A stretch of 64,000 nt of DNA from an uncultured Clostridia bacterium (GTDB lineage: Bacteria > Bacillota > Clostridia > Peptostreptococcales > Anaerovoracaceae): the NCBI GenBank assembly GCA_944383465.1, contig CALWPQ010000003.1:11662-75661 (forward strand). Reading direction: 5' to 3'. The stretch's first letter is position 1. Each line of letters opens with the position of its first letter. The notes beneath the pieces were generated by a model. The model was not told where the DNA came from. It worked only from the letters and a program-made list of their open reading frames with translations, and did not search any database. Of this stretch, positions 1-64,000 are shown one piece after another. The translations under genes and the position numbers were made by a program.

Positions 1-1
1 T

Positions 2-1375
2 GCGCCGTGCATAATATTTATAGATGAAATTGATGCCGTAGGCCGCAAAAGGGGCGCAGGCATAGGCGGCGGACACGATGAGAGAGAGCAGACTCTCAAT
101 CAGATGCTCGTCGAAATGGATGGTTTTGGCGAAAATACCGGGATCATAATTCTTGCGGCGACAAACAGACCTGATATACTCGATCCTGCGCTTTTAAGAC
201 CGGGCAGATTTGACAGGCAGATAGTAATAGGCGTGCCGGATATTAAGGGGAGAGAAGAAATTTTTGCGGTGCATTCCAAGAATAAACCGCTGGACGAGGG
301 CGTAAATCCTAAAGTGCTTGCAAGAAGGACTCCGGGTTTTACACCTGCGGATATAGAAAATCTTATGAACGAGGCGGCGCTTCTGACGGCAAGGAGAAAC
401 GGTCTCAAAATAAGGATGGATGAAATCGAAGAAGCGATTACGAAAGTGATTGCGGGAACGGCAAAGAAAAGCCGCGTTATTTCGGAGCCGGAGCGCAAAC
501 TCACGGCTTATCACGAAGCAGGACACGCGATCGTGGCGCGTACGCTGCCTAATACCGATCCTGTTCATCAGATAACTATCATACCGAGGGGCTCCGCAGG
601 CGGATTTACAATGATATTGCCTAAGGAAGACAATTATTACGGCACAAAAACGAAGATGACAGAGCAAATTGTGCACTTGCTCGGCGGGCGTGTGGCGGAA
701 AAGCTTACGCTTGACGATATTTCCACAGGCGCGTCAAACGATATAATGAGAGCGACGGAACTTGCGCGCGATATGGTAACGAAATACGGTTTTTCGGAAA
801 AACTCGGTCCTGTCTGCTATGGACAGACAGACGAAGTATTCCTCGGTAACGACTATCATTCACGCAAGAATTACTCAGAGGAAGTTGCGGCCGAGATAGA
901 CGAGGAAGTAAGGCGCATAGTGGAAGAAGGCTTTGCGGAAGCGGAAAGAATCCTGACCGAAAATATAGATAAGCTGCACGAAGTGGCGGCGGCTCTTCTC
1001 GAGGTCGAAACGCTTGACGGCGAGCAGTTTGAAGCGCTTTATACAGGTGAGATCACGGCGGCAGAGCTTGCGGGCAAGGTGAAAGACCGCGATGAGGAAA
1101 TAAAGAAAGCGAACGAAGCTGAAGCGGCGGAGAGAAAGAGATTGATAGCCGAGGAAGAGGCGCGCGAAGCTGCGGAAAAGGCAAATGCAAAGGTGCAGAT
1201 TGTGCAGATGCCGGGCGATAAGTCGGATGAAGCGATAAGAGCTATTCTGATGAATATAAATAACGCAGCTGATTCGGAAAAGCCGTCTGATAAAAATAAA
1301 GACGGTGGAGAAGACGGCGATGACGAAAATGGCGGCAGCAACAAGGAAGAAAGCGGCGAAGATAAGGAAGAATAA
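2..1375 (+). CDS. ftsH: ATP-dependent zinc metalloprotease FtsH, C-terminal part (5' end outside window)
   Basis: The frame is open from base 2 ([18 protein letters not shown]...[20 protein letters not shown]). It has the HEAGHA zinc motif and a long acidic/Lys-rich tail. Confidence 0.95.
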
Positions 1376-1435
1376 AAAAGTATAAAAGTAAGCAATACCA
1401 ACAGATAATTGATTAGGAATGGAGAAGAATCCCGA

Positions 1436-3010
1436 ATGAAAGTTACGGTAAGAGAAGTTCTGCAAATGGATATATTTAAAGAGGCCAAAGTGCTCGCGGG
1501 GGAAAGCGGTCTTGATGTAAGAATCAGGAACGCTTCCGTGCTGGAGGGTCTCCGTAGCGATGAAATATCTTCATATGCAGGCAGGACAGGCGAACTTGTA
1601 ATTTCGGGTTTTTTCCATATTAAAGACGATATAGAAGAGCAGTGCGCTATCGTGCGCGCACTTGCCCAAAAAGGCTGCGCGGCGCTGGTGCTTATGTATG
1701 TAGGCGATGTTTTGCCCGAGGTATCCGATGAGCTCATAGATGCTGCGGAAAAAGCAGGGCTTCCGCTTATTTCTCTTGAAAAAGAGGGAGTGTGCTGCTC
1801 TGACGTGGCAAGAGATGTTTCGGCCGAACTCGTTTACGGCGATAGTTTTGGTAATCGTCTTATCAGCAACACCGTATTCCATCTGCTCAACTTTGAAAAG
1901 CATCCGAATTTTCAGGAGGCGCTCAAAGAAGCGGCAATAAACAATGATTTTCAGATAATAATACTGTCGGAGGACTTTAATCCAATACTTTCAGTGGAGA
2001 CGCGCCACAGGGTCAGCATAGACGAGGCTATAAGAATAGGAAGAAGCCGTGAAATGAATGACTCTTCTGTTTATACACTCGTCGAAGTGGACGGCGTTTT
2101 GACCTATTGGGGCTCGGTGCTCATAAACGACGAAAAACATTATATGTTTATAGTCGATAATGAGGACTGCTACTCGGCCAACGAGATAACGAAGCTTGCT
2201 GAAATAATAGAGCTCGCTATGGGGATGTGGAAATATACGCCTGAGCGCGACGCGAGAGCAGAGCTCATAAAAGCGCTTAAGCGCGGCAGTAAGAGCCTTG
2301 CATATAGTCTGAAAGAAGAAGCGGGCATAAATGATGAAAATATACTATGCGTATTTTATGCGCACGGTATCGAGACGCCGGAAGCGCGCAAGATAATAGA
2401 TGATTTTGAGCAGAATGAAAAATTACGCATCATGAAAGTGGCTGAGGGAGATGACACGTACGGACTTATTCTCACGCAGCTTGTCGAAAACGACGAAGAC
2501 GCGGCCAGCAAGAGAAACAAATGCAATGACCTCTTTAATGATCTCAAAGCTGAAAACGCGGTGCGCATATTCAACGTTATAGGTGTAGAAGGTATTGAAG
2601 GCGCGGCTGATGCGTACAGACTGATAGGAGAAACATGGTCGTTTGTGCAGAGCGTATTTCCGTACAAGAGAGTGTTTACGAAGTACGAAATGGTGCTTGT
2701 AAGCAACTGCATAAATATTCAGCTCCAGGGCGGGTATGTCAAAAAGAATCATATGGATTTGCTCGAGCCGTTTAAGGAAGTCGGCGAGCACAAGGGCAGA
2801 CAGCTGCTGGAAACATTAGAAACATTCGTGCTCGATGCAGGTATGAACAGCGCCAAGACCAGTGAATTTATGGGTATACATACAAACACTGTGCAGTACA
2901 GGCTTAAGAAAATAAATGATGTACTGAGCGCGGAAATAACAGGTAACAGAGTTATTCCGGGGCTTACTATCGCGCTTGCGCTTAAACGCCTCGACAGAGT
3001 TGTAAAATAA
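1436..3010 (+). CDS. PucR-family transcriptional regulator
   Basis: C-terminal HTH SAKTSEFMGIHTNTVQYRLKKINDVL is typical of PucR C-terminal domains. The ATG at 1436 follows GGAATGGAGAAG; the track ORF begins at an upstream TTG at 1409. Confidence 0.8.
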   Translation: MKVTVREVLQMDIFKEAKVLAGESGLDVRIRNASVLEGLRSDEISSYAGRTGELVISGFFHIKDDIEEQCAIVRALAQKGCAALVLMYVGDVLPEVSDELIDAAEKAGLPLISLEKEGVCCSDVARDVSAELVYGDSFGNRLISNTVFHLLNFEKHPNFQEALKEAAINNDFQIIILSEDFNPILSVETRHRVSIDEAIRIGRSREMNDSSVYTLVEVDGVLTYWGSVLINDEKHYMFIVDNEDCYSANEITKLAEIIELAMGMWKYTPERDARAELIKALKRGSKSLAYSLKEEAGINDENILCVFYAHGIETPEARKIIDDFEQNEKLRIMKVAEGDDTYGLILTQLVENDEDAASKRNKCNDLFNDLKAENAVRIFNVIGVEGIEGAADAYRLIGETWSFVQSVFPYKRVFTKYEMVLVSNCINIQLQGGYVKKNHMDLLEPFKEVGEHKGRQLLETLETFVLDAGMNSAKTSEFMGIHTNTVQYRLKKINDVLSAEITGNRVIPGLTIALALKRLDRVVK

Positions 3011-3039
3011 TTTGCAGAGCAGGCAGAATTTATACGGCA

Positions 3040-4617
3040 ATGGAAAAGAGTACAGAGAAGAATATTAAAATAAAAACCAATAGATTATTGGCAGTGACAG
3101 CGCTTATCGTGTGTGTCACTGCTTTTTGTTCTCATGTATATGGTGCGGAGACGGCAGAAGCAGCAAGCGATTTAGCAAGAGACAAAAGTGTGAGTACTTA
3201 CGCGTGTGCAAATGGGGACGAACTGCCGCGAGTGATTGCGCATGGAGGAGGCACAGCGCTTGGATATAAGACCACCAATTCGCTTGAAGCCGTGCAGCAG
3301 TCTATAGAAGCGGGCTATACGCTAATCGAGCTCGATATGCTCATTACGGCAGATGATGAAATTGTAATGGCGCATGATTTCGGCTCTTCGTGGACAAGGC
3401 AATATATGGGAGTAAAGTTCACAGAACGGCCGACAGTTGAGGAGTATCTTTCAAATAAAATATACGGTTTTCTGACGCCAATGTCGTTTGATATGCTGAC
3501 AGAAGTACTCGATGAGCATCCCGATGTGAGAATAGTGACCGACTGCAAGGAAAATGCTGTCGAGCTGCTTTCGCTCATAGCGCGCAAATATCCGCATTAT
3601 ATCGCCAACATAGTACCGCAGATATATGATTATTATCAGTATGAACAGGTGAAGCGTCTCGGTTACGAGGATATAATATTTACGCTCTATACGATGAATT
3701 ATATGGACTACGATAGATTGCTTGCATTTATAAAGGAAAAGGAGCTTTTAGCAGTTACAGTAGGCGTGGACTATACGTATAAAGAGGTGGCTTATAGGCT
3801 CGCTGAGGACGATGTATGCGTATACATGCATCCGCTTAACGATTTTGATGACGCTAATGCGCTCATAGAAAAAGGAATATACGGTGTTTATTCAAGTGTA
3901 ATTGCACCGGATGAGCTCTGCGGCGACGAGAGAACATTTTACTTGACAGATCCGGTGACGGGGGAAAAGCTGTCAGATGTAACACTGCCGGGTATGGCGG
4001 CGGCGTATGTTATGTCGATTCCGGTGCACGGTGCGGGAAGCGGCGGCGTTTTGTACTATATAGACGGTTTTTCGCTTTCGCAAAAGCTGCTTGACAATAT
4101 GACAGAGGGTATTCATACGCTGACGATAAAAAAACCGCGCGGCCAAACGGGCATAGAATATTTGATATATAAAGGCATAAAGCAGGATGGAAGCAAATAT
4201 CTGCGTGTCGCAGAGCAGAAGAATGCGTACAGGCTGAAAATGCTGAGAAGTTATCCTGATATGGCGAAGAAGCTTTCTGCGTATGCTGGCCTCAGCAGCG
4301 ATCAGAAAACAGTGCTTATGAACTCGGTCGTGATGGCAGCAGGAGAGAGTGGATATTACGATGCTGGCGTTCTTAAAGAGTTTAGGCTGTCAAAGGATGA
4401 ATTGACTGCACCTAAATTTGATTCTTCGGGCGCGGTCAGCCCACCTGTAAATACTTGGACCGCAAGGCCGCATATAAATTATGAAAATGTACTCATTTAT
4501 CTGCCTGAGGGAATTTCAGCAGCGGAAAATGAAAGCATAGCATTTGGAAAAGCGGTAATATATATATTTAATGATTGGGACAGAGCAAAGGAGGAAATCT
4601 ATGCTACTTGCATTTGA
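3040..4617 (+). CDS. Membrane-anchored or secreted glycerophosphodiester phosphodiesterase (GDPD)-domain protein
   Basis: N-terminal hydrophobic segment [18 protein letters not shown]-like motifs VIAHGGG, LIELDM and VMAHD. The C-terminal half has no motif I recognise. Confidence 0.65.
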
Positions 4618-5431
4618 CGTTGGCAATACCAACATAGTCCTGGGTGTTTTTAAGGACGAAAAGCTCATTCAAAACTGGAGAATGGAAACGGATAACAAGA
4701 AGAGCGCCGACGAGTACGGTATGCTCGTAAATCAGCTTTTTTCGTATGTCGGGCTTGACACAAAAGAAGTGAAAGATGTGATAATTTCAACGGTAGTGCC
4801 GTCTGTACTCTATACGCTTCAGCATATGTCGAGAAAGTATTTTGGATGCAAGCCAATAGTGATAGGGCCGGGAGTAAAAACGGGGCTGCTCATAAAATAC
4901 GACAATCCAAAACAAGTGGGTGCGGACAGAATTGTAAACGCAGTCGGCGCTTATGCCAAGTACGGAGGTCCGCTCATCATCATAGATATGGGAACGGCAA
5001 CGACATTCTGCGCGGTGACGGATAAAGCTGAATACCTTGGAGGTACGATTGCTCCAGGACTCAAGATAACGTCGGAAGCGCTCGTTGAAAAAACGGCCAA
5101 GCTGCCTAAGGTAGAGCTCGAAGAGCCGGGGCATGTGATCTGTAAGAATACGATACAGTCTATGCAGTCAGGTCTCGTCTACGGGCATATGGGTACGGTG
5201 GACTATGTTGTCAGAAAGATGAAAGAAGAGCTTTGCGAAATTTGCGGTGCGGACAAGCCAATAAAGGTAATTGCAACGGGTGGTATGGCAAATATGATTA
5301 AAGGCGGAGTAGACTGTATCGACAAGGTAGACGGTATGCTGACTCTCGAAGGCTTGCAGATTATATACGAGAAAAACAGAAGAGAGCGCGAAAAGAGAAA
5401 AGCTGCGGAATGCAAATGCTTTTACGCTTGA
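4601..5431 (+). CDS. coaX: Type III pantothenate kinase
   Basis: [17 protein letters not shown] start, GADRIVN and [11 protein letters not shown] motifs of the CoaX/Baf family. The start was moved to the ATG at 4601 and overlaps the upstream gene end. Confidence 0.9.
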
Positions 5432-5505
5432 AATCGAGGAAAATTGAAGAGCGGGTGTTTAAGCTGCGGATATAAATTTAGTTCATAAGAGAAAAGGGAA
5501 AGCGT

Positions 5506-6132
5506 ATGAGTATGCGTGTGGAACACGGTTTTGATCCTGTATGTGATGAAAATTCAAGAGTGCTTGTGCTGGGAACAATGCCATCGGTAAAGTCGAGGGA
5601 GCAGGGTTTTTATTACGGACATCCGCAAAATCGTTTTTGGAAGGTGATTGCGGCGGCTGCGGAACGCGTAAATGCAGGACGCGAAAACGGCATAGCCTGC
5701 CTGCGTGCCGGCTGTGGAGACGGTGACTGCGGCAGAGACCGCATGGGTTGTGATTTTGACAATTACAGCGGAAGGGAAATCAGAGTGCCGAAGACGATAG
5801 AGGAAAAGCGTGCGCTGCTGCTTTCCGCGGGTATTGCCGTTTGGGATGTGCTTGCTGCTTGTGAGATTGAGGGCTCAGATGACAGCAGTATCAGAAACCC
5901 GGAACCTGCTGATATAGGGATGGTGCTGCGCTCATCTCCAAGAATAGAGAAAATTATCTGCAACGGCAATGCGGCTTATAAACTGTATTTGAAATTTTTT
6001 GCGGAAGAGGCGGCACGGCATAAGTGGCCTGAGGCAGTAAAGCTCCCGTCAACGAGTCCTGCAAATGCTGCCTGGAATCTTGCGCGGCTCAAGGACGCAT
6101 GGTGTGCGGAAATAGCTGTATCAGCAAAGTGA
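5506..6132 (+). CDS. DNA-deoxyinosine (hypoxanthine) glycosylase, UDG superfamily
   Basis: RVLVLGTMPSVKSREQGFYYGHPQNRFWKV and IAVWDV motifs. It carries an extra Cys/Gly-rich segment (see findings). Confidence 0.75.
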   Translation: MSMRVEHGFDPVCDENSRVLVLGTMPSVKSREQGFYYGHPQNRFWKVIAAAAERVNAGRENGIACLRAGCGDGDCGRDRMGCDFDNYSGREIRVPKTIEEKRALLLSAGIAVWDVLAACEIEGSDDSSIRNPEPADIGMVLRSSPRIEKIICNGNAAYKLYLKFFAEEAARHKWPEAVKLPSTSPANAAWNLARLKDAWCAEIAVSAK

Positions 6133-6206
6133 AGATTAGAGATAGAGATTGCTTGAAAAATGCTGTAGATAGGAGCGCCGTTTGGCAGGCCTTGCGCAGC
6201 ATTTCT

Positions 6207-7034
6207 TTATAGTTTTTGACAGTGAGGACAGTAAACGCTGCTTCTGCCGCCTATAACTGTGCGCGTTAGGATGGTACCGCAGACGGGACACGGCTTGCCT
6301 GCGTGCCCGTAGACATTAAGAAAAGGAGTGTTGCGGTATTCCTGTCCTTTTGTTTTTAAGTATTCCTCAGGTGTAATTTTATTTTTTTCTGTGAAATATG
6401 CGAGTCTCTCAGGAATGACTGCGGAAAGACGAGCAAAGTCTGCTTTTTCTAAGCTGTCTGCGGGACGGGCAGGAAAAATTCCCGCAGCAAAGAGAATTTC
6501 GTCAGCATAGATATTGCCAATGCCGGCGACTATACTTTGATCCAGCAGGCATCCTTTTATAGCTTTTCTTCGTTTCTTCAAATTGGCTTCGAGATACTCG
6601 GATGTAAACATTTCATCGAAAGGTTCAGGACCAAGCTTTGTTATACCTGTGCACGTATCAGGCTCGCCGGCTTCAAGCGCCCAGAAGCGTCCGAAGCGGC
6701 GCGTATCGGAGAAGCGAAGCTCGCTTTTATTATTGAAGCGGAAGATGAGATGAGTGTGTTTTTCTTCGGGAAAATCAGGCGGTGTTAGAAGCAAACAGCC
6801 GGTCATACGAAGATGCATAATAATGCGGATTTCACTGTCAAGAAAAATAGTCAGAAATTTTCCTCTGCGCGACATAGCAGAAACCATGCGCCCTTCTGTG
6901 AGCAGGCGGAATTTTTCGGCTTCAGGATGTTCAATAATACGAGGTTGTCTGATAACTGCTTCTTCAATTATAAGGCCCTTTATTTGCGGGGCAAGAATAT
7001 TTTTTATTGTTTCAACTTCTGGTAATTCAGGCAT
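6207..7034 (-). CDS. mutM: Formamidopyrimidine-DNA glycosylase
   Basis: MPELPEVETI N-terminus and C-terminal zinc finger CPVCGT...CPHCQ. Confidence 0.95.
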   Translation of the reverse strand: MPELPEVETIKNILAPQIKGLIIEEAVIRQPRIIEHPEAEKFRLLTEGRMVSAMSRRGKFLTIFLDSEIRIIMHLRMTGCLLLTPPDFPEEKHTHLIFRFNNKSELRFSDTRRFGRFWALEAGEPDTCTGITKLGPEPFDEMFTSEYLEANLKKRRKAIKGCLLDQSIVAGIGNIYADEILFAAGIFPARPADSLEKADFARLSAVIPERLAYFTEKNKITPEEYLKTKGQEYRNTPFLNVYGHAGKPCPVCGTILTRTVIGGRSSVYCPHCQKL

Positions 7035-7230
7035 AATTTCATGCGTCCTTTCTTGCAGCTTTTTTAATTCTTTCGCGATAAAAATAATCTTACTTACTTA
7101 TATTACAGAGGCGTATTTTTGTCAAGACGGAGTGATGAGAAATTTGTACCTTTATTTTCTATGGGATTTCGGCTTGTTTATGGTATAATGGATTGGAAAA
7201 CAAACGACATTTGAAAGGAAGTATTTGTAT

Positions 7231-8289
7231 ATGAAGAGGGTTAAGATATTGGCGGCGGCACTGAGCTTTATACTTATATGCGGGTCTATTATCGGCTGCG
7301 GGAATGGAGATAGCGCTGATGGTGATAGAGAGCAGGAGAAAACGAGCGTTTATTCTGTAAAAATAGGCGATAATTTGTACAGCGTGGATGAGGAGCTTAC
7401 TGCTGAGATGTCAGCGTTCCTTATGGAGACATGCGAAGTGGAGTTTGCAGAAGCAGAGTCGATATTTCCTGCATCAAATTTCTATAAAAACAGAGATTTT
7501 GCAATAAGGACTTGGATAAATGAAGCGGACAACGGCGAAAATAGCGAAACTATATATTTTATAAGTACAGGAACGGGCAGTACGGAGAGAGGTATATCTG
7601 TCGGTAATACACTGAAAGAGGTGAGGGCGGCTTATCCTGAGCTTGCATTTATATCGGGAAGCTGCACAGACGATAACGGCGAGTTTATGAACAATACGAG
7701 AAGATACCGTTTTTATGATGACGGAGATGATACGAACAATTATCTTGATTTTTGGTTGGCACGAATTGAGGGCGAGGAAAGCGCAGATGGCAGCGAGTGG
7801 GCGGTAACAGGAATCGAGACTGCCGATGCCCTCGATATGAGCCGTGAGCAGGATATCGAAACGGGCAAAGTGTTTGGCGATGACAGGATTCATATGGAAA
7901 TGCCGGATGGACTTACGACGAGGATTTTCCGAGAAAATGCGGACGGAAGTGAAACAGAGATAAAATCATTTGCGGGCGCGGCGTCGGGCGCGGATCTTGA
8001 CAGCGATGGGGTTGACGAGCTTATTTGCCATGTAAACGACAGCGGATACAGGAACATAGTGATAATAGATATTGTAAACGGGGATATTATAGAGACAGAT
8101 GTGAACAGCGAGCTTGGCTGCACATGGTCGGACTATGCGGGGCTTATAGGGAATATAAAGTCAGAGTATAGAAACTGTATTGAAGCTGCGTTTGATGGCG
8201 GAGATGGACGTGCAAGCAGTTATCTTTATGATTATGCTGACGGTATGCTTGAGCAAAGATGCGGCTTGGATGAAGCGTTGGGCGTTTGA
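7231..8289 (+). CDS. Putative lipoprotein, unknown function
   Basis: Signal peptide plus lipobox (ILICGSIIGCGNG). The mature part is acidic. The ATG at 7231 lies 9 nt after AAAGGAAG, and a TGgTATAAT is present at 7177-7185. Confidence 0.6.
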   Translation: MKRVKILAAALSFILICGSIIGCGNGDSADGDREQEKTSVYSVKIGDNLYSVDEELTAEMSAFLMETCEVEFAEAESIFPASNFYKNRDFAIRTWINEADNGENSETIYFISTGTGSTERGISVGNTLKEVRAAYPELAFISGSCTDDNGEFMNNTRRYRFYDDGDDTNNYLDFWLARIEGEESADGSEWAVTGIETADALDMSREQDIETGKVFGDDRIHMEMPDGLTTRIFRENADGSETEIKSFAGAASGADLDSDGVDELICHVNDSGYRNIVIIDIVNGDIIETDVNSELGCTWSDYAGLIGNIKSEYRNCIEAAFDGGDGRASSYLYDYADGMLEQRCGLDEALGV

Positions 8290-8328
8290 ATAGATTAAAG
8301 ACTATGGCGGGAGAGAAAAAGGAAGGCT

Positions 8329-9351
8329 ATGGCAACAGAAGGAAAAAAGAATAAAGTGCTGAAAATAGGAAATTTGGAGCTGGAAAGTCCATTTTTGCTG
8401 GCGCCGCTTGCGGGGATTACAGACGCACCTATGCGGAGAATAGCGAGAGAGCTGGGAGCGGCAATGACGTATTCGGAAATGGTGTCGGGAAAAGGACTTA
8501 TGTATGGTGATAAGAATACGGAACGTCTACTTGCGATATACGATGATGAAAAGCCGGTTGCTTATCAGGTATTTGGCTGCGAGCCTGATGTTATTGAATA
8601 CACGGCGCGCGTGCTGGCAGCGCGTGAAAATGCGGTTCTCGATATCAATATGGGATGTCCTGTGCCCAAAATAGTAAAAAACGGGGAAGGCTCGGCGCTG
8701 ATGAAAAATCCGGACTTAGTTTATGATGTGGTGTGCGCGGCGGTACGGGGTGCAGAAAAGGGCGCGCAGGAAAATGGCGCCGCACCGAAGCCGGTGACGG
8801 TAAAAACGCGGATCGGCTTTACGTCAGATACTGTAAATGCAGTTGAAGTTGCAAGAGCTGCTGAGGCGGGGGGCGCCGCGGCCGTTGCCGTGCACGGGCG
8901 CACGCGCGAGCAGTATTACAGCGGCAAAGCCGACTGGCGGGAGATAGCGAAAGTAAAGAGCGCGGTGAGCGTGCCCGTGATCGGCAACGGGGACGTCTTC
9001 ACGGGTGAAGACGCCCTTGCAATCATAAGCGAAACCGGGTGCGATTTTGTCATGATTGCCCGCGGCGCCCTTGGCAATCCGTGGATTTTCCGAGATGCAC
9101 TTGCGCTTTACAGAGGAGAAGAAAAGCCGGAGGAGCCCTCTGCCGAGGAGCGCATAAGAATGCTTATGCGCCATTTCAGCGATCTAATTGCCTTTAAGGG
9201 CGAGTATGCCGCCGTACGTGAGATGCGCAAGCAGGTAGGCTGGTACCTCAAAGGTATTCGCGGATCGGCGGAAGTTCGCCGCCGCGTGAACAGCATTACA
9301 GAGGCTGCTTCTATGGAGGCTGTGTTCACGGATTTACTGCAACAAGTATAG
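8329..9351 (+). CDS. dusB: tRNA-dihydrouridine synthase
   Basis: LAPLAGITDAPMRRIARELGA, DINMGCPV and VHGRTREQ motifs of the Dus family. Confidence 0.9.
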   Translation: MATEGKKNKVLKIGNLELESPFLLAPLAGITDAPMRRIARELGAAMTYSEMVSGKGLMYGDKNTERLLAIYDDEKPVAYQVFGCEPDVIEYTARVLAARENAVLDINMGCPVPKIVKNGEGSALMKNPDLVYDVVCAAVRGAEKGAQENGAAPKPVTVKTRIGFTSDTVNAVEVARAAEAGGAAAVAVHGRTREQYYSGKADWREIAKVKSAVSVPVIGNGDVFTGEDALAIISETGCDFVMIARGALGNPWIFRDALALYRGEEKPEEPSAEERIRMLMRHFSDLIAFKGEYAAVREMRKQVGWYLKGIRGSAEVRRRVNSITEAASMEAVFTDLLQQV

Positions 9352-9387
9352 GTTATAGTTTTAAGTGCTTTAAAAGCAATTTTTCTC

Positions 9388-9416
9388 TTGCAGGTAAACC
9401 CTGCGAGTGTTATATT
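9388..9416 (+). promoter_or_regulatory. Sigma-A-type promoter for thrC (TTGCAG-17-TATATT)
   Basis: -35 at 9388-9393, a 17-nt spacer, and -10 at 9411-9416. It sits about 35 nt upstream of the thrC ATG. Confidence 0.5.
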
Positions 9417-9449
9417 ATATACATATAATTTCTTTAAGGAGACATCAAA

Positions 9450-10928
9450 ATGATTAAGTATAAGAGCACAAGAGGAAGCGAAAGAAGGCTCAGCGCGGCG
9501 AGCGCGATTATAGCGGGCATAGCCGAGGACAAGGGCCTTTATGTACCGGAGTCGGTGCCTGCGCTGCCTATGGACATAGAAGATATGCAGAAAATGAATT
9601 ATAAGGAAATAGCATACACCATTATCAGATCGTTTTTTGACGATTATACGGATGAGGAAATGAAGACCTGCGTAGACGGCGCGTATGACGGTAAATTTGA
9701 AGCAGATGATGTGGTGCCGATTGTAAAGGCCGGGGACGCGTATTTTCTTGAGCTCTATCACGGCAGAACAGCGGCATTCAAGGATATGGCGCTTTCGATA
9801 CTGCCATACCTTCTCACAACAGCTGTAAAGAAGGAAAATGAAGAGGCTAAAATCTGTATACTGACAGCGACTTCGGGTGATACGGGAAAGGCCGCGCTTG
9901 AAGGCTTCGCCGATGTTCCGGGTACAGAAATAATCGTTTTCTTCCCTGACAAGGGTGTGAGCGAGGTGCAGAAGCGCCAGATGGTGAGTCAGGAGGGAGC
10001 GAACACGCATGTATTCGCAATCAACGGCAATTTCGACGATGCGCAGACGGGCGTAAAGAAGATATTTAATGATGATGCCTTTGCAGAAAAACTCGCGGAA
10101 GCGGGCTGCAGGCTTTCGTCTGCAAACTCGATAAACATTGGCAGACTCATTCCGCAGGTGGCGTATTATGTATATGGTTACGCCAAGCTTGCCGAGCGCG
10201 GAGCAATAAAGACGGGAGATCCGATAAATGTCGTGGTTCCGACAGGTAATTTTGGAAACATTCTTGCGGCGTATTACGCGAAGCAGATGGGTGTGCCTAT
10301 CGACAAACTCATCTGTGCATCAAATAAAAACAAAGTGCTCACAGATTTTATAAATACCGGAGTTTATAATATCGACAGAGAATTCTATCTCACCAACTCG
10401 CCTTCGATGGACATTCTCATTTCCAGCAATCTTGAGAGACTTCTCTATCATCTCGCAGGAAACGACGGCGACAAGGTAAAGGAGCTTATGGACGCTCTCG
10501 ACAGCAAAAAATCGTACGCTATTGATGAGAAGATAAAATCGGGAATGAAGGATTTTTACGGCGGATTCTGTGATGTCGAAGAGACAAACGCCGCTATCGG
10601 CAGAATGTTCAGCGAAAACGGATATCTTATGGACACGCATACGGCGGTAGCATACAAAGTGTATGAAGATTATAAAAAAGAAACGGGCGATACCAAGCCG
10701 ACGCTCATAGCTTCCACAGCCAGCGCATATAAATTTGCCGAGAGCGTGTGCGAGGCTATAGGACTTCCAAAGCAGGAAAACGGTTTTGCCGCAGTAAGTG
10801 CGCTTGCGGAAAAGACGGGCGTACGCGTGCCGGCGGGGCTCAAAGACCTGGAGAAGAAAGAAATTCGCCACAAGAGCGTAATCGATATAGCGGATATGCC
10901 AAGTGCAGTATATGATGCCGTGAGATAA
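9450..10928 (+). CDS. thrC: Threonine synthase (long form)
   Basis: MIKYKSTRG start and PLP-lysine context TAAFKDMALS. The length of about 490 aa is typical of the long ThrC class. Confidence 0.9.
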   Translation: MIKYKSTRGSERRLSAASAIIAGIAEDKGLYVPESVPALPMDIEDMQKMNYKEIAYTIIRSFFDDYTDEEMKTCVDGAYDGKFEADDVVPIVKAGDAYFLELYHGRTAAFKDMALSILPYLLTTAVKKENEEAKICILTATSGDTGKAALEGFADVPGTEIIVFFPDKGVSEVQKRQMVSQEGANTHVFAINGNFDDAQTGVKKIFNDDAFAEKLAEAGCRLSSANSINIGRLIPQVAYYVYGYAKLAERGAIKTGDPINVVVPTGNFGNILAAYYAKQMGVPIDKLICASNKNKVLTDFINTGVYNIDREFYLTNSPSMDILISSNLERLLYHLAGNDGDKVKELMDALDSKKSYAIDEKIKSGMKDFYGGFCDVEETNAAIGRMFSENGYLMDTHTAVAYKVYEDYKKETGDTKPTLIASTASAYKFAESVCEAIGLPKQENGFAAVSALAEKTGVRVPAGLKDLEKKEIRHKSVIDIADMPSAVYDAVR

Positions 10929-10952
10929 ATTTTAATTATGTGAAAATTAAAG

Positions 10953-10992
10953 ACGGGGCAAATGACGTTACAAAAAGTCGGCTCCGTTTTTT
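10953..10992 (+). terminator. Intrinsic terminator after thrC
   Basis: ACGGGGC pairs with GCTCCGT (one G-U), followed by TTTTTT. Confidence 0.55.
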
Positions 10993-11073
10993 AATCTGTA
11001 ATTTAGGGCTATAATTTTATCATATAATATGGTAAAATTGTAAAGAAAAAGTGTGAAAAGGGAACAATACAGA

Positions 11074-11619
11074 ATGGGAATGTTGGAATTATTATTTTTG
11101 AGCATAGGGCTTGCTATGGATGCAGTAGCTGTTTCGATGACAAATGGAATGGTGTATAAGGATTTGAAAGCACGTCATTACATAGCGATGCCGCTTTTTT
11201 TTGGAATATTTCAAGGTGTTATGCCGCTTCTGGGATTTTTTGCGGGCAGTCTGTTTGCAGAAATTTTGGACAGATATTCAGGCATAGTGATACTCGTTAT
11301 ACTCGGTATTATAGGCGGCAAAATGGTATATGAAGGCTTTACGCATAAAGAGGGTGAAGACCTTAAACCCAGGCTTACGCTCACGGTTTTGCTTTTGCAG
11401 TCGGTAGCAACCAGCATAGACGCTTTTGCAGTGGGTGTTGCTTTTACAGCTATGAAAGTTAAAATAATTCCGGTGGTGACGGTGATCGCGCTGATAACGG
11501 CGGTGCTCGTGACAGTGGCCATTATTATCGGCAGGAAGATGGGAGATGTGCTCGGAGCAAAGGCTGAAATTCTGGGCGGTATTATTCTCATAATTATAGG
11601 CATAAAAGCAATGCTTTAA
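11074..11619 (+). CDS. mntP: Manganese efflux pump MntP
   Basis: Six hydrophobic segments and the duplicated motif LAMDAVAVS / TSIDAFAVG. The ATG at 11074 follows AAAAGGGAAC; the track ORF starts at a GTG at 11053. Confidence 0.85.
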   Translation: MGMLELLFLSIGLAMDAVAVSMTNGMVYKDLKARHYIAMPLFFGIFQGVMPLLGFFAGSLFAEILDRYSGIVILVILGIIGGKMVYEGFTHKEGEDLKPRLTLTVLLLQSVATSIDAFAVGVAFTAMKVKIIPVVTVIALITAVLVTVAIIIGRKMGDVLGAKAEILGGIILIIIGIKAML

Positions 11620-11662
11620 CAGAGCTGATGCTTAAGATTAAGATGAACACGGGGAGACGAAA

Positions 11663-12268
11663 ATGAAGAGAATTATAATCGCATCGCAAAATAAGCATAA
11701 AATACAGGAAATAGAGGCGATTACAAAGAAATTTGGCATGTTTTTAGTGCCGCGCAGCGAAGCGGGAATTCCTGACATAGAAGTCGAGGAAGACGGTGAA
11801 ACATTTGAGGAGAATTCATATAAAAAGGCGTATGAAATAATGAAGCTTGCAGGTGAAATGACGATAGCAGATGATTCGGGGCTGATGGTCGATGCGCTTG
11901 ACGGAGCGCCGGGAGTGTATTCGGCGAGATTTTCCGGGGCTGGGGCAACGGACAGAAGCAACAATGAAAAACTGCTTGCACTGCTTAAAGATGTGCAGGA
12001 GGAAAAGCGCACGGCTAAGTTTGTATCGGTAATTACGATGATTTATCCGCACGGCGACAAGATAGTCGCGCGCGGCGAATGCCAGGGACGAATAATATTT
12101 GAAGAGCGCGGCAGCGGCGGCTTTGGCTACGATCCGCTGTTTGTGCCCGACGGATACGACAGCACATTTGCGGAACTCGGTGCGGAAGAAAAGAATAAAA
12201 TCAGCCACAGAGCGCGGGCTCTTGAGATATTGGAGAGAGAACTGAGATGTCGTCAAAAAGACTTATAG
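11663..12268 (+). CDS. rdgB: dITP/XTP pyrophosphatase (RdgB/HAM1 family)
   Basis: IIIASQNKHKIQEI, ADDSGL and GFGYDPLF motifs. Confidence 0.9.
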   Translation: MKRIIIASQNKHKIQEIEAITKKFGMFLVPRSEAGIPDIEVEEDGETFEENSYKKAYEIMKLAGEMTIADDSGLMVDALDGAPGVYSARFSGAGATDRSNNEKLLALLKDVQEEKRTAKFVSVITMIYPHGDKIVARGECQGRIIFEERGSGGFGYDPLFVPDGYDSTFAELGAEEKNKISHRARALEILERELRCRQKDL

Positions 12269-13083
12269 CGTTATTTTCATCGGGATATAGACAACTGAAC
12301 GACTCGTACTATCAGGGATTTGCAGCACAGGTGGCATTTTATCTGCTGCTTTCTGTTGTGCCGACGATCATCCTGCTTTCACAGATATTGGGAGTATTTT
12401 CTCTGTCGCTTGAATTGCTTTCAGACTGGATATCGGAATACATGCCTGAAGAAACAGTGCGTCTTATTCTGGGGCTTTTTGATTATGTGCCGTCGGGCGT
12501 GCGGAGCGGATTTTTTGTAATCGTTGTGCTTTGGTCTGCATCGAGAGCACAGTTTGCAATGATGCGCATTGCAAACTATACTTTCAGCGGCGGAACGACT
12601 ACTGGCAAAGGATATTTTATAGACAGACTGCGCGCAGTGTTTACGATGGCGGTAACGCTCTTTACCGTCACATTTGCACTCGTCGTGCTCGTATACGGGC
12701 AGATTATAATAAATGTACTCGTTTCGCATATTGTAAAAAGTGCCATTTTTCTTGAACACTTAAACAAATTCTGGGTACTTATAAGGTGGCCGGCGGCGAT
12801 GACGCTTTATTTTTTGATGGTGAGCTTTAACTATTATATACTGCCGCTTGAGCGGGTAAAATTCAGGCGGATACTGCCGGGAAGCATTTTAGCGTCAGTC
12901 GGAATGCTCATTGTGACGGGCGGTTTTTCGGTATATATTGAAAATATCGCTAATTACGATATCGTGTACGGCTCGCTTGCTTCAATTGTGGCTCTGCTTT
13001 TTTGGTTTTATCTTTTGTCGTGGACACTGGGACTTGGCATCATTTTTAACAGAGCTTGGGATGAAACAAAGGGCATTGTTTAG
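12247..13083 (+). CDS. YihY/BrkB-family membrane protein
   Basis: Multi-pass membrane protein with a typical YihY N-terminus (GFAAQVAFYLLLSVVP) and C-terminal YGSLASIVALLFWFYL. Confidence 0.8.
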   Translation: MSSKRLIALFSSGYRQLNDSYYQGFAAQVAFYLLLSVVPTIILLSQILGVFSLSLELLSDWISEYMPEETVRLILGLFDYVPSGVRSGFFVIVVLWSASRAQFAMMRIANYTFSGGTTTGKGYFIDRLRAVFTMAVTLFTVTFALVVLVYGQIIINVLVSHIVKSAIFLEHLNKFWVLIRWPAAMTLYFLMVSFNYYILPLERVKFRRILPGSILASVGMLIVTGGFSVYIENIANYDIVYGSLASIVALLFWFYLLSWTLGLGIIFNRAWDETKGIV

Positions 13084-13199
13084 ATAAGTGCTGCTGAATT
13101 TGCAGGGGTTGTGGTATAGCATGCTGGTATTTAAAAACAAATATTTGCAGTTTGCAGAAATAAAAGTTGAAGTGAAAGATAACAGGAGTATTGAAAGCG

Positions 13200-13706
13200 A
13201 TGAAAAATGTAATACTTATAGGAATGCCCGGAACGGGAAAGAGTACGGTGGGAGTTATTCTCGCAAAGCGTATAGGATATGATTTTTTGGATGAGGATAT
13301 TGCGATAACTCTTAAGGACGGCAGACAGCTTTCGGAGATAATAGAGCAGGAAGGTATAGACCGGTTTCTTGAAATAGAAGGAGAAGTCGGACTTAGCATA
13401 GAGGCCGAAAAAACTGTGATTGCAACAGGAGGCAGCGCTGTATTTTCTGACGCTGCGATGCGCCATTTTAAGGAAAACGGTATTTGCGTATGGCTCGAAA
13501 CGCCGATAGCGGTGCTCGAAGAACGCCTCATAAATGGTTCGCGCGAGGAGCGGGGAGTGGCTGCGCCTGCGGAGATGACGCTGTCAGATATCTACGCCCT
13601 GAGAGAGCCGCTTTATAAGAAGTACGCGGACATTCGTATAGTGTGTGATTGTGATGCGGACGGCGTAGCTCGCAAAATAAAAGAGAAGCTTAAAGGCCAG
13701 CTTTAG
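13200..13706 (+). CDS. aroK: Shikimate kinase
   Basis: MKNVILIGMPGTGKSTVG Walker A, followed by a DxD and GGS(A)V arrangement. The ATG at 13200 lies 11 nt after ACAGGAG. Confidence 0.9.
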   Translation: MKNVILIGMPGTGKSTVGVILAKRIGYDFLDEDIAITLKDGRQLSEIIEQEGIDRFLEIEGEVGLSIEAEKTVIATGGSAVFSDAAMRHFKENGICVWLETPIAVLEERLINGSREERGVAAPAEMTLSDIYALREPLYKKYADIRIVCDCDADGVARKIKEKLKGQL

Positions 13707-13852
13707 GCAGAAACACATTTAAAATGCGGCTTTTTGTTGCGCTGATAATAAAATGATAGGTTGACAGAAGTCCGCAGGGCGCGCGCATTTAATTGGCGAG
13801 GTTTTGCGGACTTTATATTATAAATAAAAAATAGAGGAAGGGCGGGACAGAA

Positions 13853-14692
13853 ATGGAAATTAAAAAAGTGACGGCTATGTATCTGAGCTGTACGGGTACG
13901 ACGAAAAAGATTGTCGAATATGTTGCAAAGAATGTAGCGGAAAGGCTTAGTGCGGAGTACGAAGTATTTGATTTTTCACTTCCGGCAGCGCGGAAGCCTA
14001 CGCTCTTATATAGTGAAGATGAACTTGTAATCTGCGGCACGCCTGTATATGCGGGCAGAGTGCCAAATCTTTTTTTGCCGTATCTTAAAGAGAAGATAAA
14101 GGGCGGCGGGGCGCTTGCAGTGCCTATAGTGCTTTTTGGCAACAGAAACTTTGATGACGCTTTAGCAGAGCTGCGGGATATTCTCGCAGGCGACGGATTT
14201 TATCCGCTGGCGGCGGGGGCTTTTGTGGGTGAGCATTCATTTTCAAGGGTGCTCGGCGCCGGTCGCCCTGATGCCGCTGATTTTGCAAAGGCGGACGAGC
14301 TTGCAGCGCTCATTGCTGATCGTATCGCTAATAAAGAGAGCTTGGAGGCGGGTTTGCCGGCACTTGCAGCTGTTCCGGGCGCCTCGCCGCAGGATAAGTA
14401 CTATACGCCGCGCGACAGGCACGGAAAGGCAATAGATATAAGAAAAGTAAAACCTAAGACAAGCGATGCCTGCGCGGCGGCTGCTGGCTGCCGCATATGC
14501 GCTGATATATGTCCTCTGGGGGCAATCGACTTTGATGATCCGAGTAAAGTTACGGGCATCTGTATGAAGTGCGGAGCGTGCGTCAAGCGCTGTCCTGAGA
14601 ATGCCAAATATTACGATGATGAGGGCTATATATACCACAAAACAGAGCTTGAGGAAATTTATGCACGGCGCGCTGAGAGCACGATTTACTGA
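13853..14692 (+). CDS. Flavodoxin-like protein with C-terminal 2x[4Fe-4S] ferredoxin domain
   Basis: N-terminal flavodoxin-like SCTGTTKKI...GTPVYAGRVP. C-terminal CRICADICP and CMKCGACVKRCP cysteine clusters. Confidence 0.75.
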   Translation: MEIKKVTAMYLSCTGTTKKIVEYVAKNVAERLSAEYEVFDFSLPAARKPTLLYSEDELVICGTPVYAGRVPNLFLPYLKEKIKGGGALAVPIVLFGNRNFDDALAELRDILAGDGFYPLAAGAFVGEHSFSRVLGAGRPDAADFAKADELAALIADRIANKESLEAGLPALAAVPGASPQDKYYTPRDRHGKAIDIRKVKPKTSDACAAAAGCRICADICPLGAIDFDDPSKVTGICMKCGACVKRCPENAKYYDDEGYIYHKTELEEIYARRAESTIY

Positions 14693-14876
14693 GAATACGA
14701 GGCGCACAGAAAGAGATAAGCTAAAGGCGCGCAGAAATCCTGATTATTTACATAATCTTTATGCATTGACATAGATCATACGTCTTATCGGGAGTTATGA
14801 GCATTAACATATAGATCTGTGCGATTGGCATGCGGTTTGAATGCCGCTTGTCTGCGCGGACAGCAAAAGGTTTCAT

Positions 14877-14917
14877 TTAAGAATTTTTTAAGAAACGGGT
14901 TAAGTGTTTTGTAATAT
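14877..14917 (+). promoter_or_regulatory. Three phased TTAAG(AA) direct repeats overlapping the -35 of a TAATAT -10; putative response-regulator box
   Basis: TTAAGAA at 14877 and 14888, TTAAG at 14900 (11-12 bp phasing). TAATAT at 14912-14917 lies 17 nt after the second repeat. Confidence 0.45.
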
Positions 14918-15014
14918 TTCAGAGATATGATGAAATTGCAAAAGGGGATTTGCACGGGATTCATATGCGAGATATTAGAGGCAAAATCATAATGAAGTTA
15001 TGAAAGGAACAAAT

Positions 15015-15701
15015 ATGAATATTCTGGTATGCGATGACGATAAAGAAATAGTGGGAGCAATAGAAGTATATTTGAAGAATGAAGGGTATACCATTTTTAA
15101 AGCGTATGACGGCCTTGAAGCCTTGAACGTGCTCGATAAAAATGAAATACATCTCGTCATAATGGACGTTATGATGCCGAACCTCGACGGAATGAGAACG
15201 ACTATGCGTATACGTGAGGAAAAAAATATTCCTATTATAATGCTCAGCGCTAAGAGCGAGGATTATGACAAAATTACGGGGCTTAATATAGGTGCGGATG
15301 ATTATATAACGAAGCCGTTCAATCCGCTCGAACTCATCGCGAGAGTTAAATCTCAGCTCAGGCGCTATGTGAATCTCGGAAGTATGGAGATTAAAAAAGG
15401 TGTTTTCAAAACAGGAGGTCTGGAGGTCGACGATGAACAGAAAACAGTGACCGTCGACGGACAGCCGATTGTGATGACGCCCACCGAATTCGGCATACTT
15501 AAGCTGCTGACGGAAAATGCAGGCAAAGTGTTCAGTATGGAGCAGATATATGAAAGCGTATGGAATGAGCCTGCTTACAATCCTGAAAATACTGTGGCAG
15601 TACATGTGCGCCGAATTCGTGAAAAAATCGAAATTAATCCTAAAAATCCAAAATACTTAAAGGTGGTGTGGGGAATTGGGTACAAAATCGAAAAAATTTA
15701 G
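15015..15701 (+). CDS. OmpR/PhoB-family response regulator
   Basis: Receiver domain (ILVCDDD...VIMDVMMPNLDG...KP) plus a winged-helix output domain (TPTEFGILKLL...VWGIGYK). The ATG at 15015 follows GAAAGGA. Confidence 0.9.
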   Translation: MNILVCDDDKEIVGAIEVYLKNEGYTIFKAYDGLEALNVLDKNEIHLVIMDVMMPNLDGMRTTMRIREEKNIPIIMLSAKSEDYDKITGLNIGADDYITKPFNPLELIARVKSQLRRYVNLGSMEIKKGVFKTGGLEVDDEQKTVTVDGQPIVMTPTEFGILKLLTENAGKVFSMEQIYESVWNEPAYNPENTVAVHVRRIREKIEINPKNPKYLKVVWGIGYKIEKI

Positions 15702-18030
15702 CCAGAATATAATACTTCGTACATTTATATTTGTCTTTATGATAATTATGCTTGTGCAGGTGCTCATCGGAAGCATGATGATGGTGTCGCAGCATAGCAA
15801 TTCAGTATCTCTGGAAGCCTACGATTTGTTTGGAAATAAAAGCTATATAGAGAGTGAAGAGCTTAGGTACAATATGCATCGGCAGACAGAAAATATTTTT
15901 GAGCTGTTTGTAAATTACAGAAGCGAAGAGGATATACTCGCGGGACACAGTATCGCAAACGAAGAAATGAACGAGTACATCGAGGAACTATATAACAGTG
16001 GCTGGGTGTATTTTAACAGCGGGGAGATAACCGCAAATTATGAATATGATGCCTATGAGCCTTACGCAGAATTTACAGGCGATGTACGCAAAGCGTTTAT
16101 AGATGCCAATGCGGATAATATCGAGGAAATAAAGCAGGCCTTGATAGAAAGAGATCTCGAATATTTCCGCAGAAATATAAAAAGGCTCGAGGAAATAGAA
16201 GGCCTGATGTACTTTATTTCTGACGGTAAAGAGTCTATAACAAACGTACAGGGCGGAAATTTAAGTGCGGATGATTTCAAAAAATACCAGGCATACACAG
16301 TGTATGAAAACGGGATATTTGAAAGCGAGCCGAACAATGCTTATGCAGGCAATTATGAAAACTATTATCACAGCGAGGAATTGATAGACGATTATTACGG
16401 AGGAGGCGGCGATGATTTAGTATTATGTATCGCTTATACAGACTCTTATATTGCGGCTATGAATGAGGAATATACGCGTGCCAGAGCGGCGGTAACGGAA
16501 TGGCTTCCTGTGGTGCTTTCGTCGCTTGTCTGTGCTGTTGTCGCAATCCTGTGGCTTATGATTACTACAGGAGGAAAAAATCCTGACGGCACAAGAAAAC
16601 TGTATGCGATAGATAAGCTCTGGACAGAAGTGCAGCTTGCAATTTTTGGGTGCGCGTTTGCGGGCGCAGCAGCAAGCTATTTTGAAGCGGTTAGCTATTC
16701 GTATTCATATGCGTTTATGCGCTACAGCGGCGTTTCGGATTATGTCGGAAAAGATATGATTTCTTCATTCGGCAGCATTGCGCTGATCGCAGCCTTTGCG
16801 GCGTGCCTGGCAGTTGCTGCTTGGTATATGCTCTCGTTTATAAGACTTTTAAAGTCCGGCGTATTCATTAAAAATTCGCTCGTATATAAAATATGCAGGT
16901 TTCTCTGGAAGCCTATATCAAATGCAGTGAGCAATGTGATAAACGGCGGCAGCACTATGCGCAAAGCAGTGATACTTATAGTGCTCGTATGCCTGCTTTC
17001 GGCGACAGTATTCCTCGTGCCTGTTGTGCTCTGTCTGCTGCTCGTATTTGTACCAAAGTGGATAAAGCGTTTTGAAGAGGTACAAAAGGGTGTGGATGAG
17101 GTCAAAAGCGGCAATCTGACATATAAAATACCGATTGATCCGGATAAGCCGACAGATGAGCTTTCGAGACTGGCAAAGGGTATAAACGAAATATCGGAGG
17201 CCTCAAATGTTGCGGTGCAGAATGAGCTTAAAAATCAAAGAATGAAAACAGAGCTTATTTCAAATGTTTCGCACGATCTCAAAACTCCGCTTACTTCGAT
17301 GGTATCGTATATAGATCTGCTGAAAAAAGAAGGGCTTGACAGTCCGAATGCACCGGGATATCTTGATATACTCGATCAAAAGACCGAGCGTCTGCGCAAG
17401 CTGACGGAAGATCTGTTTGAAGCGGCAAAAGCGTCAAGCGGTGCAATGCCTGTGAATATCGAAACGGTGGATCTGCTCTCGCTCATAAATCAGAGTATGG
17501 GAGAGATGAGCGCGCGCATACAAGCTTCATCGCTCGACTTTATACTAAATGCCGAAAAGGATAAGTACTATGTCAGAGCCGACGGACAGCTCTTATACAG
17601 AGTGGTGGAAAACTTGCTCGTAAATGTGCTCAAGTACGCACAGGACGGAAGCCGCGTGTATATAGATATAAAGGAACCGTTGGCCGGCATCGGTAAAGGA
17701 GCGCTTGATATGGGTCAGGACGCGTTTGGCAGTGCAGGTGATAATAGCGGAGCCTACGGTGTGAGATCATCCGCAAGAAAAGATATTGTAGTGCTTGAGA
17801 TAAAGAATATATCAAAACAGCAGCTCAATATAAATGCTGATGAGCTTATGGAGAGATTTAAGCGCGGTGATGATTCGAGAACGACAGAAGGAAGCGGACT
17901 CGGTCTTGCTATCGCTAAAGACCTTGTAAAGCTTATGGATGGCTGGTTTGAAATAGCAATAGACGGCGACCTGTTCAAGGTACGCGTAGTGCTCGACAAA
18001 GCACCGGCGCCGGTAAAGCAGGATGAATAG
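15676..18030 (+). CDS. Sensor histidine kinase with large N-terminal sensor region
   Basis: H-box SHDLKTPLTSM, N-box ENLLVNVLKYA, G2 GSGLGLAIAKD, and several TM segments. The start is a TTG that overlaps the regulator gene end, so the exact start is uncertain. Confidence 0.85.
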   Translation: MGTKSKKFSQNIILRTFIFVFMIIMLVQVLIGSMMMVSQHSNSVSLEAYDLFGNKSYIESEELRYNMHRQTENIFELFVNYRSEEDILAGHSIANEEMNEYIEELYNSGWVYFNSGEITANYEYDAYEPYAEFTGDVRKAFIDANADNIEEIKQALIERDLEYFRRNIKRLEEIEGLMYFISDGKESITNVQGGNLSADDFKKYQAYTVYENGIFESEPNNAYAGNYENYYHSEELIDDYYGGGGDDLVLCIAYTDSYIAAMNEEYTRARAAVTEWLPVVLSSLVCAVVAILWLMITTGGKNPDGTRKLYAIDKLWTEVQLAIFGCAFAGAAASYFEAVSYSYSYAFMRYSGVSDYVGKDMISSFGSIALIAAFAACLAVAAWYMLSFIRLLKSGVFIKNSLVYKICRFLWKPISNAVSNVINGGSTMRKAVILIVLVCLLSATVFLVPVVLCLLLVFVPKWIKRFEEVQKGVDEVKSGNLTYKIPIDPDKPTDELSRLAKGINEISEASNVAVQNELKNQRMKTELISNVSHDLKTPLTSMVSYIDLLKKEGLDSPNAPGYLDILDQKTERLRKLTEDLFEAAKASSGAMPVNIETVDLLSLINQSMGEMSARIQASSLDFILNAEKDKYYVRADGQLLYRVVENLLVNVLKYAQDGSRVYIDIKEPLAGIGKGALDMGQDAFGSAGDNSGAYGVRSSARKDIVVLEIKNISKQQLNINADELMERFKRGDDSRTTEGSGLGLAIAKDLVKLMDGWFEIAIDGDLFKVRVVLDKAPAPVKQDE

Positions 18031-18330
18031 ATAATCTTGGCCTTGAGCTTTTCCTTTGGTCTGGCTTTGGACTTTTGCCAGCGGAGACAGGTCCGCACAT
18101 GTGAATAAGGGCAAAAGGCAAAAGATAAAAAAAGCTTCGTAGAGAAAATGAAGCGAGAGTAATAAGTTTTATAAGGACAAAAACAGCTTTTTTGCATAAA
18201 TTGAGAATATTAAGCAGCTATAATGGCTTGAGATCTGTATTAAGCAGGTGTCAAGCCATTTCATTTATTAAATCCGTTTTTGCATTTTTATTAAATTTGG
18301 GAGATTTTCCTTTAGCAGCTTTTCTGCGCT

Positions 18331-18618
18331 TTATACTTCGTATCTGTCAATTTTACTTTCTATAGTGTACGGCGCTTTGATGCTTGGAAGCTGTTTGAAG
18401 TGCGCTGTGTTCTGATGACGCGTAAGGGCTTCGTCGTTTTCCCACTTTTCGATGAGCAGCATTTCGTTGCCGCGGTCGGCAGAAAAGAAATAGTCATACA
18501 TGATGTTACCGTCTTCGGCGCGTGATGCCGCAGGCACACCCGAAGCGCAGAGCGCCGCGTAGTACGAATCGCGCTCGTCTCTATTGATAAAAGTTTGTTT
18601 TACATGAAGTATAATCAT
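18331..18618 (-). CDS. Antibiotic-biosynthesis-monooxygenase (ABM) domain protein
   Basis: 95 aa with an ABM-like pattern (LLIEKWENDEALTRHQNTAHFKQL). Confidence 0.65.
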   Translation of the reverse strand: MIILHVKQTFINRDERDSYYAALCASGVPAASRAEDGNIMYDYFFSADRGNEMLLIEKWENDEALTRHQNTAHFKQLPSIKAPYTIESKIDRYEV

Positions 18619-18776
18619 ATTTTCCTCCCATTTATTTTATTTCTGTTAGATACTTTAGAGCGATTTCGGCGTTTAATGATTATCCAAAAAGTAAAAATCA
18701 CGCAGAAAAGATCGTTATTTGCCGATGGGGCAGTAAGTTTGTGCTTGCAGCAGATGAGCTGCTGCAAGCTATGTCA

Positions 18777-20765
18777 CTAAAGCCGTTCGACTTCTTCGAG
18801 CCACAGGCTGCTGTCGGCATCGCTTGGCATTCTCAGGTCGCCGCGCGGCGAGAGGCTTACTGTGCCCACCTTTGGGCCGTCAGGAATGCAGCTTCTCTTA
18901 AACTGCTGCGAGAAAAAGCGGCGGTAAAATACTTTAAGCCATTTCTTGATAAAGGCTCTGTCGTACTCGCCTGCAAACGCGTGCTCGGCGATGAAAAGCA
19001 GCTTTTCCGGCGTGATTCCGCTTCTGAGCGTATGATATATAAAGAAGTCGTGAAGTAAATAAGGGCCTACGCTGTCCTCCGTTTTCTGAGCGATGCTGCC
19101 GTCCTCATCCGGAGGCAGGAGTTCAGGAGATATAGGCGTGTCGAGGATGTCTTGCAGAGTGGCGCGGAGAAGCGCGTTATCTGAGCTGAAATCCTTATCC
19201 TCGTTTGCTCTGGAGAGCTTATTATCCATTACCCATTTCACGACAAAACGCACGAGAGTTTTTGGTATGCCAGCGTTTACATTATACATAGCCATATGGT
19301 CGCCGTTATAGGTGCACCAGCCAAGAGCTGCTTCAGAAAGGTCTCCGGTGCCGACTACGAGCCCGTTTTCCATTCCGGCTATATCCATTAAAATCTGTGT
19401 ACGCTCTCTGGCCTGCGCATTTTCGTATGTCAAATCGTGATTTGCCTCGCTTTGACCGATATCCGAAAAATGCTGCCGTACAGCATCGACAATAGAAATT
19501 TCACGTATTTCAGTACCGAGAAGGTTCATGATCGTAAGTGCGTTATTGTAGGTCTTGCCAGTGGTGCCAAAGCCCGGCATTGTTATGGCAATGATATCGG
19601 AAGCCGGCTTTCCGAGCAGTTTGTGTGTTTCTGCCGCAACGAGCAGCGCGAGAGTTGAATCAAGGCCGCCCGATATGCCGACAACCGACTTTGCGGCATG
19701 CGTGTGCTCCATTCGTTTGGCGTAGCCTGCCGTCTGTATCTTAAATATCTCGCGGCATTTGCGGTCGGTTTCGCTTGTATCCGATGGTATAAACGGATTT
19801 TTAGCGTAGCTGCGGATAAGCGTGTCGCTTTCGCTTGCTATCGTGCGCATTTCTAAGAGCGCTACAGGCGTGTACATATATCTGTCGGAAAATGCGATAT
19901 TGCACTCTGCCATATTGTGCCCCTGACTTCTGTCAAATTTGAGTTTGCCGTAGTCGATTTCTGTGTATGTGATGACGCTTTGGCGTTCAAAACGTTCGTT
20001 TTCTGCGAGTACCGTACCGCCCTCGGCAATGATGTGGTGCCCTGAAAATACAAGGTCAGTCGTCGATTCGCTGACACCCGATGATGCGTATACATAACCG
20101 CATATGCTCTTTGCGCTCTGCACTGCTACAAGGTTCCTTCTATAATCGCTTTTACCTACTGTTTCGTCGGAGGCCGAAGGGTTGAGAATTATATGCGCTC
20201 CGTTTAGTGCAAGCTGCGCCCCCGGAGTAATTGGCAGCCATAGATCCTCGCATATTTCTATTCCGAGAGAAAGCCCTGACGCATCGTCAGTGAAAATGAG
20301 GTTGCCAAAAGCCGTTTCATAACCAAAAATATTTACGGAATTTACATCTCTGGCTATTGATTTGCCAGAGGCAAACCACCGAGCTTCGTAAAATTCCTTT
20401 GAATTCGGAATAAACATTTTAGGTACAATGCCTTTTATTTTGCCGTTTTGGATTAGTGCGGCACAGTTATAAAGATTGTTTTCGAGACGAAATGCAAATC
20501 CGAGCACGGTCACAAGGCGGCTTCCGCTGCTTGCGTCAGCTATATGCGCGAGCGATTCGAGCTGTTTCTGATAGAGAAGCTCCTGATAAAAAAGGTCGCC
20601 TGCTGTGTATCCTGTTATAGTGAGCTCGGGCAGCAGCAAAATTCCTGCGCCGGCATTGTCGGCCTCGTTCATAATTTTGAGAATTTCTTTTTCGTTTGCG
20701 GCAGGGTTTGCCACTTTGAGCTGCGGCGTTGCGGCGGCCGCGCGTATCATTCCGAGCTTTGACAT
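18777..20765 (-). CDS. nadE: Glutamine-dependent NAD+ synthetase
   Basis: N-terminal CN-hydrolase domain (LLPELTITGY, ICEDLW) and C-terminal NAD synthase P-loop ISGGLDSTLALL. Confidence 0.9.
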   Translation of the reverse strand: MSKLGMIRAAAATPQLKVANPAANEKEILKIMNEADNAGAGILLLPELTITGYTAGDLFYQELLYQKQLESLAHIADASSGSRLVTVLGFAFRLENNLYNCAALIQNGKIKGIVPKMFIPNSKEFYEARWFASGKSIARDVNSVNIFGYETAFGNLIFTDDASGLSLGIEICEDLWLPITPGAQLALNGAHIILNPSASDETVGKSDYRRNLVAVQSAKSICGYVYASSGVSESTTDLVFSGHHIIAEGGTVLAENERFERQSVITYTEIDYGKLKFDRSQGHNMAECNIAFSDRYMYTPVALLEMRTIASESDTLIRSYAKNPFIPSDTSETDRKCREIFKIQTAGYAKRMEHTHAAKSVVGISGGLDSTLALLVAAETHKLLGKPASDIIAITMPGFGTTGKTYNNALTIMNLLGTEIREISIVDAVRQHFSDIGQSEANHDLTYENAQARERTQILMDIAGMENGLVVGTGDLSEAALGWCTYNGDHMAMYNVNAGIPKTLVRFVVKWVMDNKLSRANEDKDFSSDNALLRATLQDILDTPISPELLPPDEDGSIAQKTEDSVGPYLLHDFFIYHTLRSGITPEKLLFIAEHAFAGEYDRAFIKKWLKVFYRRFFSQQFKRSCIPDGPKVGTVSLSPRGDLRMPSDADSSLWLEEVERL

Positions 20766-20974
20766 TTTTTATTCCCTCCAAAAAAAAGTACTTGCAAACA
20801 AATTATGTAAAATATATAATAAATATGTAAAAACTTGTAAGCTTAATGACTGTTTAAATTATAGGTTTATATTTCCCGCTTGTCAATAATTTATTATAGA
20901 GCCGTACGGCGTTTATATTGGACTAAAGTCCTGTTTTGGTGTATAATAAATTTACTTTTAGAAAGGAAAAGAAT

Positions 20975-21946
20975 ATGAAAGAGTTTTATATAAAAAACCT
21001 GAAAAAGGATATTGAACTTACTGATTTTTTTATGGTTAAGAGCCTGGCATTTAAGACGGGCAGCAACGGTAAGACATTTCTCGACATTACGCTTGGCGAT
21101 ATGACGGGTGAGATTTCGGCGAAAAAGTGGGATGTTTTGAAAGATGAAACCGAAGTGCTTTCTAAAATAAAGGAAGGCGACATCGTAAAGGTAAAGGCGC
21201 TCGTCACAGAGTGGAACAATATGCGCCAGCTGCGGGTGACGAGGATAAGAGCTGCGGTTGAGTCGGACGGACTTGAGATTTCCGACTATATAAAGGCCGC
21301 GCCTGAGCCGCCCGCAGAAATGTATAGTTATATACATAATGAAGCGGAAGCGATGACCGACGGAGATCTCCGAAAACTTGCGCTGCGCCTGCTTGATGAT
21401 AATAGAGAAAAGCTTATGTACTATCCGGCGGCCTCTAAAAATCACCATGCAGAATTCGGCGGACTTCTCTATCATATGAAGCGAATGCTGATGACTGGAG
21501 TGCGCGTATGCGAAGTGTATACGAATTTAAACCGCGACCTTGTAGTGACGGGCGTTATCATTCACGATATTGAAAAAATTAACGAAATAGAGTCAAACGA
21601 GCTCGGTATTTCGCCGGGATATTCATTTGAGGGGAAAATGCTCGGACACATTATTCAGGGAATCAAGACTATAGACAGGCTTACACTTGAAATGGATTTT
21701 CCGCGTGAAAAGGCGATAATGCTCGAGCATATGATACTCTCGCACCACTATGAGCCGGAGTTTGGAAGTCCGAAAAAGCCGCTTTTCCCGGAAGCGGAGA
21801 TACTGCACTACCTCGATATTATAGACGCAAGAATGTACGATATGGAGGATGCGCTCGTTGCGACACAGCCGGGAGAATTTTCGGAGCGGGTATTTACGCT
21901 TGAAAACAGACAGCTTTACAAACCAGTGGCTGCGGATAAGGAATAG
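20975..21946 (+). CDS. yhaM: 3'-5' exoribonuclease YhaM (OB-fold + HD domain)
   Basis: An OB-fold N-terminus followed by HD-domain motifs HHAEFGGLLYH and IIHDIEK. The ATG at 20975 follows GAAAGGAAAAG. Confidence 0.85.
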   Translation: MKEFYIKNLKKDIELTDFFMVKSLAFKTGSNGKTFLDITLGDMTGEISAKKWDVLKDETEVLSKIKEGDIVKVKALVTEWNNMRQLRVTRIRAAVESDGLEISDYIKAAPEPPAEMYSYIHNEAEAMTDGDLRKLALRLLDDNREKLMYYPAASKNHHAEFGGLLYHMKRMLMTGVRVCEVYTNLNRDLVVTGVIIHDIEKINEIESNELGISPGYSFEGKMLGHIIQGIKTIDRLTLEMDFPREKAIMLEHMILSHHYEPEFGSPKKPLFPEAEILHYLDIIDARMYDMEDALVATQPGEFSERVFTLENRQLYKPVAADKE

Positions 21947-22080
21947 CTGCAGAAATACGGACGGAAAATTGCCGGGTCTTGCAGATTTGCGCAGCGCCAA
22001 ATTGGAAGCACGAGCGTTTGTGACAGGGCAAGTTATAAGTAATAGCCGCAATATGAGAACAACCAAAGGAGAAAATAGAA

Positions 22081-23388
22081 ATGATAAAATTGCCGAGGGA
22101 AATAAGACGCATAATGAAAGAACTCGAGACTGCGGGGTATGAAGTATACGCTGTAGGCGGATGCGTGCGCGATTTTCTGCTCGGAAAAAATCCGCTGGAT
22201 TTTGACCTGGCGACCAATGCGAAGCTCGAAGAAATGACAGCTATTTTTCCGGAAGCTGAAGTTATATCGGAAAAATATTCCGTTATCAGACTGGATTATT
22301 CAAATCCGGAAAATGAGGATGAAGGCATAATCGCAGATATTGCCACCTATCGCATAGACGGTGAGTACAGCGATTACAGACGGCCTGATGACGTGATATT
22401 TACGGAAAAAATAGAAGAGGACCTTAAAAGGCGCGATTTTACGATAAACGCGATGGCGGATAATCCGGAAAAAGCGCTGCTCGACCCATACGGAGGGCGC
22501 GAAGATATAAGAGAAAGGCTGATACGTACGGTGGGAGATCCAAAGCAGCGTTTTAAGGAGGATCCGCTTAGAATGCTCCGTGCCGTTAGATTTGCGGCGC
22601 AGCTGGATTTTGAGCTGCATAAGAGTGTACGCGAAGCGATAGCCGAGTGCAGTGAGTTTCTTATGCATGTGAGCAGGGATGCGGTGCGCAGCGAGTTTGA
22701 AAAAATAATTGTGACAGAGAATACGGGCAAGGGGCTGCATCTGCTTGCAAATTTAAATTTAATGAAATATATAGTGGGCGACGATATAGCAGGAAGGCTA
22801 AGCCGCCGCGAAATGGATAGCTTTGAGGGACTTATCGGCGGCATTGATAACACTTTTCGCGTACTTGAGCGGAGGCTGGGTGCGTTTTACAGCTGCTTTG
22901 AGGAAAAACGTGCGGAACAGGCTGTTGATTTTCTCGGATTCGATAACAGAACTAAAGAAATGCTGCTCGACGCAATTTATCTGCGGGACAAGATATTTTT
23001 CTTTGCAAACGAAGTAGACCTCAAAGATTTTCTGGCGCGTTACGGGCGCGAGCGCTACGACTATCTGCACAATCTCACTAAGGCTTTGTGTCTCATTTAC
23101 GATAGGTCAAACATTAAAATACAGGCCCGCAATCTGATGATGGAAAAGGTCGAGTCGAGAAACGATCCGATTTATATTGAAGATCTTGCTATTTCCGGGC
23201 AGGATCTGATAGATAACGGCATAGCAGAAGGTAAAAAAGTAGGAGAGCTGCTTTTTATGCTGACAGATGTGGTGCACAGAAAGCCGCACGAAAATACGAA
23301 AGAAGCGCTTCTCGGATACGCGCGCAAATACTCGAGAAACAAATTTGCCGCGGCTATTAGAAATGTCGGACTTTTGAACAAGAAATAG
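22081..23388 (+). CDS. cca: CCA-adding tRNA nucleotidyltransferase / poly(A) polymerase-family protein
   Basis: GGCVRDFLLGKNPLDFDLAT head-domain motif and RRDFTINAM. Confidence 0.85.
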   Translation: MIKLPREIRRIMKELETAGYEVYAVGGCVRDFLLGKNPLDFDLATNAKLEEMTAIFPEAEVISEKYSVIRLDYSNPENEDEGIIADIATYRIDGEYSDYRRPDDVIFTEKIEEDLKRRDFTINAMADNPEKALLDPYGGREDIRERLIRTVGDPKQRFKEDPLRMLRAVRFAAQLDFELHKSVREAIAECSEFLMHVSRDAVRSEFEKIIVTENTGKGLHLLANLNLMKYIVGDDIAGRLSRREMDSFEGLIGGIDNTFRVLERRLGAFYSCFEEKRAEQAVDFLGFDNRTKEMLLDAIYLRDKIFFFANEVDLKDFLARYGRERYDYLHNLTKALCLIYDRSNIKIQARNLMMEKVESRNDPIYIEDLAISGQDLIDNGIAEGKKVGELLFMLTDVVHRKPHENTKEALLGYARKYSRNKFAAAIRNVGLLNKK

Positions 23389-23475
23389 CAAGGCACGTGT
23401 TGCAGTTTGCGTCAAACCTGATGCATGAGCGTTATGATGCGTACCAAAGAATGTAATTTAAACAAGAGGGGAAAT

Positions 23476-25698
23476 ATGCCGGAGGAAAAAGAAGTAACGA
23501 TAGCTGAAATAATTTTTCATAACGATAATAATGCGTACACGGTAGCTGTCGTTCAGAGTGACAGAGAGGAATTTGTCGCGGTGGGAAGTCTTCCGGATGC
23601 TGCAAAGGGACGCACCTATGTGCTTACGGGAGTGTGGAAGCAGCATCCATCGTATGGAGAACAATTTGTTTTCAGTGAATTCCGTGAGGTGATGCCGACA
23701 TCACTCGAGGGTATAAAGGGATTTTTAGCATCAGGCATGCTAAAGGGTATAGGTAAAAAAACGGCGGCTTCGATAGCGGCGAAGTTCGGAAAAGATACAT
23801 TTGATATTATAGAAAAAGAGCCGCAAAGGCTTACAGAAATATCGGGTATTGGACCAGCTAAGGCAGAGGCTATATCTGAGGCGTTTCACGCGCACCGTGA
23901 ATTTGCGGAAGTGACAGTTTATTTTCAGCAGTACGGTATAAGCGCGGAATACGCGATGAAGCTCTATAAGCAGTATGGCAGCAATACTATAGCGATAGCG
24001 ACAGAGAATCCGTATCAGCTCATTAAAGATGTGGCGGGCATTGGGTTTCGCAGGGCGGACGCGATGGCGCTTAAGCTTGGAATTGCTAAAAACGACGAAG
24101 CGAGAATAAGGAGCGGTGTGGAATTTACGCTTTGGTACTATGCCGGCGAGGGCAATGTTTTTGTGCCGCAGAAAGAGTTGTGTGAACGCACGGCGGGACT
24201 GCTCGATGTTTCATCTGATGAAATCGCAGAGCAGCTTATGGTAATGGCGATAGAGGGCGATATCAGAGTTGAGATGCTCGAAGGCAGGGCGGTTGTTTAT
24301 CTTGCTGTTTATTACAATGCAGAAAAGAATGTTGCAGTTAAGCTTGCGCAGCTGTGCGAATCAGAGCTTAAAGGCGTAAATACCGATATGAATTCTCTGA
24401 TTGCGCTCACGGAGCGCGAGACAGGAATAACGTTGTCGGAGAAGCAGAAATATGCGGTGATAACATCGCTGTCATATGGTGTGTCGGTGATAACCGGCGG
24501 TCCGGGTACGGGCAAAACGACAATTATAAATTCAATAATAAACGTGCTGAGTCATGGCGGGCACAAGATTGCAATAGCGGCGCCGACTGGCAGAGCTGCA
24601 AAACGCATCACAGAGACTTCGGGGCATTTTGCGCAGACGATACACAGGCTTCTTGAATACTACTATTCTGAGGGGGAGGATGCCATGCGCTTTGGCAAGA
24701 CCGCGGAAGATCCGCTTGACTATGATGCGGTGATAATAGATGAAGCTTCGATGGTGGATTTGCTTTTGATGAACGGACTTGTAAACGCGTTAAAGCCGGG
24801 GACGAGGCTGATAATGGTGGGCGATGCTGATCAGCTGCCGTCTGTCGGTGCGGGAAATGTCCTGCGCGATATCATAGACAGCGAGTACGTATATTCCGTG
24901 AAGCTCGATGAGATTTTTCGCCAGGCACGGGAAAGTCTTATCGTTGTAAATGCCCATAGAATAAATAAAGGCGAGTATCCGAGCATAAATGAAAAGGATA
25001 AAGATTTTTTCTTTATGAGAAGGAACGGTGAGCTTGAAATACTTGAAACCGTAAAACAGCTATACAAAGAGCGGCTGCCGCGTTATTACACGAACTGCGA
25101 GCCGGTGCGTGATATACAGGTATTGACGCCTGTGCGTAAAGGGCTTATCGGCAGCATAAATCTGAACAAAGAACTACAGGCAGTTCTAAATCCGCTGCGC
25201 GCGGGACTTGTTGAAAAGAAATACGGAGACAAGGTGTTTCGCGTAGGCGACAAGGTGATGCAGATACGAAACAATTATGAGCTTGCCTGGAAAAGGCTCT
25301 CGGACTTTACAGAGGGTGAGGGTGTATTCAATGGAGATGTTGGCTTTATAGATTCGATAGATGTTGAATTTAACGAGATGACCGTAGTATTTGACGAGGA
25401 TAAATATGTAAAGTACGATGTGACAAATTTTGATGAGCTGGAGCTCGCGTATGCTGTGACTGTGCATAAGAGCCAGGGCAGTGAGTTTCCCATAGTGATA
25501 ATGCCGGTTTCGTGGTTTCCGCCGATGCTTGCGACGAGAAACCTTCTTTATACGGCGGTGACGAGGGGTAAGGAGGCTGTCGTGCTTGTCGGTTCGGAGC
25601 AGAAACTCTTTGCCATAGTTGATAACAATGCAATAACTAAAAGGTATTCGGGGCTGGCTGTACGCCTGCGCAGCATTGGCTGCGACGGGATGTTGTGA
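23476..25698 (+). CDS. recD2: RecD2-type ATP-dependent DNA helicase
   Basis: Walker A GGPGTGKTT, IIDEASMVD, and the C-terminal motif AVTVHKSQGSEF...LLYTAVTRGK. The ATG at 23476 follows AGAGGGG. Confidence 0.9.
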   Translation: MPEEKEVTIAEIIFHNDNNAYTVAVVQSDREEFVAVGSLPDAAKGRTYVLTGVWKQHPSYGEQFVFSEFREVMPTSLEGIKGFLASGMLKGIGKKTAASIAAKFGKDTFDIIEKEPQRLTEISGIGPAKAEAISEAFHAHREFAEVTVYFQQYGISAEYAMKLYKQYGSNTIAIATENPYQLIKDVAGIGFRRADAMALKLGIAKNDEARIRSGVEFTLWYYAGEGNVFVPQKELCERTAGLLDVSSDEIAEQLMVMAIEGDIRVEMLEGRAVVYLAVYYNAEKNVAVKLAQLCESELKGVNTDMNSLIALTERETGITLSEKQKYAVITSLSYGVSVITGGPGTGKTTIINSIINVLSHGGHKIAIAAPTGRAAKRITETSGHFAQTIHRLLEYYYSEGEDAMRFGKTAEDPLDYDAVIIDEASMVDLLLMNGLVNALKPGTRLIMVGDADQLPSVGAGNVLRDIIDSEYVYSVKLDEIFRQARESLIVVNAHRINKGEYPSINEKDKDFFFMRRNGELEILETVKQLYKERLPRYYTNCEPVRDIQVLTPVRKGLIGSINLNKELQAVLNPLRAGLVEKKYGDKVFRVGDKVMQIRNNYELAWKRLSDFTEGEGVFNGDVGFIDSIDVEFNEMTVVFDEDKYVKYDVTNFDELELAYAVTVHKSQGSEFPIVIMPVSWFPPMLATRNLLYTAVTRGKEAVVLVGSEQKLFAIVDNNAITKRYSGLAVRLRSIGCDGML

Positions 25699-25873
25699 CA
25701 GCAGACAGATTTAAAATCAAATGTATTGACTATAATGGCGCGCGGCAGCATTGCTAAAGAGAAATTAACAGAGGCGGCTTGCAGAAAGCATTTGCAGCTG
25801 AGCCTTGAAGAGGCTTTAAGTAAAAAACTGCGGGAAGTGTGAGTGAGCCGGAATTGAACAGGGGAAAGATGCT

Positions 25874-26416
25874 ATGATAATAGAAAAGGCGACGGAGAAA
25901 GATATAGATGCGCTGGAGAAGATGTACTATGAGGTGACGGCGCAGCTGGAAAAAACGGTGAATTATCCGGCGTGGATAAACGGACTTTATCCTACACGTG
26001 AGACTTTTGAAGAGGCTGTGAGCAAAGGGGCGATGTATGTCGCGCGGACAGAGGACGGCGAAGACGGCAAAATTGCAGCGGGAATGGTACTGAAAAGCGA
26101 AGAAGAGCCGGGGTTTTGCGATATAGAATGGCAGATTGAAGCAGAAGCCTCAGAAATCTACGTGCTCTGTACACTTGCGGTTGCACTTGATTTTAACGGA
26201 TGCGGTCTCGGAGAAGAGATGGTGCGTTTCGCGATTAAGCTCGCGAAGGAAAACGGCAAAAAGGCCGTGCGTCTTGATGTCACGGAGATAAACGCGCCGG
26301 CTATTTCGCTTTACGAAAAGCTCGGATTTAAATATATAGATATAATGGACACAGGTGAGGAATATATGCTTGAATACGGGCAGCGCATTTTTCGCCTTTA
26401 TGAAAAGCTGATATAG
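25874..26416 (+). CDS. GNAT-family N-acetyltransferase
   Basis: Acetyl-CoA-binding core GCGLGEEMVRFAIKLAKENG and the C-terminal motif ISLYEKLGF. Confidence 0.8.
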   Translation: MIIEKATEKDIDALEKMYYEVTAQLEKTVNYPAWINGLYPTRETFEEAVSKGAMYVARTEDGEDGKIAAGMVLKSEEEPGFCDIEWQIEAEASEIYVLCTLAVALDFNGCGLGEEMVRFAIKLAKENGKKAVRLDVTEINAPAISLYEKLGFKYIDIMDTGEEYMLEYGQRIFRLYEKLI

Positions 26417-26551
26417 TGCGCGTTTGAGGGTGAAATCAGTCAAATGCTGCGGAAAAAGAGCTTTGAAAGGCGGTATAGTCAGAAAATAAATGCGATTTGG
26501 CATCATGGAAAAAAGAAACCCGGATGTAAAATGGGCAATGGGTAAGAGAAA

Positions 26552-27349
26552 ATGGGGAAAGAGATGAATAGAGAAAGGAAGAAATACGGCGGCAGGATCA
26601 GCAAAGCAGTTTGCGATTTTGTGTATCCCGGCAGTCTTTACTGTATCGGATGCGGTGCGCTGATAGACAGGTCGCGCCATTACAGCCTTTGCAACAGCTG
26701 CCTTAGTAAATTTCATTTTGCATCGGGGCGCACATGTGAAAAATGCGGCAAGATTCTTGAAGAGGGGTATCACAAATCCATATGCCGTGACTGCACGGTA
26801 CATGAAAAGAAATTTGAACGCGGGTATTCGTGTATGCTTTACGGACTTTACGAAAAGAAAATACTGCGTGATTTCAAATATAGTGGAAAATCATATTATG
26901 CTCCGTACCTCGGTGAGCTGATGTACGATAGAGTTGCGCATCTTCTCGAAAATGAAATTGGCGCGGATATTGTCGTGCCAGTGCCGCTTCACAGAAAGAA
27001 GCAAAACAAAAGAGGATATAACCAGGCTGAGCTTCTTGCACGCGAAATATCAAAGCGTTCGGGAATTCCAATGAAAAAGGTGCTGGTGAGAACGAAAAAT
27101 ACAAGGCCGATGAGCTCCCTTACCGGCGCGGAGCGGCGTGAGAATCTCACAGGTGTATTTGCTGTACGGCCTCGGCAAAGTTCAGAAATAGCAAATAATC
27201 GTATACTGCTCATAGATGATATATATACGACCGGAAGTACTGCAAATGCCTGCAGCGAAACGCTCAAATCCGCGGGAGCAAGTGCTGTCATCGTGCTATG
27301 CCTTGCGGCGGGAGGCAATGGCGGCAGTGAGGATTATTTAAAAAATTAA
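26552..27349 (+). CDS. comFC: ComF-family protein (phosphoribosyltransferase domain)
   Basis: N-terminal Cys pairs (CIGCG...CNSC, CEKCG...CRDC) and PRTase motif ILLIDDIYTTGST. Confidence 0.85.
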   Translation: MGKEMNRERKKYGGRISKAVCDFVYPGSLYCIGCGALIDRSRHYSLCNSCLSKFHFASGRTCEKCGKILEEGYHKSICRDCTVHEKKFERGYSCMLYGLYEKKILRDFKYSGKSYYAPYLGELMYDRVAHLLENEIGADIVVPVPLHRKKQNKRGYNQAELLAREISKRSGIPMKKVLVRTKNTRPMSSLTGAERRENLTGVFAVRPRQSSEIANNRILLIDDIYTTGSTANACSETLKSAGASAVIVLCLAAGGNGGSEDYLKN

Positions 27350-27372
27350 ATATATTTAATATGCTGCAATAA

Positions 27373-27560
27373 TTGAGCGCGGCGGCGGCTCGGGTCTGAG
27401 GTTGAAAGTCCAAGCCAGCTACGGGCAAAGGGATCCGCGTAAGCTGTACCCGAGATGCGGGCAGTGATCATGGCGTAGTTTAGAAGTAAGTCCTCCGGAA
27501 ACCGGATAAAGGCAAGTGCGGGGTCAAAGACCTGGTCAGCCGAGCCGCCGCCGCGCTCAA
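27373..27560 (+). ncRNA. raiA-motif structured RNA
   Basis: A 21-bp perfect closing helix (27373-27393 with 27540-27560) encloses about 146 nt of GC-rich, hairpin-forming sequence. The position between comFC and hpf(raiA) is the published hallmark context. Strand was assigned by context only. Confidence 0.7.
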
Positions 27561-27680
27561 AAGTATAGAAATAAAAAATTCATAAATGCTAACCATCATC
27601 AATACTATAGCTCAAGGCATAAATTTGAAAATAAAACTTTTAGAATAATCTGAAAATGCTCTTTTATTTTTATGAGAATA

Positions 27681-27689
27681 TGGTATACT
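27681..27689 (+). promoter_or_regulatory. Extended -10 promoter (TGgTATACT) for hpf
   Basis: It lies about 95 nt upstream of the hpf ATG and downstream of the raiA RNA. Confidence 0.45.
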
Positions 27690-27784
27690 GTAAGTATAAA
27701 CAAATATTCGGTTTGAAGCGTGATACTCATGCAGTATTGCTGCAGTGAAGTGCCGCGCAGGTCATGAAAAAGGAGGCTTGAGTT

Positions 27785-28315
27785 ATGTTACTGAATATTA
27801 TCGGAAGAAACCTCAATGCAGGCGATGATCTTAAGAATGTTATCGAAAAGAAATTTGAAAAGCTTGACAAATATTTCTCCGACGATATCGAAGCAAATGT
27901 AGTGCTTTCGCAGGAAAAAGGCCGTCAGAAAATGGAGGCGACGATCAACGCGAAAGGTATTATTTTCAGAGCGGAGGAAACCAGCGGAGACTTTTTTGAC
28001 AGCGTGGATAAGGTGGTAGACAAATTATCTGCGCAGATGTCGAAATTTAAGGGAAAAATTAGAAATAGGTACAAAGACAACAAATCGCTTAAGTTTGAAG
28101 CATTCGGAGCACCTTTGCCGGAGGACGAGGAAGCAATGAATGTTGTCAAGAGAAAAAAATTCGTGCTCGAGCCGATGACGGTAGACGATGCGATAGTGCA
28201 GATGGAAATGCTCCAGCATACCTTCTTCATATTTCTAAATGTGGAGACCGATACTGTCAACCTCGTTTATAGGAGAAACGATAACAATTACGGATTGCTC
28301 GAGACGGAATATTAA
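27785..28315 (+). CDS. hpf: Ribosome hibernation-promoting factor, long form
   Basis: S30AE/sigma-54 modulation N-domain plus C-terminal dimerisation domain (KRKKFVLEPMTVDDAIVQMEMLQHTFFIFLN). Confidence 0.9.
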   Translation: MLLNIIGRNLNAGDDLKNVIEKKFEKLDKYFSDDIEANVVLSQEKGRQKMEATINAKGIIFRAEETSGDFFDSVDKVVDKLSAQMSKFKGKIRNRYKDNKSLKFEAFGAPLPEDEEAMNVVKRKKFVLEPMTVDDAIVQMEMLQHTFFIFLNVETDTVNLVYRRNDNNYGLLETEY

Positions 28316-28378
28316 AAAGGATCTCAGCCGGAATAAAGTTATAAGTACGAGTGAGGGTGCAGATAATAAATGAAAAAT

Positions 28379-28410
28379 AAAGGACTGCGGAATTAAAACC
28401 GCGGTCCTTT
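28379..28410 (+). terminator. Hairpin terminator after hpf
   Basis: A 12-bp stem, AAAGGACTGCGG with CCGCGGTCCTTT (one G-U). The T-tract is short. Confidence 0.5.
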
Positions 28411-28643
28411 GATTGTATGCGCGGTATTCAAGTGTTTTTGTAATATATATGATTATGACCTGTAACTTTGTTTTTACTAGCATTATGTGCAGACAAACCT
28501 TGTACAGCACAAAGCTATAAAACTTTTTTGAGCTTGTTAAAGCCGCGGTGAGCAAATATTTATATTTTTTTAGCTACTTTGATATTGTACACAACAGGCG
28601 TTTTTGTTACAATAAAAGTAGTAAATTTTGAGGGGTAAATCTA

Positions 28644-29486
28644 ATGCAGGAAATTTTTAACGGCATATTTTCCGGAATAAGAATTACAGATGTAATAGAT
28701 ATTTTAATTGTCGCTTTTGCAATATACAAACTGCTGGAATTTATAAGGGAAACGAGGGCAGCGCAGCTTGTAAAAGGACTGCTCGTTTTAATTGTCGTGA
28801 CTTTTGTTTCTGAAATTTCTCATCTTTATACTATAAACTGGATATTAAGGAATACAATGACTATAGGTGTAGTAGCACTTGTCATAATCTTTCAGCCTGA
28901 GCTCAGGCGCGGTCTTGAATATCTCGGCCGCAGCAAGTTTGTTCCGGGCAACTTCAGCCAGATTAACAAGGACAGGGCAAAGTACATAACGTCGGAATTT
29001 ATCAGGGCGGTGGAAAGCTTTTCGCAGACAAAGACCGGAGCGCTTATAATAATAGAACGTGAAACGGCGCTTACCGATATTATAGAAACGGGGACGGTGG
29101 TAGATGCGGAAATAAGTTCGGAGATACTCGGAAATATTTTTTACGAGGGAGCGCCTCTTCACGACGGCGCTGTTATAATCCGCGGAGATAGGCTGCAAGC
29201 CGCAGGCTGTGTGCTTCCGCTTACACAGAACAAGGCGCTGAATAAGGAGCTTGGGACGAGACACAGAGCGGGTATAGGCATCACGGAAAATTCTGATGCT
29301 ATAGCCATCATTGTCAGCGAAGAGACTGGTATAATTTCTATGGCGATAGACGGCAAGCTATCGAGATTTCTCGATATAAAGACGGTAGAAAAAACATTGC
29401 TCAACATATACATTGAGCCAGACAGCGATAACAAACTTAACGAGCTCAAGAATATGATAGGAAGGAGGAAAAATGTTTCAAAGTAA
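28644..29486 (+). CDS. cdaA: Diadenylate cyclase CdaA
   Basis: Three N-terminal TM helices plus DAC domain motifs GALIIIERE, DGAVII and TRHRAGIG. Confidence 0.95.
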   Translation: MQEIFNGIFSGIRITDVIDILIVAFAIYKLLEFIRETRAAQLVKGLLVLIVVTFVSEISHLYTINWILRNTMTIGVVALVIIFQPELRRGLEYLGRSKFVPGNFSQINKDRAKYITSEFIRAVESFSQTKTGALIIIERETALTDIIETGTVVDAEISSEILGNIFYEGAPLHDGAVIIRGDRLQAAGCVLPLTQNKALNKELGTRHRAGIGITENSDAIAIIVSEETGIISMAIDGKLSRFLDIKTVEKTLLNIYIEPDSDNKLNELKNMIGRRKNVSK

Positions 29487-30435
29487 GACAGCTATGAAAG
29501 TGCTTTCCCTCCTTATGGCGACAATCCTCTGGGGATATGTTATATGGGAAACAAATCCGGCGATAAGTCCGACAATAAACAATGTGCCGGTACAGATACT
29601 GAATGCGGAATCTATAGAGGAGAAGGGGTTAATAATTTTGGATCCGCAGGACTATACTGTAAATGTAAAGGTGCAGGGAAAGAAAAAAGATGCGGGTAAC
29701 ATTAAAGCAAGCGATATACGCGTGACAGCAGATCTTGATGGATACGGAGAAGGGGAAGCCGTGCTTGAGCTTAATGTGACAACTCCGGAGAATATTTCCG
29801 TGGTGGAGGTAGTGCCTGATAAAATCGTGCTCAACATAGATAGAATCGTGGAGAGTGAAAAGGAAGTGCGCGTAGAACCTGACGGTGCGCTTCCTGCTGA
29901 TGCTGAATTAAGCAGTATGACGCCCGATGCTGAAACAGTTACTGTAAAAGGAGCGTCAACTCTCGTAGCAAATGTTGCATATGTTAGTGCGAGCATTCCT
30001 ACGGATAGTATGATAGATGGAGAAAATACGCAGACGGTGCAGCTTGTTCCGGTGGACTCGCAGGGCGTGCAGGTGGACGGCGTCAGCGTATCGCCGGCGT
30101 CAATTGAAGTTGCAACCGTTGTCTATTACGCAAAGACAGTGCCGCTCATCACGGAGGTAGTAGGAGAGCCTGCAGAAGGCAAGACAGCAGATGTAATTGC
30201 GCGTGAAAATATAACGGTGCGCGGCAGACGCAATACGATAAGAAATTTGACTGAGGTAAGAGGCATTGTTGATATCAGCGGCATGGCGGAAAGTGGAGAA
30301 GTGCCTGTAAGACTTGAGCTTGCGGATGGAGTTTCGCTTGCGCATGGCGAGGCAGATGTTTTTGCTTCCGTAATAATAAATGACGAAAATCCGCAGGAGA
30401 GCGGGGGAGATGAAGGCGAACAGCAGGCGGAATAG
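29473..30435 (+). CDS. cdaR: CdaA regulatory protein CdaR (YbbR-domain repeats)
   Basis: N-terminal TM segment and repeated YbbR-like beta-rich modules. The gene overlaps the cdaA stop, as in the conserved cdaA-cdaR-glmM operon. Confidence 0.85.
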   Translation: MFQSKTAMKVLSLLMATILWGYVIWETNPAISPTINNVPVQILNAESIEEKGLIILDPQDYTVNVKVQGKKKDAGNIKASDIRVTADLDGYGEGEAVLELNVTTPENISVVEVVPDKIVLNIDRIVESEKEVRVEPDGALPADAELSSMTPDAETVTVKGASTLVANVAYVSASIPTDSMIDGENTQTVQLVPVDSQGVQVDGVSVSPASIEVATVVYYAKTVPLITEVVGEPAEGKTADVIARENITVRGRRNTIRNLTEVRGIVDISGMAESGEVPVRLELADGVSLAHGEADVFASVIINDENPQESGGDEGEQQAE

Positions 30436-30488
30436 AAAGTAAGACTAATACAGAAATAAAATCAGACTGAGTGAAAGGAAAGGGACAA

Positions 30489-31838
30489 ATGGGGAGACTT
30501 TTTGGAACGGACGGCGTCAGAGGCATTGCGAATAAGGAGCTCACTCCCGAGCTTGCGTTTAATCTGGGCAAGGCCGGGGCGTATGTGCTTGCCAAAGAAA
30601 ATAAAAAACCGGTAGTGATTATCGGAAGAGATACGAGAATTTCGGGCGATATGCTTGAAAATGCTATTTCAGCAGGGATTCTCGCAATGGGCGGCAATGT
30701 TATAAAAGTCGGCGTGCTTCCAACCCCGGCGATAGCATATCTTGTGAGATATTATAAAGCTGATGCCGGAGTTGTTATTTCCGCATCGCACAATCCGTTT
30801 GAGTACAACGGTATAAAATTTTTTAACGGTGATGGCTTTAAGCTCGATGACGACATCGAGGAACAGATCGAGGATATAATAATAAGAGGCACAGATGTAA
30901 ATAGCCATATAACGGGCGAACTTCTCGGAAGATGTTTAGAAGCGGATGAAACGGCGCTCGAGAAATATACGGAATTTTTAAAGACGACGATTGACTGCGA
31001 TATAAGCGGGATGAAAATAGTGATAGATTGCGCAAACGGAGCGGCCTACAAGGCGGCGGAGGCCGTTTACAGGGGGCTGGGCGCGGAAGTGACGATGATT
31101 GCAAACACGCCTGACGGAATGAATATCAACGCAGGCTGTGGTTCGACACACCCGGAAAATCTTCAGAAAAAGGTAGTTGAAACCGGAGCCGATATAGGGC
31201 TTGCGTACGACGGGGACGCCGACAGACTTATAGTTGTCGATGAAAAGGGTAGGGTTATCGACGGCGACCGTACCATCTGCATATGCGCAAGGATGCTGAA
31301 AGAGACCGGGCAGCTCAAAGGCGATAAAGTCACGGCTACCGTTATGAGCAATATCGGTTTTCATAAATACATAGAAAAACTCGGATGTACTGTGGATGTT
31401 ACAGCAGTTGGCGATAGATATGTGCTTGAAAGCATGCTGAAAACGGGCTGTGTGCTCGGCGGCGAACAGTCAGGTCACATCATATTCCTTAACTATACGA
31501 CAACGGGAGACGGCATACTCTCGTCTCTCCAGTTTATTAAGGCTGTAAAGATTCTCGGGAAAAAGCCGAGTGAGCTTGCGGATGAAATAGAGATTTATCC
31601 GCAGGTGCTTAAAAATGCACCCGTAAAGAATGAAAATAAAGAAAAATACACGGATGATCTGGAAATAGCGGCCGAAATTGCAAGGCTCGAGACGTTAATG
31701 GAAGGAAATGGAAGGGTGCTGATACGCCCGTCGGGTACGGAACCGCTCGTGAGAGTAATGATAGAAGGAAACGATATAGAGCAGATTACAAAGCTTGCAG
31801 AGGACCTCGCGGCGCTTCTGAATAAGCGATTTGGTTAA
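30489..31838 (+). CDS. glmM: Phosphoglucosamine mutase
   Basis: MGRLFGTDGVRG start, active-site ISASHNP, and GEQSGH. Confidence 0.95.
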   Translation: MGRLFGTDGVRGIANKELTPELAFNLGKAGAYVLAKENKKPVVIIGRDTRISGDMLENAISAGILAMGGNVIKVGVLPTPAIAYLVRYYKADAGVVISASHNPFEYNGIKFFNGDGFKLDDDIEEQIEDIIIRGTDVNSHITGELLGRCLEADETALEKYTEFLKTTIDCDISGMKIVIDCANGAAYKAAEAVYRGLGAEVTMIANTPDGMNINAGCGSTHPENLQKKVVETGADIGLAYDGDADRLIVVDEKGRVIDGDRTICICARMLKETGQLKGDKVTATVMSNIGFHKYIEKLGCTVDVTAVGDRYVLESMLKTGCVLGGEQSGHIIFLNYTTTGDGILSSLQFIKAVKILGKKPSELADEIEIYPQVLKNAPVKNENKEKYTDDLEIAAEIARLETLMEGNGRVLIRPSGTEPLVRVMIEGNDIEQITKLAEDLAALLNKRFG

Positions 31839-31871
31839 ATATAAAAAGGACTGATAGAAGGGAGAATTAGT

Positions 31872-33701
31872 ATGTGCGGTATAGTCGGTTATGTCGGAAA
31901 CGGCAGCGCCAGAGAAATAATTATCGACGGACTTAAAAAACTTGAATATAGAGGATATGATTCATCCGGAATTGCGTTTGATGCAGGCGGAAAAATAGAA
32001 ATAAGAAAATGTCAGGGGAGAATAAGCAATCTCGAAGCTATACTTTCCAAGGAAACAATAGACGCGCACACAGGGATAGGACACACGAGATGGGCTACGC
32101 ACGGAGCGCCGTCAGATGTGAATGCGCATCCGCATGCTAACAGCGACGGCAGCATTGCCATCGTTCATAACGGTATTCTTGAGAATTACATAGAAATAAA
32201 GGAATGGCTTGCTAAGGATTACGAGATTACATTTAAGTCAGAGACGGACAGCGAAGTGATAGCGCATCTTATAGGCATATATTATGATGGCAATCTTGAA
32301 GATGCAGTGTTTAAAGCGATTGACCGCATGCGCGGAGCTTATGCGCTCTGCGTGGTTGCGAAAGACGAACCGGATAAAATAGTAGCGGTGAGAAAAGATG
32401 CCCCGCTCATCGCGGGCATTGGCCATGGCTGTAATTTTATAGCGTCGGATATTCCGGCGCTGCTTAAATATGTGAGGGAGATTTATCTCATAGAAAATAA
32501 CGAGACCGTAGTTGTGACCGCGGACAATATAAAAATATACAATGCGGACAGACAAGAGGTGAAGCGCGATGTATTTCACGTGAATTGGGATGCCGACGCA
32601 GCGGAAAAGGACGGCTACAGTCATTTTATGCTCAAAGAGATACACGAGCAGCCGAAAGGTATTTACGAAACGCTTCACAGAAGAATCGATGAAAACGGAG
32701 AAATCGTGCTCGACGGCATAAAAATGACGAAGAGCGATATTGAGAATTTTAACAAGGTATACATTGTGGCGTGCGGTACGGCATACCACGCGGGACTTGT
32801 TGGCAAATCGGCGATAGAGAAAATGGCGCATATTCCCGTTGAAGTAGAGGTTGCTTCCGAATTCAGATACAGAGACCCGTTTGTAGATGACAAGACGCTG
32901 TTCATTGCGATATCGCAGTCAGGAGAGACACTCGATACATTGGCAGCGTTAAGAGAAGCGAAGCGTAAAGGAGCCCGCGTGCTTTCTGTTGTAAATGTTG
33001 TAGGCTCTTCGGTGGCGCGTGAATCGGATGATGTTTTCTACACATGGGCGGGACCGGAGATTGCGGTAGCCTCGACAAAGGCGTATACTACGCAGCTTAT
33101 GTGTATGTACATCATAGCACTTTATATGGGACGCACTAAGGGTACTATAGACGAGGCATATTATAAGGAATTTATAAATGAACTTGCGCTCATACCGGAT
33201 AAGCTTGAAAAGGTACTTGCTGACGAACCGAAGATAGAGGAGCTTGCAAAACAGCTTTATAGGAATGAGCATGTATTTTTTATAGGCAGAGGACCGGATG
33301 CGGGGGTTTCGTACGAGGGCTCGCTAAAGCTTAAGGAAATTTCCTATATAAATTCCTTTGCGATTGCGGCGGGAGAGCTCAAGCACGGAACGATAGCGCT
33401 CATAGAGCAGGATACTGTTGTCGTTGCGCTCGCTACGCAGGACAGACTTTTTGAGAAGATGCTTTCAAACATTCAGGAGGTAAAGGCAAGAGGCGCTTAT
33501 GTAATCGGGCTTGCCAAGGAAGGCAATGCAGATATAGAAAAGCAAGCGGATAAGACAATTTATATACCGCAGTGTATAGACGAAATTACACCGCTGCTTT
33601 CCGTAGTGCCGCTGCAAATGCTCGCTTATTACATCGCCAAGCTGAGAGGCTGCGACATAGATAAGCCGAAAAACCTTGCCAAATCGGTAACGGTAGAATA
33701 A
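31872..33701 (+). CDS. glmS: Glutamine--fructose-6-phosphate aminotransferase
   Basis: MCGIVGY N-terminal nucleophile, two SIS domains, and the C-terminal ending KSVTVE. Confidence 0.95.
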   Translation: MCGIVGYVGNGSAREIIIDGLKKLEYRGYDSSGIAFDAGGKIEIRKCQGRISNLEAILSKETIDAHTGIGHTRWATHGAPSDVNAHPHANSDGSIAIVHNGILENYIEIKEWLAKDYEITFKSETDSEVIAHLIGIYYDGNLEDAVFKAIDRMRGAYALCVVAKDEPDKIVAVRKDAPLIAGIGHGCNFIASDIPALLKYVREIYLIENNETVVVTADNIKIYNADRQEVKRDVFHVNWDADAAEKDGYSHFMLKEIHEQPKGIYETLHRRIDENGEIVLDGIKMTKSDIENFNKVYIVACGTAYHAGLVGKSAIEKMAHIPVEVEVASEFRYRDPFVDDKTLFIAISQSGETLDTLAALREAKRKGARVLSVVNVVGSSVARESDDVFYTWAGPEIAVASTKAYTTQLMCMYIIALYMGRTKGTIDEAYYKEFINELALIPDKLEKVLADEPKIEELAKQLYRNEHVFFIGRGPDAGVSYEGSLKLKEISYINSFAIAAGELKHGTIALIEQDTVVVALATQDRLFEKMLSNIQEVKARGAYVIGLAKEGNADIEKQADKTIYIPQCIDEITPLLSVVPLQMLAYYIAKLRGCDIDKPKNLAKSVTVE

Positions 33702-33765
33702 AAATGTGCGCGCAAAATTTCAAGTTAAAAATAAAATCAGAAGCGAAAACGGAAGCGATAAGTAT

Positions 33766-34854
33766 ATGAAAATACTGAAAAACAGCATTTTAAGTATAGC
33801 ATTTTTCACTTTGGCTTTTTATTTAGCCGAAGTGCTCAGGCGGCATACGGGGGATGAAAATAATTCATCCCTCATATTCATAGTGGCGATAGTTTTAGTT
33901 GCACGCTTTACGGACGGATATTGGTATGGTATTGCGGCATCGGCTTTGAGCGTGTTTGTTGTAAACTATTCATTTATGTATCCTTTTTCTCATTTTACGA
34001 TGAGAGTGGAGGGTTATCCTGTAGTTGCAATAAGCTTTTTTGCGGCCTCGGTTACAGTATCTGCTGTTACTACGAGAATGCGCAAAGAGACGGCGCAGAA
34101 CGAAAGACTTTACAAAGAGCAGGCAAGGATAAAGCTGGAAGTCGAAAAAGGGATGATGAGGGAAAATCTTCTTAGAGCAATTTCACATGATTTGCGTACG
34201 CCTCTGACGGGCATAATCGGGGCGGGATCGGTAATATATGAAAATCATGATACGCTCACGGTAGAGGAAACGGAGCATCTGGCTGAGAATATAATAACAG
34301 ATGCACAGTGGCTTATAAATATGGTGGAAAATCTGCTCTCGGTAACGCGTACTACTGAATACGGAGCAAAGCTGAACAGGACAAATGAAATATTTGAGGA
34401 AATAGTAGCAATGCCAGTGCAAAAAGTTAAAGCGAGATATCCTGACTGTAAAATTTTCGTTGAAGTACCCGAAGAAATAATGCTCGTACCGATGGACGGG
34501 CTTCTGATACGTCAGGTGCTGCTTAATCTTCTTGAAAATGCGGTGCAGCATTCCGGTGACAGAGAAAATATAAGAGTGAAACTTTACAGAGACGGCGATA
34601 TGGCTGTATGCGAGGTAAGAGATCACGGCAAAGGTTTAAGCTGTGAAAATATAGACAAGTTGATAGAAGATGTCGTTATGAATAAGGATTCAGTATCGGA
34701 CGCGACTCGCGGAATGGGACTCGGACTTTCCGTGTGCAAGAGTATTATTAAAGCGCATGGCGGATTTTTGGAGGCTGAAAACGCAGAGGACGGCGGTGCG
34801 GTATTCAAATTTGGTCTTAAAATGGAGGAAATACCGGATTATGAGCAGCAGTAA
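33766..34854 (+). CDS. KdpD-like sensor histidine kinase lacking the N-terminal KdpD/Usp sensor half
   Basis: A membrane domain (DUF4118-like) followed by H-box AISHDLRTPLTGI and HATPase motifs GMGLGLSVCK. The start is uncertain (track GTG at 33706, ATG at 33766). Confidence 0.8.
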   Translation: MKILKNSILSIAFFTLAFYLAEVLRRHTGDENNSSLIFIVAIVLVARFTDGYWYGIAASALSVFVVNYSFMYPFSHFTMRVEGYPVVAISFFAASVTVSAVTTRMRKETAQNERLYKEQARIKLEVEKGMMRENLLRAISHDLRTPLTGIIGAGSVIYENHDTLTVEETEHLAENIITDAQWLINMVENLLSVTRTTEYGAKLNRTNEIFEEIVAMPVQKVKARYPDCKIFVEVPEEIMLVPMDGLLIRQVLLNLLENAVQHSGDRENIRVKLYRDGDMAVCEVRDHGKGLSCENIDKLIEDVVMNKDSVSDATRGMGLGLSVCKSIIKAHGGFLEAENAEDGGAVFKFGLKMEEIPDYEQQ

Positions 34855-35554
34855 TTATAACAAGAGAACTATACTCGTGATAGAGGATGATAAATCTATA
34901 AGCAGCTTTATATGTACAGCTCTTCAAAGCAGCGGTTATACAGTGCTGACTGCGGCAGACGGCGTGCAGGCAAGACAGATGTTTGCTTCGCACGGGCCAG
35001 AGCTGATACTTCTCGATCTTGGTCTTCCTGATATTGACGGGGTGGAAATAATAAAGGGGGTGCGCGAGTGGAGCAGTGTTCCGATAATAGTTGTTTCTGC
35101 ACGCGGTCGTGAAACAGACAAGGTAGAGGCACTCGATTTCGGAGCTGATGATTATATTACTAAGCCGTTTGGGATTTCGGAGCTGACGGCGCGCATCAGA
35201 ACGGCTCTGAGGCATGCGGACAGAGCCTCAGGTTCAGGCGCGCCGGCCGATGACATTGTAACTGTCGGAGACCTCACAATAGATATCGGAAAAAGACGCG
35301 TAACGCTCGGTGAAAACGAAGTCAGGTTTACAGCCATCGAATACAAGATTGTGTCACTGCTCGCAAAGAATGTGGGCAGAGTGCTCACATATGATTATAT
35401 TATCAAGGAAATCTGGGGGCCATACGCTTCGAGCGACAATCAGATACTGCGCGTAAATATGGCAAACATACGGCGAAAACTCGAGGAAAACCCCGCCGAG
35501 CCGCGCTATATAGTGACGGAGCTTGGCGTTGGATACAGAATGATGGAGAAATAG
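34841..35554 (+). CDS. kdpE: KdpE-like OmpR-family response regulator
   Basis: ILVIEDDKSI...LILLDLGLPDIDG...IIVVSARGRETDKVEALDFGADDYITKPFG and winged helix LTAIEYKIVSLL...GVGYRM. The ATG at 34841 overlaps the kinase stop. Confidence 0.85.
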   Translation: MSSSNYNKRTILVIEDDKSISSFICTALQSSGYTVLTAADGVQARQMFASHGPELILLDLGLPDIDGVEIIKGVREWSSVPIIVVSARGRETDKVEALDFGADDYITKPFGISELTARIRTALRHADRASGSGAPADDIVTVGDLTIDIGKRRVTLGENEVRFTAIEYKIVSLLAKNVGRVLTYDYIIKEIWGPYASSDNQILRVNMANIRRKLEENPAEPRYIVTELGVGYRMMEK

Positions 35555-35681
35555 TAAAGTAAAAGAAAAGGCAGTCCGGCAAAGACGGCATCTTGGACAC
35601 TCAACATTCTGCACTTTGGGTTTTTAGGGAAATTTCTTTGTAAGTTAGATTTTTAGCTGTTTAAGATAATAAAAAGTCTCA

Positions 35682-35713
35682 TTGGGGCACCTGCAATAGA
35701 GCAGGTGCCCCAA
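35682..35713. terminator. 13-bp perfect hairpin at the left edge of the islet
   Basis: TTGGGGCACCTGC-AATAGA-GCAGGTGCCCCAA. T-rich sequence follows on both strands, so it could terminate kdpE or a former leftward islet transcript. Confidence 0.5.
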
Positions 35714-35784
35714 GCGTGTTTTATGGGACAGATGCGACAGAGTAAATTGTGGCGAAAGCTAATATATTTATAGAGGACACTATT

Positions 35785-36010
35785 ATGAAATCATTATTTG
35801 AACAAATGAGTGACACGTACCGCAAAGAAAACGGTTATCTTGCCGTCATTGACAAACAAGTAGAGGATATGTTTCTTCTGCTTGTAAAAAATATCAGAAA
35901 GTGATGGTATCAACGAACAATTTAAAACGGGAACTCAAATGGAATGGGTTGCTCGGATAAATAACATCCGCAGCAGGGTCATAGAAATTGTAAACATCAA
36001 ATCGTATACT
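35785..36010 (+). pseudogene. tnpV: TnpV-like (Tn4451-family accessory protein) remnant with internal deletion and frameshift
   Basis: MKSLFEQMSDTYRKENGYL...IDKQVEDMF runs to a stop at 35902. The +1 frame then continues ...INEQFKTGTQMEWVARINNIRSRVIEIVN. This matches the remembered TnpV consensus (MKSLFEQMGGTY...EQLKAENQMEWV.RMNNIR), but the central roughly 45 aa are missing. Confidence 0.7.
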
Positions 36011-36021
36011 GACTTATTTTA

Positions 36022-36030
36022 TGATATAAT
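36022..36030 (+). promoter_or_regulatory. Extended -10 promoter (TGaTATAAT) inside the islet, reading toward the helicase gene
   Basis: TG at 36022-36023 and TATAAT at 36025-36030. It lies about 200 nt upstream of the helicase ATG. Confidence 0.4.
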
Positions 36031-36097
36031 GAAATAAAAATAACTTACCATTTTAGATTTGTGAATCCTTTAGCGTAAGCTGATGTGTAGGTTTAAA

Positions 36098-36185
36098 ATG
36101 GATAAAGAGCAAAAATATGCGTGCGCAAAATGGACAGACAATGGAAATTCCAATTAGATGAAGTGAATAACTGGATTAAATCCTG
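36098..36185 (+). pseudogene. Excisionase-type (HTH_17/Xis-like) DNA-binding gene remnant
   Basis: MDKEQKY... runs into a stop. A shifted frame then ends ...KMDRQWKFQLDEVNNWIKS*, the typical C-terminal tail of excisionase-family HTH proteins. The HTH core is absent. Confidence 0.5.
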
Positions 36186-36202
36186 AGCTTCCGCTGACTA
36201 AT
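36186..36202 (+). repeat. Left copy of the direct repeat bracketing the helicase ORF (AGCTT-CC-GCTGACTAAT)
   Basis: The 11-nt exact core CGCTGACTAAT (36192-36202) recurs at 39552-39562, and both copies are preceded by AGCTT. Confidence 0.7.
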
Positions 36203-36227
36203 ATTATTTTAAAAGAAAGGCATACAT

Positions 36228-39200
36228 ATGGTATTGTTTTCAAAACTCTTTAAAAAGAAAGATTCGGTAGCGAAGATTGTCACGAACAATATGTCATTTG
36301 AGAGTCCTGAGTGTCAAAGTTTGTGGGACTTAAAGGTTTATATGGATGCCATATTGTCACAAAATCGCTATATTGCAAAAAGTGAATATCGTACAAAGTT
36401 GCTTGACGGAAAGAAAACGGTTGAGTATTTTGGCGTGCTTCAAAACAGTAGATTGTTAGATGCTTTCTGCAAAAATAACGGTCTTTCACTCTTTGGTGTC
36501 GAAGAAACATTAAAAACATACATAAACTTTGAAACACTTGTTGACGAGCATAATGAGTCTTTTATTCAGCGTGAGATGACTGAGGAACAACATTATTTAG
36601 ATAATATACTCCGTGAAGTTGATCCACAAATAAAATTGGACGAAGATCAACGTCGTGTTATTCTGACAGATGAAGACTATTGCCTTGTTATTGCCGGTGC
36701 CGGTGCAGGCAAAACCACTACTGTTGCGGCAAAAGTTAAATATTTAGTCGAGAAAAAAGGAATTGAGCCTTCTCAAATTCTTGTTTTGTCTTTTACGAAT
36801 AAGGCTGTTCAAGAACTTCGTGATAAACTTAATAGAGATTTAGCAATAGATTGTCCTATTGCCACATTTCATTCAACCGGCAATGCTATATTGAGAAAGC
36901 AGTCGCCGGAAAAGCTCAATATTGTTGACTCTTCAAAACTATATTTTGTTTTGCAGGATTATTTCAAAAGTTCTATATTGAAGAATGAAAGCCTTGTAAA
37001 CAACTTGATTCTGTTTTTTGCTTCGTACTTTGATGCTCCGTATGAGGGGGAAGAGCTTAATAGTTTCTTCAATAAAATCGCAAAATCGAATTTTACCACA
37101 ATGCGAAGTGACCTCAACGAGTTTAAACAACAAGTTATTGATATTCGTACAAAAAAATCAATTACAATTCAAAGTGAGGTAATGCGTTCCCGTCAAGAGG
37201 TGGAAATTGCAAATTTCTTGTATTTAAATAATATCGACTATGAATATGAGCCGATTTATAAATATGATATCCTCTTTTCAAAAAAGCCATATACTCCCGA
37301 CTTTATTATCCGGCAGGGTGATAAGGTTGCCTATATTGAACATTTTGGTATTACGCAAGACGGTAAAAACGACCGTTTTAGTTATGATCAGCTTGAAGCA
37401 TACAAAAAGGCTATAAATGATAAAATCAATCTGCACAGGAAACACGGTACAAAACTCATCTATACCTTTTCGCAGTATTCTGACCGAAGAACTCTTATAG
37501 AGCATTTACAGGAAGAATTAGAGAATAACGGTTTTGAGTTACATCATCGATCAAATAAAGAGGTGATGGAAAAACTCGTATCTACAGAAGAAAATCGTTA
37601 TATAAAAAAACTTGTCAACCTGATTTGCCGCTTTATTACAAACTTCAAAACGAATGGTTTCACGACGGAGGAGTTTAGCCGCATGTACCATTCTACTCAA
37701 AATGTACGGACAAGACTATTCTTGGATATTTGTAACGATTGCTACTTGGAATATGAGCGTTATCTAAAGGAAAACAATGCCGTTGACTTTGAGGATATGA
37801 TAAATGAATCAGCACGGGTGCTCCGAGAAGTCAAGGAAATGAAAAAGAAACTTGATTTCAAGTATATTATCGTAGATGAGTATCAAGATATTTCCCGGCA
37901 AAGATTTGACTTAGTAACAGCCTTGTCGGAAGTGACCGACGCTAAGATAATTGCAGTCGGTGACGATTGGCAATCCATTTATGCGTTTAGTGGTTCCGAT
38001 ATAACACTCTTTACAAAATTTGAAGAAAAAATGGGATATGCAAAACTTTTAAAAATCGTAAAGACATATCGCAACTCACAAGAAGTAATTGATATTGCAG
38101 GAAACTTTATTCAGAAAAACGAGACACAGATTTCAAAAGAATTAAAATCCACAAAAAGCATCGTTGATCCTGTTATTATTTACACCTACGACGGTAGTCC
38201 CAAAAAACTAAATGCCGACAATAAAAGTGGTGCAAATTACGCTATTGCACACGCCGTAGAAGTCGCTCTTGAGCAAATTATTGAATTTAATAAACAAGAA
38301 GGTAAATCATCCGAAAATTCTTCTATTCTATTGCTCGGTAGATTTGGATTTGACGGCGATAAGTTAGAAAAATCGGGCTTGTTTGAATACATTAGTAGAG
38401 GAAGTAAACTCAAAAGCGTAAAATATCCAAAACTTAATATTACATTTATGACTGCCCACGCTTCAAAAGGTTTAGGATACGATAATGTTATAGTTGTCAA
38501 CGGTCGAAACGAAACATACGGATTCCCGTCCAAGATTGAAGACGATCCTGTTCTTGCTTTTGTCATCAAGGGAGATCGCTCTATTGATTATGCCGAAGAA
38601 CGACGCTTGTTTTATGTTGCAATGACAAGAACGAAAAATCGTGTTTATTTTATTGCGCCGGAACAAAATCCATCTGAATTTCTTCTGGAAATAAAGCGTG
38701 ACTATAAAAATGTTGTCCTTCGTGGAAATTGGAACGAGGAACCGCCGCAAGATAATATCGCAAAGAAAACTTGCCCTATATGCGGTTATCCTATGCAATT
38801 CCGTTATAAAAACGCTTATGGATTACGGTTGTTTATTTGCACTAACGAGCCGGAAGTCTGCGGTTTTATGACCAATGAATATAAAGCCGGAAAACTTTCC
38901 ATACTGAAATGCGATCAGTGCAGGGACGGATATCTTATTGTTAAACCAGGAAAAGAAAACGATTATTTTCTTGGATGCACTAATTATAAAAAAGATGGAA
39001 CTGGTTGCGGGCGTTTCATTACACCTAAATATTATTATGAAATGTTTAGCCTCGAACCGGATTCTGTACCGGAAAAAGAATCTACATATAAAAGAATTAA
39101 AGCACCGGCACAAATTCAGACTATAAAGGAACAACCGCAGTGCGAAGAAAACAAGAGTATAAAGAAAGCGACAGTTAAAGCGGTGATATTTGAAGGATCT

Positions 39201-39539
39201 GATTTAAACGATATTGTTTATACTGTTTTGCAATGCCTTTCTCACATCAGCGAAAAAAGGTATTATGGTATAAACATTTTAGCGGATGTGCTTCGTGGGG
39301 CAAATAGTAAGCGTATTGCAGATGCAGAATTGGACAAATTGCCGGAGTATGGAAAGTTGAAAAAAGTACATCGTTATGATTTAATCATAATTATAGAATG
39401 GTTAATCGAGAACCATTTTATATTAAAGACGAAACATCCTAAATACCCTGTACTTCATCCTACGTATGATGGTATGCATTATGCCGAAACTATAACATCG
39501 AGCAAACTTCAAAAACTTTTTGAAAGATTAAATTCTTAA
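36228..39539 (+). CDS. HelD (helicase IV)/UvrD-type SF1 helicase with inserted Vsr/PD-(D/E)XK-like module, two topoisomerase-type Zn ribbons and C-terminal RecQ-type winged helix
   Basis: - HelD-like N-terminus: HNESFIQREM...YLDNI.
- Helicase motifs: Walker A AGAGAGKTT (aa 156-164), DEYQD (aa 550-554), GDDWQSIY, TAHASKGLGYDNVIV, YVAMTRTKNRVY.
- Insert, aa about 315-375: RQEVEIANFLYLNNIDYEYE...YTPDFII...AYIEHFG.
- Zn ribbons: CPIC...CTNEPEVC and CDQC...CTNYKKDGTGC.
- C-terminus: YGINILADVLRGANSKRI...LIIIIEWLIENHFI. Confidence 0.85.
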   Translation: MVLFSKLFKKKDSVAKIVTNNMSFESPECQSLWDLKVYMDAILSQNRYIAKSEYRTKLLDGKKTVEYFGVLQNSRLLDAFCKNNGLSLFGVEETLKTYINFETLVDEHNESFIQREMTEEQHYLDNILREVDPQIKLDEDQRRVILTDEDYCLVIAGAGAGKTTTVAAKVKYLVEKKGIEPSQILVLSFTNKAVQELRDKLNRDLAIDCPIATFHSTGNAILRKQSPEKLNIVDSSKLYFVLQDYFKSSILKNESLVNNLILFFASYFDAPYEGEELNSFFNKIAKSNFTTMRSDLNEFKQQVIDIRTKKSITIQSEVMRSRQEVEIANFLYLNNIDYEYEPIYKYDILFSKKPYTPDFIIRQGDKVAYIEHFGITQDGKNDRFSYDQLEAYKKAINDKINLHRKHGTKLIYTFSQYSDRRTLIEHLQEELENNGFELHHRSNKEVMEKLVSTEENRYIKKLVNLICRFITNFKTNGFTTEEFSRMYHSTQNVRTRLFLDICNDCYLEYERYLKENNAVDFEDMINESARVLREVKEMKKKLDFKYIIVDEYQDISRQRFDLVTALSEVTDAKIIAVGDDWQSIYAFSGSDITLFTKFEEKMGYAKLLKIVKTYRNSQEVIDIAGNFIQKNETQISKELKSTKSIVDPVIIYTYDGSPKKLNADNKSGANYAIAHAVEVALEQIIEFNKQEGKSSENSSILLLGRFGFDGDKLEKSGLFEYISRGSKLKSVKYPKLNITFMTAHASKGLGYDNVIVVNGRNETYGFPSKIEDDPVLAFVIKGDRSIDYAEERRLFYVAMTRTKNRVYFIAPEQNPSEFLLEIKRDYKNVVLRGNWNEEPPQDNIAKKTCPICGYPMQFRYKNAYGLRLFICTNEPEVCGFMTNEYKAGKLSILKCDQCRDGYLIVKPGKENDYFLGCTNYKKDGTGCGRFITPKYYYEMFSLEPDSVPEKESTYKRIKAPAQIQTIKEQPQCEENKSIKKATVKAVIFEGSDLNDIVYTVLQCLSHISEKRYYGINILADVLRGANSKRIADAELDKLPEYGKLKKVHRYDLIIIIEWLIENHFILKTKHPKYPVLHPTYDGMHYAETITSSKLQKLFERLNS

Positions 39540-39540
39540 T

Positions 39541-39562
39541 AGCTTATGCTGCGCTGACTAAT
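39541..39562 (+). repeat. Right copy of the direct repeat bracketing the helicase ORF (AGCTT-ATGCTGC-GCTGACTAAT)
   Basis: It starts 2 nt after the helicase stop codon and shares AGCTT plus the exact 11-mer CGCTGACTAAT with 36186-36202. Confidence 0.7.
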
Positions 39563-39721
39563 TATAAAGCAGCCGTTTCGGAATTTGTGCGGCAGTTATA
39601 CAAAGATAAAATGCCAAAACCGCAATCGATAAAAGAGTTTTGGAAACTACTTAAAGCACTTTATAAAGTCCATAAAAGATTTAAGACGTATGCTAAGTAT
39701 GTATCGTCAGCACTTAATCTG

Positions 39722-39758
39722 CAAAGAGAAAGCCCGCTCCGACAGCGGTCGGGCGGGC
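39722..39758 (-). terminator. Intrinsic terminator of the minus-strand SNF transporter gene
   Basis: GC-rich hairpin GCCCGC(T)CCGAC-AGCG-GTCGGGCGGGC, followed on the minus strand by TTTCTCTTT. Confidence 0.65.
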
Positions 39759-39783
39759 GCAAGGACGAAAAAACGGTTAATAT

Positions 39784-41151
39784 CTAAAAGAACTTATCAT
39801 AGAGTCCAAATGCGAATATAAACAGTACGATCAGAGGAAGCACGTATGTGACGTACGGGCGCATCCAATTCTGTATTTTAAGACCTTTGCCGGTGTTTGC
39901 TTCTGCTTGGAAATTATCCCAGCCCCAGCCGTATTTGCTGACGCAGAACATCAAATATACGAGAGAGCCGAGCGGAAGCAGGATATTACTTACGAGGAAA
40001 TCCTCAAAATCCAGCACTGAGCCGCCGAATATCGAAAAGCCGTCCCAGGCGAGCACGTTGTATCCGAGCACGCAAGGAAGCGAAAGCAGGATGATGAGTA
40101 CAAGATTTACTGTACTTGATTTTTTCCTGCTCCAGCCTGTGAGTTCTGCAACGCAGGAAATTATATTTTCAAACACAGCGAGAATTGTTGAAAACGCTGC
40201 GAATGACATGAATATGAAAAAGAGGCTTCCCCATAGCCTGCCGAGAGGAATGTGATTAAATATATTAGGAAGCGTTATAAAAATAAGACTCGGGCCTGAT
40301 GTCTGATCTACATTAAACGTAAAACAGGCCGGAAAAATGATGAGTCCTGATGTTATAGCGACAAAAGTATCGAGAAGCGCGATGTTTAAGGATTCTCCGA
40401 GAAGGCTTCTTTTTTTATCAATATAACTGCCGAATATGGCCATAGCGCCGATGCCGAGACTGAGAGTAAAAAAGGCTTGATTCATAGCGCCGGTAATTGT
40501 CGCAATAATGCCTGCTTCTTTCATTCTTTCGAAATCAGGAATGAGATAGAATTTGAGTCCTTCTTTTGCGCCGTCAAGTGTAAAACTGTTTACGGCGAGC
40601 AGAAGCATAATAAAAAGAAGTGAAATCATCATCACCTTTGTTATGCGTTCGATGCCGTTTTGGAGACCGCGCGAGCATATGAAAATACCAATAATTACGA
40701 CAAAGATCATCCACCCGCCCATAACGAGAGGATCTTCGAGCATATATGTGAAAGTTTCGGCAATATCAACAGAGTTAAGTCCATTAAATTTGCCTGTCGC
40801 TGTCAAATAAAAATAGTGCAGCATCCAGCCGGCAACTGTTGTATAGAACATCATAAGCAGGTAACATCCTGCGAGCGTTACGTACCCGTGAATATGCCAT
40901 TTTTGACCCGGTTTTTCGAGCACATTGTATGCTTTTACCGGACTCCTCTGACTCGCGCGGCCAACTGCAAATTCCATAGTCATAATCGGAAGTCCGAGAA
41001 TTATAAGGAATATAATATAAAACAGAACAAAGGCACCGCCGCCGCCCTGTCCTGCCATATATGGGAATTTCCAAACATTACCGATTCCGATAGCACATCC
41101 TGCGGAAATTAGGATAAAGCCTAAACGGGATTTAAGTTTTTCTCTTTCCAT
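39784..41151 (-). CDS. Sodium-dependent transporter, SNF (neurotransmitter:Na+ symporter) family
   Basis: GNVWKFPY signature near the N-terminus and about 11-12 TM segments. Confidence 0.9.
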   Translation of the reverse strand: MEREKLKSRLGFILISAGCAIGIGNVWKFPYMAGQGGGGAFVLFYIIFLIILGLPIMTMEFAVGRASQRSPVKAYNVLEKPGQKWHIHGYVTLAGCYLLMMFYTTVAGWMLHYFYLTATGKFNGLNSVDIAETFTYMLEDPLVMGGWMIFVVIIGIFICSRGLQNGIERITKVMMISLLFIMLLLAVNSFTLDGAKEGLKFYLIPDFERMKEAGIIATITGAMNQAFFTLSLGIGAMAIFGSYIDKKRSLLGESLNIALLDTFVAITSGLIIFPACFTFNVDQTSGPSLIFITLPNIFNHIPLGRLWGSLFFIFMSFAAFSTILAVFENIISCVAELTGWSRKKSSTVNLVLIILLSLPCVLGYNVLAWDGFSIFGGSVLDFEDFLVSNILLPLGSLVYLMFCVSKYGWGWDNFQAEANTGKGLKIQNWMRPYVTYVLPLIVLFIFAFGLYDKFF

Positions 41152-41176
41152 CGCTTTTACCTCAATTCACAAAAAA

Positions 41177-41204
41177 CGGATAATTGCTGGATTATCCGAG
41201 TTTT
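41177..41204 (-). terminator. Leader hairpin plus U-tract 24 nt upstream of the SNF gene start (attenuator-like)
   Basis: The minus strand reads CGGATAAT-CCAGCA-ATTATCCG followed by TTTTTT. It lies between the consensus promoter and the RBS. Confidence 0.5.
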
Positions 41205-41210
41205 TGTTTT

Positions 41211-41245
41211 ATTTTGTTATTTTTATTATATTATTTTGTTATTTT
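41211..41245. repeat. Two 13-nt direct repeats ATTTTGTTATTTT, 22 bp apart
   Basis: The copies at 41211-41223 and 41233-41245 overlap the transcription start region and the spacer of the minus-strand promoter. Confidence 0.6.
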
Positions 41246-41253
41246 AATGTCAA
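41225..41253 (-). promoter_or_regulatory. Consensus sigma-A promoter (TTGACA-17-TATAAT) for the minus-strand SNF transporter
   Basis: On the minus strand, -35 TTGACA is at 41253-41248 and -10 TATAAT at 41230-41225, with an exact 17-nt spacer. Confidence 0.7.
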
Positions 41254-41266
41254 TCTCTTTTAAAAA

Positions 41267-41275
41267 TGGTATAAT
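41267..41275 (+). promoter_or_regulatory. Extended -10 promoter (TGgTATAAT) for the plus-strand SNF transporter
   Basis: TG at 41267-41268 and TATAAT at 41270-41275. Its -35 zone overlaps the -35 of the divergent promoter. Confidence 0.55.
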
Positions 41276-41351
41276 AACTCTAACTGTGTGTTATGGCGGC
41301 AGCAGTTATGTGATAATAATTGTTTTATAAAAAACTAAAAGGAGAAAATTT

Positions 41352-42746
41352 ATGAACGAAAGTGAAGAAAAGAAAAAAGGAAAGCCTAAGGGCGAACGCG
41401 GGAGCTTTTCGGGAAAACTTGGCTATGTTCTTGCGGTAGCGGGCTCGGCTGTAGGTCTCGGAAATATTTGGCGGTTTCCGTATCTGGCAGCAAAATACGG
41501 CGGCGGTATGTTTCTGCTCGTATATCTGCTTCTTATACTGACATTCGGCTATGCGCTTATAATGGCGGAAACAACGCTGGGACGAATGACGGGAAAGAGC
41601 CCGGTAGGAGCGTTTACGGCTTTTGGCAGAACACCGGCTTTTTATATCGGGGGATGGATAAACTCGATAGTGCCGATGATCATAGTGCCGTATTACTGTG
41701 TAATAGGCGGCTGGGTTATTAAATATTTTGTGGAATATATAAAAGGCAGCACTCAGGCGGTGGCGGACGACAGTTATTTTACGAATTTTACTGGACAAGC
41801 GGGAAGCGTAGAGCTTTGGTTTATTGTATTTACAGCTATGGTGACAATAGCTATTCTTGCAGGTGTAAAGCATGGCGTGGAGCTTGCTTCAAAAGTTATG
41901 ATGCCGGTGCTCGTCGTGCTCGCAATTTTTGTTGCTGTTTACTCCATGACAAGGCCAGGTGCGCTTGAAGGAGTAAAATATTTCTTTATTCCTAACTTTA
42001 AAAATTTTTCGGTGATGACCGTGGTTGCAGCAATGGGTCAGATGTTTTTTTCTCTTTCGATAGCGATGGGAATTCTCTACACTTACGGTTCGTATACTGG
42101 TAAAGATGTAGATCTTGAAAAATCAGCTAAGCAGATAGAAATATTTGACACAGGCATTGCGGTGCTGGCGGGACTTATGATTATACCTGCCGTTTTCGCT
42201 TTTTCGGGAGGTGCGATGGAGACACTGCAGGCGGGACCGTCGCTTATGTTTATTACCATTCCTAAAGTGTTTGCAGCTATGGGTACGGGAAGAATTATCG
42301 GCATTCTGTTTTTTATGCTCGTTATGTTTGCGGCTCTGACAAGCGCAATATCGATTATGGAGGCCGGAGTGGCGACGTTTGTCGATCAAACGGGCAAAAG
42401 CCGTATCTTCTGCACAATGCTTATGCTTTTGATTACGCTCGTGCTCGGTTCGCTGTCGGCGTTTGGCTTTAATATCCTCGGGTCGATTACAATTTTCGGA
42501 ATGTCGTTTCTTGATTTCTTTGATTTTCTGTCAAATTCAGTGCTGATGCCGATTGCAGCGCTGGCGACTTGTATACTCATACTTCGTGCTGTCGGTCTTG
42601 GAAGATTGGCGGCGGAAGTTGAAATTTCGTCGGAATTCAAGCGTAAAAAGCTGTTTAACTTTGTTATCAAATATATCGCGCCTGCATTTCTCATTGTCAT
42701 ACTCATAAGCTCGGTATTAAGCGTGCTGGGAATAATTAAAATGTAG
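41352..42746 (+). CDS. Sodium-dependent transporter, SNF family (paralogue of the divergent neighbour)
   Basis: GNIWRFPY signature and a multi-pass membrane protein. Confidence 0.9.
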   Translation: MNESEEKKKGKPKGERGSFSGKLGYVLAVAGSAVGLGNIWRFPYLAAKYGGGMFLLVYLLLILTFGYALIMAETTLGRMTGKSPVGAFTAFGRTPAFYIGGWINSIVPMIIVPYYCVIGGWVIKYFVEYIKGSTQAVADDSYFTNFTGQAGSVELWFIVFTAMVTIAILAGVKHGVELASKVMMPVLVVLAIFVAVYSMTRPGALEGVKYFFIPNFKNFSVMTVVAAMGQMFFSLSIAMGILYTYGSYTGKDVDLEKSAKQIEIFDTGIAVLAGLMIIPAVFAFSGGAMETLQAGPSLMFITIPKVFAAMGTGRIIGILFFMLVMFAALTSAISIMEAGVATFVDQTGKSRIFCTMLMLLITLVLGSLSAFGFNILGSITIFGMSFLDFFDFLSNSVLMPIAALATCILILRAVGLGRLAAEVEISSEFKRKKLFNFVIKYIAPAFLIVILISSVLSVLGIIKM

Positions 42747-42769
42747 AAAGTGCAGAAGGAAAATAGCCC

Positions 42770-43648
42770 CTATGTACGCAGGTAGTCTATGACGCACTGC
42801 ATTTCGGGCGTGCACCTCTTGTCATGGTGATACAGGAGCTGAATCCAGATATCAACGGAGAAGCCGGGGACACTAAGTCTTTCGATTTCTCCGTTTTTTA
42901 CTGCGCGCTCTGTCGCGTAATCAGGCAAAAATGAGAGTCCCATATTCTGCGATACGAGCCTGCATATGAGCAGCGCATCGCCGATTTCAAGAAAAGGGGA
43001 AACGGAAAGCGAGCGTGAGGCAAGGGCCTCTTCAAGAAGTCTGCGGTAGCTGATACCGTGTTCGGTAAGTATAAATGGCTGTTTGAGAAGCTCTGAAAGT
43101 GTGAGCGATTTTTGGCGGCAGAGGGGGCTTTCCGCAGCTGCTATGAAGTGTGCGTTTATCTGTTTTTCGGAAGCTATGGTGTATTTTGAGTCATATATGT
43201 GCTTGTCGAGCGTATAGACTAAATCCACTTCATTTTGGTTGAGCATGCGAAACATTTCTTCTGTACTGGCAAAAGTGATGATTTTGAGGAAAATATCGGG
43301 GAACTGCCTGTGAAATGACTCAAAATTATCCCAAAATAACCAGTGACAGAGGGAGTCGGCCATAGCTATGCGGACGCAGCCGCCAAGTTCGCGGCGTGCT
43401 CCCGCCGCATTTTCGATATCGCCTTTCAACGCCAGCAGCTTGTGTGAAAGCGAGAGAATTTCACTGCCCTTATGCGTCAGACGGATGCGATGGCCGATTC
43501 TTTCAAAAAGCGGTATTCCGAGAGAATCTTCAAGCTGTTTAATCTGAAATGATATTGTTGATTGAGAATAACCTAAAGCTGACGCAGCTTTGGTAAAGCT
43601 GCCGAGCTCGGCAACTTGCACGAAGCTTTCTATATTTTTTAAATCCAT
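42770..43648 (-). CDS. LysR-family transcriptional regulator
   Basis: N-terminal HTH FVQVAELGSFTKAASALGYSQSTISFQIKQLE plus a substrate-binding domain. Confidence 0.9.
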   Translation of the reverse strand: MDLKNIESFVQVAELGSFTKAASALGYSQSTISFQIKQLEDSLGIPLFERIGHRIRLTHKGSEILSLSHKLLALKGDIENAAGARRELGGCVRIAMADSLCHWLFWDNFESFHRQFPDIFLKIITFASTEEMFRMLNQNEVDLVYTLDKHIYDSKYTIASEKQINAHFIAAAESPLCRQKSLTLSELLKQPFILTEHGISYRRLLEEALASRSLSVSPFLEIGDALLICRLVSQNMGLSFLPDYATERAVKNGEIERLSVPGFSVDIWIQLLYHHDKRCTPEMQCVIDYLRT

Positions 43649-43698
43649 TTTAATTTCCTTTCGCTATGTATACGAGTATTTTTATCTAAAATATAGAT

Positions 43699-43744
43699 GA
43701 TATTAACTAAAATTATCTATTTTACAGATATTAACTAAAATTAT
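43699..43744. repeat. Two perfect 18-bp direct repeats GATATTAACTAAAATTAT, 28 bp apart, in the LysR/symporter divergent region
   Basis: The copies are at 43699-43716 and 43727-43744. Each contains a T-N11-A spaced pair. Confidence 0.65.
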
Positions 43745-43833
43745 ATACTTTAATCAGGAAAAAATCAATGTGTGAATATATAAGCGCGCAATTATATCAG
43801 TGCATCGTTGCAGGGAAAGGAAGTTAGGAAGTT

Positions 43834-45228
43834 TTGCAGAAAATAATAATTAACATCATTGAGACCGTATATGGATTTTTGTGGGGAGATTTGTTTACGA
43901 TACCGCTGCCGGGAGGAAGCAGTATAGGCATATCGCTGCTCATCGTTCTGCTCATACCGACAGGTATTTATTTTACGGTAAGAACGGGATTTATGCAGAT
44001 TCACATGATACCTGATATGGTGCGGACGCTTGCAGAGAGAATGAACAGAGAAAGCGGCGGGCTTTCGGCATTCCAGGCGCTTATCGTGTCGACAGCAACC
44101 AGAGTTGGAATGGGCAATCTCATAGGAGTGGCTGCGGCTATTTCTGCGGGCGGTGCGGGTGCTGTTTTCTGGATGTGGGTGATGGCGATTATCGGTTCGG
44201 CAACAGCCTTTGCCGAGGCTACACTGGCGCAGCTTTATAAGGAAGAGGACCCGCTTTACGGCGGATACAGAGGCGGCCCTGCTTATTATATGCATCGCTT
44301 TGTTGAGGAGAAGCAGGGCAAAAAGAGAAGAATGGTTATAGTCGCAGGCTTGTTTGCAGCTTCAGGGCTTATCTGCTGGGCGGGAATAAGTCAGGTAATA
44401 AGCAATTCGGTGGTTTCGGCATTTGAAAATGCATTTGACGTGCCGCCGCTCTATACGACGGTGGTATTCGTTTTGCTGGCGGCAGTTATCGTGATGCGCA
44501 GAAATGCGACTGTCAGGGTGCTCGATGTGATGGTGCCGATTATGGCGGTATTGTATTTTGCAATGACGATATTTATTATGGTTAAAAATATAGGGCAGGT
44601 GCCGGCGGTGTTTACGCGCATATTTGAAGAAGCATTTGGCATCAGACAAGTGGCAGCAGGCGGATTTGGCGCTGTACTTATGGAAGGCGTAAAGCGCGGG
44701 CTGTTTTCAAATGAGGCGGGATCGGGCTCTGCTCCCTGTGCGGCGGCTGCTGCGGAATGCGACAGTCCCGCCAAAATGGGACTCGTGCAGGCGCTTGGCG
44801 TGTTTATTGATACCCTCGTAATATGTAGCTGCACGGCTATGATTATGCTGCTTGTGCCGGAGGATATGACATCAGGGCTTGTCGGTATGAATTTGCTGCA
44901 GACGGCAATGGAGTATCACCTCGGCAAATTTGGCGTTGTATTCATAGCTGCGACGCTCGCGATGTTTAGCTTCTCGACATTCCTCGGCATTCTCTTTTAT
45001 GCGAGATCCAATGTCGCTTATCTGTTCGGCGACAAGTGGATATGGCAGACTTTATACAAGGTGTTTGCACTTGTGATGCTGTTTGTAAGGGGACTTGCGA
45101 CATACACTTTTGTTTGGGATCTCGGCGATGTGGGCATTGGTCTTATGACGATTTTCAATGTAATAATACTTTATCCGCTCAGCGGCAGGGCGATTGCCGA
45201 ACTTAAGGAGTACAGGAAAAGGCGGTAA
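43834..45228 (+). CDS. Alanine/glycine:cation symporter (AGCS family)
   Basis: GLFSNEAGSGSAP signature and a multi-pass membrane protein. The start is a TTG at 43834, about 10 nt after GAAAGGAAG. Confidence 0.85.
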   Translation: MQKIIINIIETVYGFLWGDLFTIPLPGGSSIGISLLIVLLIPTGIYFTVRTGFMQIHMIPDMVRTLAERMNRESGGLSAFQALIVSTATRVGMGNLIGVAAAISAGGAGAVFWMWVMAIIGSATAFAEATLAQLYKEEDPLYGGYRGGPAYYMHRFVEEKQGKKRRMVIVAGLFAASGLICWAGISQVISNSVVSAFENAFDVPPLYTTVVFVLLAAVIVMRRNATVRVLDVMVPIMAVLYFAMTIFIMVKNIGQVPAVFTRIFEEAFGIRQVAAGGFGAVLMEGVKRGLFSNEAGSGSAPCAAAAAECDSPAKMGLVQALGVFIDTLVICSCTAMIMLLVPEDMTSGLVGMNLLQTAMEYHLGKFGVVFIAATLAMFSFSTFLGILFYARSNVAYLFGDKWIWQTLYKVFALVMLFVRGLATYTFVWDLGDVGIGLMTIFNVIILYPLSGRAIAELKEYRKRR

Positions 45229-45244
45229 ATAAAGAGCTTAAGGC

Positions 45245-45282
45245 ACCTTGCTGCAAATTATTTTGCGGCAAGGTACTTTTTA
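45245..45282 (+). terminator. Intrinsic terminator after the AGCS gene
   Basis: A 12-bp stem, ACCTTGCTGCAA with TTGCGGCAAGGT (one G-U), followed by ACTTTTTATT. Confidence 0.7.
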
Positions 45283-45329
45283 TTGTGTGAATCTATCCTG
45301 TTTGCAGACAAAATTATCGCCAGCTATGC

Positions 45330-45358
45330 TTGCTTTTTTGGCTGCCTGAGTGTATAGT
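45330..45358 (+). promoter_or_regulatory. Promoter for the queT-queF leader (TTGCTT-17-TATAGT)
   Basis: -35 at 45330-45335, a 17-nt spacer, and -10 at 45353-45358. Confidence 0.5.
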
Positions 45359-45419
45359 AATTATTGCGGCCGGCGCGCCGAAAAGCACTGCGCCGGAGCG
45401 CATACTTCCGGATATGAAT

Positions 45420-45462
45420 CCTGACAGTTCGAGACCATCCTGTCATAAAACAAAACTAGGGA
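45420..45462 (+). promoter_or_regulatory. preQ1-I riboswitch aptamer
   Basis: P1 TGACAG/CTGTCA, a loop starting TTCGAG, and an A-rich tail TAAAACAAAACTAGG. These resemble the known B. subtilis and T. tengcongensis aptamers, and the element sits upstream of queT-queF. Confidence 0.7.
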
Positions 45463-45547
45463 CAATGTAAGAAACAAGATTTTGATGATGCAAATTTAAA
45501 AATCAGTTATTTAGACATTGTTGTGCGATTTATTTGGAGGTGATATT

Positions 45548-46069
45548 ATGAATCTGAAAGATATGGGCAAAGTGCAGAAAATGACGTTTTCTGCGATGAT
45601 TATGGCTCTCTATGTAGTGCTCGTTTACATTACGCAGAGCTTTTCTTTCGGGGCATATCAGATTAGAATTGCTACATCTGTATATGCTTTGGCTTATCTT
45701 TTTCCGTTCCTGGTTTTACCGCTTGGTCTCGCAAATTCCATATCCAACACACTTTTCGGAGGGCTTGGGCTTCTCGATACGATCGGAGGGGGCATTGCCG
45801 GCATTCTCACGACGCTTATTATCGCCGGCATTAGAAAAATGGGCTGGCATCGCGCTTTTATAGTAATACCGCTTATATTTGTACCGGGGCTTCTTGTGCC
45901 TTTATGGTTATCTTATATTCTCAAGGTGCCATATGCGGCGCTTGCTGTCAGTCTCTGTATAGGACAGATAATACCTGCGCTGTGCGGTACGGCAGCTGTG
46001 TCTGCGCTGGCGCGCGCATGGGGCATAGACACTGGACGCGGCGGACAAAATAAAAAAGCAGCGGTTTAA
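45548..46069 (+). CDS. queT: Queuosine-precursor transporter QueT (ECF S-component-like)
   Basis: A small membrane protein of about 5-6 TM segments (FSAMIMALYVVLVYITQSFSFGAYQIRIAT). It sits behind a preQ1 riboswitch and next to queF. The ATG at 45548 follows GGAGGTG. Confidence 0.7.
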   Translation: MNLKDMGKVQKMTFSAMIMALYVVLVYITQSFSFGAYQIRIATSVYALAYLFPFLVLPLGLANSISNTLFGGLGLLDTIGGGIAGILTTLIIAGIRKMGWHRAFIVIPLIFVPGLLVPLWLSYILKVPYAALAVSLCIGQIIPALCGTAAVSALARAWGIDTGRGGQNKKAAV

Positions 46070-46105
46070 TTTGCAGAAAGTAAGAAAAAAGAAAGAGGAG
46101 AGAAT

Positions 46106-46603
46106 ATGAGCGGAAGACGCAAAGAAGAACTAAATGGAGTGACGCTGCTCGGAAGCGGTAAAAACAGTTATAAGACCGATTATGCGCCGGAGGTACTCGA
46201 GACATTTATGAATAAGCACCAGGAAAATGATTATTTCGTGAAATTTAACTGCCCGGAGTTTACAAGCCTCTGTCCGATGACGGGACAGCCTGATTTTGCC
46301 TGCATTTACATATCGTATGTCCCCGGCGCGAAAATGGTTGAGAGCAAATCGCTTAAGCTTTACCTTTTTAGTTTCAGAAATCACGGCGATTTTCATGAGG
46401 ATTGCGTAAATATTATAATGAAGGACCTCATCCGTATTATGGATCCTAAGTATATAGAAGTATGGGGCAAATTTACTCCGCGCGGCGGTATTTCCATCGA
46501 TCCTTACTGCAATTACGGTAAAAAAGGTACGGTTTGGGAAAAAGTTGCCTTTGAGCGGCTTGCGCAGCACGATCTTTATCCTGAAAAAATAGATAACAGG
46601 TAG
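46106..46603 (+). CDS. queF: NADPH-dependent 7-cyano-7-deazaguanine (preQ0) reductase
   Basis: Catalytic-Cys context [14 protein letters not shown] and QueF motif [15 protein letters not shown]. Confidence 0.9.
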
Positions 46604-46620
46604 TTTTTTTAAAAAGTTTG

Positions 46621-46629
46621 TGGTATAAT
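46621..46629 (+). promoter_or_regulatory. Extended -10 promoter (TGgTATAAT) for the small hydrophobic ORF
   Basis: It lies 18 nt after the queF stop and 35 nt before the small-ORF ATG. Confidence 0.5.
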
Positions 46630-46663
46630 AATTGAAACTTATTAAGAAAGAGAAGGTGGAGAT

Positions 46664-46768
46664 ATGAAACAGCTTACAATCGTTTTATCGTCGCTTGCTA
46701 CGCTTTTATCGGTAGCAGTCATTGTTCTAAGTGCTATCGGACTTGCAAAGGACAAGATAAGATATTAA
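46664..46768 (+). CDS. Unannotated 34-aa single-TM peptide (MKQLTIVLSSLATLLSVAVIVLSAIGLAKDKIRY)
   Basis: The RBS GAAGGTGGAG lies 5 nt before the ATG, and the ORF has its own extended -10 promoter. It is below the ORF-track length cutoff. Confidence 0.4.
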   Translation: MKQLTIVLSSLATLLSVAVIVLSAIGLAKDKIRY

Positions 46769-46881
46769 TTGGAAGAATTATTTGAAATAGTAAAAATAAA
46801 AGCGGCTTTCACAATCTGACAACTTAAATGAGAGCTGCTTTTACTCTGTAAAAATATAATTTTTTGTATACAATAAAATGC

Positions 46882-46910
46882 TTGCCGAATTAAAAACGCT
46901 GTGATATAAT
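46882..46910 (+). promoter_or_regulatory. Near-consensus promoter (TTGCCG-17-TGaTATAAT) upstream of csp
   Basis: -35 at 46882-46887 and an extended -10 with TG at 46902-46903 and TATAAT at 46905-46910. Confidence 0.6.
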
Positions 46911-46941
46911 TAAAGTAAGATCCCAAATTTGCGCATTGTCT

Positions 46942-46999
46942 CACATGTTTTTGTAAGTCATCGTATTATTTGATGATTTACAAAAACATGTGTTTTTTT
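46942..46999 (+). terminator. 21-bp hairpin plus T7 tract between the promoter and the csp start codon
   Basis: CACATGTTTTTGTAAGTCATC-GTATTATTT-GATGATTTACAAAAACATGTG followed by TTTTTTT. Confidence 0.65.
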
Positions 47000-47045
47000 G
47001 TTTAATTTTGGTGACTGTGATATTAAAAAATAGGAGGTATATGAG

Positions 47046-47261
47046 ATGAATAACGGTACAGTAAAGTGGTTTAATCCTGATAAGGGATTTGGTTTTATAA
47101 GCAATGATGACGGAAGCGGTGATATTTTCGTACACTTTTCTGTAATTCAGGGAGAAGGCTATAGAACGCTTAGCGAAGGTGACAGAGTAAGTTTCGATAC
47201 GGAACAGGATCCAAAAAATACTGAGAAGCTTCGCGCCGTAAATGTTGTAAAAGTAGCTTAA
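47046..47261 (+). CDS. csp: Cold-shock protein (CspA family)
   Basis: [18 protein letters not shown] (RNP1) and DIFVHFS (RNP2). AGGAGG lies 8 nt upstream. Confidence 0.95.
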
Positions 47262-47488
47262 TATTGCTTGTAAAGCTAAGAGACAGACGATCTCATTAAC
47301 CGGCCCCTAAGAGTTAGATTAAACTGACGATTGGGAGGTCGGTTTTTCATAGCAAAAATAAAATGGGGACGGAGAATTTGCAATATACCTGCTTATATAC
47401 GCGCTAAATGGGCATATATTTATAGAAACAATAAATTGGAAATAATCAGCCTCGGTCGATTCTGCCCGAGGCTAAAAGGATGTGGAGT

Positions 47489-48415
47489 ATGATATATAAT
47501 AATATTTTAGAAGCTATGGGAAATACGCCGATGATAAAGCTTCGCAATATGGGAGATAAAGACGGAGCCGACATATTTGTAAAATTTGAAGGATTAAATG
47601 TCGGCGGTTCGATAAAGACAAGAACAGCGTATAATATGATTCTGGATGCGGAAAGACGCGGACTTATAAATGAAGATACGATTATAGTCGAACCTACAAG
47701 CGGAAATCAGGGCATAGGACTTGCGCTTGTAGGAGCAGTACGCGGCTACAAGGTAAAAATTATTATGCCTGATTCTGTTAGTGAAGAACGGCGCAAACTC
47801 GTGCAGCATTACGGTGCAGAAGTCGTTTTGATACACGATGCGGGCAACATTGGGGAGTGTATAGAAAAGTGTCTCGATACAGCGCTCGAAATGAGAGCAA
47901 GTGACCCGAATGTCTTTGTACCGCAGCAGTTTGAAAACGAAGCGAATACTGATGCACAGAGAAACTGCACCGGACGCGAGATCATTGAGCAGATAAACGG
48001 CCCTATCCACGGTTTTTGCTCGGGAATAGGCACAGGCGGCACTATAACGGGAATAGGCGAAGTACTGAAAGAAAAAAATCCCGATATAACGATTTGGGCA
48101 ATAGAGCCGGAGCATGCGGCTACGCTTTCGGGAGGCTCTATCGGTACGCATATACAGATGGGCATAGGCGACGGCATTATTCCGCCGATACTAAATAAAA
48201 GCATATATGATCATATTTGTATAATCACGGACGAAGAAGCGCTCAGCACGGCAAAAGAGCTCGGGCGCAAAGAAGGTATTGCCTGCGGAATCAGCAGCGG
48301 CACCAATGTGGCGGCCGCGATTAAGCTTGCGCGCATTCTCGGCAAGGGCAAGACGGTTGTTACGGTACTTCCTGATACAGCGGAGCGTTATTTTTCCACA
48401 GCTTTATTCGACTGA
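47489..48415 (+). CDS. cysK: Cysteine synthase A / O-acetylserine sulfhydrylase
   Basis: GNTPMIKL, PLP-lysine region GGSIKTRTAYNM, TSGNQGIGLA, and GIGTGGTITG. Confidence 0.9.
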   Translation: MIYNNILEAMGNTPMIKLRNMGDKDGADIFVKFEGLNVGGSIKTRTAYNMILDAERRGLINEDTIIVEPTSGNQGIGLALVGAVRGYKVKIIMPDSVSEERRKLVQHYGAEVVLIHDAGNIGECIEKCLDTALEMRASDPNVFVPQQFENEANTDAQRNCTGREIIEQINGPIHGFCSGIGTGGTITGIGEVLKEKNPDITIWAIEPEHAATLSGGSIGTHIQMGIGDGIIPPILNKSIYDHICIITDEEALSTAKELGRKEGIACGISSGTNVAAAIKLARILGKGKTVVTVLPDTAERYFSTALFD

Positions 48416-48458
48416 TAAAAAAGAATTGATTTTTGTTGCGTAAAGGAATATAATTTTA

Positions 48459-48548
48459 GTTGCAAGGGAGTCCTCGGAAGAGGGCTGAGAGGAGGGTGTA
48501 CCCTCGACCTCACCTGATTTGGATAATGCCAACGTAGGGATGCGAACC
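48459..48548 (+). promoter_or_regulatory. TPP (THI-box) riboswitch
   Basis: Conserved boxes GGGCTGAGAGG and ACCTGATTTGGATAATGCCAACGTAGGGA. Confidence 0.9.
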
Positions 48549-48570
48549 AAAAAAATGTTTGTAAAATTAC

Positions 48571-48607
48571 AAGGCAGGATATCTCATTTTGGGTGTCCTG
48601 CCTTTTT
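48571..48607 (+). terminator. Expression-platform terminator of the TPP riboswitch
   Basis: AAGGCAGGAT pairs with GTCCTGCCTT, followed by TTTTATTT. Confidence 0.75.
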
Positions 48608-48662
48608 ATTTACGGCGGCATCGTCATTCGCTTGTAAAATTTAAAAAATGGAGGAAAAAGTG

Positions 48663-49322
48663 ATGAAAACTTCAGAGCGCCTGCACGAAGCGGCGCGCCC
48701 AGTCTGGGAAAAATGCCTGAGCCATCCTTTTGTAAAGGGTATAGGAGACGGCACTCTTCCTGCAGAAAATTTTAAGTATTTTATGCTTCAGGATTATCTC
48801 TATCTGTTCGAATACGCAAAGGTATTTGCGCTCGGCGTAGTAAAATCGAGAGACCAGGAGCTTATGCGCACATTTGCGCGCAATGTCGATGAGATACTCG
48901 ACGGCGAAATGAAAGTTCACCGCTCGTATATGAAGAGGCTCGGAATTACGGAAAAACAGGTCTTTGAAGTTAAACCTGCGCTCGATAATCTCTCGTATAC
49001 AAATTATATGCTTGCTGTCGCAAATGCCGGCGGACCGCAGGAAATAGTCGCGTCTATTCTCGCCTGTTCGTGGAGCTATGCAGAAATAGGACAATCGCTT
49101 ATAAAAATTCCTGGTGCGGCGGAACATACTTTTTACGGAGAATGGATAAAGAGCTACGCATCATCTGAATATGCAGACGTAAACGATGCTCTCATAGCTC
49201 TTATGGACAGACTGACAGAGGGTACGGGAGAAGAACAGCTTGCATATTTAACGGAGGTGTTCGTAAATTGCAGCAGATACGAGCTCGGATTTTGGGATAT
49301 GTCATGGGAGATGAGAGAATAA
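48663..49322 (+). CDS. tenA: Thiaminase II / aminopyrimidine aminohydrolase TenA
   Basis: HPFVKGIGDGTLPAENFKYFMLQDYLYL is a TenA signature. The ATG at 48663 lies 7 nt after GGAGGA. Confidence 0.9.
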   Translation: MKTSERLHEAARPVWEKCLSHPFVKGIGDGTLPAENFKYFMLQDYLYLFEYAKVFALGVVKSRDQELMRTFARNVDEILDGEMKVHRSYMKRLGITEKQVFEVKPALDNLSYTNYMLAVANAGGPQEIVASILACSWSYAEIGQSLIKIPGAAEHTFYGEWIKSYASSEYADVNDALIALMDRLTEGTGEEQLAYLTEVFVNCSRYELGFWDMSWEMRE

Positions 49323-50087
49323 ATGAGCCTTCTTGAGTTTGAGAATGTTTCATATATGTACGAAGCGGATGATTACGATATCATAGACGGCCTCAGCTTT
49401 TCCGTAGAAAAAGGATCGTTTCATTCTATTATAGGTATAAGCGGCTGCGGCAAGAGCACGATATTTAAAATGATAAATGGACTTCTCGTGCCAAAAGCAG
49501 GGACGATAAAGGTAGATGGGGTATCCATTGAAAACAGGAAAGATTACTGCGGATATATGCCGCAAAAGGATATGCTGTTTCCGTGGCGTACGGTGGGGCA
49601 GAATGTAGCGCTGCCGCTTGAGATAAAGGGAGGCTATTCTAAAAAAGACAGGCGTGAAATAGTGGAAAACGCGCTGTCTGATGTTGGCCTTTCGGGCTGT
49701 GCGGACAAAATGCCGGATGAGCTTTCCGGCGGTATGCGCCAGCGCGCCGCTTTTGCACGCACAATGCTCACGGGAAGCGACCTTTTGCTGCTCGATGAGC
49801 CATTTTCGGCGCTTGATTTCCTGACCCGCATTTCGATGCAGGAATGGCTGCTTGAGCAGTGGGAAAAGCACAAAAAAACGATACTGTTTATTACGCATGA
49901 TGTTGAGGAAGCTGTGTTTCTTTCCGGCAGTGTGCTTGCCGTAACGGAGACGCCGATAAAGAGCCTTGCGGAAATAAAGGTGCCGGCAGGTTATCCGCGT
50001 ACACGTGAGTGTCTGACGCATTCCGATATGACATCTCTGCGTGAGGAACTGATTGAAGTTTTGAGAAGGCAGGTGAAAGCGGAATGA
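49323..50087 (+). CDS. thiZ: ABC transporter ATP-binding protein (ThiZ-like, NitT/TauT family)
   Basis: Walker A GISGCGKST, signature LSGGMRQR, and Walker B LLLLDEP. The gene lies in a TPP-regulated operon with tenA. Confidence 0.8.
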   Translation: MSLLEFENVSYMYEADDYDIIDGLSFSVEKGSFHSIIGISGCGKSTIFKMINGLLVPKAGTIKVDGVSIENRKDYCGYMPQKDMLFPWRTVGQNVALPLEIKGGYSKKDRREIVENALSDVGLSGCADKMPDELSGGMRQRAAFARTMLTGSDLLLLDEPFSALDFLTRISMQEWLLEQWEKHKKTILFITHDVEEAVFLSGSVLAVTETPIKSLAEIKVPAGYPRTRECLTHSDMTSLREELIEVLRRQVKAE

Positions 50088-50878
50088 GCATAAGGAAACA
50101 AAATGTAAAGCGGAGCGTTTATCGAAATGGAGCTAATATCGGCAATCTTTCCGCATTGATATTTATGTTTGCTCTTCTTATTCTATGGCAGCTTAGTGCT
50201 ATGAAGGTAGATGCGGCATACATACTGCCGACTCCGGTGCAGATATTGCAGAAGCTGTGGGAGCTCAGAGAGCCGCTTTTTACAGTGCATTTGCCAGCGA
50301 CTATGCTGGTAACGGGTATCGGACTTCTGATATCTCTTGGCCTTGGTCTTTTGCTTGCTGTCGTTATGGATGCAAGCCCGATAATGCAGAAATGCATTTA
50401 TCCCGTTGTCGTGGCCTCGCAGACGATACCAACGACGGCGATTGCGCCTCTTTTCGTGCTGTGGTTCGGCTATGGCATATGGAGCAAGGTGCTGGTAACG
50501 GTGCTTATCACATTTTTCCCAATTACGATTACCGTGTATGACGGCTTCCGGGCGGCAAAAATTGAAATGAGCGAGCTCCTTATGACATATGGCGCGACAA
50601 AGCGCGATATATTTTTTAAGATAAAAGTGCCGTGTGCGCTGCCGTATTTCTTTTCAGCGGTGAAAATGGCCATTCCTATGAGTATAATAGGAGCGGCAAT
50701 AGGAGAATGGCTGGGAGCGCAGAGTGGTCTTGGATATTTTTCGCGGCGAATGATGACGCAGCTTGACGGCGCAGGCGTATTTGCACCTATCGTGCTGCTT
50801 TCGGCGGTGGCGATGCTGGCGGCGAAAGTCATAGGAATTGTCGAACACAGGCTCGTAAAATGGCGCGGCGAATCGTAA
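50084..50878 (+). CDS. thiX: ABC transporter permease (ThiX-like)
   Basis: Six-TM permease with an EAA-like loop (MTYGATKRDIFFKIKVPCALPY). It overlaps the ATPase gene stop. Confidence 0.8.
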   Translation: MSIRKQNVKRSVYRNGANIGNLSALIFMFALLILWQLSAMKVDAAYILPTPVQILQKLWELREPLFTVHLPATMLVTGIGLLISLGLGLLLAVVMDASPIMQKCIYPVVVASQTIPTTAIAPLFVLWFGYGIWSKVLVTVLITFFPITITVYDGFRAAKIEMSELLMTYGATKRDIFFKIKVPCALPYFFSAVKMAIPMSIIGAAIGEWLGAQSGLGYFSRRMMTQLDGAGVFAPIVLLSAVAMLAAKVIGIVEHRLVKWRGES

Positions 50879-50999
50879 AAAACGGCAAAATTGTCAAGCA
50901 CCTGATCTGGATGCCAAGGGCTGACAGCCGAGGGATTTAGTGAGTGAGCCTTGGGGCGTAAGCGGTTATAAAATTTTGATTTAAAAAAGGAGAAATAAA

Positions 51000-52007
51000 A
51001 TGAAAAAGATTTTAGTATTTTTACTTATTGCAGTAATGACACTGTCGTCATTTGCGGCCTGCGGCGGCGAAGACAGTGCAAACGACAACGCGGAGGAACT
51101 CAAAGAAGTGGATGTAGTGCTCGACTGGTATCCGAACGCTTTGCACGCGTTTATGTATGTAGCTATTGACAAGGGCTATTACGAGGAAGAGGGACTCAAA
51201 GTAAATATCCGCTTCCCGTCCAACGCGAACGACGCCATCTCGATGGTAGCAGCGGGTAAAGCTGACATAGGGCTCTATTATCAGCAGGATGTAATTCAGG
51301 CGAGGGCAAATCAGAGCGTGCCTGTAAAGTCGATAGGCGCTGTGGTGCAGGGGCCGCTCAATATAGTGCTGTCGCTTAAGGATAAGAATATAAATTCGCC
51401 GAGCGATCTTGTCGGCAAAACGATAGGATATGCAGGAACGGAGCTTTCAGAGGCTATTGTACGCAGCATTATGGAAAATGTCGGTGCGGATTACAGCGAT
51501 GTGACGCTTGTAGATGTCGGCTTTGACCTTATGAGCTCGATGACAACAGGCAATGTAGATGCTACAATCGGCTGCCTTGTAAATCATGAAGTACCGCAGA
51601 TGGAGGAAGAAGGTTTTGAAGTAAGCTGGTTTGATTTTGATGATTACGGTGTGCCGACATATTATGAAGGTGTTTTCCTCGCTAATGATGAGGCGATTGC
51701 CAATGACAGCGAGACGCTTAAGGCGTTCCTGCGCGCGTCGGCAAAAGGCTTTGCCGATATGAAGGCTGACCCGGAAGAAGCGCTTTCGATACTTCTTGCC
51801 AATCAGAACGAGGAAAACTTCCCGCTCTCTGAGACGGTGGAAAGAAAGAGTATGGCAACGCTGCTGCCAATGATGGAAACGGACGAGGTTCCGTTCTTTA
51901 CACAGTCGGACGAGTGCTGGCAGGAAAATATTGATTGGATGTTTGATCAAGGGCTCATCGAAAGCAAGCCTGCGCTTGACGATGTGAGAGTGAATATGGA
52001 ATTTTAG
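51000..52007 (+). CDS. thiY: Lipoprotein substrate-binding protein, NMT1/THI5-like (ThiY-like pyrimidine precursor binding)
   Basis: Lipobox LSSFAACGG and an NMT1/THI5-like DWYPNALHAFMYVAIDKGYY. Confidence 0.8.
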   Translation: MKKILVFLLIAVMTLSSFAACGGEDSANDNAEELKEVDVVLDWYPNALHAFMYVAIDKGYYEEEGLKVNIRFPSNANDAISMVAAGKADIGLYYQQDVIQARANQSVPVKSIGAVVQGPLNIVLSLKDKNINSPSDLVGKTIGYAGTELSEAIVRSIMENVGADYSDVTLVDVGFDLMSSMTTGNVDATIGCLVNHEVPQMEEEGFEVSWFDFDDYGVPTYYEGVFLANDEAIANDSETLKAFLRASAKGFADMKADPEEALSILLANQNEENFPLSETVERKSMATLLPMMETDEVPFFTQSDECWQENIDWMFDQGLIESKPALDDVRVNMEF

Positions 52008-52085
52008 CTGTAAAAATTGATTTTTCCATTATACATTTTGATCGGCATGAGGCTATATGGTTTTCGGCGCAAGTTGAAAATATTC

Positions 52086-52114
52086 TTGCAGTGAGAGTCG
52101 GAATTGCATATAAT
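52086..52114 (+). promoter_or_regulatory. Promoter TTGCAG-17-TATAAT
   Basis: -35 at 52086-52091 and -10 at 52109-52114. It implies that the ATG at 52164 is the true start of the downstream gene. Confidence 0.55.
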
Positions 52115-52163
52115 ATCAAGAAAAAGAAAACATATTTCTAATTCGCGGTCAGGAGATGCATAT

Positions 52164-53033
52164 ATGGAAGAAAAGAAGAAAAAAGGCAGAATAAGAGAAT
52201 ACATAAGGCAGCTTAAAGAACAGATGATAAAAAAGCACAACGGTACATTTGTGCTCTATATAGTGCTTCGTATACTCGTAATTGCAGTGCTTGTTTTATC
52301 GCTTATCGAAAAGCGTTATGAATCGGTGGCAACCTGTTTTTTGGTTTTGGTTTTGTTCCTTGTGCCGAGTTTTCTCGAGCGCAAGCTGCATTTTGAGCTG
52401 CCGTCCACTATAGAAAAAATCATACTTCTTTTTATATACGCAGCGGAAATAATGGGAGAGCTGCAGGAGTTTTATATTCGCGTTCCCTGGTGGGATACGA
52501 TGCTGCATACGATGAATGGATTTTTATTCGCAGCTTTCGGTTTTGCACTTGTCGATATTTTAAACAGCAATCCGAACGTAAAACTGTCTCTGAGTCCGTT
52601 TTATCTGGCTTTCGTTTCCTTTTGCTTTTCTATGACCGTGGGCGTTGTGTGGGAATTCTTTGAGTTTTCTATGGATTGGTTTTTCCATTTGGATATGCAG
52701 AAGGATACTGTTGTGAACACGATAAGATCCGTAATGCTCAATCCTGACGGCAGAAATGTGCCGTATGTGATATCGGGAATAGAAAGCGTCACGGTAAACG
52801 GACAGGAGCTCGGTCTTGGAGGGTATCTCGATATCGGGCTTATAGATACGATGAAGGATCTGTTTGTTAATTTTATAGGAGCCGTAGTGTTCAGCGTTAT
52901 CGGGTATTTTTATGTGAAAAGCAGCGGCAAAAACAAGTTTGCGAGCAGGTTTATACCGATAACGTCAAAAGGCATATCTGACAGCGGAGAATTGACGGCC
53001 GGCGAAAGCGAAATGCCACGCAAAAATAAATGA
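52164..53033 (+). CDS. Multi-pass membrane protein of unknown function
   Basis: About 6 TM segments, with conserved-looking motifs PWWDTMLHTMNGF and VWEFFEFSMDWFFHLDMQKD. I could not assign a family with confidence. Confidence 0.6.
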   Translation: MEEKKKKGRIREYIRQLKEQMIKKHNGTFVLYIVLRILVIAVLVLSLIEKRYESVATCFLVLVLFLVPSFLERKLHFELPSTIEKIILLFIYAAEIMGELQEFYIRVPWWDTMLHTMNGFLFAAFGFALVDILNSNPNVKLSLSPFYLAFVSFCFSMTVGVVWEFFEFSMDWFFHLDMQKDTVVNTIRSVMLNPDGRNVPYVISGIESVTVNGQELGLGGYLDIGLIDTMKDLFVNFIGAVVFSVIGYFYVKSSGKNKFASRFIPITSKGISDSGELTAGESEMPRKNK

Positions 53034-53148
53034 ATATTCGGAAAATTTATCTGATAAAAGATATTTACTGCGGTGAATTGAAGTGGTATAATTATGACAA
53101 AATAAGAATAACCGTACGCAAGCGGGAAGCAGAAAAGGAGTGATAGTT

Positions 53149-53472
53149 ATGAAGATGATTACGGCTATAGTAAACGGCAAGGATGCAACCGATGTTGGTC
53201 ACGCACTTACTCAGAATGGATTTATGTTTACAAAGACCATTACGACGGGAGGTTTCCTTAAAGCAAGCAATGCTACTCTCCTGATCGGTACTGACGACGA
53301 TAAGGTAAGCGAGGTGATCGATATTATCCGCAAACACTGCGCAGTAAGAAAAGAAGTCGTGCCTGTAATAGGCGATGTAAATTATTCGACGTTTAACAGC
53401 TGTACAGTTGAGGTGCCTGTCGGCGGCGCTACTGTATTTGTAACAGATGTGGTAAGATTTGAAAAGATGTAA
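53149..53472 (+). CDS. darA: Cyclic-di-AMP receptor protein DarA/PstA (PII-like)
   Basis: MKMITAIV...FTKTITTGGFLKASNATLLIG...VEVPVGGATVFV closely parallels B. subtilis DarA (YaaQ). Confidence 0.85.
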   Translation: MKMITAIVNGKDATDVGHALTQNGFMFTKTITTGGFLKASNATLLIGTDDDKVSEVIDIIRKHCAVRKEVVPVIGDVNYSTFNSCTVEVPVGGATVFVTDVVRFEKM

Positions 53473-53485
53473 AATAGAGTTTGAA

Positions 53486-53523
53486 AAAAGCAGGTGTATA
53501 CGCAGGTCGCTGCACCTGCTTTT
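53486..53523. terminator. Bidirectional terminator between darA and nudC
   Basis: AAAAGCAGGTG pairs with CACCTGCTTTT, flanked by an A-run and a T-run. Confidence 0.75.
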
Positions 53524-53526
53524 ATT

Positions 53527-54465
53527 TTAAAAATAAACTTTGTTATCTCTGAAAAAGTTTATCATTTCTTCGGTGAGACTGTTGCCTCCTCGTTCCTCAG
53601 TCGGAATATCTTTACGCTCCACCCATACAGCTTCTGCAAGCTCGTTCGTATCTATCGTGATGCTGTCGGATCCGTCCACCTCGCAAAAAAATCCGATGAG
53701 CACGCTGTTTGAAAAAGACCAGGGCTGGCTTTTATAAAAGCGGATATTTTTGACGTGCAGACCTACTTCTTCCATCACCTCACGGCACACAGTGTTTTCT
53801 ACGGATTCGCCAATCTCGCAGAATCCCGCAGTCAGGCCAAACCTCGTATAGTTTCTGCCGGAGTATCGCGAAAGGAGTATTTTGCTGCCGTTGGTAACGG
53901 CGACGATTACCGCCGGTGAAATTTTCGGATACTCTATTTGGCCGCATTCGCAGTAGAGCATACGCTCTTTGGTGTCTTTTTTGAGCGGCCGGCCGCATCT
54001 GCCGCAGTATTTTCTGTCGCGGTACCAATCATAAAGCTGTCTGCCCGTAACGGCCGCAAACTGTGGGTAGTGGTCGTCACGGTTTACGAGTACAGCGATT
54101 TTTTCCATATAAAAGCCGGTTGGTACAGAAGCGAGTTCATTTACGAGAAAAAATTCATCGTCGTCTATTGTGAATAGATATACAGCGTTTTCATAAAGCG
54201 AAGCGGCAGCGTCGGCAGCGCTGCTTTCGCCGTCTGCACCTGGCGCTTCTTTGCGGCGGAAGGCTTTTTCCAAATCTGAAAAACGAGGAAATACAGGTGC
54301 GCCCGGTTTGGCGTCAGGCGTGTCTTCTGAATTTTTCCAGAATTTGCTTTCGTCTCTGGCGAGAAGCAGCGCATCCTTTTCGTAATAAAGCGCTATGCTC
54401 TCCGGTTTTGGAGAGATATTGTGATATTCGTTGTGGTAAATATGCGGAAATATGTCTTGTATCAT
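53527..54465 (-). CDS. nudC: NAD+ diphosphatase (NADH pyrophosphatase) NudC
   Basis: Zinc ribbon CGRCGRP...CECG and Nudix box GFCEIGESVENTVCREVMEEVG. Confidence 0.85.
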   Translation of the reverse strand: MIQDIFPHIYHNEYHNISPKPESIALYYEKDALLLARDESKFWKNSEDTPDAKPGAPVFPRFSDLEKAFRRKEAPGADGESSAADAAASLYENAVYLFTIDDDEFFLVNELASVPTGFYMEKIAVLVNRDDHYPQFAAVTGRQLYDWYRDRKYCGRCGRPLKKDTKERMLYCECGQIEYPKISPAVIVAVTNGSKILLSRYSGRNYTRFGLTAGFCEIGESVENTVCREVMEEVGLHVKNIRFYKSQPWSFSNSVLIGFFCEVDGSDSITIDTNELAEAVWVERKDIPTEERGGNSLTEEMINFFRDNKVYF

Positions 54466-54554
54466 TTTTTCGCCCTCTTTTATTTTTTCATATAATATCT
54501 ATCGGTTGATAACGGCAGGCTGCATTTAGCCGTGCTCAAAATAGGTAAATGTTT

Positions 54555-55466
54555 TTAATAGGCGCTTTCGATTTCGGTTATGCGTTTATAGTAAAAGTCG
54601 TTTTCATGAATGGGGATTCCGTGCTTGGCGGCGAGATTTCTGACTGTGCCTGCAAACAGCTCGACCTCGGATTTGCGTTTAGCTTTGAAGTCCTGATGCA
54701 TCGAAGGATAGCTGTTTTTATCAAGCTTGTTAAAAAGCTCCATCGCCGCGTTGAAGTCGTCTTCAGTAATATTTGTACCCTCAGCTTTGGAGAGAGCGAT
54801 TACTTCCCGCATTGCCCTTGTAAGTGACGCGCGCTTTTCGGGCGAACTCATAATGCCGTCGTACGGGCTGTCGTATATCATGCAGGCTTGGTTTATGCCG
54901 ACATTTATCATAAATTTGTTCCACATAGCGTGCATTATGTCGCTTTCAACTGTATGCGGAATGCCGGTTTTTGTGAGAAACGCGTCCAAAGCTTTGAGTG
55001 ATGGGCGCATTTTCTCATCGGTAATGCCTACTTGCAGCAGACCCTTGTTTACATAACTGAGTTCTGTGCCGCTGCGCATAGCATCCATTCCTATAGCTAC
55101 GCAGGGAATTACAGTTTTATGCGGGTAACGCGCGCTGATTATTTCCTCGGATGTGATGCCGTTCATTAACGAGATGATTATAGTGTGCTCGCCGATGAGA
55201 TTTTTCATAGTGTCGAGTGCGGAGGCGAGCGAATTGTATTTGACTGCAACTATAAGAAGGTCTGTGGGCTTAGCATCTGTGCAGTCGATTAAATTGAAGT
55301 CTATTTCTTTGCCGTTTACCGTATATGTATCTTTGCTGTGGCGCTCATAGCGCTCTTTATCCATTGCAAAACAGATGTTTTCACGGCCTATAGCATTTTG
55401 TATGTGTTCGCCGTACATAAGACCGAGTGCTCCGAGTCCGACGACACCAACTGTCTTTATTTCCAT
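54555..55466 (-). CDS. panE: 2-dehydropantoate 2-reductase
   Basis: N-terminal Rossmann motif VGVVGLGALG and a length and pattern typical of the ApbA/PanE family. Confidence 0.8.
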   Translation of the reverse strand: MEIKTVGVVGLGALGLMYGEHIQNAIGRENICFAMDKERYERHSKDTYTVNGKEIDFNLIDCTDAKPTDLLIVAVKYNSLASALDTMKNLIGEHTIIISLMNGITSEEIISARYPHKTVIPCVAIGMDAMRSGTELSYVNKGLLQVGITDEKMRPSLKALDAFLTKTGIPHTVESDIMHAMWNKFMINVGINQACMIYDSPYDGIMSSPEKRASLTRAMREVIALSKAEGTNITEDDFNAAMELFNKLDKNSYPSMHQDFKAKRKSEVELFAGTVRNLAAKHGIPIHENDFYYKRITEIESAY

Positions 55467-56029
55467 AGCAGTACCTCGCTTAATATTTGCTTAATTTTCG
55501 TTTAATAAGTAATTGAAGTTTCTCTGAAAAATTATATCACAAATTACGATATATGAACATTTATTTAGATAAAATATATAATCAACTGCTGCGCGCTGCT
55601 TAAAATTTGTCTTTAGTGCTTCTATAATATGTGAGTTTTGAAATATGCATATTTGACAAAATTGTGTTATGCTTTGGGCGTCCGCTCGTGTGCTCACTCA
55701 GTATGGTCACGTGATTTTTTCTGTTTTTAAGATATAGCTTTACTGATGGGTATGCGGGGTACCTTCGTTGACGGCGCAAATAAGCTTAGATGCGGCTTTT
55801 ATTTTCTGCTTCTCTGATTGTCTGAGCCCGTGGTGATTTTTGCCGCCTGGCAGGCGCGGATTGAGCAGCCCGGCGCAATATTGCTGACGAGCTATATATA
55901 TGATAAAATTAAAAAAATTACCTTTTTACAAAATTGTTGAAATGAGGACAAACCGAGTGTACAAGGCGGCCGCTTGGCATTATAGCTATGAATCAAGGCC
56001 GGCGTTTGGAGGAGGAGAGGAAGAAAAAA

Positions 56030-56446
56030 ATGAAAATTGAACAATATGTTATGGCATACGGTGTTGAGCATGACAGATTGAGAGCGATTTTGCCGGACGG
56101 CTTTATATCGCCGCGTCCCGTACTGCGCATAAATGCAGAAATTCGGGAGGAAAAAGAGGGATATGCGGAATTTAATATCGCAGTCGAAAAGGACGGAAAG
56201 ACAGGCTGGCTGAATATCAGCTGCTGGAACGATATCAAATTTAAGAAGTCGGGCAGGATCACAGTTTTTGAAAATGAGAATTTAAATATTGCGTTTACAG
56301 GAGTGGGAATAGAGGGCTCGTGTCCAGCCGAAAAAGGCAGTGCGGGATGCTATTTCATTAAAGATGGGGAAATTGAGCTCGTGCCGCCTGAAACGATTAC
56401 GGGGAAAAAAGAGTTCTGCGACTGCAATTTTGAGTGGCGTTTGTAA
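56030..56446 (+). CDS. Hypothetical protein; the frame continues open for 52 codons beyond an in-frame TAA
   Basis: The ATG at 56030 follows GGAGGAGGAGAGGAAG. I recognise no family motif. The same frame stays open from 56447 to the stop at 56603-56605. Confidence 0.5.
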   Translation: MKIEQYVMAYGVEHDRLRAILPDGFISPRPVLRINAEIREEKEGYAEFNIAVEKDGKTGWLNISCWNDIKFKKSGRITVFENENLNIAFTGVGIEGSCPAEKGSAGCYFIKDGEIELVPPETITGKKEFCDCNFEWRL

Positions 56447-56736
56447 AATGGAGGCGCCCGCGGCGCAAGTGCGGGAAAAACATTTCCAGCGGTACCGGCA
56501 GAGGTAAAAAATGTTTACCCGAAACAGGAGTTTTCTTTAAAAAATGCAGCGGTAATACCGTGCGAGAAAGTACTTGGAAGCTATAAGATAGAGTTTATGC
56601 GGTAAAGCGTACCTTCGGGTTTAACTTTGTTTTATTTTGCAGCGGCACAAAGAAAAACAGCAGCTGCCTAAACGCCGGAAAATGCTTACGCGTTTGTACA
56701 GCAGGAAGACAATGACTGTTTAGACTTGAAAAAATA

Positions 56737-56779
56737 AAAGTATCTTTTTTGCGAAACTCGCGATAAAAAGATACTTTTT
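56737..56779. terminator. Bidirectional terminator downstream of serA and the hypothetical gene
   Basis: AAAAGTATCTTTTT pairs with AAAAAGATACTTTT. Confidence 0.7.
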
Positions 56780-56801
56780 ATATCAGGCTATAGCAAAATT
56801 G

Positions 56802-57992
56802 CTATTTTATCACCCGTACTTTGATGATGCCGGTGTTCTTGGCAAGCTGCGCGCTTATTTCTGCTTCATCGACGATAGCGTCCGTATCGACCATTGTATA
56901 AGCATAATCGTTGCGGCTTTGGTTTACCATATTGGCGATGTTTATATTCATATCGGCGAGCATTCCCGTAATGTCACCGAGAATGCCCGGTACATTTTTA
57001 TTGAGGATGCAGATACGCGAATGGCCGTTGCCCGGTACGAATTTGCCGAGCGAGCAGGCCGGAAAGTTCACCGAATTTTCGATGTTGCCGTTTTCAAGAT
57101 AATTTTTAAGTTCCTCAACCGCGAGAATTGCACAGTTATCTTCGGCCTCGCCTGTGGAAGCTCCGAGATGCGGGATGTATGTAATGTTTTCATGTCCGAC
57201 AATCTTGTCGTTCGGGAAGTCGGTAATGTATTTTGAGAGCCTGCCGCTGTCGAGAGCTTCGAGTACAGCGTCCTCGTCAACGAGCTTGTCGCGTGAAAAG
57301 TTGAGAAGAACTGCGCCCTTTTTCATTCTGCCGATTACTTCTGCATTTATCATATGGTTTGTCTGCGGGGAGGCCGGCACGTGAATCGTTACATAGTCGC
57401 AGTCGCCGATAACGGAATCGAGATCTGTCGTGAAAGGTACGGTGCTCGACATATCGTGAGCTGCGCGCACAGTCATAAACGGCGCGTAGCCGATTACCTC
57501 CATACCCAGCGCTTCGCAGGCGTTACATACGAGCACGCCGATGGCGCCGAGACCGATGACACAAATTTTCTTGCCGCTGATTTCATGACCTGCAAACTGA
57601 CCCTTGCCCTTCTCAACGGCCTTGGCGATACCCATTTCGCCGGCACCGCCCTTTGTTGCCAGCTTATGTACCCAGTGCATACCGTCGTAAAGATTTCTTG
57701 CCTCAGCGAGCATAGCCGTAAGCACGAGTTCTTTAACAGCATTGGCGTTGGCGCCAGGAGCATTGAATACAACGATACCTTTTTCGGCGCAGCGGTCAAG
57801 AGGAATATTATTTACTCCCGCGCCTGCGCGCGCAATCGCAAGCAGCTCGTCTGAAAACTGCATTTCCAGCATATCCTGGCTGCGTACGAGAATACCGCAA
57901 GCCGAATCGATATCGTCAGTCAGAGCGTATTTATCTCCTAAATTTTTAAGTCCTTTTGGTGAAATTTTGTTTAATGTTGCTATCTTATACAT
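56802..57992 (-). CDS. serA: D-3-phosphoglycerate dehydrogenase with C-terminal ACT domain
   Basis: NAD-binding VIGLGAIG, a 2-hydroxyacid dehydrogenase catalytic region, and an ACT-like C-terminus (ICILNKNVPGILGDITGMLAD). Confidence 0.9.
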   Translation of the reverse strand: MYKIATLNKISPKGLKNLGDKYALTDDIDSACGILVRSQDMLEMQFSDELLAIARAGAGVNNIPLDRCAEKGIVVFNAPGANANAVKELVLTAMLAEARNLYDGMHWVHKLATKGGAGEMGIAKAVEKGKGQFAGHEISGKKICVIGLGAIGVLVCNACEALGMEVIGYAPFMTVRAAHDMSSTVPFTTDLDSVIGDCDYVTIHVPASPQTNHMINAEVIGRMKKGAVLLNFSRDKLVDEDAVLEALDSGRLSKYITDFPNDKIVGHENITYIPHLGASTGEAEDNCAILAVEELKNYLENGNIENSVNFPACSLGKFVPGNGHSRICILNKNVPGILGDITGMLADMNINIANMVNQSRNDYAYTMVDTDAIVDEAEISAQLAKNTGIIKVRVIK

Positions 57993-58041
57993 AGTTAACC
58001 CTGCCTTCTGTAAGTGAATGTTTTTATCTCTATAAAAACTT

Positions 58042-58080
58042 ATTATACCACTTTACTGGAACGCGGTAAAGTGGTATAAT
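58042..58080. promoter_or_regulatory. 15-bp perfect inverted repeat containing back-to-back TGGTATAAT promoters for serA and serC
   Basis: ATTATACCACTTTAC (58042-58056), a 9-nt spacer, then GTAAAGTGGTATAAT (58066-58080). Each arm reads TGGTATAAT toward its own gene. Confidence 0.65.
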
Positions 58081-58148
58081 TATATCTATTATTTTAGAAT
58101 GATTAAAAAGATAAGAGAGATAAAAGGCGATATTTTCGGAGGTGTTTT

Positions 58149-59243
58149 ATGACAAACAGAGTATACAATTTTTCGGCCGGGCCGTCGATGCTTCCGCTCG
58201 AGGTAATTGAAGAGGCGGCAAAAAATCTTGCAGATTACAATGGCTGCGGACAATCGGTAATGGAGATGTCGCACCGCTCCAAGGAATTTGAAACGATTAT
58301 AAATGACGCGGAGGCAAACCTGCGTGAAATTATGAATATTCCTGATAATTATAAGGTGCTGTTCCTTCAGGGAGGCGGAACTTTGCAGTTTGCAATGGTG
58401 CCGCTCAATCTGATGACGAAATCTGGAAAAGCGGATTATATAGTTACAGGCACATGGGCGAAAAAGGCGGCGGCGGAGGCTAAGAAATTCGGCGACGCTA
58501 AAGTGATTGCGAGCTCCGAGGACAGCACATTTTCATATATTCCGCGCGTTAATAAGGAAGATATAAGGCCGGATGCGGATTATGTATATATTACGACAAA
58601 CAATACGATTTACGGCACGCATTTCTGCGAAAGTGCGCTTCCGGACACAGGAGATATTCCTCTCGTTGCCGATATGAGCTCATGCATACTATCTGAACCT
58701 GTCGATGTAAGCAAATACGGCCTTATCTTTGCGGGTGCGCAGAAAAATGTAGCCCCTGCGGGCGTTACCATTGTCATTGTGAGGGAGGATCTGCTCGGAA
58801 AAGCAGCGGAAACGGTGCCGACATACCTCGACTACAAGATCCACGCGGATAACGGCTCGATGTACAATACGCCTCCTTGCTTTGCAATTTACATAGCGGG
58901 CGAGGTTTTTAAAAAGATTAAGGCTGACGGCGGTATTGCGGCGATGAATAAGAGAGACATCGAGAAAGCTGAAAAGCTCTATAATTATATTGATTCCAGC
59001 GAATTTTACAAATGCCCGGTGGCAAACAAGGAAGACCGCTCGCTGATGAATGTCGTATTTGTTACTGGAGACGCAGACCTCGACAAGAAGTTTGTAGCAG
59101 AAGCAAAAGCAGAGGGGCTTGTAAACCTTGGAGGACACCGTTCGATAGGAGGAATGAGAGCTTCAATATACAACGCAATGCCAATGGAGGGTGTTGATAA
59201 GCTGCTCGAATTTATGAAAAAATTTGCGGCTGAAAATAAATAG
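58149..59243 (+). CDS. serC: Phosphoserine aminotransferase
   Basis: MTNRVYNFSAGPSMLP start. The length and pattern fit class-V aminotransferase SerC. Confidence 0.9.
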   Translation: MTNRVYNFSAGPSMLPLEVIEEAAKNLADYNGCGQSVMEMSHRSKEFETIINDAEANLREIMNIPDNYKVLFLQGGGTLQFAMVPLNLMTKSGKADYIVTGTWAKKAAAEAKKFGDAKVIASSEDSTFSYIPRVNKEDIRPDADYVYITTNNTIYGTHFCESALPDTGDIPLVADMSSCILSEPVDVSKYGLIFAGAQKNVAPAGVTIVIVREDLLGKAAETVPTYLDYKIHADNGSMYNTPPCFAIYIAGEVFKKIKADGGIAAMNKRDIEKAEKLYNYIDSSEFYKCPVANKEDRSLMNVVFVTGDADLDKKFVAEAKAEGLVNLGGHRSIGGMRASIYNAMPMEGVDKLLEFMKKFAAENK

Positions 59244-59268
59244 ATACACACAATTTTCACACAAAAAG

Positions 59269-59307
59269 AGGCTTTCCGTGATATCATTTAATTATGGAAA
59301 GCCTTTT
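59269..59307 (+). terminator. Terminator after serC
   Basis: AGGCTTTCC pairs with GGAAAGCCT, followed by TTTTA. Confidence 0.6.
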
Positions 59308-59407
59308 ATAGAATTGACGGAAAATAAAGTCGGTTTTGAGGCCTAATTATCGGGATGGTTAGGTATAAAAAGAAATAAGATAGTTGAATAAAAGAAAGGA
59401 ACGGAAT

Positions 59408-60622
59408 ATGAAATATTTTGTACTCGTACCGGACGGCGCAGGAGATTATCCAATAGAGGCACTCGGCGGTAAAACAGTGCTTGAAGCTGCCGATATCAAA
59501 AATATAGATGAGCTTGCGGCAAAGAGCCGCATAGGAATGGTTAAAACTATTCCTGACGGAGTGGCGCCGGGAAGCGACGCCGCCAATCTCTCGGTAATGG
59601 GATACGACCCAAGCATATACCTTACTGGCCGTTCACCGCTGGAGGCTGTAAGTATCGGCATAGATATGTCGGATGCGGATGTGGCGTTTAGAACGAATGT
59701 CATTACGCTTGAGGGCGAGGGTGCGTATGAGGATCTCATTATTAAAGATCACAGCTCGGGCGACATTTCTACGGAAGAAGCAGACCTGCTTATTCAGGCT
59801 GTAAACGAGGCTTTTGCGGATGAAAATATAAGATTTTACACGGGAGTCAGCTACAGACACTGTCTCATAGTGCATAATGGAAGCACTGCGTATAAGCTCA
59901 CTCCGCCGCACGATGTGCTTGGCAAAAGGGCCGGCGACTATCTGCCGCAGGGAGAGGGCTCTGAATTTATCACGGAGATGATGAAAAAGAGCTATGAAAT
60001 ATTAAATAACCATCCAGTAAACATTGCCAGACGTGAACGGGGACTCAATCCGGCAAACACCATTTGGATCTGGGGACAGGGCAAGAAGCCAAATCTTTCA
60101 TCATTCAGCGCAAAGTATCATCTGGATGGTTCGGTAATTTCCGCAGTAGACTTAATCAAGGGCATCGGCATTTGCGCAGGACTCGACTCGATAGATGTGC
60201 CGGGCGTGACAGCGACGCTCAATACGAATTACGAAGGCAAGGCGAATGCTGCGATAGAAGAATTTAAAAAGGGCAAGCAATTTGTATATATGCACCTTGA
60301 GGGCCCGGACGAATGCGGTCATCAGGGAGAGTTAGACGATAAGCTTGAAAGTATGAAGCGTATAGATGAAAGAATTTTTGCGCCGATATACGATTACTTA
60401 AGGTCGTGCGGCGATGATTTTAGAATACTCATCGTGCCTGATCACAGGACACCGCTTGCTCTCAGAACGCATACCTCTGAGCCAGTGCCTTTTGTGCTTT
60501 ACGACAGCAGAAGCGAAGAGACTTTTGATACGGCAAAGCAGTTTAACGAAAAAGCGGGTGAAAACGGTATGTATTTTGACAACGGTTTTGAAATGGCGGA
60601 TTTTTTCTTTACTGATAAATAA
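59408..60622 (+). CDS. Cofactor-independent phosphoglycerate mutase-like protein (archaeal ApgM type / proposed homoserine kinase family)
   Basis: MKYFVLVPDGAGDYP start, alkaline-phosphatase-superfamily metal motifs (HLEGPDECGHQG, VPDHRTP). Confidence 0.75.
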   Translation: MKYFVLVPDGAGDYPIEALGGKTVLEAADIKNIDELAAKSRIGMVKTIPDGVAPGSDAANLSVMGYDPSIYLTGRSPLEAVSIGIDMSDADVAFRTNVITLEGEGAYEDLIIKDHSSGDISTEEADLLIQAVNEAFADENIRFYTGVSYRHCLIVHNGSTAYKLTPPHDVLGKRAGDYLPQGEGSEFITEMMKKSYEILNNHPVNIARRERGLNPANTIWIWGQGKKPNLSSFSAKYHLDGSVISAVDLIKGIGICAGLDSIDVPGVTATLNTNYEGKANAAIEEFKKGKQFVYMHLEGPDECGHQGELDDKLESMKRIDERIFAPIYDYLRSCGDDFRILIVPDHRTPLALRTHTSEPVPFVLYDSRSEETFDTAKQFNEKAGENGMYFDNGFEMADFFFTDK

Positions 60623-60714
60623 GCGAAGGAGCAGATAAGAACAAAAACACGCATAAGTTTGATAATATATAAAGTTAAAAGCATAGGAAAACAGACAGCA
60701 ATTAAGGATAGATT

Positions 60715-62088
60715 ATGATTAAAAAACTTGCAGCAGTGCTGGCGATAATTGTAGGGATAACAAATATAGGAGGAATTTTTGCGCCGGAAAGCGCGTACGC
60801 CGCAGCCGCGCCTGAAATCATAGCGGAGGCGGGAATACTCATAGACGGAACGACAGGGCAGATACTTTATACGAAAAACGAAAATGCGACGCTTGAGCCA
60901 GCGAGCACGACTAAGATGATAACCTGTCTGCTGGCAATTGAAAATCTCGAAATGGATCATGTCGTGACAATAGACGATGAGACACCGTTTACCGAGGGCA
61001 GCAGAATATATTTGCTTGAGGATGAGCAGATAACAGTAGAAAATTTGCTCTACGCGCTGATGCTTGAATCGGCAAACGACGCCGCGGTAGCGCTGGCAAA
61101 AGAAATTTCGGGCAGTACCGAAGCTTTTGCAGTCAAGATGAATGAGCGCGCAAAGGAACTTGGAGCTACGAGTACAAATTTTGTAAATCCGAACGGACTT
61201 CATACTGAAGGGCATCTTTCTACGGTGCACGATCTGGCGATGATAGCTAAAGGCTGTATGGAAAACGAAACCTTCCGCACGCTGTGCAGCACATATTATC
61301 ATTACATACCTGCGACAAACAAGCAGGACGAGCGCCATATGTACAATACTAACAGGCTGCTCTACGATGAAAAAACGCTCGTGCCTGTAAACGGTGTATC
61401 GGTGCCTGCAAAATACGAAGGAGCGGTAGGAATAAAGACAGGCTATACTTCACATGCAGGAGGATGTCTCGTTGCCGGCGCCGAACGCGACGGCACTTTT
61501 CTGATAGCTGTAGTAATGAAGTCGACTGACGCAGGGCGCTTCGGCGACAGCATTGCGCTTTTCGATTATGGGTTTGCAAGCTATCATACAGTAAAGGCAG
61601 CGGATATAACGGATGATATGGGAAGAGCATCGGTGAAGCGCGGAGCAGTTGCGGATGTCGGACTTGAGCTTGCGGAAAGCGCCTATGTGACGCTGCCGAT
61701 AGAGGCTTCAAGCTCAGTTTTAAGTACAAAGCTCGTGCTTGAAGATGAAAGAACAGCACCGATAAAAAAAGGTGACGAGCTCGGCCGCCTCGAGATATAC
61801 GAGGGTGAAAGCAATTTGCTGACGACTGTATCTGTACTTGCTAAGGAAGAAGTGGGCGAAGGCACGCTGCTTTCTGTATTTGGTATTGAAAATCATACGG
61901 CGTATATTATATATATAGTTGCAGGTGTTATCGTTACTCTGATGCTGGCACTTACGATAGCATATATCGTACTAAAGAGACGGCAGATAAGAAGAAGGCG
62001 CGAGAGACGCGCAAAGCGAGCTATGGAAATAGCAAAGCAGCGCCTGGAAAGGGAAAAAGATATAACAAAACGCGATTGGCGGTTTTAA
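60715..62088 (+). CDS. D-alanyl-D-alanine carboxypeptidase (S11, PBP5-like) with C-terminal membrane anchor
   Basis: Signal sequence, SxxK (ASTTKM), SxN (ESANDA), KTG (KTGYT), a C-terminal TM segment and a basic tail. Confidence 0.85.
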   Translation: MIKKLAAVLAIIVGITNIGGIFAPESAYAAAAPEIIAEAGILIDGTTGQILYTKNENATLEPASTTKMITCLLAIENLEMDHVVTIDDETPFTEGSRIYLLEDEQITVENLLYALMLESANDAAVALAKEISGSTEAFAVKMNERAKELGATSTNFVNPNGLHTEGHLSTVHDLAMIAKGCMENETFRTLCSTYYHYIPATNKQDERHMYNTNRLLYDEKTLVPVNGVSVPAKYEGAVGIKTGYTSHAGGCLVAGAERDGTFLIAVVMKSTDAGRFGDSIALFDYGFASYHTVKAADITDDMGRASVKRGAVADVGLELAESAYVTLPIEASSSVLSTKLVLEDERTAPIKKGDELGRLEIYEGESNLLTTVSVLAKEEVGEGTLLSVFGIENHTAYIIYIVAGVIVTLMLALTIAYIVLKRRQIRRRRERRAKRAMEIAKQRLEREKDITKRDWRF

Positions 62089-62095
62089 AAGAAAA

Positions 62096-63940
62096 ATGTT
62101 TGACATCGAAGAAAATCTGAAAAAGCTCCCGGATGCCCCGGGAGTTTATATTCACAAGGATAAACTGGGGCAGGTGATATATGTGGGGAAAGCGATTTCT
62201 CTCAAAAACCGCGTGCGTCAGTATTTTCGGCTGTCAAAAACAGCAGATCCCAAGCTCAGAGCGCTTGCCGCTAACATTGAAGAATTTGAGTATATAAACT
62301 GCGCTACCGAGATGGAAGCGCTGATACTCGAATGCAATCTCATAAAGAAATATATGCCTAAGTACAATGTGCTTCTGCGTGATGATAAGACATATCCGTA
62401 CATTAAAATAACTATGGGTGAGGAATATCCGCGCGTTGTCAAGACGCGCCTTGTAGAAAGCGACGGGGGTAAATACTTTGGCCCTTACAGCGATGCCGGT
62501 GCGGTGAATGAGATCGTCGATATGCTAAATGACATATATTCTCTCAAACGCTGCGCTGCGCGTTCATTTCCGGCGGGCGCCAAGCCGTGCTTAAATTATC
62601 ATATAGCAAGCTGCGGCGGCGTGTGCACGGGAAAGATAGGGAAGGACGAATATAAGGATAAAATAGATAAAATTGTAGAATTTTTAAACGGCAAAAATAA
62701 ACCGATGCTCGATATGCTTATGGGTAAAATGAACGCAGCTGCGGAAAGCCTCGACTTTGAAAATGCGGCGAAATACCGTGATCAAATAACGGCGGTAAAG
62801 GCAATATCCGAGATGCAGAGAGTTGTGATACTCGGTGCAGGCGATATGGATATGGTGCTGGTACTGCGCGGAGCGGACAGACTTTACGCAGTTGTGTTTT
62901 TTGTACGAGGAGGAAAGCTTTCAGGCAGAGAGAGTTTTCTGATGCAGGCGGATGAGAGTGAGAGCAACGAAAATATTACGGCTCAGTTTTTAAAACAGTA
63001 TTACAGCGATATTGGAAGTGTGCCGCACGAGATACTCGTAGAAAAAGAGCCGCCGGAGAGGGAACTGATACAGGAGTATCTGTCTGGTGTAGCGGGACGC
63101 GCAGTTAAAATTACTGTGCCTAAAAAGGGCGATAAAAAAGCGCTTTTGGATCTGGCGCGCCGCGATGTTTCGGAAATGGCAAAGACGATAGATGAACGCG
63201 CTAAGGCGGCGCGCGAGCGCAGTGAAAATTTAGCCCAGGAGATTGCAAAGGTACTGATTGAAATAGGATACGAAGTGCCTAAGTCTGCTGCGAGCGGCTA
63301 TCGCATAGAAGCTTACGACATTTCCAACACAAACGGTGTTGATTCAGTTGGCGCAATGGTGGTGTTTGAAGGCGCAAAGCCGGTAAAAAAGGATTACAGG
63401 CGCTTTAAGATAAAGACGATAGAAGGACCGAACGATTACGCGAGTCTGCAAGAGGTTATATATAGGCGTTTTCGGCGTGCCGAGCAGGGTGATCCGGGCT
63501 TTTCAAGCTTGCCGGACTTCCTGTTTATAGACGGCGGGCAGGGTCAGGTGACAGCTGTGCAGCAGGTGCTTAAAGCGATGAAAATAAGTGTGCCCGTCGT
63601 TGGAATGGCGAAAGATGATCATCATAGGACGCGGGCGCTTGTTGCGGGCGACGGACGCGAAGCCGAGCTTGCAGCAAGGCCGCTTCTTTTTAAATATATA
63701 GGCGCGGTGCAGGAAGAAGTGCACAGGTTTGCTATAGAGTATCACAGAGGTCATAGAAATAAAAAAATGCTTACTTCCGTACTCGATGAAATAGAAGGAA
63801 TAGGGCCGGCGAAAAGAAATGCGCTGCTCTCCCATTTTGGCAGCGTTGATTCCATAAAAAAAGCGTCTTTGGAAGAGCTTATGGCTGTGAAAGGCATAAC
63901 AAAGACAAATGCCGGAAAAATAAGAGAATATTTTAATTGA
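62096..63940 (+). CDS. uvrC: Excinuclease ABC subunit C
   Basis: GIY-YIG domain (PGVYIHKDKLGQVIYVGKA), a UVR domain, and the C-terminal (HhH)2 motif IEGIGPAKRNALL. Confidence 0.95.
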   Translation: MFDIEENLKKLPDAPGVYIHKDKLGQVIYVGKAISLKNRVRQYFRLSKTADPKLRALAANIEEFEYINCATEMEALILECNLIKKYMPKYNVLLRDDKTYPYIKITMGEEYPRVVKTRLVESDGGKYFGPYSDAGAVNEIVDMLNDIYSLKRCAARSFPAGAKPCLNYHIASCGGVCTGKIGKDEYKDKIDKIVEFLNGKNKPMLDMLMGKMNAAAESLDFENAAKYRDQITAVKAISEMQRVVILGAGDMDMVLVLRGADRLYAVVFFVRGGKLSGRESFLMQADESESNENITAQFLKQYYSDIGSVPHEILVEKEPPERELIQEYLSGVAGRAVKITVPKKGDKKALLDLARRDVSEMAKTIDERAKAARERSENLAQEIAKVLIEIGYEVPKSAASGYRIEAYDISNTNGVDSVGAMVVFEGAKPVKKDYRRFKIKTIEGPNDYASLQEVIYRRFRRAEQGDPGFSSLPDFLFIDGGQGQVTAVQQVLKAMKISVPVVGMAKDDHHRTRALVAGDGREAELAARPLLFKYIGAVQEEVHRFAIEYHRGHRNKKMLTSVLDEIEGIGPAKRNALLSHFGSVDSIKKASLEELMAVKGITKTNAGKIREYFN

Positions 63941-64000
63941 TAAAAGTTAATGTTAATGATATAATTATGGCGAATATTTGAATACGGCAATGCCGTAAAT

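What the first reader, a model, noticed from the sequence alone, without database searches (positions are those of the whole stretch)
35555..39760. AT-rich islet in which the mobile-element genes have decayed while the cargo helicase stays intact
**Composition.** Base composition and codon usage change abruptly between the kdpE stop (35554) and the SNF gene terminator (about 39722). Spot G+C counts on single 60-nt lines are 21/60 and 17/60 inside, against 29/60 and 36/60 outside.

**Decayed genes.** The tnpV homologue has lost its middle and is frameshifted. The excisionase-like gene retains only its N- and C-terminal stubs. No recombinase gene remains.

**Intact cargo.** The 3.3-kb helicase ORF is uninterrupted and has an extended -10 promoter upstream at 36022-36030. 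This asymmetry suggests the element is immobilised and the helicase is kept by selection. A 13-bp perfect hairpin (35682-35713) marks the left edge.
Basis: partly seen in the sequence, partly recalled or inferred. Interest (0 to 1): 0.6.

Follow-up and report, generated by a model that had tools for sequence, protein, structure and literature searches.

The report
Decayed mobile element keeping one helicase
A 4.1-kb AT-rich insert in a gut Clostridia chromosome is the dead stump of a Tn4451-type mobilizable element; every gene on it has broken except one large helicase-nuclease, an outcome seen repeatedly in other gut bacteria, which suggests that this uncharacterised enzyme benefits its hosts.

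Summary
Window ~35586-39727 has G+C 0.356, against 0.451 +/- 0.012 for equal-sized stretches elsewhere in the window. It is missing from a sister species, where the response-regulator and SNF genes lie 134 bp apart. It is present in all 10 same-species metagenome contigs examined.

The islet is collinear with intact Tn4451-family integrative mobilizable elements (TnpV, HTH_17, helicase, primase-like gene, then ParB plus a TnpX recombinase or Mob_Pre plus TnpW). Here at least 8 lesions have destroyed TnpV, HTH_17 and the primase-like gene. No large serine recombinase was found anywhere in the assembly.

The 1103-aa helicase, its ribosome-binding site and a conserved extended -10 promoter carry no lesion. 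dN/dS against relatives is about 0.05.

- The "excisionase" is the helicase's usual upstream partner, so part of the cargo module has also decayed.
- One strain lineage carries a frameshifted helicase, so selection is not absolute.

Stranded HTH_17-helicase cassettes beside mobility-gene fragments recur in at least 8 other genomes. The helicase's function is unproven; I favour a conflict or defence role.

This is an ordinary kind of remnant carrying an undescribed helicase family, which this scan has already flagged on other DNA.

The parts
35579..35585 (.). Left copy of GCAAAGA, at the inferred left junction. It may be the crossover or target repeat, and it contains the GA dinucleotide used by TnpX-type recombinases.
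   Evidence: Read directly from the sequence. The anchor 'cagtccg' is shared with the G002 empty site. About 2% chance expectation given a +/-10 bp uncertainty in the junction (my estimate), so this is only suggestive.
35586..39720 (+). Acquired low-GC islet (~4.14 kb), the remnant of a Tn4451-family integrative mobilizable element.
   Evidence: G+C is 0.356 against 0.451. The empty site in sister species G002 leaves 134 bp between the response-regulator and SNF genes. The islet is present in all 10 same-species contigs at 99.3-100% identity.
35682..35713 (+). Perfect 13-bp hairpin followed by GCGTGTTTTA, terminator-like. It probably now ends the response-regulator transcript.
   Evidence: One search lists it as terminator-like. 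In strain L104 all 3 SNPs fall in the 6-nt loop and none in the stem. In the empty-site genome the only intergenic hairpin corresponds to the one now to the right of the islet.
35785..35995 (+). tnpV pseudogene. It keeps 19 N-terminal codons, then has an internal deletion of ~130 nt, a 2-nt frameshift near 35888, and a missing 3' end.
   Evidence: Pfam PF14198 at 4.4e-13 on the joined frames. blastn and tblastn to intact TnpV genes of L021, L035 and L029. Alignment.
36022..36030 (+). Extended -10 promoter TGATATAAT, the native promoter of the HTH_17-helicase operon.
   Evidence: Read from the sequence. The same TGnTATAAT/TATACT element lies 17 nt after TTGCAT/TTGCAA upstream of HTH_17 in 13 or more relatives.
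36060..36201 (+). HTH_17 (excisionase-family DNA-binding protein) pseudogene. A 54-nt deletion has removed the ribosome-binding site, the start codon and 13 codons. There is also a 2-nt deletion at 36126/36127 and a premature TGA at 36185-36187.
   Evidence: Alignments with intact 60-aa genes of L017, L020, L021, L035 and L029. The intact homologue P0122 scores 5e-15 on PF12728, 68 bits on TIGR01764, and 77.5 bits on NF047737 MAD1 against a cut-off of 80.
36228..39539 (+). Intact 1103-aa helicase. It combines a helical N-terminal domain, a UvrD/helicase IV-like SF1 motor with an inserted PD-(D/E)xK nuclease-fold domain (residues ~320-440), two Cys4 zinc ribbons (849-927) and a C-terminal RQC winged helix.
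   Evidence: - Pfam PF00580 at 2e-52 and RQC at 1e-12.
- NF008276 helicase IV scores 301 bits, below its 543 cut-off.
- All family-invariant residues are kept.
- The insert domain model has pLDDT 80 and matches Bax1, Hjc and the R2 endonuclease.
- The insert profile hits T7 endonuclease I at E = 0.03.
- dN/dS is 0.04-0.07.
37151..37157 (+). A7 run. In one strain lineage it is A6, which splits the helicase into 317-aa and 785-aa ORFs.
   Evidence: L107, L109 and L110 are three independent assemblies.
39561..39587 (+). Last trace of the primase-like partner gene ('NYKAAVSEF', matching residues 83-91 of the 350-aa protein).
   Evidence: blastn gives 27 nt at 89% identity to L035 and L022, E = 0.008. 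tblastn. This match is weak.
39588..39720 (.). Right tail of unknown origin. It has no homologue in 80 related loci or in 400 genomes of the order.
39721..39727 (.). Right copy of GCAAAGA, at the inferred right junction.
   Evidence: Read from the sequence.
39728..39757 (-). Host hairpin, the terminator of the SNF gene. It is homologous to the single intergenic hairpin of the empty site.

Best explanation
**Origin.** A Tn4451-family integrative mobilizable element inserted into the spacer between an OmpR-type response-regulator gene and a convergent SNF-transporter gene. This happened after the species split from its sister species and before its present strains diverged. The element carried a TnpX-type large serine recombinase, TnpV, and either a Mob_Pre/TnpW or a ParB module. 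Its accessory cassette was promoter, HTH_17, helicase-nuclease, primase-like protein.

**Decay.** Deletions then removed the recombination and transfer genes and most of the primase-like gene, and broke tnpV and the HTH_17 gene. No TnpX-type recombinase was found in the assembly, so the 4.14-kb stump is fixed in place.

**What survives.** Only the helicase gene, its ribosome-binding site and the cassette's extended -10 promoter are undamaged. I infer that purifying selection kept them intact. This means the helicase acts on its own and benefits the host.

**Most likely function (inferred).** It is a nuclease-helicase that recognises branched or foreign DNA, in other words a conflict or defence-type enzyme. 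It is not the element's replication helicase.

**Consequences of losing the HTH_17 partner (inferred).** The helicase would now be expressed without its usual regulator.

**Hairpin (inferred).** The hairpin at 35682-35713, carried in with the element, now serves as the terminator of the upstream two-component operon.

**Shown:** acquisition, ancestry, the lesion map, absence of a recombinase, and sequence constraint on the helicase. **Inferred:** expression, benefit to the host, and biochemical role.
For: **Acquired**
- Sister species G002 has an empty site.
- The helicase was not found in the 5 congeneric species or in 119 of 120 sampled genera of the family.
- G+C lies about 8 sd below the window.
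- In 64 of 68 loci the helicase is poorer in G+C than its flanks.

**Ancestry**
- L021 carries TnpV, HTH_17, helicase, primase-like, ParB and a TnpX-type recombinase (Resolvase + Recombinase + Zn_ribbon_recom + DUF4368).
- L035 carries TnpV, HTH_17, helicase, primase-like, Mob_Pre and TnpW.
- The window is collinear with both, at 84-86% nucleotide identity over 36058-39547.

**Immobile**
- No PF07508 match in the assembly.
- tblastn with the mobility proteins (TnpX, Mob_Pre, TnpW, ParB and a tyrosine-integrase fragment) found nothing within +/-10 kb.

**Selection on the helicase**
- At least 8 lesions lie in the remnants and none in the 3312-nt ORF. Even counting only the two 2-nt deletions in 443 nt, about 15 would be expected in the ORF.
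- dN/dS is 0.04-0.07 at dS 0.8-1.4 against relatives. Stranded-versus-stranded pairs have a median of 0.06.
- Within the species there are 13 synonymous and 11 non-synonymous SNPs, where about 77% non-synonymous would be expected under neutrality.

**Recurrence**
- Intact HTH_17-helicase stranded among housekeeping genes, with fragments of Mob_Pre, primase, DUF6809 or integrase beside it, occurs in L017, L020, L023, L024, L026, L028, L029 and L041.

**Not a replication module**
- The primase-like partner has VVSSYED where DnaG has VEGYxD, and the DxD region does not align.
- The host has its own PcrA and AddA.

**Conflict context**
- Recurrent neighbours of more distant homologues include Type IV restriction enzymes, a TOTE AEP-helicase-PLD protein, AAA_13, Fic and PDC-S72, HNH, RecQ/DpdF-like helicases and DUF262 proteins.
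Against: - One strain lineage (3 of the 8 assemblies covering that site) has a frameshifted helicase. The gene is therefore dispensable, at least in some backgrounds.
- Within-species pN/pS is about 0.25, which is only moderate constraint.
- Both usual partners (HTH_17 and the primase-like gene) are dead here, so the original multi-gene function may be lost.
- The related loci were found by searching with the helicase, so 'helicase intact' is partly a result of how they were collected.
- No match to a validated defence family goes beyond the generic UvrD domain; the PADLOC best hits are GajB and RTasHel.
- The nuclease-fold insert has Phe where the catalytic Lys of T7 endonuclease I aligns, so nuclease activity is uncertain.
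- The exact junctions are uncertain by about +/-15 bp, because the sister species' spacer has diverged.
Confidence: 0.72

Rival explanations
1. Neutral snapshot. The helicase is intact only because it has not yet been hit. The flanking damage came from a few large deletion events, and the gene is now starting to decay with no benefit to the host.
For: A frameshift allele in an A7 run occurs in three assemblies of one lineage. Eleven of 24 within-species SNPs are non-synonymous. Both partner genes are dead.
Against: - The flanks carry small lesions as well as large ones: two 2-nt deletions and a nonsense codon in under 450 nt. The 3312-nt ORF carries none.
- dN/dS is about 0.05 over dS of about 1.
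- The same outcome recurs in at least 8 other genomes.
- The islet is kept in all 10 same-species contigs.
Confidence: 0.13
2. The helicase is the element's own DNA-processing enzyme, a PcrA-like motor for relaxase-initiated rolling-circle transfer or replication working with a primase. It is a core mobility gene, not cargo. Its survival reflects residual selfish function or trans-use by other elements.
For: - It sits next to a DnaG-like gene and, in L035, a Mob_Pre relaxase.
- UvrD, PcrA and Rep are its closest solved relatives.
- Topoisomerase III and RecQ-like neighbours occur in some loci.
Against: - The primase-like partner lacks the Toprim catalytic Glu, and its DxD region does not align.
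- Most loci with the helicase have no relaxase, primase or recombinase within 10 kb.
- An alternative ~190-aa partner of unknown fold replaces the primase-like gene in at least 15 loci.
- Breakpoints cluster at the borders of the cassette, as expected for an exchangeable accessory module.
Confidence: 0.12
3. The segment is ancestral to the genus and was precisely lost in G002. The low G+C reflects local gene properties and not acquisition.
For: Only one empty-site genome is available, and it is 59% complete. The other congeners have rearranged synteny at this point.
Against: - No homologue in any of the 5 congeners or in 119 of 120 sampled genera of the family.
- 82-91% identical cassettes occur in unrelated Clostridia, inside elements that carry recombinases.
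- TnpV and primase remnants flank the helicase.
Confidence: 0.03

Closest known systems
Tn4451/Tn4453-family integrative mobilizable elements of Clostridia (TnpX large serine recombinase, TnpV, TnpY, TnpZ = Mob_Pre relaxase, TnpW; cargo catP)
   Same: Intact relatives of the islet carry TnpV, a TnpX-type recombinase with DUF4368, Mob_Pre and TnpW. The window keeps a TnpV pseudogene. The possible flanking repeat contains GA, the dinucleotide at which TnpX recombines (2-bp crossover; PMC5704250).
   Different: The window has no recombinase, relaxase or TnpW. The cargo is a helicase cassette and not a resistance gene. The att sites could not be defined.
Remnants and CIMEs: decayed ICEs or IMEs that keep cargo modules (Guedon et al. 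2017, PMC5704250; Faecalibacterium mobilome 2025, PMC12084326)
   Same: Integration and transfer genes are lost, an adaptive or cargo module is retained, and the stump is isolated in the chromosome.
   Different: It is not known whether attL and attR survive, which is needed for cis-mobilisation. Here even part of the cargo cassette has decayed, leaving a single gene.
E. coli DNA helicase IV (HelD) and the UvrD/PcrA/Rep SF1A helicases
   Same: Complete SF1A motif set. Best family and structure matches.
   Different: It scores below the helicase IV cut-off (301 against 543 bits). It carries a nuclease-fold insert, two zinc ribbons and an RQC domain that those enzymes lack.
Single-protein SF1 helicase-nuclease anti-phage systems (Hhe, Nhi) and Gabija GajB
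   Same: An SF1 motor is combined with a restriction-endonuclease-fold domain. The gene is mobile, AT-rich and patchily distributed, and relatives sit in defence-island-like neighbourhoods.
   Different: The motor subfamily and domain order differ: the nuclease is inserted inside domain 1 and is not terminal. No GajA partner is present. No specific PADLOC model matched beyond the shared UvrD core. Defence activity is untested.
Phage T7 endonuclease I, archaeal Hjc and Bax1 (structure-specific PD-(D/E)xK nucleases)
   Same: The insert domain aligns to the T7 endonuclease I catalytic core (E...YTPDF...vE) at E = 0.03. Its model matches Bax1 and Hjc at Foldseek probability 0.75-0.98.
   Different: The position of the catalytic Lys is Phe (E371-H372-F373). 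The matches are of borderline significance.

Membership tests
Tn4451-family integrative mobilizable element | TnpX-type large serine recombinase (Resolvase + Recombinase + zinc ribbon + DUF4368) | tested here: not met
   Absent from the window and from the whole assembly (PF07508). Present in the collinear relative L021.
Tn4451-family integrative mobilizable element | TnpV gene | tested here: met
   Present only as a pseudogene: PF14198 at 4.4e-13 on the joined frames, covering profile positions 52-107 of 111.
Tn4451-family integrative mobilizable element | MobV-type relaxase (TnpZ, Mob_Pre) and TnpW | tested here: not met
   No tblastn hit in the window. Present in relative L035.
Tn4451-family integrative mobilizable element | Flanking 2-bp (GA) crossover repeats at attL and attR | tested here: inconclusive
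   GCAAAGA occurs at both inferred junctions (35579-35585 and 39721-39727). The junctions are known only to about +/-15 bp, and chance is not excluded.
Decayed ICE/IME remnant (CIME in the strict sense) | Loss of integration and transfer genes from a formerly complete element | tested here: met
   Collinear with intact elements. The recombinase, relaxase and ParB genes are absent, and tnpV, HTH_17 and the primase-like gene are broken.
Decayed ICE/IME remnant (CIME in the strict sense) | Retention of functional attL and attR | not testable with these tools
   The terminal ~190 bp on the left and ~130 bp on the right have no homologue in 80 related loci or 400 genomes.
UvrD/Rep SF1A helicase | PF00580 above its cut-off, with Walker A, DExQD and later motifs intact | tested here: met
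   179 bits against a cut-off of 23. GAGAGKTT 157-164, VDEYQD 549-554 and the other invariant motifs are kept.
DNA helicase IV (HelD, NF008276) | Score above the equivalog cut-off | tested here: not met
   301.2 bits against a cut-off of 543.
Gabija (GajB) | Adjacent GajA (OLD-family ATPase-Toprim nuclease) | tested here: not met
   The islet has no other intact ORF. The GajB models match only through the shared UvrD core.
PD-(D/E)xK nuclease (T7 endonuclease I / Hjc-like) | Restriction-endonuclease fold with the catalytic E, D and ExK residues | tested here: inconclusive
   The fold matches Bax1 and Hjc (E = 0.01-0.1). E324/E326, D358 and E371 are invariant, but Phe373 aligns with the Lys of T7 endonuclease I.
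Excisionase-family DNA-binding protein (TIGR01764 / PF12728) | Domain model above its cut-off | tested here: met
   The intact homologue P0122 scores 68.4 bits against 28.8. The window copy is a pseudogene. A role as a recombination directionality factor was not tested and is unlikely, because TnpX-type recombinases need none (PMC5704250).

The most novel reading that the evidence does not exclude
The helicase-nuclease would be a previously undescribed stand-alone anti-phage or anti-plasmid enzyme of gut Clostridia. It spreads as cargo of Tn4451-type elements and is repeatedly domesticated: hosts keep it while the element around it rots. In this species it would work even without its HTH regulator and its dead-primase partner.
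Probability: 0.3. Interest if true: 0.6.

Novelty: new member of a known kind. Interest (0 to 1): 0.38.

Why it matters
Decayed integrative elements that keep a useful cargo gene are a recognised route by which gut bacteria gain permanent functions, so the islet itself is ordinary.

Its value is as one well-resolved case: an empty site, a full lesion map, population data and intact reference elements. It belongs to a recurrent pattern in which a large, uncharacterised helicase with a junction-nuclease-like insert outlives its mobile carrier in many Clostridia.

That recurrence is indirect evidence that the enzyme benefits its hosts. It gives a concrete candidate for defence or DNA-processing assays, and the naturally occurring A7-to-A6 frameshift strains could serve as controls.

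Tried and rejected
- **DNA search against plasmids.** blastn of the whole islet found no match.
- **Origin of the islet ends.** Searches for the left 205 nt and right 181 nt in the own genome and in 400 genomes of the order gave only chance-level hits. A 21-nt exact match on contig C37 lies inside a 657-aa coding gene and was dismissed as chance.
- **Right tail as primase sequence.** Only a 9-residue, 27-nt trace was found.
- **Pfam on the short excisionase-like pieces.** Nothing matched because they are too short. The question was settled by DNA alignment to intact genes.
- **Exact junctions.** A global alignment of the joined flanks to the G002 spacer was too diverged to fix them.
- **Singleton-substitution test for relaxed selection.** The window's ratio of non-synonymous to synonymous singletons (0.94) falls within the range of other tips. 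The method is biased by saturation, so the result is uninformative.
- **Full-length AlphaFold model.** It was poor (pLDDT 64.7, pTM 0.38) and recovered only UvrD, PcrA and Rep. The insert domain was therefore modelled separately.
- **Phage association.** The only near-full-length 'phage' record (MT839452.1) is an unverified 4.3-kb scaffold whose flanks look bacterial.
- **11-bp direct repeat CGCTGACTAAT bracketing the ORF** (36192-36202 and 39552-39562, noted by another reader). About 2 such pairs are expected by chance in 4 kb. The left copy is simply the conserved 3' end of the HTH_17 gene. It was rejected as a recombination site.
- **Literature.** Three searches found no description of this helicase family.

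Full report
**1. The observation**

Window 35586-39727 has G+C 0.356. Equal-sized stretches elsewhere in the window average 0.451 (sd 0.012, minimum 0.420; n = 1032). Third-position G+C of the large ORF is 0.322, against 0.41-0.53 for 23 other genes.

Flanking genes:
- Left flank: the end of a cdaA-ybbR-glmM-glmS cluster, followed by a DUF4118 histidine kinase and an OmpR-type response regulator that ends at 35554.
- Right flank: a convergent SNF-family transporter (39784-41151, minus strand).

ORF 36228-39539 is open for 1103 codons. The 13-bp perfect hairpin at 35682-35713 and the extended -10 TGATATAAT at 36022-36030 are both present as described.

**2. The segment was acquired**

- In the closest other species held (G002, same genus, ~80% nucleotide identity in the flanking genes), the response-regulator and SNF genes are 134 bp apart. 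That spacer has a single hairpin, which corresponds to the one now to the right of the islet at 39728-39757.
- The other three congeners with data have different genes after the regulator. The site is a synteny breakpoint in the genus.
- No homologue of the helicase was found in the five other species of the genus (59-96% complete), or in 119 of 120 sampled genera of the family.
- Ten contigs from independent metagenome assemblies of the same species (99.3-100% identity) all carry the islet at the same place with the same lesions.

Insertion therefore came after the split from G002's lineage and before the strains diversified.

The anchors shared with G002 place the junctions near 35585 and 39721. 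A 7-bp GCAAAGA occurs at both. It contains GA, the crossover dinucleotide of TnpX-type recombinases (PMC5704250). The spacer is too diverged to fix the junctions better than about +/-15 bp.

**3. What the islet derives from**

The helicase has thousands of relatives at 76-91% identity in gut metagenomes. It also has relatives in 308 stretches of genome contigs drawn from a one-genome-per-species collection, mostly Oscillospirales and Lachnospiraceae.

Two relatives sit in apparently complete elements:
- L021 (an Acutalibacteraceae MAG): TnpV, a 60-aa HTH_17 protein, the helicase, a DnaG-like protein, a ParB-like protein, and a 565-aa large serine recombinase with Resolvase, Recombinase, Zn_ribbon_recom and DUF4368 domains.
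- L035: the same first four genes, then a Mob_Pre relaxase and TnpW.

This is the gene set of the Tn4451 family of integrative mobilizable elements, with the helicase cassette where Tn4451 carries catP.

The window is collinear with these elements from the tnpV start to just past the helicase stop.

**4. Lesion map **

- **tnpV** (PF14198 at 4.4e-13 on the joined frames):
  - 19 N-terminal codons remain, followed by an internal deletion of ~130 nt;
  - a 2-nt deletion near 35888;
  - a deletion of ~100 nt removes the last codons, the stop and the downstream hairpin.
- **HTH_17 gene:**
  - a 54-nt deletion removes the ribosome-binding site, the GTG start and 13 codons;
  - a 2-nt deletion at 36126/36127;
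  - a TGA at 36185-36187.
- **Primase-like gene:** only 27 nt (39561-39587) can still be recognised.
- **Recombinase, relaxase, ParB:** absent.

PF07508 has no match anywhere in the 98.9%-complete assembly, so no TnpX-type enzyme was found that could act in trans.

By contrast, the extended -10 element, the helicase's ribosome-binding site and all 3312 nt of the ORF are undamaged.

**5. Is the helicase kept by selection?**

Evidence for:
- The two 2-nt deletions alone give a rate that predicts about 15 frameshifts in the ORF. None is seen.
- dN/dS against 22 relatives is 0.04-0.07 at dS 0.8-1.4.
- Pairs of stranded copies have a median dN/dS of 0.06, against 0.046 for the two element-borne copies.
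- All columns invariant across 31 family members are kept.
- Within the species the ORF has 13 synonymous and 11 non-synonymous SNPs, fewer non-synonymous than the ~77% expected under neutrality.

Evidence against:
- Three independent assemblies of one lineage share a 1-bp deletion in the A7 run at 37151-37157, which splits the ORF into 317 and 785 codons. Two of them cover the response-regulator gene, and both carry a 16-bp deletion there.
- Selection is therefore real but not absolute. The gene is dispensable in at least one background.

**6. The pattern recurs**

Among loci whose helicase is 82% or more identical and which have long flanks, three carry a TnpX-type recombinase beside the helicase and look largely complete (L021, L035, L042).

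In L017, L020, L023, L024, L026, L028, L029 and L041 an intact HTH_17-helicase pair lies among housekeeping genes. Examples are after carB, between spoIVA and nrdR, and after ruvCAB. Beside the pair lie fragments of primase, Mob_Pre, DUF6809 or an integrase, or nothing at all.

Breakpoints relative to L021 cluster just upstream of the cassette promoter (9675-9692) and at the helicase stop (13278-13316). This is the behaviour expected of an exchangeable accessory module.

These loci were found by searching with the helicase, so its intactness in them is partly due to how they were collected. The decay of their neighbours is not.

**7. Correction about the 'excisionase'**

- The small HTH_17 gene lies immediately upstream of the helicase and travels with it in 15 or more loci, whether or not a recombinase is present.
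- It passes the excisionase-family domain model. It also nearly reaches the cut-off of the MAD1 helix-turn-helix model of a methylation-associated defence system (77.5 against 80 bits).
- TnpX-type recombinases need no directionality factor (PMC5704250).

I therefore read it as the cassette's regulator. In this species, two of the three cassette genes have decayed and only the enzyme remains.

**8. What the helicase is**

- It has a complete UvrD/Rep-type SF1A motor (PF00580 at 2e-52). Its closest named family is helicase IV, but it scores below that cut-off (301 against 543 bits).
- Residues ~320-440 are inserted within the motor and form a separate domain. The domain model has pLDDT 80 and pTM 0.76.
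- The best structural matches of this domain are Bax1, archaeal Hjc and the R2 endonuclease (E = 0.01-0.1).
- Its sequence profile aligns to the catalytic core of T7 endonuclease I (E = 0.03). The acidic residues are invariant (E324/326, D358, E371), but Phe aligns where the Lys sits.
- Two Cys4 ribbons and an RQC winged helix follow.
- The host has its own PcrA and AddA.

The DnaG-like partner in intact elements has VVSSYED where DnaG has VEGYxD, and its DxD region does not align. It therefore looks catalytically dead, which argues against a replication module.

In at least 15 loci an unrelated ~190-aa protein with no Pfam match takes the partner's place.

Neighbours of more distant homologues repeatedly include conflict-system genes:
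- Type IV methyl-directed restriction enzymes;
- a TOTE AEP-helicase-PLD protein;
- AAA_13, Fic/PDC-S72 and HNH proteins;
- RecQ/DpdF-like helicases;
- on plasmids, DUF262 proteins.

I therefore favour a conflict or defence-type nuclease-helicase. This rests on association only: no validated defence model matches beyond the UvrD core.

**9. The hairpin**

It lies ~100 bp inside the left junction and 72 bp upstream of tnpV, and it scores as terminator-like. In strain L104 three SNPs fall in its 6-nt loop and none in its 26 stem positions.

The original shared terminator now lies on the far side of the islet. This hairpin probably terminates the two-component operon today. That is an inference.

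**10. Limits**

- The junctions are not resolved to the base.
- The origin of the terminal ~190 bp (left) and ~130 bp (right) is unknown.
- The full-length structure model is poor.
- No paper describing this helicase family was found. Earlier notes of this scan had already flagged the same family on other DNA.

**11. Verdict**

This is a genuine and well-delimited remnant of a Tn4451-family mobilizable element, immobilised by loss of its recombinase. Only the helicase-nuclease survives.

Two changes are needed: part of the cargo cassette has also decayed, and one strain lineage is losing the helicase too.

As a kind of object it is ordinary. The interest lies in the recurrent survival of an undescribed enzyme family.

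Noticed in passing
window 34925-34940 (response-regulator gene), in loci L107 and L110: The strain lineage with the frameshifted helicase also carries a 16-bp deletion inside the OmpR-type response-regulator gene. In those strains the two-component system next to the islet appears to be broken as well.
   Followed up: partly
L024:13321-13905, L070:13228-13797, L057:13277-13894 and at least 12 other related loci: A conserved ~190-aa protein with no Pfam match sits directly after the helicase in at least 15 of 80 loci. It is an alternative partner to the primase-like gene, and helicases with this partner have a different C-terminal end.
   Followed up: partly
L021:13328-14377: The DnaG-like partner keeps the zinc ribbon and the DNAG_N domain. 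It has VVSSYED where DnaG has VEGYxD, and its DxD region does not align, so it looks like a catalytically dead primase.
   Followed up: partly
L079, L081, L084, L085, L094, L097 (downstream of the helicase): A RecQ-family helicase follows the helicase in several Lachnospiraceae. It matches PADLOC DpdF and PsyrT models at E values down to 1e-202. Both proteins carry RQC domains.
   Followed up: no
L146 (GenBank MT839452.1, 4278 bp): A record labelled 'Bacteriophage sp.' from a human faecal virome consists of this helicase plus flanks that resemble a Waltera chromosome (L055). It looks like bacterial DNA and not a phage.
   Followed up: partly
L016 (G002:C26) 884-1250: The sister species carries a separate frameshifted TnpV remnant between housekeeping-type genes, another decayed trace of the same element family.
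   Followed up: no
window 33706-35554: The histidine kinase has only DUF4118, HisKA and HATPase domains. It and the response regulator follow glmS directly, with no kdpFABC in the window. The longest ORFs of the two genes overlap by ~98 nt, so the regulator probably starts at a later ATG; related contigs call it at 237 aa.
   Followed up: no
window 36192-36202 and 39552-39562: An 11-bp direct repeat, CGCTGACTAAT, brackets the helicase ORF. The left copy is the conserved 3' end of the HTH_17 gene. The right copy lies at the deletion junction in the primase remnant. About two such pairs are expected by chance in 4 kb.
   Followed up: yes

Follow-up and report, generated by a model that had tools for sequence, protein, structure and literature searches.

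A putative nuclease-helicase with a PD-(D/E)xK domain at the 1B position of a UvrD/helicase-IV-type motor, encoded in a low-GC islet of an uncultured Clostridia bacterium

A long open reading frame in the genome of an uncultured Clostridia bacterium (GCA_944383465.1, CALWPQ010000003.1:11662-75661) raises the question of what kind of helicase it encodes and whether this helicase could serve in the defence against invading DNA. The whole stretch of DNA analysed, referred to here as the window, is 64,000 nucleotides long and all positions are counted from its first letter. A preliminary description of the locus had proposed a four-part architecture for the 1103-residue product, and all four parts have been identified in the current analysis. 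Judged from its sequence, the protein is a nuclease-helicase composed of a UvrD/helicase-IV-type SF1A core, a PD-(D/E)xK insert, two Cys4 ribbons and an RQC-type winged helix, which are arranged as follows.

36228..39539, + strand: complete helicase ORF, 1103 aa, ATG start
36306..36602, + strand: N-terminal all-helical domain, aa 27-125 (pLDDT >90)
36633..36926, + strand: first part of helicase domain 1A, aa 136-233, with Walker A GAGAGKT (K162), motif Ia and TFHS
36927..37604, + strand: region at the 1B position, aa 234-459 (against 56 residues in E. coli helicase IV)
37155..37532, + strand: PD-(D/E)xK nuclease core, aa ~310-435, assigned from invariant residues, profile and model
37605..38717, + strand: remaining helicase core, aa 460-830, comprising the end of 1B and motif II to 2A
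38763..38867, + strand: zinc ribbon 1, C849/C852/C871/C878, with conserved Cys and beta-strands in the model
38901..39017, + strand: zinc ribbon 2, C895/C898/C917/C927, with FLGCTNY, a probable topoisomerase-IA-type C4 ribbon
39180..39536, + strand: RQC-type winged helix, aa ~985-1103, PF09382 match (pLDDT 81-95)

The helicase core has the 1A/2A RecA-like fold and the features of SF1A helicases of the UvrD/Rep/PcrA type and, like helicase IV, is devoid of a full-size 2B domain. The Pfam families UvrD-helicase (2e-52), AAA_19, UvrD_C and UvrD_C_2 have been assigned to it, all above threshold. The motifs DEYQD (550-554, motif II), GDDWQSIY (578-585, motif III), TAHASKG (742-748) and YVAMTRT (796-802), of which the last two belong to domain 2A, lie where the preliminary description had placed them, as does the string reported from the insert (aa 321-374). 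Among 48 relatives sharing 29-67% identity, the residues G157-K162, D550-E551-x-Q553-D554, G578-D579-D580-W581-Q582, H744/K747/G748 and Y796-V797/T800-R801 are invariant or nearly so. In structure the core comes closest to PcrA, UvrD and Rep (E ~1e-19), and next to the helicase-nucleases AddA, RecB and AdnB.

The earlier assignment of a HelD/UvrD-type core is supported, since the whole protein has helicase IV (NF008276, 301 bits) as its top NCBIfam match and its core shares 30% identity with that of E. coli HelD. The two proteins can be aligned over aa 100-233 and 460-819 with 30-32% identity (E 3e-43), and have in common every helicase motif, motif III in its GDDWQxIY form, and a 2B region of reduced size. 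However, the 226 residues at the 1B position of this protein stand against 56 in helicase IV, which is devoid of the nuclease, the zinc ribbons and the RQC, and is encoded by a chromosomal core gene of enterobacteria whereas the present gene is mobile. Membership of the DNA helicase IV equivalog has been rejected on the score, 301 bits against a cut-off of 543, and on the ~170-aa insertion. The N-terminal domain of helicase IV is not alignable to that of this protein; the resemblance to HelD claimed for the N-terminus holds for aa ~100-135 (aligned to 165-200 of E. coli helicase IV) and fails for residues 1-100, to which the Pfam and PADLOC searches assigned no match. The all-helical domain at aa 27-125 is poorly conserved across the family, with a consensus made up mostly of x.

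The RNA polymerase-recycling HelD of the B. subtilis type has a secondary-channel arm at the N-terminus, and its 1B position carries a clamp-arm domain (PMC8655204). An assignment to this type has been rejected, as the domain at 1B of the present protein has a nuclease fold and HelD is only the 31st structural neighbour.

The insert was previously put at roughly 340 aa. The net insertion is ~170 aa with respect to E. coli helicase IV, where residues 234-459 replace HelD 294-349, and ~200 aa with respect to UvrD; the remainder is the normal 1B region. Low-confidence linkers in the predicted structure (aa 266-298 and ~445-460) bound the region at the 1B position and suggest a tethered domain. 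In the model (pLDDT 95.3) the insert is a PD-(D/E)xK nuclease fold with secondary structures in the order alpha-beta-beta-beta-alpha-beta, and its PDB neighbours, namely Bax1, Hjc, the R2 endonuclease, RecU and McrC, are all PD-(D/E)xK nucleases. The viral models most similar to it represent DUF2726, restriction endonucleases and Vsr homing endonucleases (E 1e-5, TM 0.5-0.6), DUF2726 and the Vsr-type homing endonucleases being the best fold matches. DUF2726 is a restriction-endonuclease-fold DNase found in defence fusions (PMC3710099).

E317, S321, E324, P357-D358-F359, E371 and K399 are invariant in the 48 relatives, in which H372 is conserved in at least 90%. The E324/D358/E371 triad is kept also in seven plasmid homologues from other phyla; it remains invariant, together with S321 and P357/F359, down to 26-29% identity and across five phyla. 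The structural check thus yields a PD-(D/E)xK nuclease fold with invariant acidic residues, which would probably be an active nuclease. A profile of the insert matches T7 endonuclease I in the PDB (7.5e-4), with E324, D358 and E371 equivalent to E20, D55 and E65. The ExxG motif named in the preliminary description (E371-H372-F373) supplies no canonical lysine two residues past the second acidic residue: F373 aligns to K67 of T7 endonuclease I, and all family members have Phe or Tyr here. The residues that might stand in for the lysine are H372, K399 and H403, of which the last two are lost in the most distant relatives. Several active PD-(D/E)xK families, such as Vsr and the DUF559-like nucleases, are devoid of the canonical Lys.

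At the level of sequence models the insert is more elusive, and no Pfam, NCBIfam or PDB sequence model reaches its curated threshold on the insert of this protein. The Vsr, DUF559, MTES_1575 and DUF2726 models of Pfam have no match at E<=10 on the isolated insert, nor do they match in the 48 relatives. The insert may therefore be termed Vsr-like at the level of fold and clan, as its structural neighbours include Vsr-type homing endonucleases, and the term does not extend to the Vsr, DUF559 or MTES_1575 sequence models. Membership of Phage endonuclease I (PF05367) has been rejected (14.2 bits, E 0.034, against a gathering score of 29.1); the best match among the 48 relatives is 5.6e-4, reached in one of them. 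As the match is below threshold but the family profile recognises T7 endonuclease I, the insert is a distant homologue of PF05367 and not a member. Two PADLOC candidates, PDC-S68 (4.6e-11) and PDC-S69, match the insert, and so do PHROGs annotated as 'Holliday junction resolvase' (7e-7) and 'endonuclease'.

Following the helicase core are two Cys4 ribbons, whose eight Cys are conserved in at least 90% of the 48 relatives. Both had been credited with the topoisomerase-IA FLGCTNY signature, which is found in the second ribbon and is absent from the first. Zn_ribbon_Top1 (PF01396) stays below its cut-off of 32 on this protein, with 21.8 bits on the whole and 29 bits on a fragment, and is significant in 33 of the 48 relatives (best 4e-23). 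Ribbon 1 gives a weak match to Zn_ribbon_bTOP1 (0.055). A linker predicted to be disordered (aa 946-978) leads to the C-terminal winged helix, for which the proposed RecQ RQC-like identity is confirmed by a score above the Pfam gathering threshold (PF09382, 48.1 bits against 23, aa 991-1082); the recQ and RQC_minor_1 models also match here. It is 27-31% identical to the RQC of RecQ proteins adjoining the helicase at other loci. Though the RQC is common to both proteins, RecQ has an SF2 core and the RecQ zinc-binding domain, whereas the present protein has an SF1 UvrD-like motor and no RecQ zinc-binding domain; some relatives carry the HRDC in place of the RQC. The RQC tail is present in 72 of 80 close relatives against 6 of the 48 diverse ones and is specific to a Clostridial subfamily. 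The conserved family architecture is therefore three-part, with a variable C-terminal module that may be RQC, HRDC, RNase_T or others. Such variation of C-terminal modules resembles a pattern seen in many immune proteins.

The preliminary description had called the helicase an orphan. It stands alone only within this window, and relatives are abundant: at least 120 protein clusters match at full length with 76-100% identity, and the insert alone matches 1,611 clusters, nearly all at the same position in helicases of 700-1300 aa. The family insert is present in at least 561 species genomes. Relatives are also carried by 114 plasmids, of which 56 are mobilizable or conjugative. A literature search found no paper on this helicase family.

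The gene lies in a low-GC islet between the terminator of a KdpDE-like operon and a convergent SNF transporter gene, and the following features relate to its mobility.

35715..39783, no strand: low-GC islet with a GC of 0.357, the window as a whole having 0.446
36057..36198, + strand: frameshifted remnant of an HTH_17 (excisionase/AlpA-type) gene, from tblastn in two frames (4e-7)
36192..36202, + strand: 11-bp direct repeat CGCTGACTAAT, upstream copy, at the place where related loci have the 3' end of their HTH_17 gene
39552..39562, + strand: downstream copy of CGCTGACTAAT, 13 nt past the stop codon

The AT-richness attributed to the islet is thus real, and it extends to the codon usage of the helicase, with a GC3 of 0.32 compared with 0.41-0.49 in the flanking genes. 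A direct repeat of 11 nt was reached in 4 of 5000 shuffles. In two related loci (L002 and L004) an intact 60-aa HTH_17 gene is situated directly 5' of the helicase, and DNA homology to L002 and L010 begins at 36075. The homology to loci of other species spans merely the gene and ~150 bp. The 79 species loci fall into 78 distinct gene contexts, so that a conserved core-genome context for the homologues was not found. Fragments of mobile elements (HTH_17, TnpV, the CHC2 finger) and integrases are found close to the helicase at other loci. These comparisons indicate that the helicase gene is intact and horizontally acquired.

Genes for restriction and defence are frequent around the family members. 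A restriction or defence-type gene lies within four genes in 16 of the 79 loci, a raw count with no background rate attached; examples are mREase_IV (3.6e-221), GmrSD, PDC-S41 (1e-186) and HNH_4. Type IV restriction enzymes, GmrSD, Shedu, AbiE, HNH and PADLOC candidates recur beside the helicase in chromosomes and in plasmids belonging to five phyla, and in one lineage the gene has an SLFN-type helicase on one side and a Fic-GmrSD gene on the other. Likewise as a raw count, 6 of 7 plasmid contexts across five phyla hold defence genes, namely DUF262 pairs, Shedu with AbiEii, HNH with a restriction endonuclease, a ThiF/multiubiquitin cluster, or a toxin-antitoxin pair. Against a role in defence, no defence gene adjoins the helicase in this window, where the flanks encode cdaA-glmM-glmS, the KdpDE-like pair and transporters.

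The coupling of a helicase or translocase to a nuclease is the logic also of Gabija GajAB, Hhe, Nhi, Hna, DdmD and DruE, which, as here, are encoded close to other defence genes on DNA that is mobile or variable. The helicases of Hhe, Nhi, Hna and DdmD belong to other families. GajB models of PADLOC score 1e-48 on the helicase core, a generic UvrD similarity, and Gabija has been rejected as there is no gene for a GajA-like OLD-family ATPase/TOPRIM nuclease in the window or in the loci of close homologues. The best 25 of 47 PADLOC matches to the whole protein are all GajB or DRT helicase models; recognition through such generic UvrD-type models speaks against a defence role. When the N-terminus, the insert and the C-terminus were scanned separately, only PDC-S68, PDC-S69 and DpdF were matched. 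Hhe and Nhi have been rejected in the comparison with PADLOC-DB v2, as no model of theirs matches the non-helicase parts or appears among those best 25 of 47; DUF4011 and MTES_1575 were not found by Pfam in the protein. In RecB, AddA and AdnB, too, a UvrD-like SF1A motor and a PD-(D/E)xK nuclease are covalently linked, but theirs is a C-terminal nuclease of the RecB family, whereas the present one is T7-endonuclease-I/DUF2726/Vsr-like and inserted at 1B, and they work with the partners RecC/RecD, AddB and AdnA, for which genes are absent here. AddAB/RecBCD has accordingly been rejected (67-80 bits against NCBIfam cut-offs of 650-860, an internal nuclease, no partner genes). T7 endonuclease I, for its part, is a domain-swapped dimer, whereas here a single domain is embedded in a helicase.

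Three other roles have been weighed. It is unlikely, though worth serious consideration, that the gene is an accessory serving its mobile element and not the protection of the host from phage, in which case the protein would act on rolling-circle or recombination intermediates in excision, transfer or establishment, or in competition with rival elements. The HTH_17 gene that immediately precedes the helicase, in the same orientation, in at least 14 of 80 loci (a pseudogene here), the TnpV, CHC2 primase-finger, sigma-70 fragment and integrase neighbours at other loci, the mobilizable and conjugative plasmids, and the relaxase genes near relatives on Vibrio and Hymenobacter plasmids are all in keeping with such a role. 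Since such elements typically carry defence systems as cargo, the context cannot tell the two roles apart. The short shared DNA unit argues against an element function, as does the fact that most loci, including this one, are without an intact integrase, relaxase or replication gene nearby while the ORF is still intact and conserved; moreover, replication helicases normally need neither a nuclease with an invariant site nor modules binding ends and branches. A role in repair or fork processing on the cell's own DNA, as an analogue of helicase IV or the RecQ pathway acting on stalled forks, D-loops or junctions by unwinding and cleavage, appears rather improbable.

Helicase IV is the closest named family, the RecQ-typical RQC and HRDC occur in the family, and the nuclease resembles the junction resolvases T7 endonuclease I, Hjc, RecU and PHROG 9019. 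A full RecQ or a small protein like the RecQ C-terminal extension is the commonest neighbour, directly downstream in ~20 of 80 loci (RecQ in 4), and two plasmids have UvrX or umuD close to the helicase; both associations count against defence. Yet housekeeping repair genes are normally vertical in inheritance and syntenic, whereas this family is sporadic, without conserved context, foreign in composition and variable in its C-terminal modules, and the RecQ-linked loci look like defence islands because they also carry HNH_4, MazG-like, mREase_IV or GmrSD genes. Equally doubtful is the view that the insert is a catalytically dead nuclease fold serving to bind DNA or sense its structure, which would make the protein a pure helicase or translocase. 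The family-wide replacement of the (D/E)xK Lys by Phe or Tyr and the incomplete conservation of K399 and H403 would fit this view, and in the helicase IV/HelD lineage 1B hosts non-catalytic modules such as the clamp-arm; the invariance of the acidic triad with S321 and P357/F359 in such distant relatives is however hard to explain without catalysis, and the active nuclease families that manage without the canonical Lys also tell against it.

We therefore favour, as the most likely reading and with about even confidence, a horizontally acquired ATP-driven nuclease-helicase that defends against invading DNA, a role suggested by genomic context. The mobile origin and defence role proposed in the preliminary description are strengthened by the contexts and neighbours, in the case of defence short of proof. 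As a helicase-IV/UvrD-type SF1A motor, the protein would be expected from its family to translocate along single-stranded DNA in the 3'->5' direction. In UvrD, PcrA and Rep, the 1B position adjoins the junction of single strand and duplex, and a nuclease placed there on flexible linkers would therefore cut the DNA that the motor unwinds or feeds past it. The protein may thus be a functional analogue of RecB or AddA with the nuclease within the motor instead of at the C-terminus. The two zinc ribbons, probably of the topoisomerase-IA type, could hold single-stranded DNA, and in the Clostridial subfamily the RQC winged helix might recognise the ends of duplexes or branch points, for example forks, D-loops and junctions. 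The probable targets would be phages, plasmids or conjugative elements, attacked at their replication or recombination intermediates or free ends.

As far as sequence comparison can tell, helicases with a nuclease at 1B constitute a large family without a name of its own, whose members move from genome to genome. As the family is also often adjacent to anti-phage genes, it would be a good candidate for a single-protein defence.

A single reading frame beginning with ATG, encoding the nuclease-helicase, has been identified on the forward strand within a low-GC islet. The features of this region, in window positions, are the following.

34757-35554: stretch with the KdpE-like response-regulator gene
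35682-35713 (+): perfect hairpin with a 13-bp stem followed by a T-rich tail, 3' of the KdpE-like gene
35715-39783: low-GC islet
35785-35904 (+): short ORF, MKSLFEQMSDTYRKENGYL...
36057-36198 (+): HTH_17 (excisionase/AlpA-type) pseudogene, frameshifted, in two frames
36192-36202 and 39552-39562: exact 11-bp direct repeat CGCTGACTAAT
36228-39539 (+): nuclease-helicase, 1103 aa

Both the ORF and its AT-rich setting, as claimed in the preliminary description, are borne out. The GC content at 36-40 kb is 0.34-0.38 against about 0.45 in the surroundings, that of the islet is 0.357 compared with 0.446 for the whole window, and the GC3 of the nuclease-helicase gene is 0.32 as against 0.41-0.49 in the neighbouring genes. 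Ordinary Firmicute genes flank the islet on both sides, namely cdaA, a YbbR-domain gene, glmM, glmS and a KdpD/KdpE-like two-component pair upstream, and two SNF-family transporters, a LysR regulator and an amino-acid carrier downstream. No tRNA genes that could serve as integration targets have been found within the window. The hairpin, which marks the left boundary of the islet, is probably the terminator of the KdpE-like operon. A MAG contig at NCBI (CAYCOB010000049.1) is 99.4-99.6% identical to the window and encodes an identical nuclease-helicase protein; an indel affects the KdpE-like gene, which is a single intact ORF in the window and is called as two fragments of 124 and 67 aa in the MAG (L001:8652-9327).

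The protein has an intact SF1A ATPase/helicase core. The UvrD-helicase (2e-52), AAA_19, UvrD_C and UvrD_C_2 families of Pfam are assigned above their thresholds, and the best sequence match among solved structures is UvrD of Deinococcus (4e-39). The core (aa 100-233 and 460-819) shares 30-32% identity with E. coli HelD (E-value 3e-43) and the top NCBIfam model is that of helicase IV, with a score of 301 bits; the core is similar to helicase IV but the protein is not its equivalog, as this score does not reach the cut-off of 543 and an insertion is carried. The structures nearest to the full-length AlphaFold model (mean pLDDT 82.1, pTM 0.66) are PcrA, UvrD and Rep (E about 1e-19), followed by AddA, RecB and AdnB, and the RNAP-recycling HelD of B. 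subtilis appears at rank 31. The N-terminal residues 27-125 form a helical domain that is confidently modelled and little conserved, and no relatives of it have been detected.

The 1B position of this core is taken by a nuclease fold whose acidic triad is invariant. Residues 234-459 stand in place of 56 residues of E. coli HelD and residues 225-470 in place of about 45 residues of UvrD, and the net insertion is therefore 170-200 aa, not the approximately 340 aa estimated earlier. The linkers flanking the fold (aa 266-298 and approximately 445-460) are of low confidence in the full-length model. Searches of Pfam, NCBIfam and PDB with the insert sequence alone gave no significant match. The insert does match the PADLOC candidates PDC-S68 (4.6e-11, over the C-terminal end of a model of 1221 positions) and PDC-S69, as well as PHROG 9019 'Holliday junction resolvase' (7e-7) and phrog_945 'endonuclease'. 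Structures of T7 endonuclease I (2pfj, 7.5e-4; 1m0d, 9e-4) have been reached only with a profile that covers aa 295-445 in 44 sequences. In this alignment E324 pairs with E20 of the phage enzyme, the YTPDF motif with D55 and E371 with E65, and F373 lies opposite the catalytic K67, the canonical lysine being missing from the insert.

The model of the insert, which is of very high confidence (pLDDT 95.3, pTM 0.88), has the order helix-strand-strand-strand-helix-strand, and every top PDB neighbour identified by Foldseek is a PD-(D/E)xK nuclease. These neighbours include the Bax1 nuclease domain, Hjc, R2 endonuclease, the bunyavirus cap-snatching endonuclease, RecU and McrC, with modest scores (E about 0.01, TM 0.33-0.47). 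Matches to predicted viral structures are clearer (E 1e-5, TM 0.5-0.6, rmsd 3-4 A) and comprise DUF2726 proteins, 'restriction enzymes' and Vsr-type group I intron homing endonucleases. On account of these structural matches the earlier assignment of the insert as a Vsr-like PD-(D/E)xK nuclease is right at the level of the fold; it does not hold as membership of a Pfam family.

The preliminary description also named two zinc ribbons, which are conserved, and a C-terminal RQC winged helix, which has been confirmed. Each of the eight ribbon cysteines is conserved in at least 90% of 48 diverse relatives; the Zn_ribbon_Top1 family scores 21.8-29 bits in the nuclease-helicase, under the threshold of 32, and is significant in 33 of the 48 relatives (best 4e-23). 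The winged helix follows a disordered linker (aa 946-978) and is assigned to PF09382, whose cut-off of 23 bits it exceeds with a score of 48; the recQ and RQC-minor-1 models support this.

At least 120 clusters at the 90% identity level are 76-100% identical to the protein over the full length with the same Pfam content, and those that are named are called 'UvrD-helicase domain-containing protein'. An exhaustive search with the insert alone has identified 1,611 representative clusters (50% identity level) at E<=1e-3, of which 715 are at E<=1e-10. Nearly all these matches lie at residues ~220-470 of proteins of 700-1300 aa, and the insert-bearing proteins conserve the Walker A-DExQD spacing of ~390 residues and a CxxC pair about 45 residues apart. 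Across 48 diverse members of 29-67% identity, no variation is seen at E317, S321, E324, P357, D358, F359, E371 and K399, and hardly any at H372, G374 and H403. S321, E324, PDF and E371 are also retained in seven homologues on plasmids of Proteobacteria, Bacteroidota, Cyanobacteria and Bacilli, in which K399 or H403 is sometimes absent. The C-terminal tail is variable among the 48 (RQC in 6, HRDC in 2, RNase_T in 1, others) and is of the RQC type in 72 of 80 close members of the Clostridial subfamily. A relative of the insert is encoded in at least 561 species-representative genomes, of which the best 80 belong nearly without exception to Clostridia of the gut or rumen, a few cultured strains among them; the family spans Firmicutes, Proteobacteria, Bacteroidota and Cyanobacteria, and occurs on many plasmids. 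Three distant representatives (P0217, P0148 and P0236) lie on contigs of 3-5 kb without neighbour genes. This is an uncharacterised, widespread and mobile family of nuclease-helicases.

DNA similarity to loci of other species that encode 90-91% identical proteins extends from position 36075 to the stop codon only, and these loci occupy unrelated chromosomal sites. Among the best 80 of the at least 561 genomes, 78 distinct contexts have been observed for 79 species loci with callable neighbours. The HTH_17 gene, which is a pseudogene just upstream of the nuclease-helicase in the window, is intact (60-62 aa) and adjoining in several lineages; it has the same position at L002:9792-9974 and L004:8191-8373, lies downstream at L005:13353-13541, and immediately precedes the nuclease-helicase, in the same orientation, in at least 14 of the 80 related loci. 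The direct repeat that brackets the ORF has a length attained in 4 of 5000 shuffles and could be taken for an insertion footprint. This has been rejected as the main reading, since in related loci the upstream copy belongs to the HTH_17 gene as its conserved 3' end, and the downstream flanks of those loci lack the repeat. The downstream copy may instead be what remains of a second copy of HTH_17. The short ORF is identical at 13 of 22 positions to the N-terminus of a TnpV protein beside homologues (L031) and may be a further mobile-element relic; it is too short for a significant TnpV match, and none was obtained by Pfam or tblastn.

Genes recurring beside the nuclease-helicase in the best 80 genomes (raw counts)
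~195-aa protein, directly downstream (gap -36 to +19 nt); about 16 loci; no family match
Full RecQ, directly downstream; 4 loci; DEAD, Helicase_C, RecQ_Zn_bind, RQC, HRDC
HNH_4 protein; 8 loci; Pfam 1.6e-10
CHC2 primase-finger fragment; 7 loci; Pfam 2.3e-19
MazG-like 100-aa protein; 6 loci; by eye only
Type IV methyl-directed restriction enzyme; 5 loci; PADLOC 3.6e-221
NUDIX; 5 loci; Pfam 1.5e-19
TnpV; 5 loci; Pfam 1.6e-44
GmrSD; 3 loci; Pfam 2.3e-42
PDC-S41 / Schlafen-type helicase; 3 loci; PADLOC 1e-186

By raw count, a restriction or defence-type gene lies within four genes in 16 of 79 loci, and a mobile-element gene in 12 of 79. In a 78%-identical lineage the nuclease-helicase is situated between a Schlafen-type helicase and a Fic-GmrSD gene. 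The gene for the ~195-aa protein, absent from the window, lies on the same strand directly 3' of the nuclease-helicase (for example L021:12376-12963, L017:7159-7743 and L081:12391-12942, among L016-L095). Its product has no match in Pfam, NCBIfam, PADLOC or PDB; over its last ~100 residues it is similar to the post-HRDC extension of RecQ (E down to 4e-9), and RecQ proteins with that extension take its position in the 4 other loci. Several Lachnospiraceae loci (L062, L063, L072, L069) have the order helicase, 195-aa protein or RecQ, HNH_4 (~365 aa) and MazG-like protein, often adjoined by mREase_IV, GmrSD or PDC-S41 genes, which may represent a multi-gene version of the system.

Matches have also been identified in 114 plasmid records. 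Those of E. coli, Klebsiella and Yersinia plasmids are ordinary helD genes without the insert and are not family members; the insert-bearing relatives share 26-36% identity.

Neighbours of insert-bearing plasmid relatives
Paenisporosarcina: two DUF262 genes, GIY-YIG nucleases
Acinetobacter: ThiF/multiubiquitin/UvrD cluster, DUF3800, IS5, integrase
Methylotuvimicrobium: toxin-antitoxin pair, recombinases, umuD
Vibrio: two DUF262 genes, AAA-ATPase plus UvrD pair, AlpA
Hymenobacter: restriction endonuclease and HNH endonuclease
Rhizobium: Shedu SduA-domain gene and AbiEii system
Anabaena: integrase

Defence-type neighbours are consistent and cross-phylum as a raw association. The Acinetobacter and Rhizobium plasmids also encode a second, larger UvrD-helicase-domain protein (~1130 aa) a few kb from the family member (L013:3344-6736 and L101:12766-16167); that of Acinetobacter is part of a sigma-70 / hypothetical / UvrD / multiubiquitin / ThiF / DUF6527 cluster, which looks like a separate conflict system. 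Carriage by phages is not accepted from the five matching phage records, which are unannotated faecal 'Bacteriophage sp.' contigs of 4-8 kb, one of them holding essentially this gene alone.

The closest known systems differ from this family. The 1B position holds a putative 1B domain in helicase IV and an unrelated clamp-arm in HelD (PMC8655204). An RNAP-recycling HelD is ruled out, since the family has a nuclease and not the clamp-arm at this position. Gabija, another candidate, is rejected because no GajA gene is adjacent, and the non-helicase parts have no match to any named PADLOC system. RecB/AddA share the working principle proposed here, but have another nuclease family in a C-terminal position and act with partner subunits, which the nuclease-helicase lacks. 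The architecture has not been found described in the literature on PDC-S68, on UvrD/helicase IV with nuclease, zinc ribbon or RQC, or on DUF2726 with helicase; DUF2726 appears there only as a DNase of the restriction-endonuclease fold that occurs in defence fusions (PMC3710099).

UvrD, PcrA and Rep motors track 3'->5' on single-stranded DNA, and their 1B domain adjoins the junction of single strand and duplex. Single-stranded DNA is likewise bound by ribbons of the topoisomerase IA type, and duplex ends and branch points are the binding sites of RQC domains. Together with the domain set of the protein, this background leads us to propose an autonomous nuclease-helicase. By analogy with UvrD, PcrA and Rep, its motor would track 3'->5' on single-stranded DNA and a nuclease at the 1B position could cut the DNA under unwinding. 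The enzyme would load on ends, gaps or branched intermediates and degrade them, the likely target being foreign replicating DNA.

Confidence in the molecular description is good, and for the predicted role in defence the prospects are evenly balanced. The missing canonical lysine of the nuclease and the repair-flavoured nature of some contexts (RecQ, UvrX, umuD) are weak points of the proposal. Helicase-nuclease defence proteins are well known as a class and the window copy stands alone amid housekeeping genes, and the gene is therefore a good candidate and not a surprise. The observation of the preliminary description thus stands with corrections and its interpretation in part. Tentatively, and with the odds somewhat against it, the protein could be the founding example of a widespread, unnamed single-protein immune effector, in which a helicase-IV-type motor with an internal endonuclease-I/Vsr-like nuclease is served by swappable RecQ-style readers of DNA structure (RQC, HRDC or the trans-acting ~195-aa RecQ-extension-like partner) that recognise replication and recombination intermediates of invaders for shredding, with the excisionase-type HTH gene as regulator.

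In evolution the 1B position seems to have been a site for taking up new functions, being plain in helicase IV, a clamp-arm in HelD and a nuclease here. A nuclease inside 1B of an SF1A motor is a solution other than the C-terminal one of RecB/AddA or the two-protein one of Gabija, and the nuclease-helicase would serve as a compact model of the coupling of unwinding and cutting. Tools that annotate defence genes would acquire a model of a nuclease domain outside Pfam coverage, and if the defence reading is true, a function and a name would be given to a family of 1,611 clusters and at least 561 species whose current annotation is 'UvrD-helicase domain-containing protein' only.
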